A stretch of 63,974 nt of DNA, the filler included, from Octopus bimaculoides (lineage: Eukaryota), in NCBI RefSeq assembly GCF_001194135.2. It is 6 parts of 5 records of this genome, joined end to end, with 100 filler letters (N's around TTAATTAATTAA, not from the genome) between each part and the next. Parts side by side here need not be neighbours in the genome. Positions count along the whole stretch, not along the records: positions 15,138 to 30,647 come from NC_068991.1; 5 more parts are not named here. One strand, written 5' to 3'. Positions 1 to 63,974 of this stretch are shown here, piece after piece. The notes beneath the pieces are model-generated. The model ran no database searches, was not told the origin of the DNA, and saw nothing but the letters and a program-made list of their open reading frames with translations. The position numbers and the translations under genes are program-made. Numbering within the stretch: position 1 is the first letter of the stretch; each line of letters starts with the position of its first letter.

Positions 1-68
1 GAGAGAGAGAGAGAGAGAGAGATATATGAATATACATATCTAAGCACATATCTACAATTTTCTCTCAA

Positions 69-122
<54 letters not shown>

Positions 123-1440
123 AACACACACGCACTCTCACATATATGTGTTTGTGGGTATATATACAATTATCACTGACACTAATGTTGCTGTAAAAGA
201 TTTAATCATATCTGAAAATGTTAAGTTATAACAAATTGTTCCATAATAATACATTCTTTCTTACACTGTCGATAATAGCAATGTTTTTCTGTGACATATC
301 GTTCATCTAAGCTAATAATTTCAGAGGTCAAAATATTGTTAATAGTTTACTCCTATGGAACTCTTCCAAGCTAATTCCACTGTCAGATTGTAGATATATT
401 ACATTTCCGTTCACTGGGATACGCAATGGAGCAGACAATTACGAACAGCTACATCTATTGTCTCGTGCAGTTTGGAAATAAGGAATCAATGTTCCTGAAC
501 ATCTGTCAAATTGCGTGTTTCTTTCTGTAATTATGCCCTTCCCGCTTTCTCTCAAAGCACACTCTCTCCTTCCCTCCCTCCTTCCCTCCCTCNNNNNNNN
601 NNNNNNNNNNNNNNNNNNNNNNNNNNNNNNNNNNNNNNNNNNNNNNNNNNNNNNNNNNNNNNNNNNNNNNNNNNNNNNNNNNNNNNNNNNNNNNNNNNNN
701 NNNNNNNNNNNNNNNNNNNNNNNNNNNNNNNNNNNNNNNNNNNNNNNNNNNNNNNNNNNNNNNNNNNNNNNNNNNNNNNNNNNNNNNNNNNNNNNNNNNN
801 NNNNNNNNNNNNNNNNNNNNNNNNNNNNNNNNNNNNNNNNNNNNNNNNNNNNNNNNNNNNNNNNNNNNNNNNNNNNNNNNNNNNNNNNNNNNNNNNNNNN
901 NNNNNNNNNNNNNNNNNNNNNNNNNNNNNNNNNNNNNNNNNNNNNNNNNNNNNNNNNNNNNNNNNNNNNNNNNNNNNNNNNNNNNNNNNNNNNNNNNNNN
1001 NNNNNNNNNNNNNNNNNNNNNNNNNNNNNNNNNNNNNNNNNNNNNNNNNNNNNNNNNNNNNNNNNNNNNNNNNNNNNNNNNNNNNNNNNNNNNNNNNNNN
1101 NNNNNNNNNNNNNNNNNNNNNNNNNNNNNNNNNNNNNNNNNNNNNNNNNNNNNNNNNNNNNNNNNNNNNNNNNNNNNNNNNNNNNNNNNNNNNNNNNNNN
1201 NNNNNNNNNNNNNNNNNNNNNNNNNNNNNNNNNNNNNNNNNNNNNNNNNNNNNNNNNNNNNNNNNNNNNNNNNNNNNNNNNNNNNNNNNNNNNNNNNNNN
1301 NNNNNNNNNNNNNNNNNNNNNNNNNNNNNNNNNNNNNNNNNNNNNNNNNNNNNNNNNNNNNNNNNNNNNNNNNNNNNATATATATAAATATATGATATAT
1401 AATATAATATAATATAATGTAATATAAAATTTTAAAAAAA

Positions 1441-1729
1441 GAAAATAGAGAAATTTTGATGAACAACAATTGACTTACATGAATTATTATTTATTAATTC
1501 AATACAAATAGACTGCATCCCATCTAAGAACTGTTTTTGCTTCCAATGTTGTATGGCATTGCCATTGATATGCTACAAATATTTATCATATCAATAGCAT
1601 ATCAATGGCAATACCATACAGTATTGACAGCAGAATCAGCTGTTTGATGGGATGCAGTCTATTTGTATTCGATTAATAAACAATAATTGATGCAAATCAA
1701 TTCTTATTCATCAGTATGTCTCTATTTTC
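1441..1729. repeat. Long imperfect inverted repeat (foldback/MITE-like), about 135-bp arms and about 19-nt loop
   Basis: Left arm gaaaatagag...gatgaacaacaattgacttacat...aatacaaatagactgcatcccatc...gccattgatatgcta mirrors the reverse complement of tagcatatcaatggc...gatgggatgcagtctatttgtatt...ttcatc...ctctattttc. Confidence 0.85.
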
Positions 1730-3170
1730 TGTTTTCTTTAACTTTTGATTCTTGATAAACTCATGTTTATCCTTCTCTTTACCTATAATTTATGAGCATA
1801 ATAGGCTTGCATATATATGTCCATGGTTAAGCATAGGTAATATAGAGGTAGTATAATGGATACTTTTATCTCTTAGACGATTATTGTAACCTCTAACTGA
1901 GCTAGCCTATATTATATTATATATATACATATATGTGTGTGTATACACGCATACACGTGCACACACGCGCGCATACATACACACACACATATGTAATATA
2001 ATATTATATAATATCATATATATAATGCTATATTGATTATATATTAATTTGTATTGAATGTACTAGAGTTTAAGTGTGCAACTGTTTCACTGCTGCTGTT
2101 TGCATATAGATTAGAACGAAATACTAATTGCATAATATTTGCATTGTTCAGAAATAGGAACAAGGAGCAGTAGCTTAGTGTCATACAAAAGTTACTTTTA
2201 TACACTATACAGGCGCAAGCACGTCTGCCGAATTTGGCCACACAAAATAATGCACACTGGATAACACTATTAAATTTTCCTTGTTGTGTGATTCATATAA
2301 AATAGATTGAGTCATATAAATTACGTGCATCGACTAAAGCTCACAGAGTTATTCACATGGTGAAGGTTACGTAAAATAAATCTCGAAATAGTGATTCGCT
2401 AATCCGGAAGATTAGGTTAATCCTCGCTGTAGAAGCATCCCATGTAAATGTATTGTAATCCGCATTGCGAATAACAAGGGCTATCAACAATCATAACAAT
2501 TAGCCCCCGGCTATCTTCCTCACCTCCCAACTCTAGTTCAAGACGATGACAACCGACCAGCAATATTGAAAGAGGTGAGTCAACTACGATAGTGACACCG
2601 GTTTAAAATGTTGTATTAAGCACAGTAGAAAGATATATAATAAATATGTTTGTAAAGAGTCAAGAGGCGTGAAGCTTGGGTATTAAAAAGAGATATAAGA
2701 GTAAGTATGCATCTAGCTGCTTCAGGGACCACAGATGATACACGATTTAGAAATTAGATGCTGGTTTAAAGTTGGAATTCCTCCGGGAAGTTGATATATT
2801 TGAACGATTCCGGGATTAAATTTTCGCATGCAGGCAATATAGCTTTCCTTAAGATGAAGATGATCAATGTTTATAACATGCATGGGTTGCAGTTAGTGTT
2901 GTGCCCATTATGTATTTGTTTAAATTTCATCTTAACAGGCGTTGCCTATCTTTCTATGATTTAATTCCTTATGCATGTAAAATATCTATCTATCCCTTTC
3001 CCTTTCTCTCTCTGTCTCTATCTATCTATTTATCTCTCTATCTATCTACTTAGCTATCTATCCACCTATCTCTATAGGTATAGATAGATAATTGATAGAG
3101 AAATATAGTTACACACACACACGTATACACACACACGCATACACACATATGTACACACCCNNNNNNNNNN

Positions 3171-3218
<48 letters not shown>

Positions 3219-3619
3219 GCATATCTTCAGGATGGAATTTGAAGATAGTTTACATAACTCAATACGAATTGATTTCGAACTTTAAACGTCCCGCTCGGTC
3301 TAAAGAGAAAACTATCGTAAACAAAAAAAAAAACTATATGAAAGCCTTATTAGTGTCACAAACAGTAATAATGAGGTGATTAACAAGACTTCTACCTTAA
3401 TAGGTATAATATTAAATATTTGAATAAAAGAAGGGTATAAATACCGCTTGCCAAAGATGAAAGTGAAGGCTTCAAAAAACAACAAATCTTACGATAAATA
3501 GACACACGAGCAATGCAATGAACACTTCAAAAGATAGACATACCTTCAGGATGGACTTTGAAGATAGTTTACATACCCCAATATCAATTGATTTTATGCT
3601 GTGCATGAGAAAACCTACT

Positions 3620-4270
3620 TTGCATGTCCTCGATGCACGGGTAGATAGTGTTGGCTCAACTGATACGAGGGGAAATCCTGACCTCAAGCGTCTACTAGAG
3701 AGTTATAATCTAGTAGACCGTTCCAGACTGAATGAGTCAAGCGTTCCACAGTGGACGTGCAGTAATAATGTCGGCTCACACAGATCTTATATATACAGGG
3801 TATTCGTTAGAGAAAGAGATAGGAATACTTTTAGTCGTCCATAATATTGTACCTTACACGGATCACAAATATGTGACGTGCGGGGTGCATATATATAAAT
3901 GTCATAGACAGGGATCCGGGTACTGGAAGATTAAACAGTCTATTTTGGCTTGTGAAGCTTTCCGTGCCCGGAGTAAGGATTTCGTCATCATTAATTATAG
4001 ATGGTGGCACGCTCCCAAGAGAGCCTTTCGTTTAGAGTCTATTAGATTTAGTAATCAGCTAAGTTTAGATAGATCTAGAATAGAAAGGGAAGTAGTTAAG
4101 AATTTAGACGAGGCTATGGAATCTAGCTCTGCGGCTGGAGTGCTGGTGCAGACGTGCGCCATTCCAGGCAGGTCGATCCAGGAAAATCTTCGCGTTTATA
4201 CGCTACACATTAGACAGGTTGGATACATTAACCGGCAAAGGTGGGGCACTGTTCTATTTCAACCAAAGTA
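3620..4270 (+). mobile_element. Tx1/L1-clade LINE ORF2 remnant, APE endonuclease C-terminal half (frameshifted)
   Basis: Two overlapping frames give NLVDRSR...QWT...GS...YRVFVR, then PYTDHKYVTC...RQGSGYWKIKQSIL...WW...K, matching the (S/T)DH and GxGYWKxNxSxL motifs of L1/Tx1 endonucleases. Confidence 0.85.
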
Positions 4271-7200
4271 AAGCGTTTGATAGGGTAATTAATGAGCCAG
4301 GTTTAAGGAAATCATTATGGATCACACCTGCACCAGACCACTAAACATACGCCATCAGCATCTTCTGATGAATGTTTCTTTTTGGGCTGTGTTTTGTTGG
4401 CTCGTCTTTGTGAAACTATTGTGCTCAACGTTTACGGTTGTTCTATTGGATCCAATTCTCATCACATGTTACAATTCAATTAAAAAACGATTCATTTTTG
4501 TGATGAGGAAGTAGCATTCTTCAGGCTTCGAAACGTTGTTGTTTTTTTCTCCTCAAGTGAATTGCCAATTCTACTGGATCAAATATTTATTCTAAATATT
4601 CACTGATATTAAGCTACAGGATTAGAAGAGATCTGGCATTGATTTTCATTGACCCAAATCTGAAGGAAACCATCCGTGTTTTAAAGACCATCTATAAGTA
4701 CTCTCTGACAATTAGAAATCGAAAACATTTTTACAATATAACTCTACATAATTTCTGAGAAAGAACATTTATATGTGTACGTTGGTGAATAATATACACA
4801 AAACACGTGCGGGGAAAATGAGGTGCACATATTCCTTCACACGTGTACACAGGGACACACATACACACACATATTTGCGTGTGTTTATGTGTATTACCAA
4901 AGTCATGTTTTGAAATGCAAATGTAAATTTGCATGAAGTTATGTACAGACGATACCGTTCATAAGGACTCAGCAAACAGTATGAAAAATCATTTCACCAA
5001 ACGATTGAATCAACAGATGAAGAAGAATTGCTCAGCGGATATTGAAGACATTAATCGCCTTACAGAAGCGTAGACGGTAATGGACAGCTGCTTGTGAAGG
5101 CATCTATTTACTGAGGCAAATAGAAACGTGCGGTGTTTTGCATGTCTTGTCTTTAGGAAGGAATCTTTAGTAAGTATCATCATTATATGGATATATCTTT
5201 CTGTTCTGTTGGATTTCGATCGCATGTCTGAATCAGAAATAAATTTCAAACATAAAACCACCTGAAATATTGGAAAATCTGATTTAAACATGGATAAATG
5301 AATGCCAGTGTAATGCATTTACTGTTTTAAAAGATAAAGATGAAGGGAAATAATATCAACCGATAAAAATACGAAACTAAAAGTTTCCTGAAGTATATGC
5401 TACAAAGCGAAATGAACTGTAAACAAGGAGGAAGCATATCATTGTCACTGTCATTATTAGATCCTAACTACCCATCACTTATCCTCCATCGCATAGTCAT
5501 TATCTTCAGTACCTTTCTTTTACACAAACCCATTCACATTAGTTTGATCGCTTTTACTAACATCATTACTGCCAATGTGGCGGCATTCACCTGCGATTCT
5601 CCATATCAGCTTCGTTCTAATTGTCGCTTGTATAGCCGTCGTTATCTTCGTTCTCCACTCCTCTTTATCATTATCAGCATCCACATCATTACCAAAATGT
5701 TTACTATGGTTATCATTTTGAATTCCATACCCGCCAAAGCCAACATTCAAAATGAATGATTCTACCAAGATTGAGTTTAAATACACAATTCACTGCGCTT
5801 TTTCTACCCTCATTTATGCAAATACTCATCGCCGGCAACTGCCATCATACTATGTGTCACTAATATGAACAAATAAATTATTTCAGTGTAGAAAGAAACA
5901 GAAAACAAAAATAGGAAATATATACAAAGAGCTTTAAACGAATTTTTACGACTTAAAATTAACCGTTATAGATCATGCCATCGTAGGATACCTCTGCAAA
6001 TTGCATATATCTTCGATGTGCGATGTGAAACTTCACTTGACAGTAATGAGTATATCATTTTTAAAGTATATGCAATCATAGAACAGCGAGCTAGCTCTAA
6101 AATTGCCCCAGAGAAAAGTTTCTTTACAGATTTTGTGCTTTAAAACAACTACTTTAAGATGACTATTAAACACTAACGTTTAGGCTTGATTTAGCCTCTT
6201 CAGTGACGGTCACTGTAAGTTTTAAAAATAGGTTCTACGAAACAAAATATTACAGCTCTACCGTTCTAATTTGTATGTGAATTATAACCGATAGACTTTT
6301 ATTTTAACCTAAATATTTTTTAATTGCTTATATTAATTTAATCTAACGGTATTTGTCTTGTTTTATATCAAGCTTTGTTGGGTCCCGTGTACATAATTAA
6401 GTGCTTATGTGCCTGTTTACGAACAGGATTTGTGTCACTACCCAACATTAGACACAGGGAGACCATATCTATCAATTTCTCTCGATGTAAGTTAAATAAT
6501 ATTTATCATAATATTTGTTACTTTTTTATTCATGCTTTTCCAAACAGTTAACACAAGGATTATTATATAATTATTACATAAGCTTTTTCAGCAAAATCAC
6601 ATTGAAATCTACCATTGCTAAATTCAAAATGTTCGTAACGAAATAAAAAATGTACTTGACGTCATCCCAGTATCACGTATATAAATTGAATAACTCGTAT
6701 CAAATCACAACTCCAAATGTATCTTTAACTGGTGCTTTTTATGGCAAATATATATAAACCACAATTTTGATTACAGCATGATATTGTTACAGAAGCATTT
6801 GTTATTAAATTATTAGAATCTAGTTGATTCTTACAAAATGTTAGAAAGTGCATAGCATAAATTATACATTTCATTGAGCAGATGAAGGCTATTTTATTCA
6901 TATTTTATATATAAAACTACCTAGCTAAATTATCGAATCAATTTCTTCGGGGAGAATCTCAGTCGTGATGTTAGCTTCAAATTTCCAAACCGTGTAGGCT
7001 AATCGAAATCTTGGAGGCTATTATTACTGGAAGGCAAAAATATTCCTTATGTTGGTAAATTTTTTGTCAAAGATTCAGAAATATTTATAGCAAAAATTAC
7101 AACAATAAAACCAGTTTTGAACACATGACTACCGCTCCTGATAGTAGTCATGACTTAAGGATCACTTCTAAAAGACTCCACACATTGGAGGGTCTGGATT

Positions 7201-9526
7201 CATGTAATTAAAATCATCAGGAATGATGATCTTGGAAATGGGTAGAGGGAAATTGAAGCAATCAGAGCATGAAGAAAAATATAGGTTTGAATAAGATCTT
7301 AAAATACAATAGAGGCGCCTGTTTTATTTGAAAGCGGAAGGAGGTGGGAGGAGGAAGTTGAAAAGACTGCAAAATTAGAAATTTAGGCAGCCGATGAAAC
7401 AAACGAGTTATAGAATATGCAGAAACAACCTATGCACTGCCACTTGTTTTTCATCAGAGTTGTCTGTACAGCAGCTATGCACAATAGATAACGATTTAAA
7501 GTTTGTGAATTGGAAATAAATATGATATCTGGCTTACGCATTGGCAACAGATGATAATTAAGCGAATGTGTCTCGTAGAAGATAGATATTAGGTAAGTGC
7601 AGAGATAATTTTACCACGATTTTTTTCCATTTTTGGTGTACAAAGGTGACAAAGTTTGTCTCATGCACGCACAAATGTACAAAAGCGTTTACATGTACGC
7701 AATGATTATTTATGCTGACGGGATCCGTCAAAAAACATATCAGGAATAACAATAATAGCTATGCAATAACAGAAATCTACCAATGCAACAATTTCACTAT
7801 TGCAAAGCATAGGTACAGATATTGATACAGACAAAAAACAAAACAAAACAAAACAATGAAACAGAAAATATACGCAGAGTATAAACAGACGAAACATCGC
7901 AAATATAAATTTTAACTGGATTAAAAAGATAGAGCACCATATTCATACAGAAATCTGATAAAGCTGGAGGCCCAGTAAGTTGAGACTCATGAAGATAAAT
8001 TGTCTACGTTCCATTTCAGTGAGTTACGATTGAATTTGCGCAAACTATTCGATGTTCATTTGTCACTGGTTCTGAAGTAGGAAGAATACATCCGGGGACT
8101 TGTTGACCACTGTGTTTAGTTCAAAATCATAAACACTTGGACTTCAATTTCGAAACAGCCGGTGCATTAGGTTCTTCAGAGAAGTACTTTTTTGCATTGC
8201 CCTAGTCTACTGACGCCAAACTAAATAAAGTTCCGGAAATGAGAATTAGTCAGTCTGGCGTTCGTGCAGTCCTTTCTCCTTGATTCTCACACCTTGGACC
8301 AGTTGGATCAGGTCATACCCAGGCGTCCTGCTCACGAGTATAATCAATCGGCAAATCCGTGGTATATGTTACCAGGTCATAATTTCACATCCAAAAAATC
8401 GTAACCAAGTAGCAGAGAAAACATTAATGAACAAAACAACTGCTTCAAGAAAATGACGAGAATAGTAGTCACCAAGTTAATCAAATGCACAATGTTGCTG
8501 AAATGGTATAATCTAAAGCTGGAAAATTATAGCCCATGCTACATCCTCCAATTAGAAAAGAAATTTTACATCATGCTGCACAGAAAATTCCTATGAACAT
8601 CTATAATTAAAATGATTTCTATATTATGCAGAACTCTAAATCTAAACAAACGACAACGATGCTATAGACATATCCATGTACAAAAATTCATCTGAAAACG
8701 AAATAATACGCAATGCATAAATTAATGAAACCCTCATATAAATAGGTGCATTCACCTCGTGCATTCTGTAATACACGATTTTGAATTTGTTGAGCACGTC
8801 AATAAACTACATATCCTTGCATACAATTGCACTAAGATAAAATAAAATAATAGAAAATGGAGATCTGAGAAATATGAGAGTTTCTTAGTGGTAGGCGATA
8901 CGTTATATTACAAAAGGACGGTTTCTGGCATGAGTAAGTTGAATAATAAGATTAAGCGATTAAAAAAATAAATAAATCAAAGGTGGAATAAAAATTATAT
9001 TTTATGAAGTTGTAACATATTATAACAGTTTCATTGGAAATAAAATAAAACTTACTTGGTAAAGAGAAATCTCTACGGAAGTAAGCGCGAACAAAATATG
9101 ATAATATACAAAAGACCCATATGGTTATATGAAATATATCAGGTAGATATGAATACAACAATTTACTTAAATACAAAGGTAATTAGATAAAATCATATAT
9201 AAAAATAATCAAGGAAAAGAAATTGTGTTTGTATCAGTAAACAGGTACATTCAAATCTTGTGGCCCAAGGAAACCGATATAGAGAATCTAACATATTTAA
9301 TAGATAGTGCAATAATACTGAATGTTTAGAATTCTAAGTTACGTCAACAAACTAAGATGGGACGAATTGAACAGATTATTATAATCAATAGAATATAGTA
9401 CACTGCAATCAGGGCTATATGTTCAATGGGTAAGTCAATGAATATAGAATGAAAAAAATAAAGATATTAAATATATAGGTGTCTGCAGGTCGAGAGTTTT
9501 ATAATGAGTGTAAATGCACGAACAAA

Positions 9527-9560
9527 TCTATATATATAACAATGAGAATGTGTGTGTGTG

Positions 9561-9599
<39 letters not shown>

Positions 9600-11035
9600 G
9601 CGAATCCCTAAAACTCGAGAACTACGCAACCAATTTCATTCAAATTTTACACTTGCCTTACTTAGGGTTCCAGTTGTGTTTTAGTCAAAAAAAATTATTA
9701 ACTTCTTGCAGAGTTCGAGCACACGGCAACATAATATCTCCTCCACTATTTAAGTTTTACGTGTCAAAAGTGAAACAAAAACACTCATGTCAAATACTTT
9801 CACTTTAAAAATGAAACTATTCCACTAACTGAAACAATCATATTTCGATACTGTAGTGACAGATACTTTCACAGAGAGAGAAAGGGAGAAAGAGAGAGAC
9901 AGNNNNNNNNNNNNNNNNNNNNNNNNNNNNNNNNNNNNNNNNNNNNNNNNNNNNNNNNNNNNNNNNNNNNNNNNNNNNNNNNNNNNNNNNNNNNNNNNNN
10001 NNNNNNNNNNNNNNNNNNNNNNNNNNNNNNNNNNNNNNNNNNNNNNNNNNNNNNNNNNNNNNNNNNNNNNNNNNNNNNNNNNNNNNNNNNNNNNNNNNNN
10101 NNNNNNNNNNNNNNNNNNNNNNNNNNNNNNNNNNNNNNNNNNNNNNNNNNNNNNNNNNNNNNNNNNNNNNNNNNNNNNNNNNNNNNNNNNNNNNNNNNNN
10201 NNNNNNNNNNNNNNNNNNNNNNNNNNNNNNNNNNNNNNNNNNNNNNNNNNNNNNNNNNNNNNNNNNNNNNNNNNNNNNNNNNNNNNNNNNNNNNNNNNNN
10301 NNNNNNNNNNNNNNNNNNNNNNNNNNNNNNNNNNNNNNNNNNNNNNNNNNNNNNNNNNNNNNNNNNNNNNNNNNNNNNNNNNNNNNNNNNNNNNNNNNNN
10401 NNNNNNNNNNNNNNNNNNNNNNNNNNNNNNNNNNNNNNNNNNNNNNNNNNNNNNNNNNNNNNNNNNNNNNNNNNNNNNNNNNNNNNNNNNNNNNNNNNNN
10501 NNNNNNNNNNNNNNNNNNNNNNNNNNNNNNNNNNNNNNNNNNNNNNNNNNNNNNNNNNNNNNNNNNNNNNNNNNNNNNNNNNNNNNNNNNNNNNNNNNNN
10601 NNNNNNNNNNNNNNNNNNNNNNNNNNNNNNNNNNNCGTGTGACTTTTGCCATGTCCATAAACAAATATCAGGGTCAAACACTGTCTGTAGCTGGTCTTCT
10701 CTTGGAAGAGCCCTGCTTCTCACATGGACAACTGTATGTTGGCTTCTCAAGAGTGGGCAGCAACAAAAAACCTATTTGTATATGCTCCACAAGGGAAAAC
10801 AAGGAACATAGTTTACAATGAGGTGTTATAATCACAAGAAAGTATGTACATGATCACCTTCTTTTACGAAACTTCATTGACTTTCATATATTTATATTGA
10901 TATACATATATATACGTGTGTTTAGGTGCGTGTGTGTATATACATCTCTATATATAAAGATGATGCGTAATCTAGACGGCGTTTTTAGATTTCATTATTC
11001 TCTTTAACCCGGGCAACGCCGGGTATTTCTGCTAG
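9527..11035 (+). mobile_element. Non-autonomous Helitron with intact termini and a PIF1-helicase C-terminal remnant
   Basis: 5' A|TCTATATATA at 9527; 3' hairpin cccgg-gcaacg-ccggg (11008-11023) then CTAG|T at 11032-11036; 10636-10820 encodes FAMSINKYQGQTL...PCFSHGQLYVGFSRV. Confidence 0.9.
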
Positions 11036-12290
11036 TATACAATAAAAATTGAGACGGCTGCCTCAGTAAGAAGTCAACCTTACTGCAAACTAATGGAATA
11101 CTTAAATCATATAGGTATATGCGTAAGAAATGGCACAGCAAGAATGTAAATGATTATTATGGTTTTAAAGAATACCTACATTCATTATGTAGACAAAAAA
11201 AGAAATGTAATATAGCAATGAAAAAGTACTGCAAAGCAGTAAAGAAAATTATATACATATGACCGTAAATTATAGAAAATTCGCAATAGAGCAATGTATC
11301 CAATATGTGAAAGTATGATACTGAAAAGAAAAAAGAGAGTTGAGAAGCTACTGGTAACACAGAGAAAATAATCTAATTAGCCTTAGTTGTAATGCCTAAA
11401 ATCTAATGAGTTATATGAAAATAATCCGTTTCTAAATACTGATATGTATTTCGTGAATTATATTTCTATACTGTTTGTAGAACAAATCATACAGCGTTCC
11501 TTACTTCAAATATAGTATGTAGCATAAAACATCTCTCTGTGCAGTTAATAAGTTATGTTATTGACGTATTCCTCTAATACCAGACATAGCTGTGTAATGG
11601 TGCCTGATTTCTGTTGTGATATGAAAACAATTCGGTATGTGAATCATCGAAATTTTAAAGGATTAGAAATCACTCCTATGTATACATAAAAGATAATTTT
11701 GTATCAATGCATCATCAATAAACTATTTAGCTAGTAATATATTTAGCGCCTACATTGTATGTATTTTGTTGGAAGCGATTATGTTCCTTTCTTTGCAATT
11801 ATGAGTTACGAGTTTTTTCTTAACATATTAAACGTCTCCAATAGTTATATTGTGTTCAAAATTTGGAGAGGTGGAGTATAATATATTTGTTAGATAATCT
11901 GTAATAGTTAAATTATTGGAGACATGTGCGGTATAGTGAAGTTGTAAGGTGGAGTAATGTACTGGCAATGCCTTTTCTAATTTATGTCTATGAAATTTTG
12001 ATGCAACAAGCCTAAAAGCTAGTTCTAACATATCTTTAGGAGATGACCGCAGTAGTTGTACTAGCTAGTAATATTCGTAGCCACTTCAACATGGCTGTTC
12101 CTTTCGAGCGGAATTTACTGCGACTTTTTAATCCCAAGAGGATATCTCTAGCTGGTTATCGTTGCACACTACATCCGAAATATTGCGAGCAGGGGAACGA
12201 ACACCTACTACCTCCTAGTGACGGAACCAGCATACCACTTTGGTATTTCTGCCTATCTTCAGTATTGGACACCTTGTCTGCTAGAGATGA

Positions 12291-12800
12291 TTTTTTTTTT
12301 AGGATAATTAATATCGTAGACAGAGGAGACAAAACAAGACAATACAAACAATTATTGTTAATAAGAGTTCATGTGATACTTAATGTTTAGAAATATTGAA
12401 TGAGGTATAATTAACTTTAACATTTTTGTGGGTGGGGAATTAAACCTGATGGGCTGAAAAGCCCAGCGACAATACCTTTTCATTTTCCCATGAGGATTAA
12501 GCAGGGTCACTTCCACCTACCTTTCTTACCACAGCCTTCCATCTTTTCTCGCAACAGGCATCTCCTCTCCAGCCCTATCTTGCTCTTTAGATGATACAGC
12601 ACTGTACAAAAGCGTGCTGCACAGTTTCATCGTCCAGCCCATATCTTGGACATTTCGTTGGCACTGACATTCCATGACTGGATAACTTATCGCGAACAGG
12701 TAAAACGTTCCTGTAGCACTGCCAGGTCAGGGATTTTTGGTAATTATCCAAATACTCATTCCTGAAGGGTTTTTGGAACAGGTTGGAGTTTCCCATTCCG
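12291..12800 (-). mobile_element. Tx1/L1-clade LINE 3' end (zf-RVT region, 3' UTR, A10 tail)
   Basis: LFQKPF...NYQKSLTWQCYRNVLPVRDKL...CPRYGLDDETVQHAFVQC, homologous to the 58.5-58.9 kb copy; T10 run at 12291-12300 is a poly(A) tail on the minus strand. Confidence 0.85.
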
Positions 12801-12809
12801 GCGTTTCTC

Positions 12810-13720
12810 ACACCTGCAAATTGTTTGTCTTTTGGCAAGGTTACCTTGATTTAGCTGTTCTTTTATCTCAGGCAAATCATTTTCTGTAATTTTGTATTTA
12901 CATTAAGGATTGACAGATCTTTTTCTACTATTTTCTATTTTTTTCTGAATATCATTTATCCACAGGGTTCATTTGGGTGGTGGTACTCCTGTTTAGATAG
13001 GTGTGAGGGAGTATCCATCTTCTTTTGTGACCACAGTGGCCTGATGATATTGACACTTGTTTCTGTAGCTATTAGTTCTGTGACTGCCAAGTTCTTGCTA
13101 TTTATTATTGATATTGTTTTTGTATCAATTTTAACTTTTAGGAAGTACAATCGGTGGTCCATACAGTGATATGTGGCTTTCAGTTCTTTGAGTATCCTAA
13201 TCATTAGGTTCACCTTCACCGTTTCCAAGATTTAGATTTGTTTCGTATTCCCTCCCGTTCATATTCTTGTCTGTGGTGTTTTGGTTTGGTGCATTTTGCT
13301 CATCATTATACATTCCTACGGTCTTGGTTTATTGTCTTTCGTTGTTTACTTCGATTTTGTTGGAAATGTTATGTTGTTATGTTTTACAATCCCAGTGCAT
13401 ATGATATTATTTGGCATTGCTGTGTGGTTACGATCTAAATTTTAATGATGTAGTTTTCCTTTTAAGTGTTCTATTTCTATTTCTGATATGTTTTTCTTTT
13501 GAGAATATATCTTCGTATGTTAGCCAGTTTATTAGGGTTCATTACTTTATTGAAATCTTTATCTAGGTTAATTATTTTCAGATTTTATATGTATATGTTG
13601 TGTTGTTTTCGTTCTTTGGGTAGAGCACTACTGTAAAATAAGCGCGTAGGATTGAAATATATTCCTCACGTGTCCATTTATGCATTTTAAAAAATTTTAT
13701 TTGCGAGACATGAGGATAAT
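12810..13720 (-). mobile_element. R4/Dong-clade non-LTR retrotransposon, N-terminal ORF remnant
   Basis: Degenerate translation KWTREEYISILRAYF...NKLANIRRYILK...EIEIEHLK and WINDIQKKIENSRK...KYKITENDLPEIKEQL resembles the N-terminal region of Dong/R4 ORFs; many stops and frameshifts. Confidence 0.7.
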
Positions 13721-14133
13721 GTCCGGCCGTTTATTTTGACAGTCATCGCTTTCATGGTGTACCGGTCGGTTCCTTTCTGGTGTTAAATGGCTGTGCACGT
13801 GTAGTCTTTCGTACGTTTTTTGTTATTCTTGGGTTGAATAATACTGGTATTATTTAATTTATTTTAAACTTTTTGTGCTTGATGTTTGGGGACGGAGATG
13901 CTCTGGTGTTGACGGGATCGTAATGTGTCGAGCGAGCAATGGAGATAACATACACTTAAAATACATCATTTCATTTCGAAAGTAGAAATAAATTTCAATA
14001 AGTATTACTTATTCGAATATAGTCCAACACTTTGTCAGTTATTTTCGGCTCCATGTGATGCCTTTATTCACGATGTTTTTGGACAGATTTCGGAGCAGTG
14101 TTTTAGCGCTCTCACATGTTAAACGTCCCCGAT

Positions 14134-14134
<1 letters not shown>

Positions 14135-14198
<64 letters not shown>
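14135..14198. repeat. (TAT)n/(TAA)n microsatellite, about 21 units
   Basis: Direct reading; lies at a junction between mobile elements. Confidence 0.95.
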
Positions 14199-14714
14199 GT
14201 TGAGTGAGAGAGCAGGGTATGCCATCAAAGTGACACTGGGGTAAAATATACGAAGCCCAGTATATACATCATGACTACCTGTCTGATAAGGGTACACCAG
14301 GCACATGCATCACAACCATATGTGTGCAACATAGTGGTATCATATCAAGATAAACAGCGCATGACCTTGCAGGTGTTTTCTTCAGAATTTTCTTCAGTTC
14401 GAGTAGCCCATCCCGCTGAAAAGATCCTTGAATAAAGGTTGTTTGAGGATGTCGAACGGAATACCCTTGTTTCCAAAGGTGAACTATACAAACCTCAAAG
14501 AGTTCTTCTGAACACATGACTATGATGCTCCCCCACTACTTCTGCTCATGATCAGAGATGCATATATCATCAGCCACTAAGGGACATGCTCAAATGGTTC
14601 AGATCCAGCAACTGACAAGCAAATCTGTGGTATTGAGCAGAATATTTACTGTAGCACCTCCAATCAATTAATATAAGAAGCCACGAGAACCACTGTCTGG
14701 TACTGCATCAGGGC
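14199..14714 (-). mobile_element. Non-coding interspersed element bounded by (TAA)n at both ends (strand inferred from the TAA orientation)
   Basis: (TAA)n tracts on both sides; second partial copy at 32672-32940; no usable ORF. Confidence 0.7.
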
Positions 14715-15037
14715 ATTATTATTATTATTATTTTATGTTTGACTTTTGTTTTGCATTTGTACAAGTTGGATCCAAGTCTCACCCAGAGACCTCAAGAGAC
14801 AACAAGTTAGAAGTTCATGTAGGTGTTATGCCTAGGGTACCATATATTTGGATTTGTACAGTTTTGTTCAAGTGAATGTTTAAGAAACCATAAGAAAATT
14901 ATGTTTGCTTTAAAATTTGAGATCACATAGACAGTATTTTACGTAGGATATGGGCAGTTCCCATGAGCACTATCTTTTGGACTTCAGCCATTTTGGGGTT
15001 TCCTGGTATCTGAGCTAGGTAGTAATCAGCCCGTTTC
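14715..15037 (-). mobile_element. R4/Dong-clade element 3' end (ORF C-terminus, 3' UTR, (TAA)n tail)
   Basis: IPGNPKMAEVQKIVLMGTAHILRKILSM* (stop 14923-14925); the 3' UTR motif cttgaggtctctgggtgaga is shared with the + copy near 16640; ends in (TAA)n and runs into a gap at 15038. Confidence 0.85.
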
Positions 15038-15626
15038 NNNNNNNNNNNNNNNNNNNNNNNNNNNNNNNNNNNNNNNNNNNNTTAATTAATTAANNNNNNN
15101 NNNNNNNNNNNNNNNNNNNNNNNNNNNNNNNNNNNNNACGTTGTATGTATCACTTTCTCTCTCTCTCTCCCTCTCCTTCTTTTACTCTTACTCTCTATAT
15201 TTTTATGTTGAGCGCGTGTGTAAGAATGACGTTCCAGGTAGAAGGGATGAAATATAAAAGTTGCTAGAAACAACAGCCAAATCTCCCTTAAATCACACAA
15301 AGTAAACGGAATTTTAAAAATCTAATTACTGCACTGGAAAGTTCAGATCGAGAAAATTCCATTGATGTAAAAATTTTTACGAAAAAGTAGAAAATGTGGA
15401 TTTCTATAAACTTTTAAAAAGGCTTCACACAGACACACAATTTCAGCTTTATATATTAAGATATATATATGAGATAGGTTTCTTTCAGTTTCCATCTACC
15501 AAATCCACTCATTTGGTCGACCAGAGGCTATGGTAGAAGACATTTGCATAATGCCAGCAATTCAAGGGGAAGGGGATGACTCAATTACATCAACTCTTGT
15601 GCTCAACTGGTACTTGTTTTATCAGC

Positions 15627-15701
<75 letters not shown>
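15627..15701. repeat. (AAT)25 microsatellite
   Basis: Direct reading; immediately 5' of a truncated Dong-like copy. Confidence 0.95.
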
Positions 15702-16700
15702 TAAGGATTACCGAGACTGAGGCACAACTAGATGAAACAGAAAAACCCATGGTGAAAGTAAAACAAATAAAAGCAAAAACTAACTCAAATGGAATCTTAG
15801 ATGGGGTGTAAAGTATTACATGATAAATACCCTACAAGGGCCAGTGATTCTGATGTTACAGATGTGACCCATCAGTGGCTGTCTGCATCTGGACTAAAAT
15901 CAAAAACAAGATCAATGACTGCCCATTAGAAATGACCAACCCAACATTCTTAAAAATGGTGCTGATTCTTCCTGTTACTTCTGTGCTACAACCAGAGACA
16001 CAACTGATCACTTCATCTTTGGCTGCTCTGTTTTAGCCTCAAGTGAGTATACTAATTGCCATGATAGACTTGGTCAGTATTTGCACAGAATCTTATACCA
16101 GAAGTTTGCATTCCCATATCAGAACTAGTGGGAATATAAGCCAGACAAAGTTGTAGAAAATAAAGACATCACTATAGTTAAGGACTTTAGTTTCCGAACT
16201 GATTGAACTGTTCAAACCAAGAGACTAGATATTGTGATGAAAAATCACATTGTCAAAACCGGTGTTCATAGACAGACTGTAACACCTTTGTGAAAAAGTT
16301 TGAAAAGTTAAATAAATACAACCATGAAATGGAGCTCTCGAAAATGTGGCACCTATGAATGACAACTGTAGCTGTGATCATCAAAACTTTGGGGATTATA
16401 TCAAAAGGCGTTCTTAAAAACGATGATCCATTACCAGGACACCCAGAATTGTTCTTATGAATACAGCTCACTGTCATTGTGAGAATATCTAAATCTTTTA
16501 AAAACCTTTCAAAATCTCAAATATCACACCAAACTTTTAATGGAATCTTAATTCTCAGTATGTGGTCACCTTTTTCTGACATACATCATTACTACTCATA
16601 AATAATACTCACAGTAAAACATCTAACTTGCTATTTCTTGAGGTCTCTGGGTGAGATATGAAATAACTTATGCAACAACAATGAAAATAGCAATAACAAT
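15702..16700 (+). mobile_element. 5'-truncated R4/Dong-clade element: CCHC knuckle, restriction-like endonuclease and 3' UTR
   Basis: HQWLSASGLKSKT; C-x2-C-x8-H-x4-C (CYFCATTRDTTDHFIFGC, 15973-16026); RTD*TVQTKRLDIV; EKLNKY...MW...LGII; 3' UTR matches the 14.7-14.9 kb copy; ends in degenerate AAT repeats. Confidence 0.88.
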
Positions 16701-17692
16701 CCTTTCCATTATAAGTACAATCAGAAGAGCTAGAAAACCAAATTTTAGGGGTTAACATAATCATGAAAATTTTTAGCCATCCTAGGTCATGTAGGACCTG
16801 TGAAATGGTTAAGTTGATTACATTGATATAGAAGACAGTTAACCAAGGTACCATGCAATGGAACTAAACCCTGAACCATGTGGTTGGGAAGCAAGCTTCT
16901 TACCACACAGCCATGCCTGCAGCTTCCACAGTTTTTGCATTCAGAATTTAACTCAAAAAGTATTGGTCACCTAAAGGTACTTGCTCAAGTCGCTATGTAG
17001 TGTGGTTTGAAGCAGGAACCAAGTTAATGTGAATAAACTTCTTGACCACACAGACGTATCTTCTGTAGTTGTTTATGAATTGATCAGTTTGTTAAATTGA
17101 TGTTGTTGTTGCTGTTCATTTGCAACTGATTTTGTCAGCCATTGTACTAACATATATATATAAATATATATATNNNNNNNNNNNNNNNNNNNNNNNNNNN
17201 NNNNNNNNNNNNNNNNNNNNNNNNNNNNNNNNNNNNNNNNNNNNNNNNNNNNNNNNNNNNNNNNNNNNNNNNNNNNNNNNNNNNNNNNNNNNNNNNNNNN
17301 NNNNNNNNNNNNNNNNNNNNNNNNNNNNNNNNNNNNNNNNNNNNNNNNNNNNNNNNNNNNNNNNNNNNNNNNNNNNNNNNNNNNNNNNNNNNNNNNNNNN
17401 NNNNNNNNNNNNNNNNNNNNNNNNNNNNNNNNNNNNNNNNNNNNNNNNNNNNNNNNNNNNNNNNNNNNNNNNNNNNNNNNNNNNNNNNATATATGATCCG
17501 CCGGTGGCAGATGGATGCACTCAACAGGTCGGGTGCTCCCGTGTACGAAAGTCGGCAGCATCTTTGGCCCGGTCTACTGAGGCGACACGGCTCCTCAGCC
17601 CGGTCCGGGGGTGTTCCTGGCGAAAAGTGGCCCCATCCCCAAGTACAACAACATATATATAATTCGTTCTCATTACACACATACATATACAC

Positions 17693-17736
<44 letters not shown>

Positions 17737-18803
17737 TTATATACTTATATAAAATATATATAAATGTATGTATATACGTATGTACATATATATATGTATA
17801 TAAAAATATATGTGTGTATGTGTATCTATACATATATACATATATATATATATACACAGACATATATGTATATAAAGATATATATAGATATATATGTATG
17901 TATGCATGTCTATATATACATGCATACATATATATATGTGTGTGTGTGTATGCATGAATATATATACATATGAATACACACGCATATATCAATGCTAAAA
18001 CCAAACCAATAAGAAATCTAAGAACAATAGCAACAACCACAACAACAGCAGCAACAATAGTAGTAGCAGCAGCAGCATATGCAGCAGTTGAAAAACAACA
18101 ATAACAACAACCTGGGTGGACTAATGGTGGTTGTAAAGTTAACTACTTGATCAACAGTGGGAGAAGTCATTCAACCATAACATGTCCTGGCTTTTATGGA
18201 ATAATTACACCATCATATTCTAGCCTCCATTACACCAGCCATATCATATATTCACTATATACACCCACCTCTTTGTAAACTATATANNNNNNNNNNNNNN
18301 NNNNNNNNNNNNNNNNNNNNNNNNNNNNNNNNNNNNNNNNNNNNNNNNNNNNNNNNNNNNNNNNNNNNNNNNNNNNNNNNNNNNNNNNNNNNNNNNNNNN
18401 NNNNNNNNNNNNNNNNNNNNNNNNNNNNNNNNNNNNNNNNNNNNNNNNNNNNNNNNNNNNNNNNNNNNNNNNNNNNNNNNNNNNNNNNNNNNNNNNNNNN
18501 NNNNNNNNNNNNNNNNNNNNNNNNNNNNNNNNNNNNNNNNNNNNNNNNNNNNNNNNNNNNNNNNNNNNNNNNNNNNNNNNNNNNNNNNATATATATATAT
18601 ATATATACGTGTGTGCGTGTGCATGTATATTTGTCAGGATCTATTTCTCACAAATCAAAACTGGTAGTAAACCAAACCATACAGTTTGATGCTGTCTTCA
18701 CAACACTGAGCCCAAGCTGAAGTATTAGCAACTTACCTGCAAACACACTGACATATTCACATACACACACGTACAAATAACAGATAGATAGACTGATAGA
18801 TAG

Positions 18804-18883
<80 letters not shown>

Positions 18884-18993
18884 ATAGATAGAAATATATA
18901 CATGTATGTTTATACATATATATTGATAAATACAGATACACATATACTTTTTACACTTGTTTTAGTCATTTGACTGCAGCCATGCTGGGGCAT

Positions 18994-19039
<46 letters not shown>

Positions 19040-20718
19040 CATACATACATACATACATACATACACATGTTTGGAGATGCAAACAGAAAAAATAGAACAC
19101 AAAACATGTGTATATATATATATATGTATNNNNNNNNNNNNNNNNNNNNNNNNNNNNNNNNNNNNNNNNNNNNNNNNNNNNNNNNNNNNNNNNNNNNNNN
19201 NNNNNNNNNNNNNNNNNNNNNNNNNNNNNNNNNNNNNNNNNNNNNNNNNNNNNNNNNNNNNNNNNNNNNNNNNNNNNNNNNNNNNNNNNNNNNNNNNNNN
19301 NNNNNNNNNNNNNNNNNNNNNNNNNNNNNNNNNNNNNNNNNNNNNNNNNNNNNNNNNNNNNNNNNNNNNNNNNNNNNNNNNNNNNNNNNNNNNNNNNNNN
19401 NNNNNNNNNNNNNNNNNNNNNNNNNNNNNNNNNNNNNNNNNNNNNNNNNNNNNNNNNNNNNNNNNNNNNNNNNNNNNNNNNNNNNNNNNNNNNNNNNNNN
19501 NNNNNNNNNNNNNNNNNNNNNNNNNNNNNNNNNNNNNNNNNNNNNNNNNNNNNNNNNNNNNNNNNNNNNNNNNNNNNNNNNNNNNNNNNNNNNNNNNNNN
19601 NNNNNNNNNNNNNNNNNNNNNNNNNNNNNNNNNNNNNNNNNNNNNNNNNNNNNNNNNNNNNNNNNNNNNNNNNNNNNNNNNNNNNNNNNNNNNNNNNNNN
19701 NNNNNNNNNTATATTTATATATATATATATATAATTTAGAGAAAAGAACCAAAGTTCATAAACTCATCCATGAAAATCCAGTCACATATAGAAATATTTA
19801 ATAAGTAAATACACTAAAAAGAACTATAATAAAATACAAAGTAATAATCATAAAATAATATATATATATATATATATATGCACACACATACACACATGCA
19901 TGTGTAACAAGATGCAAAATTAATACTACTCAGATGAAACACCTATCACTAATGATTCTAATTTTAACCTGATGAGTTCAACAGTTCAAATAGAGTTTTA
20001 CAGCCAGATGGAGATGAAGTTACAGAACATCATATCTCTTCCAACAACAACCAAGACTGTTAGGAGTTTGGTAGACATCAGTCGCAGATAGTGTATACCG
20101 TCTATCTACCATCAGTGATATTGGATTTGGCCTGGAGGGAGCAGTGAGAGTGAAAGTGAGAGAGAGAGACACAGGGACATAACTGTGGTCAACAGATATT
20201 ATTGCATATGGTCAGCATAAAACGCACATAGATACTGGTAAATACTGGACGTCTTAATAGGTTGACTCTTGGACAAAACACTGGATATAACTTCAGATAC
20301 ATTTGAGGACAATTAATAAAATTAGAGGACAGTCTTTGCTGATTGGCAACGCTATAGAAATTTAATGCAGCAGGATACAAGGAAACACAGGAGTTAGCTG
20401 AAGGGGTGTACTGAATGTAGGAACTGAAAGATATCAGATGTGATGGCGCTTGGAAAATAATAAATAGGTAACTTTTTAATTCAAATGTATATACACATGC
20501 ACACATATGCTATACCCACATACACTCATACACATGTGCAGAGACACATACACATAGCCACATGTATATGCATGTGTAAATGCATATATGCACAAATACA
20601 TTTATCTCTGTGCATGTATGTATATAGATATGTATTGTGTGTGTGTGTATGTTCTTTAGTTTGTGTAAACCATCGTGGCTAAGACCAAGCCGGAGCCCAG
20701 CCTTTACATACATGCACG

Positions 20719-20754
<36 letters not shown>

Positions 20755-21330
20755 TATACATATATATACACATATATATATAATCACATACATACAAACA
20801 CACACACACACACAAAAAAAAGGGCACAATTCAAGGTAAAGTATTCAATAATAGAGTGCATGAANNNNNNNNNNNNNNNNNNNNNNNNNNNNNNNNNNNN
20901 NNNNNNNNNNNNNNNNNNNNNNNNNNNNNNNNNNNNNNNNNNNNNNNNNNNNNNNNNNNNNNNNNNNNNNNNNNNNNNNNNNNNNNNNNNNNNNNNNNNN
21001 NNNNNNNNNNNNNNNNNNNNNNNNNNNNNNNNNNNNNNNNNNNNNNNNNNNNNNNNNNNNNNNNNNNNNNNNNNNNNNNNNNNACATACACACACACACA
21101 CACACTCACACACATACACTCACACACACAAATATACATATATATACACATATATATATAATCACATACATACATACATACATACATACATACATACATA
21201 CATACATACATACACATATATATAATATATATGGGCTGTCACTGGGTGTGAACATGCATTCAGCAAATACATATTTGTGTACATGTGTGTACATTTGTTT
21301 CAGTTTGAATGTATATATATGTGTCTGTAC

Positions 21331-21382
<52 letters not shown>

Positions 21383-22299
21383 GTATGTNNNNNNNNNNGA
21401 GAGAGAGAGAGAGACTGTGTATGTATTGATGTGATTGTTGTTGTTTCACTTGAAGTCAGCCAAGATCGGGTGGATCTATGATCAAAGGGAATTCACTTAT
21501 GACCATCCTGTCTTTTTATTGTGATGTTTTGCTTTTGTTGTTACTGTTGCTGTAGTTGTTATTGTTTTCATCAGGGTTTTTGTCCTTGTTCTTGTTATTG
21601 TCATGTGAAAAAGTTGTTTTTATTGTTGTTGTTGCTATTATGACTGTTACTGCAGTCAGTTTTGTTTCTGTTGTTACTGTTCATTTTGTTGTCATGCTAT
21701 TGTTGCAGATACTATTGTTGTTATATTTCTTTAGCCCTGAGTCAACCACCATTAAGCACACCTATAAACAAAGTCATTTCAGCCTTGACCACCTAATTTT
21801 ATTGAACGTATGTAAAGGTCTCTATTGTCCAATGAAATCTGCTTCAATAAAAAAACCATGTAATTTGAGGGAGATTTGACTGCTATTGCTAGCAGGCAAA
21901 GCAAGCAAGTAAACACTGTTATTGCAATTATTATTCTTGTAGCAGCTGTAATTATGGTTGATCTGTTAGGTGCATGCATAGCTGTGTGGTAAGAAGTTTG
22001 CTTCCCAACTACATGGTCTCAGGTTCAATCCCTGCATAGCACTTTAGGCAAGAGCCTTCAACAATAGCCCCTTCCTGACCAAGGCCTTGTGAGTGGTACT
22101 GGAAAATGGAAATTGAAAGAAGCCCATCATATATGTTCCATCTTTTATTTGTTTCAGTCATTGGAATACACCCATATTGTGGCATTGCCTTAAAGGGTTT
22201 AGTCGAATGAATCGACCCCAGTATTTTTTTTTTTTTAAAGTTTTGGGCACATAAATAAACCAACACTGGTTGTCAGACAGTGGTGGTGGACAGACACAG

Positions 22300-22330
<31 letters not shown>

Positions 22331-22477
22331 GAAATACGTCACTTTGCAAAACAGATGTTACACTTTCTTTCATTCCTTTTTCACTAAAGTATTTAGGCAA
22401 GGTAGAATGGTTTTTTGCAACATACATTGAGTGCATTGTTATTTTTTTTTTAATCTGGTATCCCTTATGACCTGCAA

Positions 22478-23015
22478 CATCATCATCATCATCGTTTAAC
22501 GTACGCTTTCCATGCTAGCATGGGTTGGACGATTTGGCTGAGGACTGGTGAACCAGATGGCTACACCAGGCTCCAATCTGATTTGGCAGAGTTTCTACAG
22601 CTGGATGCCCTTCCTAACGCCAACCACTCCGAGAGTGTGGTGGGTGCTTTTACCACCAGCACGAAGGCCAGTCAGGCGGTACTGGCAATGACCACGCTCA
22701 AAATGGTGTATTTTACATGCCACCTGCACAGGAGCCAGTCCAGGGGCACTGGCATTGATCTCGCCCAAATGTCTTTACACATGCCACCGGCACAAGTGCC
22801 AGGAAGGCGACGCTGGGCACAGGTGCCATCATGATTTCGCTTGCCCCAACAGGTCTTCGCAAGCCAAGTTTCATGTCCAATGAAGGNNNNNNNNNNCCAA
22901 CAGGTCTTCGCAAGCCAAGTTTCATGTCCAATGAAGGAGACGACGTTGGCATGGGTGCCAGTCGTCAAATTTAGTTCGATTTCGATTTCACTTGACTCAA
23001 CAGGTCTTCGCAAGC
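22478..23015 (-). mobile_element. (GAT)n-tailed interspersed repeat (RTE-type 3' end or RTE-dependent SINE)
   Basis: (cat)n-cgtttaacgt..ctttccatgctagcatgggttggac...agctggatgcccttcctaacgccaacc; further copies at about 31850, 36600, 37320, 40130, 44455, 46100 and 61883. Confidence 0.75.
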
Positions 23016-24139
23016 GACATTTACAAATATGTGATAGTAGTGTTCACATTAGTATCTTATGTTTTTTGTTGTTTTAACATTAATTTTTTTTTTATCGATG
23101 TTCTAAGAATTTATAAACTTTGAGAGAATGTGAAATAATTCCTTTTGGGAACTATGTTTCTTGAAGTTTATAAATAATAGCATGTAAATACTGGGTTAAA
23201 AAAACGGATAGAAAAAGTTGAGGGCTATTTGTGGGTCTCAAAACCAATTCTCCTGTCAACATGACAGGCATTGTACCACTGGACCAAAACAATCCTTTGA
23301 ATTTCTCTGTCCATTTTAGGAACTTTATTCTTATCAGAAAGAATTGTATGTTATTGATGCCATGTTTACAGGAGATGTGGATTTGAGTCCCATAGGCAGC
23401 CTTTAACTTTTTCTATCCAAGGGCTTTTTGACCAAATATTTACATACTATTATCTATAGCTTTATTTGCTTCAAGATACACCGTTCCAAAAAAGAACTTC
23501 TTTGTGTTTTTTTTTTATTTTTTACATGTAATTATTATATACTAGCAGGACCCGTGAATATTTCACAGAATTAATAGTAAACTTAATGGGTTCTTTCTGA
23601 AAACTTTATACAAAAAACCTGAAAGCATAGCCTGTGTTGTGTCTGTATCAAAAGATAGTCACTCATCTGTTAATCACTGAAAAGTGAAGGAAATTGGAAT
23701 ATGATGATTACTTAATGCACTTTATATATATATACTTGTTATACTTTATGCACAATTTTATAGACTCAATACACAGCACACTCTCTCTTTCCCTCTCACT
23801 CTTCACCTTACCTTCTTTTTCTCACTCCTTTTTCTTTCACTCTTCGCTTTTCCCTTCAACTAATCACGTGAAAGCGTAACAGATGGGCTAAGTAACAGAG
23901 TGACAAGCAGAATTATTATATATATATTCATTCTAAAAATTTAATGAAAGACATATGGAAATGGCCAGTACAGCCTGAATCAAACAGCTTCTCTGAAAAT
24001 GTTGATGCTGGCTGAACTAGAAGCCACAACTGGGAAAAGGTACATGCTCTTAGTAATCAGGATAGTCCAGGATTGTTGAAGATTCCTGATTTCACCTAAG
24101 TGTTTCCATAATTTTTTCTTTTTTTACTTTCTTTATCAG

Positions 24140-24200
24140 GTAACAGTGAAAAAGTGAAAAATTAACAGAGGTCCGTATAAAAAAAAGAAAACTCTCAATG
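24140..24200 (+). other. 5' UTR part of the first coding exon of the globin gene, after a splice acceptor
   Basis: Long polypyrimidine tract ttttttctttttttactttctttatcAG (AG 24138-24139); in-frame TAA (24141) and TGA (24147) upstream of the ATGs. Confidence 0.65.
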
Positions 24201-24367
24201 ATGGGATGTGGACTAAGTTTCAAATCAGAAAAACCCAAAAAGAAACAAAAGGAAGTCACCTCCAATACATGCACTATATTGTCTGATAGACAAAATCTGT
24301 TAATTAGAGAAACATGGTCTATCATTCAGGACGAAATACTTACCATTGGTGTATATATTTATTACAG
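24201..24367 (+). CDS. First coding exon of an N-acylated globin (globin X-like); partial CDS ending at the B12.2 intron
   Basis: MGCGLSFKSEKPKKKQKEVTSNTCTILSDRQNLLIRETWSIIQDEILTIGVYIYY(R). The spacing L-x11-W-x10-G-x5-R equals myoglobin Leu2/TrpA12/GlyB6/ArgB12. The donor AG|gtaaaa splits the B12 codon in phase 2 (ancestral globin intron). An in-frame ATG at 24198 has weaker context. Confidence 0.88.
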
Positions 24368-24549
24368 GTAAAACACATTTCTTGTTTGTGAGTTACATTT
24401 TTATGTAGCTTATATGGTTTTAATGTATTTCACCAGTTTTTGTGTGGTCATCGTTGGTTGTTTTTCTTTAATGTGTATCTTCATCTGTTAAGTGCAGTCA
24501 TCGAATATATATGTTTATGCGTGTGTGTGTGTGTGTGTGAGCGTGTGTG

Positions 24550-24622
<73 letters not shown>

Positions 24623-24644
24623 CATTTATATTTTACTTGTTTCA

Positions 24645-24875
24645 GGCGGTGAGCTGGCAGAATCGTTTGCATGCCGAGCGAAATGCTTAACGGTATTTCG
24701 TCTGCTGTTACATTCTGAGTTCAAATTCCGCCGAGGTCAACTTTGCCTTTCATCCTTTTGGGGTCGATTAAATAAGTACCAGTTACGCACTGGGGTCGAT
24801 GTAATCGATTTAATCCCTTCGTCTGTCCTTGTTTGTCCCCTCTATATTTAGCCCCTTGTGGGCTATAAAGAAATA
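24645..24875 (+). mobile_element. Full-length SINE, family A (ggcggtgagctggcag head, tail type 1), with 18-bp TSD
   Basis: B-box-like gagttcaaattcc; central gaggtcaactttgcctttcatcc...aagtaccag; TSD tatattttacttgtttca at 24627-24644 and 24876-24893; inserted into another SINE. Confidence 0.9.
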
Positions 24876-38598: not shown

Positions 38599-39572
38599 CA
38601 GGTGTTCTCAACCCTCTTTTTTCCTATGTACCCCTTTGATTCCTATTTTATGCTGGTGGACCCCCATAGCCATTTAAATAATTTGAAAATTAGTTTAGGT
38701 CCTTGTAAATACAAATCAGACATCCATACCCGTACATATCCTCTCCTTTTTTTACTTAGTTCTCCACCTCAAGGGTTCCCTACCCTTTTTTTTACTTGTG
38801 GACCCCTTCAATTACTATTTTATTCTAGTGGATCCCCATAACCATTCGATGTTTAAAAACTAGTTTTCTAGAAGCTTCTTTCCAAATTCCTATTTTGTTT
38901 TCCACATATTCACTTGTGTAGGTTGAACAATGTATTGGATTGTCCGGAAAGTTCATTCCGACTTATAGTAGCTTACCTTTTGACTTATTTGCCATGAAAC
39001 CACCTCAATTCTGGGAAGAGGTTATTTTCAAGTTAAAGGAAAGATGGAGACGCATTTGTGCAACAAAATGGTTCATATTTGGTTGATTAAAAATGTAATG
39101 GCAGGTATTTATTGACCTTTTTCTTCCCTTTAAAAATCGGCACAAACTTTTCGGGCAACCCAATAAAATGTTAAGAAACCTAGCTATTTCTTGCAACATA
39201 TCCCAATACATACATCAAAAGCAGGGCTTCTCAACTATTTTTTATCTATGGACCCCTTTTATTACAACTTTATTCTGGTGGACCCTCCACAGCCATTTGT
39301 TGCTTAAAAACTAATTTTCTAGAAACTTCTTTCAAAATCCCTATTTTGTTTTTCACACATTAACTTGTGTAGGTTGAATTATGCAAAATGTTAGAGAAAG
39401 AAACCCAGCTGTTTCATGCAATACATACCAATACATACATCTAAAGCAAATTTTTTTTCAGAAGCCCCTAAAATACTATTGTGGAACCCCAATTTACTAT
39501 TTTATCACTTGGACCCCACCAAAATCTTATATGGACCTTCGGGGTCATATGGACCCTGGTTGAGAACAACTG
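38599..39572. mobile_element. Non-autonomous hAT-superfamily element
   Basis: 15-bp TIRs caggtgttctcaacc / ggttgagaacaactg (14/15 match); 8-bp TSD atttaact / gtttaact; internal duplicated block (about 38800-38928 vs 39250-39378). Confidence 0.85.
38935..39163 (+). mobile_element. Mariner-derived MITE nested in the hAT element
   Basis: TA TSDs; TIRs ttggattgtccggaaagtt / aacttttcgggcaacccaa; internal FWEE..FKLKERWRRI..QNGSYLVD* matches a mariner C-terminus. Confidence 0.85.
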
Positions 39573-41856
39573 GTTTAACTGAACATAAAGACCCCATTAT
39601 TTTTTTTTTTTATTAGGACTGATATTATTCTATCCATCTTTCTTGCTGAACTTCTAATGTGNNNNNNNNNNNNNNNNNNNNNNNNNNNNNNNNNNNNNNN
39701 NNNNNNNNNNNNNNNNNNNNNNNNNNNNNNNNNNNNNNNNNNNNNNNNNNNNNNNNNNNTATATATATATATATATGTATATGTGTGTGTGTGTGTGTAT
39801 ACATGTGTGTGTGTATACATATGTGTGTGTATATATATATGTGTGTGTGTGTGTGTGTTTGCCCCACCCCCAACATTGCTTGATAACTGATGTTGGTGTG
39901 TTTACATCCCCGTCACTTAGTGGTTCGGCAAAAAGAGACCGATAGAACAAGTACAAGGCTTACAAAGAATAAGTCCTGGGGTCGATTTGTTCAACTAAAG
40001 GGCAGTGCTCCAGCATGGCCACAGTCAAATGACTGAAACAAGTAAAAAAAAAAAAGCTATGTATGTATTTATCTCTCTGGTGCTATCTCTCCTTCCTCTT
40101 TTCTCTTTTCCTACTTTTCGTAGCCAACGTCTCACGTGGCACAAAGCCACATCCTGCAGTTCTGGGTGGCCCCATTGGTGTTGGTGCCATGTAAGAAGCA
40201 CCAAGTACCCTGTGTAAAGTTGGTTGGCATGAGGAAGGGCATCCAACCATAGAAACCATGCCAACACAGACTATGGAGCTAGGTGCAGCTCCCTTGCTTG
40301 TCAGCTCTTGTCAAACAATCATGAAAGACAGACATGAAATGATGATGATGACACATACATCACAGGCTTCCACATAGTTTTCAACCTAAATTCACTCACA
40401 AGGCATTGGATAGCCTGGGATTATAATAGAAGACTTTTGCCCAAGGTGCAGCACAATTGTTTTTGAAGTTGAAAATTTCAATTTTGTTTAAAACTAATTT
40501 ATTATTTTCCTTTTACGAAACCCCCATAGAATAACAAAATTCTTGGTGTGTTTAGTAGAGTGTAGTTATTTTTAAACATTAATAAATTTATTCTAGAAAG
40601 TGGTTTTAATAATGTATATTTTAATAATAAGGTTTATGTTTTCCCTCTCCCCTGCACTCTCCCTAAAATCCCTGTCTCTTGAGGGTGTGAGCTTACCAAA
40701 TTGGGTAACCCCTGTTTTGCACAGTCACTTGATTTACCAGAAATAGCAGTCACGTTTTATTCATCTAATACTCTATTATATTAAAGTGGGAAGGGCATAT
40801 TAAATACTGGAGTCTAAGATATGCCAAAAACAAAAAAAAAAAGCAAAAACAAAAAAAACAGAAAGACAGAGATAATGACTTGTTTGTTTCACTAGAAATA
40901 GCAGCTGCATCTTCCTCAACTCATGTTCTACTATATTATAATGGGAAGGGCACATTAAATATTGTAGTCCAAGATATTTTATGCCTGAAAAAGGAAAAAG
41001 CAGAAAAGAAGCAATGACTGTCAATTCGCTAGAAACAACAGCTACATCGTTTCCAACTTGTGTTCTTCCATATTATAATGGGGAAGGTACATTAGATATT
41101 ATAGTCCAAGGTATGTTATGCCTGAAAAAGAAAACAGGTCAAGTACCCCCCAGACACATATTGCTCTCAATGTAATTAAGTTGGTGGGGATTTTTTAAAC
41201 TGGCTAACTGTCTAATCGTGACACCAGCACATGTTATAACCATTCATTGTCAGGTCTATATGTAACTGGTGTAGAGGTGAATTGCTGTTATCTGTAGTGA
41301 TCACGCATCCATCATTAATAAAAGCAAGGATGATAAAAATGACATGATCTGGTGGTCTTGAGACACTGGAGGTGGTGGGAATTTACCTCTCCGTAAGTGT
41401 GTAGTTTGCACTAAAAGCTAATATGAGAGTCTCTCTCATGGTCAGAACCACAGTATAGTTTGTTCTAAGAGAACATCCGTGTTTAACTGAGAATAAATAT
41501 TACTTCTCGGTATTAATACTGCCTCTGTTGCTAAGATATATTTTTCAACAAGCCCACTAGCTAATCATGACACCAGCGCCTGTTCTCTAGTGGTCGGGCA
41601 TCCATCATTGACAGGACCAAGGAAGGTCGAAATCACATGATCTGGTAGTGGCAGGGATTTATCTCCCCCTTTGGCTATATGAACAAGAGGGCATTTCACA
41701 CCAAAAGCCAATATGAGAGTCTTTCTCATGGTAACTACTGGAATATATAGTGTATTCTTAGAGAACCTTCACGTTTAATTGAGGATGAATATTATAAACA
41801 CTAGTTGACTACGTGCCATCAAAAATGACTGCTAATTGTAGTATTTTATATATAAA

Positions 41857-42559
41857 GGTGCAGGAGTGGCTGTGTGGTAAGTAGCTTGCTTACCAACCAC
41901 ATAGTTCCGAGTTCAGTCCCACTGCGTCGCACCTTGGGCAAGTGTCTTCTACAATTCCCTCAGGCTGACCAAAGCCTTGTGAGTGGATTTGGTAGACGGA
42001 AACTGAAAGAAGCCAATCGTATGTGTGTATATATATATATATATATNNNNNNNNNNNNNNNNNNNNNNNNNNNNNNNNNNNNNNNNNNNNNNNNNNNNNN
42101 NNNNNNNNNNNNNNNNNNNNNNNNNNNNNNNNNNNNNNNNNNNNNNNNNNNNNNNNNNNNNNNNNNNNNNNNNNNNNNNNNNNNNNNNNNNNNNNNNNNN
42201 NNNNNNNNNNNNNNNNNNNNNNNNNNNNNNNNNNNNNNNNNNNNNNNNNNNNNNNNNNNNNNNNNNNNNNNNNNNNNNNNNNNNNNNNNNNNNNNNNNNN
42301 NNNNNNNNNNNNNNNNNNNNNNNNNNNNNNNNNNNNNNNNNNNNNNNNNNNNNNNNNNNNNNNNNNNNNNNNNNNNNNNNNNNNNNNNNNNNNNNNNNNN
42401 NNNNNNNTCCCCGTAACTTAGCAGTTCGGCAAAAGAGACCGATAGAATAAGTACTAGACTTACATAGAATAAGTCCTGGGTTCGATTTGTTCGACTAAAG
42501 GCGGTGCTCCAGCATGGCCGCAGTCAAATGACTGAAGCAAGTAAAAGAGTAAAAGAGTA
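41857..42559 (+). mobile_element. Full-length family C SINE whose microsatellite linker is an assembly gap
   Basis: Head 41857-42020, N-gap, 3' module 42408-42559. Confidence 0.85.
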
Positions 42560-43233
42560 AATAAGGTACAAAATGAGCTACATAATAATTACACATACAT
42601 TCACATGCTTCCCTTGTGCATGCACACACATATACACACGTGTACTCACACAGAGCTGAAACGCTGTTTTTTCACCTCTTTGTCTCTCTCATTGCCATTA
42701 CTTTCTCTCACTCCCTCTCAGTCAGGGCTATTACTCTCACTACTTCTCCTTCACTGAATTACTATTTTCTCTCCTCCTCCGTGTCCGGCGTGATTCTGGA
42801 CAATATATATATATACACAAATATATAAAAACTCTACGCTCATTATTATATTAAGAGATACTGTACACACAAACACATTGTATATAAAATATCTATGTTC
42901 ACACTAGATGCACACACACATACACACACAAACACACACCTCTGGCTACATGCACAAACATACAAACACACATATATATACATGCACACACACACACATG
43001 CACTCATACTCACCTATTATGTATGCGAAAAGTATGCACCATGACTTCTCCCAAATACTTGAGTGACTCATGTTAATTTTAAATAATCGTAATGATGATG
43101 ATGATAAGCTACAATAATAATTATTATGAAACTAATTGCTGTGTCAACATACATATACACTTGTGTGTGTATATATATATATATCATCAGAATCATACGT
43201 CCGCCTTCCGTGCTAGCATATATATATACATAA

Positions 43234-43279
<46 letters not shown>

Positions 43280-43311
43280 CATCATCGTCGTTTAACGTCC
43301 GCTTTCCATGC

Positions 43312-43344
<33 letters not shown>

Positions 43345-43797
43345 GTGTGTGTGTGTGTGTGTGTGTTTCCAGTAAACATCACATTGACACATTCACACCA
43401 CCACCACCACCGACAATAATAATGTTTTCAGATTTTGGCGCAAGGCCAGCAATTTCAGCGGGGGTGGGGGGAGCTAGTCAATTACATTGACTCCAATGCC
43501 CGACTGGTTCTTATCTCATCGACCCCGAAAGGATGAAAGCCAAAGCTGACCTCATTGGCATTTGCTTAATAGTAACAATAATAATAATATTAATAAGAAG
43601 AATATTTTATCCCATTTGATGTCGTTCTTTTGTCTTTTGTTTGTTTTCTTTTTCACTTTTAATAATTTTGTTAGTAATTATTTAGTATGTTTGGCAGGCA
43701 ACGAGCTGGCTGTTATCATTAGCAGAATCATCAGCACACCGGGCGAGATTCTTAGTGGCATTTTGCCCATCTTTACATTCTGAGTTCAAATTCCGCT

Positions 43798-44153
43798 GGG
43801 GTCAACTTTACCTTTCATCCTTTTGAGGTCAACTTTGCCTTTCGTCCTTTCAGGGTTGACTTAGCCTTTTATCCTTTCAGGGTCGACTTTGCTTTTCATT
43901 GTTTCAGGGTCAACTTTGCCTTTTGTCCTTCTGGAGTTGACTTTGCCTTTCGTCCTTTCAGGGTCAACTTTGTCTTTCCCCTTTTCAGGGTTGACTTTGC
44001 CTTTTATCCTTTCAAGTTCGACTTTGCCTTTCATCCTTTCAGGGTCAACTTTGCCTTTTGTCCTTCTGGGTTTGACTTTGCCTTTTGTCCTTTTCAGGGT
44101 CGACTTTGCCTTTCATCCTTTTGGGATTGACTTTGCTATTCATCCTTTTGGGG
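43798..44153 (+). repeat. 27-bp minisatellite (13 units) expanded inside a family A SINE
   Basis: Unit consensus gtc(a/g)actttgcctttcatcctttcagg; the SINE head precedes it (about 43700) and the SINE 3' part follows (to about 44240). Confidence 0.92.
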
Positions 44154-44454
44154 TTGATAGAACAAGTACCAGTGAAGTACCGAGGTCACTGTAATCAATG
44201 AGCTCCCTCTCCACAAATTTTCAGGCCTTCTGAAAATTTTACATGTTTCGGTTCATGAAAATCGAACGTTATCAAAAATACATACTTTAAAAAAAATGTA
44301 ATTAAAAGAAAAGTTTGTAATTGTTTCTTACTGGTGTCAACATAGTCCACGTGGGAGCGTTTTTGTATGGGTACATAATGGCTGTCTAGTTTGTTGACTT
44401 GAATCGTTGGCTGTAGTAGTAATGGCAAGGGACTGGGAGTTGTGGTGATTTGCA

Positions 44455-44974
44455 GTACTTGAGAATACGTGTCATGCCAAGTAAAATCCCTACCATCGAT
44501 ACATGCGGGCTTGTCCTTTAAAATGCACTTGTGCTGGTGCTGTGGAGATTCACCTATGTTAGTGGCACGTTACACTCTGTAAAGTGGTTTGCATTAGGAA
44601 GGGCATCCAGCTGTAGGAACAAGAGATAATTTGAGTCTGGACAGCTCCCCAAACCATCCAACCCATGCCAGCGTGGAAAACAGATGTTAAGTATATATGA
44701 TGACAATGATTGCAAGTACTTGGTGACCCTGTCGGTGCAGGTGCCACTTAAAAGCACCCAGTCCACATTGTAAAGTGGTCGGTGTTAGGAAGGGCATCCA
44801 GCTGTAGAAACCTTGCCAAAACTGACCTCGCCTGTGCTTCGTGCCACATAAAAAGCACTGGGTAAAAATCCTGCCAAAATAGTCACATAAGTCTGGTGCA
44901 GGCTTCTGCCTGGCTGGCTCTTATGGAACCATCCCACCCACGCTAGCATGGAAGGTGGATGTCGATGATGATGA

Positions 44975-44975
<1 letters not shown>
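44455..44975 (+). mobile_element. Two tandem (GAT)n-tailed RTE-type repeats
   Basis: Two occurrences of ttaggaagggcatccagctgtag, each ending in a degenerate (gat)n tail. Confidence 0.7.
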
Positions 44976-45013
<38 letters not shown>

Positions 45014-45032
45014 GGGCTTCCACATAGTTTCT

Positions 45033-45267
45033 TATTTCTTATTTCTTTACTACCCACAAGGGGCTACACACAGAGGGGACAAACAAGGACAGACAAAGGG
45101 ATTAAGTCGATTATATCGACTCCAGTGCGTAACTGGTACTTATTTAATTGACCCCGAAAAGATGAAAGGCAAAGTCGACCTCGGCAGAATTTGAACTCAG
45201 AACGTAGCCGCAGACGAAATACCGCTAAGCATTTCACCCAGCGTGCTAATGTTTCTGCCAGCTCGCC
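45033..45267 (-). mobile_element. Full-length SINE family A, tail type 1, with 18-bp TSD
   Basis: TSD ggcttccaca(t/c)agtttct at 45015-45032 and 45268-45285; tail ends in aagaaat repeats. Confidence 0.9.
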
Positions 45268-46890
45268 GGCTTCCACACAGTTTCTGCCTACCAAATTCAC
45301 TCACAAGGCTATAGTAGAAGATACTTACCCCGCCCCCAGGTACTCGACTGTGGGACTGAACCCTGGTCTATGTGCTTGGAAAGCAAACTTCCCAACCACT
45401 CAGCCGTTACTGCATCATAGAAGATAAGATATTTCTCATCGGCTGTCCCGTTCCAGCCAAGCTGATTGCCATTCCATCCTTGCCTATCAAGACTATCAGC
45501 ATAATTGTTAACCCGATATCATAGATTGATCTGTTACAGAGCTAAATTTAGAGTCTCGCTTTTTTTCCTCCGCAAAAACCCATCCAACAGGTGAATACGA
45601 TATCCTATATACATTGCTTCTCTCAATAAATCTTACACTTCACTATCGGCTTTTCGTCCTGATTTCTGGGACGATTGCCAAGACTCTTCAAGTGCAGTAA
45701 TGAAAAAGAAAAAGAAAAAGAGGAAAAAAAAAAAAGAAAGAAAAGTTGAACAGAATAACCGTCTCTTTGCNNNNNNNNNNNNNNNNNNNNNNNNNNNNNN
45801 NNNNNNNNNNNNNNNNNNNNNNNNNNNNNNNNNNNNNNNNNNNNNNNNNNNNNNNNNNNNNNNNNNNNNNATATATATATATCCATATATATATATATAT
45901 ATATATCCATATATATGCATATATATATCCATATATATATATGTATATATGTATGTATAGCTATCTATGTCGCTCTATATATGTCAATGAATAATATATA
46001 TAAGGTTTGTGAATAAATTATGTAATTCTGTATCATTTGATGCATTGAGTGCTTGATTCAGTGTAGTTGTCTTTATTTCTTTTTAACTATATATATCGTC
46101 ATCGTCATCATCGTCGTCGTTTAACATCCGCTTTCCATGCTGGCATGGGTTGGACGATTTGACTGAGGACTGGCAAGCCAGAAGGCTGCACCAGGCTCCA
46201 TTCTGATCTGGCAAGGTTTCTACAGCTGGATGCCCTTCCTAACACCACCCACTTTACTGTGTTTACTGGGTATTTTTTACATCAAGGAGTAGGTGTAACA
46301 CACACATATCTCCTCCTCCTCCTCCACCTCTTCCTCCTCCTCCTCATCGTCATTTTAACATTCTCTTTTCCATGCTCTCATGGGTCAGGTGGGAATTTGT
46401 TCAGTTGGACTTTCTATGTATGCATGACCAGACATGTTTTCACAGATATTGGAAATGAAGGGTTCTGCTTGCATGACGGTAACCGCACGTGATAGATAGT
46501 AACCGCAACTGTCATGCGTTATCAAAGCAAGGATACAGAAACACACATGCACGCGCGCACACACTAAATAAGTAAGGTAGCTAGACAATTTAAAGCCAAA
46601 AAGGAAATGATTCACCATCACTAAAAAGTGACCAAGGGGGCAGGGAACACTGGCATTGCTGGAATAAAGAGTCAGAGACTCTTTTGTCACAGAAAGCATA
46701 TTTTCTATTTAACTGACAAGCTCCACATTGAAGTGTTTTTAGCCAAATAAAGCAACATTAGTACTTTTGTTTTTCAAGCCTGGCACTTATTTTATTGTTC
46801 TCCTTTGCTGAACATCTAAGTTATGGGGATGTAAACAAACCAGCACCTGCTGTTAAGCCATGGTGGGTCACACACACACACACACACACC

Positions 46891-47031
<141 letters not shown>

Positions 47032-47353
47032 AAGAGACACAACAGGCTTCTTTCAGTTTCTATCTACTAAATCCACTCACAAGGCTTTGGTCAACCCAAG
47101 TCTATAGTAGAAGACAAGGTGCCATGCAGTGAGACTGAGCACAGAACCATGTGGTTGGGAAGCAAACTTCTTACCACAGAGCCACAATAATATGCACACA
47201 CACATTTCTCTCTCTTTGTCTACATATATATATATATATATATATTTTATATTACATTATATTATATTATATACTGTGTATATCTACTACATTTGTGAGC
47301 AAACTTCTTACCACATAGCCACAATAATACACATACACACACATCGCTCTCTC

Positions 47354-47401
<48 letters not shown>

Positions 47402-47447
47402 CATATATATATTATATTACATTATATTATATTATATACTGTGTATA

Positions 47448-48346
47448 TCTACTACATGTGTGAGAAATTCTGCCTGTGGGTGTGTTAGTGAAGTTGTTAG
47501 TTAACTCTTCCTACATCGTTTTATCGATTTTGATGAAACTTGACACGTGAGTAGAACACATGTCTGAAAACTTCATAGCATGCTCAGATTGAAAACAAAA
47601 ATCGATAATAGAGCCCCTGGAAGGGATCCTTATATGTATCTAATATATTTTATTTTAGAAGTCAAGGGAAATAACCCATTCGCCCCTGTAAGGGGTCCTT
47701 ATATATAGCCAAGGAAAATAACCTATTCATTTTCCTAAATTATTTGGCATAAATCAAGTTGAGTATGCTTATTTCTTAGTATTTGAACTGTTAGAGTTAT
47801 TTTCACCACTTATCCAGTAAACAAGTAAATAGTATTTACATAAACAATAGATCCACTTATTTCGGTTACTGACTTGTTCATGAATATACCAACACTAGGG
47901 TATATTCTCTGAGGGTAATATTCTCTGGGAACGCACAAAAGTCCTTTACAGAGATATTTACTTTGAATTGTTATCTCATACCTGAGTAACCTGTTATTAC
48001 ATACATGCTTCATGATTTTAGTTTACATTACCTTATTAGTATTCCTCCTGTGTCCTATATACTCTGGAAATGCATTAAAGTCCTTTACGGGGCTACTTTA
48101 TTTGAATTCTTACTATTGGGTAACTATCTTCTTGTTATTACATAAGTGACTTCACAATTTGCGTTTTCATAACTTATTGCGAATCCCTAAAAACAAGTTT
48201 CTGTATAAGACAGTTCGGTATTCTCTGTAAATGCACAAAAAACGTTTTAAGGGCTACATGCTTTGTATTGTTGTTATTGGATTAGCGAAACAATTATGAG
48301 AATGGAAGCAAGGGATTAGCTGGAAATTACCAGGTACGTCAGCTAG
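47448..48346 (+). mobile_element. Non-autonomous Helitron-like element (second family)
   Basis: A|TCTACTAC 5' end; subterminal hairpin ctgg-aaatta-ccag (48320-48333) then CTAG|T; cgattttgatgaaacttgacac core; three internal degenerate repeats of about 55 bp; no coding remnant seen. Confidence 0.7.
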
Positions 48347-48924
48347 TACATACAAATATGGATATTAAACAACCCTTTTGACTAAGTCTTTACTTTTGTC
48401 TTTCTATTCTACATAACCTTCTTCTTACACATTTTCTATCTCTTTCCTTCTCCTTCCTTGTCTTCTTTCTTCTCTCTCTCTCTCTCTTTCTCTTTCTCTC
48501 TGTCTCTCTAGTTGGCACATTCATTCCCCTAACTAAAGCCTCTCTTTGAATATCATTGTGTTTATTGCTACCCAAATTTGAATATTGCTGCTTAGGCAAA
48601 CTACTACATTGTCCATCTTTTATCTGGCCTATGCTGTTGGCATTGCTATTGTTACAATCGATTTTATGTAGCAGCATACATGCCTTTCTGTTTGTTTCTT
48701 TCCTTCACATCTTGCCTTTGTTCTTTTGGTTATTTTCTCTCTATGACACTGTAAGCCCCTCCTGCTGACAGCATTTACAACAATGACACCCATTGTTATA
48801 AAGTGCACTGCAAGTACCAAGTGGGAGTTAAGTCTAGCTGTACATGAAAAGGGGAGATCATTTCAAGAGTCAAGATTTCCCCAAAACTGACATGCCGTTA
48901 AAGGAAAAGCACACACTTACTGTA

Positions 48925-49375
48925 CAAAGGACTACCCAAAAGAAACTGGAATTTTGTAACATTATTTTATTCACTTAGTTTTACATGTTTACACATTTAT
49001 CACGTTCAAAGTATTCTTCATTTGAAGAAATGCATTGGTCCTGATGCATTTTTCACTCTTTGAAGCAGTGCTGGAACTCTTGTGAAATGATACTTTTTAA
49101 TGCCAACATTGTGTTTTTCTTCACCCCTTTTGCAACTGCAAATCCCTTTCGTCAACAGTGATGACCTTTGAAAAAAGGTCCAGATCAATTTCCAGTTGTT
49201 CTTTCAGTTCACGATACGCATTCAGTCGTGACTGTTTTTGATTTTCCGTTAGCAACTCTTTTCATTTGCAACTCCTTGCTCAAAATTGGTTGGGGCTCCA
49301 GGACACCCCACTTGTATCAACAAGTTCATAAATTGTTTGGTGACAGTCTTCCAAGGTTAGTCCATGAATTTTCAT
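48925..49375 (-). mobile_element. Deleted mariner transposase remnant
   Basis: Frameshifted GVSWS..IL..ELQMKRV...LTENQKQSRL...KVIT.DE, then QEFQHCF...CISSNEEYFERD; TA plus a TIR-like end at 48923. Confidence 0.8.
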
Positions 49376-49427
49376 GATGTTACCATTCATTCGGGAAGTC
49401 AGTGGTCACCCTAAACAAGATTGGTCT

Positions 49428-49492
<65 letters not shown>

Positions 49493-50139
49493 NNNNNNNN
49501 NNNNNNNNNNNNNNNNNNNNNNNNNNNNNNNNNNNNNNNNNNNNNNNNNNNNNNNNNNNNNNNNNNNNNNNNNNNNNNNNNNNNNNNNNNNNNNNNNNNN
49601 NNNNNNNNNNNNNNNNNNNNNNNNNNNNNNNNNNNNNNNNNNNNNNNNNNNNNNNNNNNNNNNNNNNNNNNNNNNNNNNNNNNNNNNNNNNNNNNNNNNN
49701 NNNNNNNNNNNNNNNNNNNNNNNNNNNNNNNNNNNNNNNNNNNNNNNNNNNNNNNNNNNNNNNNNNNNNNNNNNNNNNNNNNNNNNNNNNNNNNNNNNNN
49801 NNNNNNNNNNNNNNNNNNNNNNNNNNNNNNNNNNNNNNNNNNNNNNNNNNNNNNNNNNNNNNNNNNNNNNNNNNNNNNNNNNNNNNNNNNNNNNNNNNNN
49901 NNNNNNNNNNNNNNNNNNNNNNNNNNNNNNNNNNNNNNNNNNNNNNNNNNNNNNNNNNNNNNNNNNNNNNNNNNNNNNNNNNNNNNNNNNNNNNNNNNNN
50001 NNNNNNNNNNNNNNNNNNNNNNNNNNNNNNNNNNNNNNNNNNNNNNNNNNNNNNNNNNNNNNNNNNNNNNNNNNNNNNNNNNNNNNNNNNNNNNNNNNNN
50101 NNNNNNNNNNNNNNNNNNNNNNNNNNNNNNNNNNNNNNN

Positions 50140-50405
50140 CGTCTCTCTTGCACGCCACAACTGATGCTTCTAATGTTCAGCTTTTCTCTCAAGATACTTA
50201 CACTCTGACGGGTATTCACATTGACATTACACATCCAACGGAGCATACTGGCTTCATTCCTTGCGAGCTTACGTATGTCCTCAGCAGTTACAGCCCATGT
50301 TTCACTGCCATGTAGCATGGTTGTTCGTACGCATGCGTCATACAGTCTGCCTTTTACTCTGAGTGAGAGTCCCTTTGTCGCCAGCAGGGGTAAGAGCTCT
50401 CTATA
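50140..50405 (-). mobile_element. RTE-clade LINE, post-RT domain fragment
   Basis: YRELLPLLATKGLSLRVKGRLYDACVRTTMLHGSETWAV...NEASMLRWMCNV...LREKL; uninterrupted until the gap. Confidence 0.9.
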
Positions 50406-51958
50406 TGATAGGCTGCTTTCATTTTCCATCTACCAAATCCACTCACAAGGTTTTGGTCAACCCGAGGCTATAGTAGAAGAAACTTGTGTCATGCAGTGGG
50501 ACTGAACCCAGAACCATGTGGTTCGGAGGCAAGCTTCTTACCGCACAGCCATTGCTCCTGACCCCCTTTCAGTCAGGGTGGACGGAGAATGTCGATGTGA
50601 TTGCTAGCCAGTGAGGTAGCATGATTCGAAGGTTAAAACGATGCAAAGCGCATTGTGACCAGCGATGTGTAACAATATCTGGTAGTCTGGTTGTTCACTT
50701 GATTATGTGATGTCGTCGGGTAAATATACGACATAAATTCTTGATTTATTAAAAAATTATCTCTTCCTGTAGATTGTATGATAATTACCATGATAATTAC
50801 CAAAATGACAATTAAGATCAGCTTCAGCTGAGAAGGGGAGATAAATTCAACAATCAAGGAGTCTCCCTAGCTGACATGCCATTACAGTGGGAGAAGACAG
50901 GGCAAAGCCTGTCCAGCTGTGGCCACTTGGTCCGATGCATGCTCGAAAGTCTCTGACACAGGCCACGCACTACTCAGGTGGGTCTTTTGGGATTGAAGGC
51001 AAAGAGGTGACTCCAGACTGGCCATAGTCCACATTTACTTTGTGTCCCCTTACAATCCTGTTCTGTTTTTGAGAGGTGCCCCTCACCTAATGAAAGCTAT
51101 ACCACAGGTAGTGGTAGTAATGATGATGGTGACGGTGGTGGTGGTATGATGGGAGTGGTAGTAGCTTGTTGATAGTAGTGTATGTAGGTGGTGGATGGGG
51201 TGTGGTAGTGATGGTGGTGATAGCATGGGTGTTTGCAGGAGTATGTAGCTGGTAGTGGTATGGTGGTTTGTAGCCCTTAGTATGTATTGGTATGTTGGTA
51301 GTAGTGTATAGGTGGTAGTGGTTGTGGTGATGGTGTGGTTTTGGCAGTAGCATGTAGATGGTGGTGGTGGTGCTGCTGTGTTATTGGTATGTTGGCGGTG
51401 TGGTAGTGGTGTCTGTGGTGGTGGTGGTGGTGGTGTTGCTGATGATGGTGATAGTGTTGGTGGTGTGGTGGTGTTAGTAGTAGTGTTGGTGTTGCTAGCT
51501 GTGTTGGTGGTGGTGGTGGTGGTGGTGGTATGTCAATATTTCCTGAATTACACATCTTTGAAAGAATGTTTATTTTAGACCAGCTCACATCTGCCATCTT
51601 ACTGTCACAGACAGGCAGAGAGAAGGGGCGGCGGTGGGGGATGTTCAAAAGCTGTTGTGTGGTTAGGTTACCTTGTTCTTCACCTACTACAATACCCTGC
51701 TCCCATCCTTGGTCTCCTCTTTGTGTGTGTGTGTGGGTGTGTGTGTGTACATAAACTCTGATTGGGTCATGTGACCACCACCTAGTGTCACAAACAGCTG
51801 GGATGGGTCCTTGGTTAGGTCAACTTGCTCTATATACATTTATGGTGTGTGTGCTTGTGTATGCAGATATATGTGTATGTGTATGTATATTTGTCTGTCT
51901 GTCTTCACACATGCATGCACACACATCTCTGTCTCTCTCTGTCTTTATATATATACAT

Positions 51959-52019
<61 letters not shown>

Positions 52020-63974: not shown

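What the first reader, a model, noticed from the sequence alone, without database searches (positions are those of the whole stretch)
24201..24367. Membrane-targeted (myristoyl/palmitoyl) globin in a haemocyanin-using animal
Seen in sequence: MGCGLS followed by a polybasic KSEKPKKKQK stretch, then globin helices A-B colinear with myoglobin, and a phase-2 intron at B12. Established: Gly2 with Ser6 is the N-myristoyltransferase consensus, Cys3 is the palmitoylation site in globin X and related invertebrate globins, and B12.2 is the ancestral globin intron. Cephalopods transport O2 with haemocyanin. Inference: a membrane-bound globin for redox protection or signalling. This exon is absent from the supplied ORF track and is easily missed.
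Basis: partly seen in the sequence, partly recalled or inferred. Interest (0 to 1): 0.8.

Follow-up and report, generated by a model that had tools for sequence, protein, structure and literature searches.

The report
Known octopus membrane-anchored globin, first exon

Summary
Window 24201-24365 encodes MGCGLSFKSEKPKKKQKEV...GVYIYY, followed by AG|GTAAAA, a phase-2 donor at 24367/24368.

The peptide is 100% identical to residues 2-56 of RefSeq XP_014784435.1 ("neuroglobin-like", Octopus bimaculoides). Song et al. 2020 (PMC7771090) list that protein, place it in their spiralian "Sp-gb" clade, and score it positive for N-myristoylation plus palmitoylation.

- **Globin identity:** the full protein matches Pfam Globin (E=4e-12). 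PheCD1, HisE7 and HisF8 are invariant across 13 aligned family members. An AlphaFold model of the 93%-identical O. sinensis orthologue matches neuroglobin and cytoglobin folds.
- **Gene structure:** the O. sinensis gene has three coding exons, with introns at B12.2 (10.4 kb) and G7.0 (11.6 kb) only. There is no E10.2 or H10.0 intron, so it is not globin X.
- **Splicing:** a spliced transcript from another cephalopod (SRR6517992) starts at MGCGFSFKS and crosses the same junction.
- **What is missing here:** exons 2 and 3 lie beyond the piece.
- **Family context:** MGC N-termini are the norm among relatives.

One open point is an extra in-frame ATG at 24198 (MMGCG). If translation starts there, Gly2 would not be exposed and the protein would not be myristoylated.

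Verdict: real, correctly interpreted in outline, already known. Low interest.

The parts
24201..24367 (+). Coding part of the first coding exon of the Octopus bimaculoides Sp-gb globin gene (XP_014784435.1 / A0A0L8G4T2), from the Gly2-exposing ATG to the last exon base. 55 codons plus 2 bases of the split Ser56 (B12) codon.
   Evidence: (100% identity to the published protein), and 30 (blastn of the orthologous transcript L001 756-922 aligns to exactly 24201-24367).
24198..24200 (+). Additional in-frame ATG directly upstream. It is the start codon used by the RefSeq model (MMGCG...). Its context is weak: T at -3, A at +4.
   Evidence: It is conserved in O. sinensis but corresponds to ACC in the SRR6517992 transcript.
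24201..24221 (+). Dual-acylation motif M-G-C-G-L-S-F: Gly2 myristoylation site, Cys3 palmitoylation site, Ser6. This ATG has A at -3 and G at +4.
   Evidence: fits the myristoylation pattern. (Song et al. predictions: myristoylation, palmitoylation, 'yes'). (MGCxxS conserved in relatives).
24222..24251 (+). Polybasic stretch KSEKPKKKQK (residues 8-17). It is identical in O. sinensis but not conserved in the more distant cephalopod transcript (KSQEMEKRQK).
24279..24367 (+). Globin helix A and the first half of helix B (LSDRQNLLIRETWSIIQDEILTIGVYIYYS), with invariant Trp A12 (W39) and Gly B6 (G50).
   Evidence: alignment to cytoglobin and neuroglobin starts here; invariant W and G; helix from residue 30 in the orthologue model.
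24368..30647 (+). 5' part of intron 1 (B12.2, phase 2), with the GT donor at 24368-24369. It runs off the end of the piece. It contains a (GT)50 microsatellite, SINE-like repeats and a transposase relic. Exon 2 is not in the piece.
   Evidence: GTAAAA. (no further exon match). (the orthologous intron is 10,436 bp). (colinear with the O. sinensis intron only as far as L002 13614; exon 2 is at 20607).
24147..24149 (+). In-frame TGA 48 nt upstream of the first ATG. There is no ATG between it and 24198, so the ATG pair is the first possible start in this frame.
   Evidence: stop-to-stop ORF begins at 24150.

Best explanation
Window 24198/24201-24367 is the first coding exon of the Octopus bimaculoides globin gene annotated as XP_014784435.1 ('neuroglobin-like'). 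Song et al. 2020 place it in the spiralian-specific 'Sp-gb' globin clade.

The exon encodes three things: a roughly 25-residue disordered N-terminal extension, globin helix A, and half of helix B. [quoted passage not shown] In the sister species these lie about 10 kb and about 22 kb downstream, outside this piece.

Inferred mechanism:
1. Translation starts at the second, strong-context ATG (24201).
2. Methionine aminopeptidase exposes Gly2, and N-myristoyltransferase attaches myristate co-translationally.
3. Cys3 is then palmitoylated.
4. The lipids, helped in Octopus by the Lys-rich stretch, hold a monomeric haem globin with a His at E7 on the cytoplasmic face of a membrane.
5. By analogy with zebrafish globin X and the C. 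elegans myristoylated globins, it would serve redox signalling or protection of membrane lipids rather than bulk O2 transport.

Shown: the gene's identity, the exon boundary, the globin fold and key residues, and family-wide conservation of the MGC motif. Inferred: which start site is used, actual lipidation, membrane localisation, possible hexacoordination, and physiological role.
For: - **Identity:** 100% match of 24198-24365 to residues 1-56 of the published protein. The UniProt model A0A0L8G4T2 starts MGCGLS.
- **Globin:** Pfam PF00042 E=4e-12, 47 bits against a cut-off of 22. Cytoglobin 6q6p E=1.3e-10 over residues 26-171, with REYF/QYF, LERHA/LRKHA and GGKH/GKAH aligned. W(A12), G(B6), F(CD1), H(E7) and H(F8) are invariant in 13 family members.
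- **Fold:** AlphaFold model of the 93%-identical orthologue has core pLDDT above 90, with residues 1-24 below 50. Best fold matches are neuroglobin 1oj6 (TM 0.84 on the target), a tardigrade hexacoordinate globin and cytoglobin.
- **Splicing:** the O. sinensis gene has GT..AG introns after 170 nt (phase 2) and after 405 nt (phase 0, KPYMIR|RLWP = G7.0). The Logan transcript L001 from SRR6517992 is colinear across the same junction.
- **Acylation motif:** it fits the consensus and was predicted positive by Song et al.. All seven named mollusc relatives start MGCxxS. Of 80 single-domain-sized representatives, 58 start MG and 37 start MGC. The distant cephalopod transcript has a single ACC-ATG-G start giving MGCGFSFKS.
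- **Functional analogy:** in zebrafish GbX both sites are required for membrane localisation, and that protein is hexacoordinate (PMC3176823). C. elegans has myristoylated redox-signalling globins (abstracts).
Against: - No experimental evidence of lipidation, localisation or haem chemistry exists for this protein or any cephalopod globin that I could find.
- RefSeq starts both Octopus models at the upstream ATG (MMGCG). A protein made from it would keep Met1 and could not be myristoylated (established MetAP specificity, my knowledge).
- No transcript from O. bimaculoides itself was examined. Expression is shown only by a transcript of an unidentified related cephalopod.
- The polybasic stretch is not conserved outside Octopus.
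- The two Octopus species are about 90-95% identical in flanking non-coding DNA too, so conservation does not by itself mark the exon.
Confidence: 0.85

Rival explanations
1. It is a cephalopod orthologue of globin X proper, as the reader's expected intron set (E10.2, G7.0, H10.0) implies.
For: It has the same kind of N-terminal MGC dual-acylation extension as GbX. It is a globin with His at E7 and its fold resembles neuroglobin and cytoglobin.
Against: The O. sinensis orthologue has only B12.2 and G7.0 in its coding sequence. E10.2 is the intron that distinguishes GbX from GbX-like genes (PMC7457136). Song et al. place the protein in a spiralian-only clade separate from their other clades. 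The named relatives found here are all molluscs.
Confidence: 0.04
2. In Octopus the protein is made mainly from the first ATG (24198) as MMGCG.... It therefore keeps its initiator Met, is not myristoylated, and is a soluble cytoplasmic globin. On this reading the MGC motif is a relic.
For: The upstream ATG is in frame, is the first AUG a scanning ribosome would meet in this exon, and is conserved in O. bimaculoides and O. sinensis. RefSeq uses it.
Against: Its context is poor (T at -3, A at +4), whereas the second ATG has A at -3 and G at +4. The MGCG[LF]SFKS motif is conserved unchanged between Octopus and a cephalopod that is only about 70% identical overall and has a single ATG. The motif is the family norm. 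Song et al. also found MMGCD in a Pinctada globin and scored it as acylated.
Confidence: 0.12
3. It is a chance ORF or a dead pseudo-exon with no spliced product.
For: The ORF is only 57 aa. Pfam gives no hit on the peptide alone. The first word-index protein search with the short peptide returned nothing.
Against: It is identical to annotated proteins. An orthologous spliced transcript exists. The gene is intact with canonical splice sites in O. sinensis. The exon peptide aligns significantly to other globin N-termini.
Confidence: 0.01

Closest known systems
XP_014784435.1 'neuroglobin-like' [Octopus bimaculoides] = Obi_961126590 in Song et al. 2020 (PMC7771090), clade 'Sp-gb'; also UniProt A0A0L8G4T2_OCTBM
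   Same: Identical. Residues 1-56 are encoded by window 24198-24365. It is already tabulated as predicted N-myristoylated and palmitoylated, 'yes' membrane-bound.
   Different: Nothing differs in sequence. The RefSeq model starts one Met earlier. The UniProt model starts at MGC but skips exon 2.
Octopus sinensis neuroglobin-like isoform X1 (P0001; locus L002, GCA_006345805.1 CM016869.1)
   Same: 93% identical orthologue with an identical MMGCGLSFKSEKPKKKQKEV N-terminus and the same donor sequence.
   Different: Three amino-acid changes in exon 1. It supplies the full three-exon structure that the window lacks.
Globin X-like (GbXL) genes of arthropods and deuterostomes (Prothmann et al. 2020, PMC7457136)
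   Same: Three-exon, two-intron architecture (B12.2 and G7.0). They occur in animals that rely on haemocyanin. Per Song et al.'s background section, GbX and GbX-like proteins often carry N-terminal acylation sites.
   Different: [quoted passage not shown] Orthology to GbXL was not tested here.
Zebrafish globin X (Blank et al. 2011, PMC3176823)
   Same: N-terminal extension with myristoylation and palmitoylation sites, shown there to be required for membrane targeting. It is hexacoordinate with a proposed non-respiratory role.
   Different: It has an extra E10.2 intron and belongs to a different clade. The octopus protein's lipidation and haem chemistry are untested.
C. elegans myristoylated globins GLB-26 and GLB-12 (PMC3520999, PMC4686822)
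   Same: Membrane-tethered globins that act in redox signalling rather than O2 supply (abstracts). They are the functional model for the inferred role.
   Different: They belong to a nematode-specific globin radiation and no close sequence relationship was shown here.

Membership tests
Globin superfamily (3-on-3 fold, Pfam PF00042) | Profile match above the curated threshold | tested here: met
   Full published protein: E=4e-12, 47.1 bits against a cut-off of 22, residues 53-170. The window exon alone gives no hit, because the match begins only at residue 53.
Globin superfamily (3-on-3 fold, Pfam PF00042) | Phe CD1, proximal His F8 (and distal His E7) | tested here: met
   These residues align to the corresponding cytoglobin residues and are invariant in 13 family members. 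They lie in exon 2, outside the window.
Globin superfamily (3-on-3 fold, Pfam PF00042) | Globin fold | tested here: met
   AlphaFold model of the O. sinensis orthologue: core pLDDT above 90. Foldseek best hits are neuroglobin, cytoglobin and a tardigrade globin, target TM 0.82-0.87.
Globin superfamily (3-on-3 fold, Pfam PF00042) | Haem binding and ligand chemistry | not testable with these tools
   Needs recombinant protein and spectroscopy.
N-terminally dual-acylated (membrane-bound) animal globins | Met-Gly start with a small uncharged residue at 3 and Ser/Thr at 6 (NMT consensus) | tested here: met
   MGCGLSF fits G-{EDRKHPFYW}-x2-[STAGCN]-{P}. Song et al.'s predictor was positive.
N-terminally dual-acylated (membrane-bound) animal globins | Cys next to the myristoylated Gly (palmitoylation site) | tested here: met
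   Cys3 is present, is nearly invariant in the family alignment, and was predicted palmitoylated by Song et al..
N-terminally dual-acylated (membrane-bound) animal globins | Translation start that exposes Gly2 | tested here: inconclusive
   There are two adjacent in-frame ATGs. The second has the strong context, and the first is absent in the distant cephalopod transcript. Start-site usage cannot be measured here.
N-terminally dual-acylated (membrane-bound) animal globins | Demonstrated lipidation and membrane localisation | not testable with these tools
   Shown only for zebrafish GbX. No cephalopod data were found.
Globin X sensu stricto | Central intron at E10.2 in addition to B12.2 and G7.0 | tested here: not met
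   Exon 2 of the O. sinensis orthologue (235 nt) runs uninterrupted from B12 to G6. The criterion comes from PMC7457136.
Globin X sensu stricto | Phylogenetic placement with GbX | not tested
   No tree was built here. Song et al. place the protein in the separate Sp-gb clade.
Sp-gb clade (Song et al. 2020) | Listed member, with relatives restricted to spiralians | tested here: met
   It is listed as 'Sp gb'. The named relatives retrieved here are all molluscs: bivalves and gastropods. Clade monophyly itself was not re-tested.
Neuroglobin (the RefSeq name) | Orthology to vertebrate neuroglobin, including its central E-helix intron | tested here: not met
   No E-helix intron is present. Song et al. 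state that 'neuroglobin-like' is not a clade. Neuroglobin is only about 20% identical. That neuroglobin has an E11.0 intron is from my own knowledge.

The most novel reading that the evidence does not exclude
The tandem ATG-ATG (24198/24201) is shared by O. bimaculoides and O. sinensis but absent from a more distant cephalopod. It could work as a built-in partitioning device. Initiation at the weak first AUG would give an MMGC... protein that cannot be myristoylated and stays soluble. Leaky scanning to the strong second AUG would give the lipid-anchored form. One mRNA would then supply both a cytosolic and a membrane-bound globin pool. Song et al.'s table shows the same MMGC arrangement in a Pinctada globin, which hints that it may recur.
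Probability: 0.12. Interest if true: 0.3.

Novelty: already known. Interest (0 to 1): 0.12.

Why it matters
As a discovery it matters little. The gene is in RefSeq and UniProt. Its dual-acylation prediction was published in 2020, and acylated non-respiratory globins are known to be widespread in invertebrates, including animals that use haemocyanin.

Its residual value is practical. No cephalopod globin appears to have been studied experimentally, and octopus has at least three predicted dual-acylated globins. This gene, with its clear N-terminal motif, polybasic stretch and curious tandem start codon, would be a reasonable candidate for a first localisation and redox-function study, especially now that cephalopod transgenesis is being reported.

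For the scan itself, it shows that short first exons (57-aa ORF) fall below a 60-aa ORF filter.

Tried and rejected
- **Pfam on the 55-aa peptide:** no hit. Explained by the Pfam Globin match beginning only at residue 53 of the full protein.
- **Word-index homology search with the 55-aa peptide:** nothing found. The same tool found the orthologues once the full-length sequence was used, so the first negative was a sensitivity limit, not absence.
- **Passing whole translated frames of 24368-30647 to Pfam:** Replaced by tblastn of the full protein against the window, which found no downstream exon.
- **Identifying the species of SRR6517992 from the literature:** no paper mentions it.
- **Using O. 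bimaculoides/O. sinensis conservation to delimit the exon or a 5'UTR exon:** uninformative, because the flanks are about as conserved as the exon.
- **Aligning the 5'UTR of the distant transcript to the window, to test whether 24139/24140 is a splice site:** no alignment upstream of the ATG.
- **TATAAAA-like run at about 24176 as a promoter:** considered and rejected. It lies only about 20 nt before the ATG, too close to serve a transcript that includes this start.
- **Minus-strand ORF 24092-24325 (77 aa):** considered and dismissed. It is a mechanical ORF with no support.

Full report
**1. What the sequence shows**

Window 24201-24365 reads, without a stop, MGCGLSFKSEKPKKKQKEVTSNTCTILSDRQNLLIRETWSIIQDEILTIGVYIYY. 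The next two bases, AG (24366-24367), are followed by GTAAAA, a good splice donor that leaves a codon split after its second base.

- A second ATG sits immediately upstream in the same frame (24198-24200), so the longest ORF begins MMGCG.
- An in-frame TGA lies at 24147-24149 with no ATG in between. The ATG pair is therefore the first possible start in this frame.
- The mechanical ORF 24198-24371 is 57 aa, since a TAA follows the donor. That is why a 60-aa ORF track omits it.

**2. Identity**

A full-text search led to Song et al. 2020 (BMC Evol Biol, PMC7771090). [quoted passage not shown].

tblastn of that protein against the window gives 100% identity for residues 1-56 at 24198-24365 and no credible match for the rest. 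So the window is O. bimaculoides DNA, and the finding is the first coding exon of an annotated gene.

A homology search with the full-length protein returned four proteins:
- the O. sinensis orthologue (P0001, 227 aa, 93% identical, same MMGCGLSFKSEKPKKKQKEV start);
- the original UniProt model A0A0L8G4T2_OCTBM (P0002), which starts MGCGLS but joins exon 1 directly to the last exon;
- an O. sinensis "isoform X3" lacking exon 1;
- a protein from a Logan assembly of SRR6517992 (P0004).

**3. It is a real globin**

The full protein matches Pfam Globin at E=4e-12 (47 bits against a cut-off of 22), covering residues 53-170. Because the match starts there, the exon peptide alone scores nothing.

Against PDB sequences the best hit is an Antarctic-fish cytoglobin (6q6p, E=1.3e-10) aligned over residues 26-171, followed by many neuroglobins. 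In that alignment REYF matches QYF (Phe CD1), LERHA matches LRKHA (His E7) and GGKH matches GKAH (His F8).

In an alignment of 13 family members, Trp A12, Gly B6, Phe CD1, His E7 and His F8 are invariant.

An AlphaFold model of the O. sinensis orthologue, built on nine sequences, has a confident all-helical core (pLDDT above 90 for most of residues 30-190) and low-confidence ends (1-24 and 197-227). Its best structural matches are human neuroglobin (1oj6, TM 0.84 normalised to the target), a tardigrade hexacoordinate haem protein and cytoglobins.

**4. Gene structure and splicing**

The O. sinensis locus (L002) holds the whole gene:

| Feature | L002 coordinates | Notes |
|---|---|---|
| Exon 1 | 10001-10170 | |
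| Intron 1 | 10,436 bp | GT..AG, after 170 nt, phase 2 |
| Exon 2 | 20607-20841 | |
| Intron 2 | 11,633 bp | GT..AG, after 405 nt, phase 0 |
| Exon 3 | 32475-32753 | |

The first intron splits the Ser codon six residues after the invariant Gly B6. That is the position of Arg B12 in cytoglobin, hence B12.2. The second intron falls between KPYMIR and RLWP, four residues after the conserved Pro (G2), hence G7.0. The helix numbering rests on my knowledge of the beta-globin and cytoglobin conventions. No intron interrupts helices E or H.

Prothmann et al. 2020 (PMC7457136) state that GbX genes carry B12.2, E10.2 and G7.0, whereas GbX-like genes have the classical B12.2/G7.0 pair. On this criterion the octopus gene is not a GbX.

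The first refutation condition, that no transcript splices at 24367, is addressed by contig L001 from SRR6517992, an 1813-nt spliced transcript of an unidentified cephalopod (about 70% protein identity). blastn aligns L001 756-922 to exactly window 24201-24367. The contig then continues into sequence matching O. sinensis exons 2 and 3.

The gene caller had started that protein at an internal Met. The reading frame, however, opens upstream at a single ATG in an ACC-ATG-G context, giving MGCGFSFKSQEMEKRQKD..., with an in-frame stop further upstream.

No O. bimaculoides transcript could be examined. Splicing at 24367 in this species therefore rests on the RefSeq model and on orthology.

Exons 2 and 3 are not in the piece. 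The window's intron is colinear with the O. sinensis intron only as far as L002 13614, about 7 kb short of exon 2.

**5. The acylation motif**

MGCGLSF fits the pattern G-{EDRKHPFYW}-x2-[STAGCN]-{P}. Song et al.'s table lists this very protein as "Sp gb", N-myristoylation MGXXXS/T at position 3 of the MM-model, palmitoylation at position 4, and "yes" for membrane-bound.

The same table lists seven O. bimaculoides globins:
- three are scored dual-acylated (this one, XP_014768482 and XP_014785609);
- two more are scored myristoylated only.

The motif is the family norm:
- All seven named mollusc relatives retrieved (Potamilus, Nucella, Sinanodonta, Mactra, Bradybaena, Candidula, Aplysia) begin MGCxxS.
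- An exhaustive phmmer search of 1.84 billion representatives gave 327 hits at E<=1e-3.
- Of the 80 single-domain-sized proteins among the best 148 hits, 58 begin MG, 37 begin MGC and 50 fit the myristoylation pattern.
- The exon peptide alone aligns from its first residue to the first residue of such relatives (E=9e-9 and 7e-5).

The Lys-rich stretch is identical in the two Octopus species but not conserved in the distant cephalopod. It is a lineage-specific reinforcement at most.

**6. The tandem start codon**

The first ATG has T at -3 and A at +4. The second has A at -3 and G at +4.

Myristoylation needs removal of the initiator Met. Methionine aminopeptidase performs this only when the next residue is small (established enzymology, my knowledge). 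A protein started at 24198 would therefore remain Met-Met-Gly and unmodified.

Three observations favour the second ATG as the functional start:
- its strong context;
- the single ATG in the distant cephalopod, where the first Octopus ATG corresponds to ACC;
- the strict conservation of MGCG[LF]SFKS.

Use of the first ATG, alone or in parallel, cannot be excluded with these tools.

**7. How it most likely works**

- **Shown:** a three-exon globin gene whose first exon encodes a disordered N-terminal extension with a conserved dual-acylation motif, plus helices A and B.
- **Inferred from GbX:** both lipid sites are needed for membrane targeting in zebrafish GbX, which is hexacoordinate and considered non-respiratory (PMC3176823).
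- **Inferred from C. elegans:** GLB-26 and GLB-12 are myristoylated globins with redox-sensing or superoxide-signalling roles (abstracts).

Putting these together, the protein is probably anchored by myristate and palmitate to the cytoplasmic face of a membrane. There it would act in redox signalling or in protecting membrane lipids, not in O2 transport. The presence of His E7 and the structural resemblance to hexacoordinate globins are compatible with bis-His coordination but do not prove it.

**8. Comparison with what is known, and novelty**

The gene, its protein and its predicted membrane anchoring are all on record. N-terminal acylation is described as common in several bilaterian globin clades. 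Globins in haemocyanin-using animals are well documented for arthropods and molluscs.

The result is nevertheless "already known". The GbX assignment and the expected extra introns are wrong.

No experimental study of a cephalopod globin turned up in the searchable literature. Function therefore remains open, but that is a gap in follow-up work, not a new observation.

**9. Surroundings**

The rest of the piece is typical octopus non-coding DNA:
- low G+C content with assembly gaps;
- dinucleotide microsatellites;
- SINE-like dispersed repeats, one of which, together with a (GT)50 array, is inserted in intron 1 at 24560-24873 relative to O. sinensis;
- a decayed DDE transposase fragment and a decayed reverse-transcriptase zinc-finger fragment, both below Pfam thresholds.

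None of these bears on the finding.

Noticed in passing
window 24198-24203: Tandem in-frame ATGATG. RefSeq starts at the first ATG (MMGCG), UniProt at the second (MGCG). The first has a weak context and is absent (ACC) in the distant cephalopod transcript L001. Song et al.'s table shows the same MMGC arrangement in a Pinctada fucata globin.
   Followed up: partly
window 24110-24146: A long pyrimidine tract ending in CAG at 24137-24139 is followed by GTAACAG. It looks like a 3' splice acceptor, which would imply an upstream 5'UTR exon, but it also resembles a donor. It is conserved in O. sinensis. No transcript was available to decide.
   Followed up: partly
window 24521-24620 and 24644-24875; second copy 27834-28054; inverted partial copy 28999-29091: A (GT)50 microsatellite is followed by a ~230-nt SINE-like dispersed repeat just inside intron 1. 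This block is absent at the orthologous point of the O. sinensis intron (L002 10365/10367), so it is a species-specific insertion or deletion. Many further copies occur in L002.
   Followed up: partly
window 23937-23941 versus L002 5758-9730: About 260 nt upstream of the ATG the two Octopus species lose colinearity. O. sinensis has roughly 4 kb there that O. bimaculoides lacks.
   Followed up: no
window 26011-26359, minus strand: Decayed Tc1/mariner-type transposase relic inside intron 1 (DDE_3, E=7e-4, below the Pfam cut-off). It is split over two frames.
   Followed up: partly
window 15919-16125, plus strand: Fragment resembling the zinc-binding C-terminal region of a reverse transcriptase (zf-RVT, E=2e-3, below the cut-off). 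Probably a decayed non-LTR retrotransposon.
   Followed up: partly
window 22846-22886 and 22897-22937, flanking the 10-N gap at 22887-22896: Two 41-nt stretches, 100% identical, sit on either side of a 10-N gap. This looks like an assembly overlap that was not merged. Larger N gaps are at 17174-17488, 18287-18588, 19130-19709 and 20865-21083.
   Followed up: no
window 28656-28976, plus strand: A 107-aa open frame containing ...HPSYDARQYNLILWNGQDGYYF..., which from memory resembles the N-terminal domain of Helitron helicases. Pfam gave no hit at E<=0.1.
   Followed up: partly
P0002 (A0A0L8G4T2_OCTBM) and P0003 (O. sinensis isoform X3): Two database gene models of this globin look defective. The UniProt model joins exon 1 straight to the last exon (...YIYYSKRLWP...), deleting the haem pocket. 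Isoform X3 starts at an internal Met in exon 2 and lacks helices A-D.
   Followed up: no
L001 756-788 (Logan SRR6517992 contig): The automatic gene call starts at an internal Met (MEKRQKD). It misses the upstream in-frame MGCGFSFKSQE start and so hides the acylation motif. Similar mis-starts appear in P0012 and P0031 (MGC preceded by 6 and 19 residues).
   Followed up: yes
P0005-P0008, P0010, P0011 (representative search): The strongest non-cephalopod hits are very long multi-domain proteins with 3-12 globin repeats (up to 1842 aa). These are polymeric globins of unknown origin related to this family.
   Followed up: no
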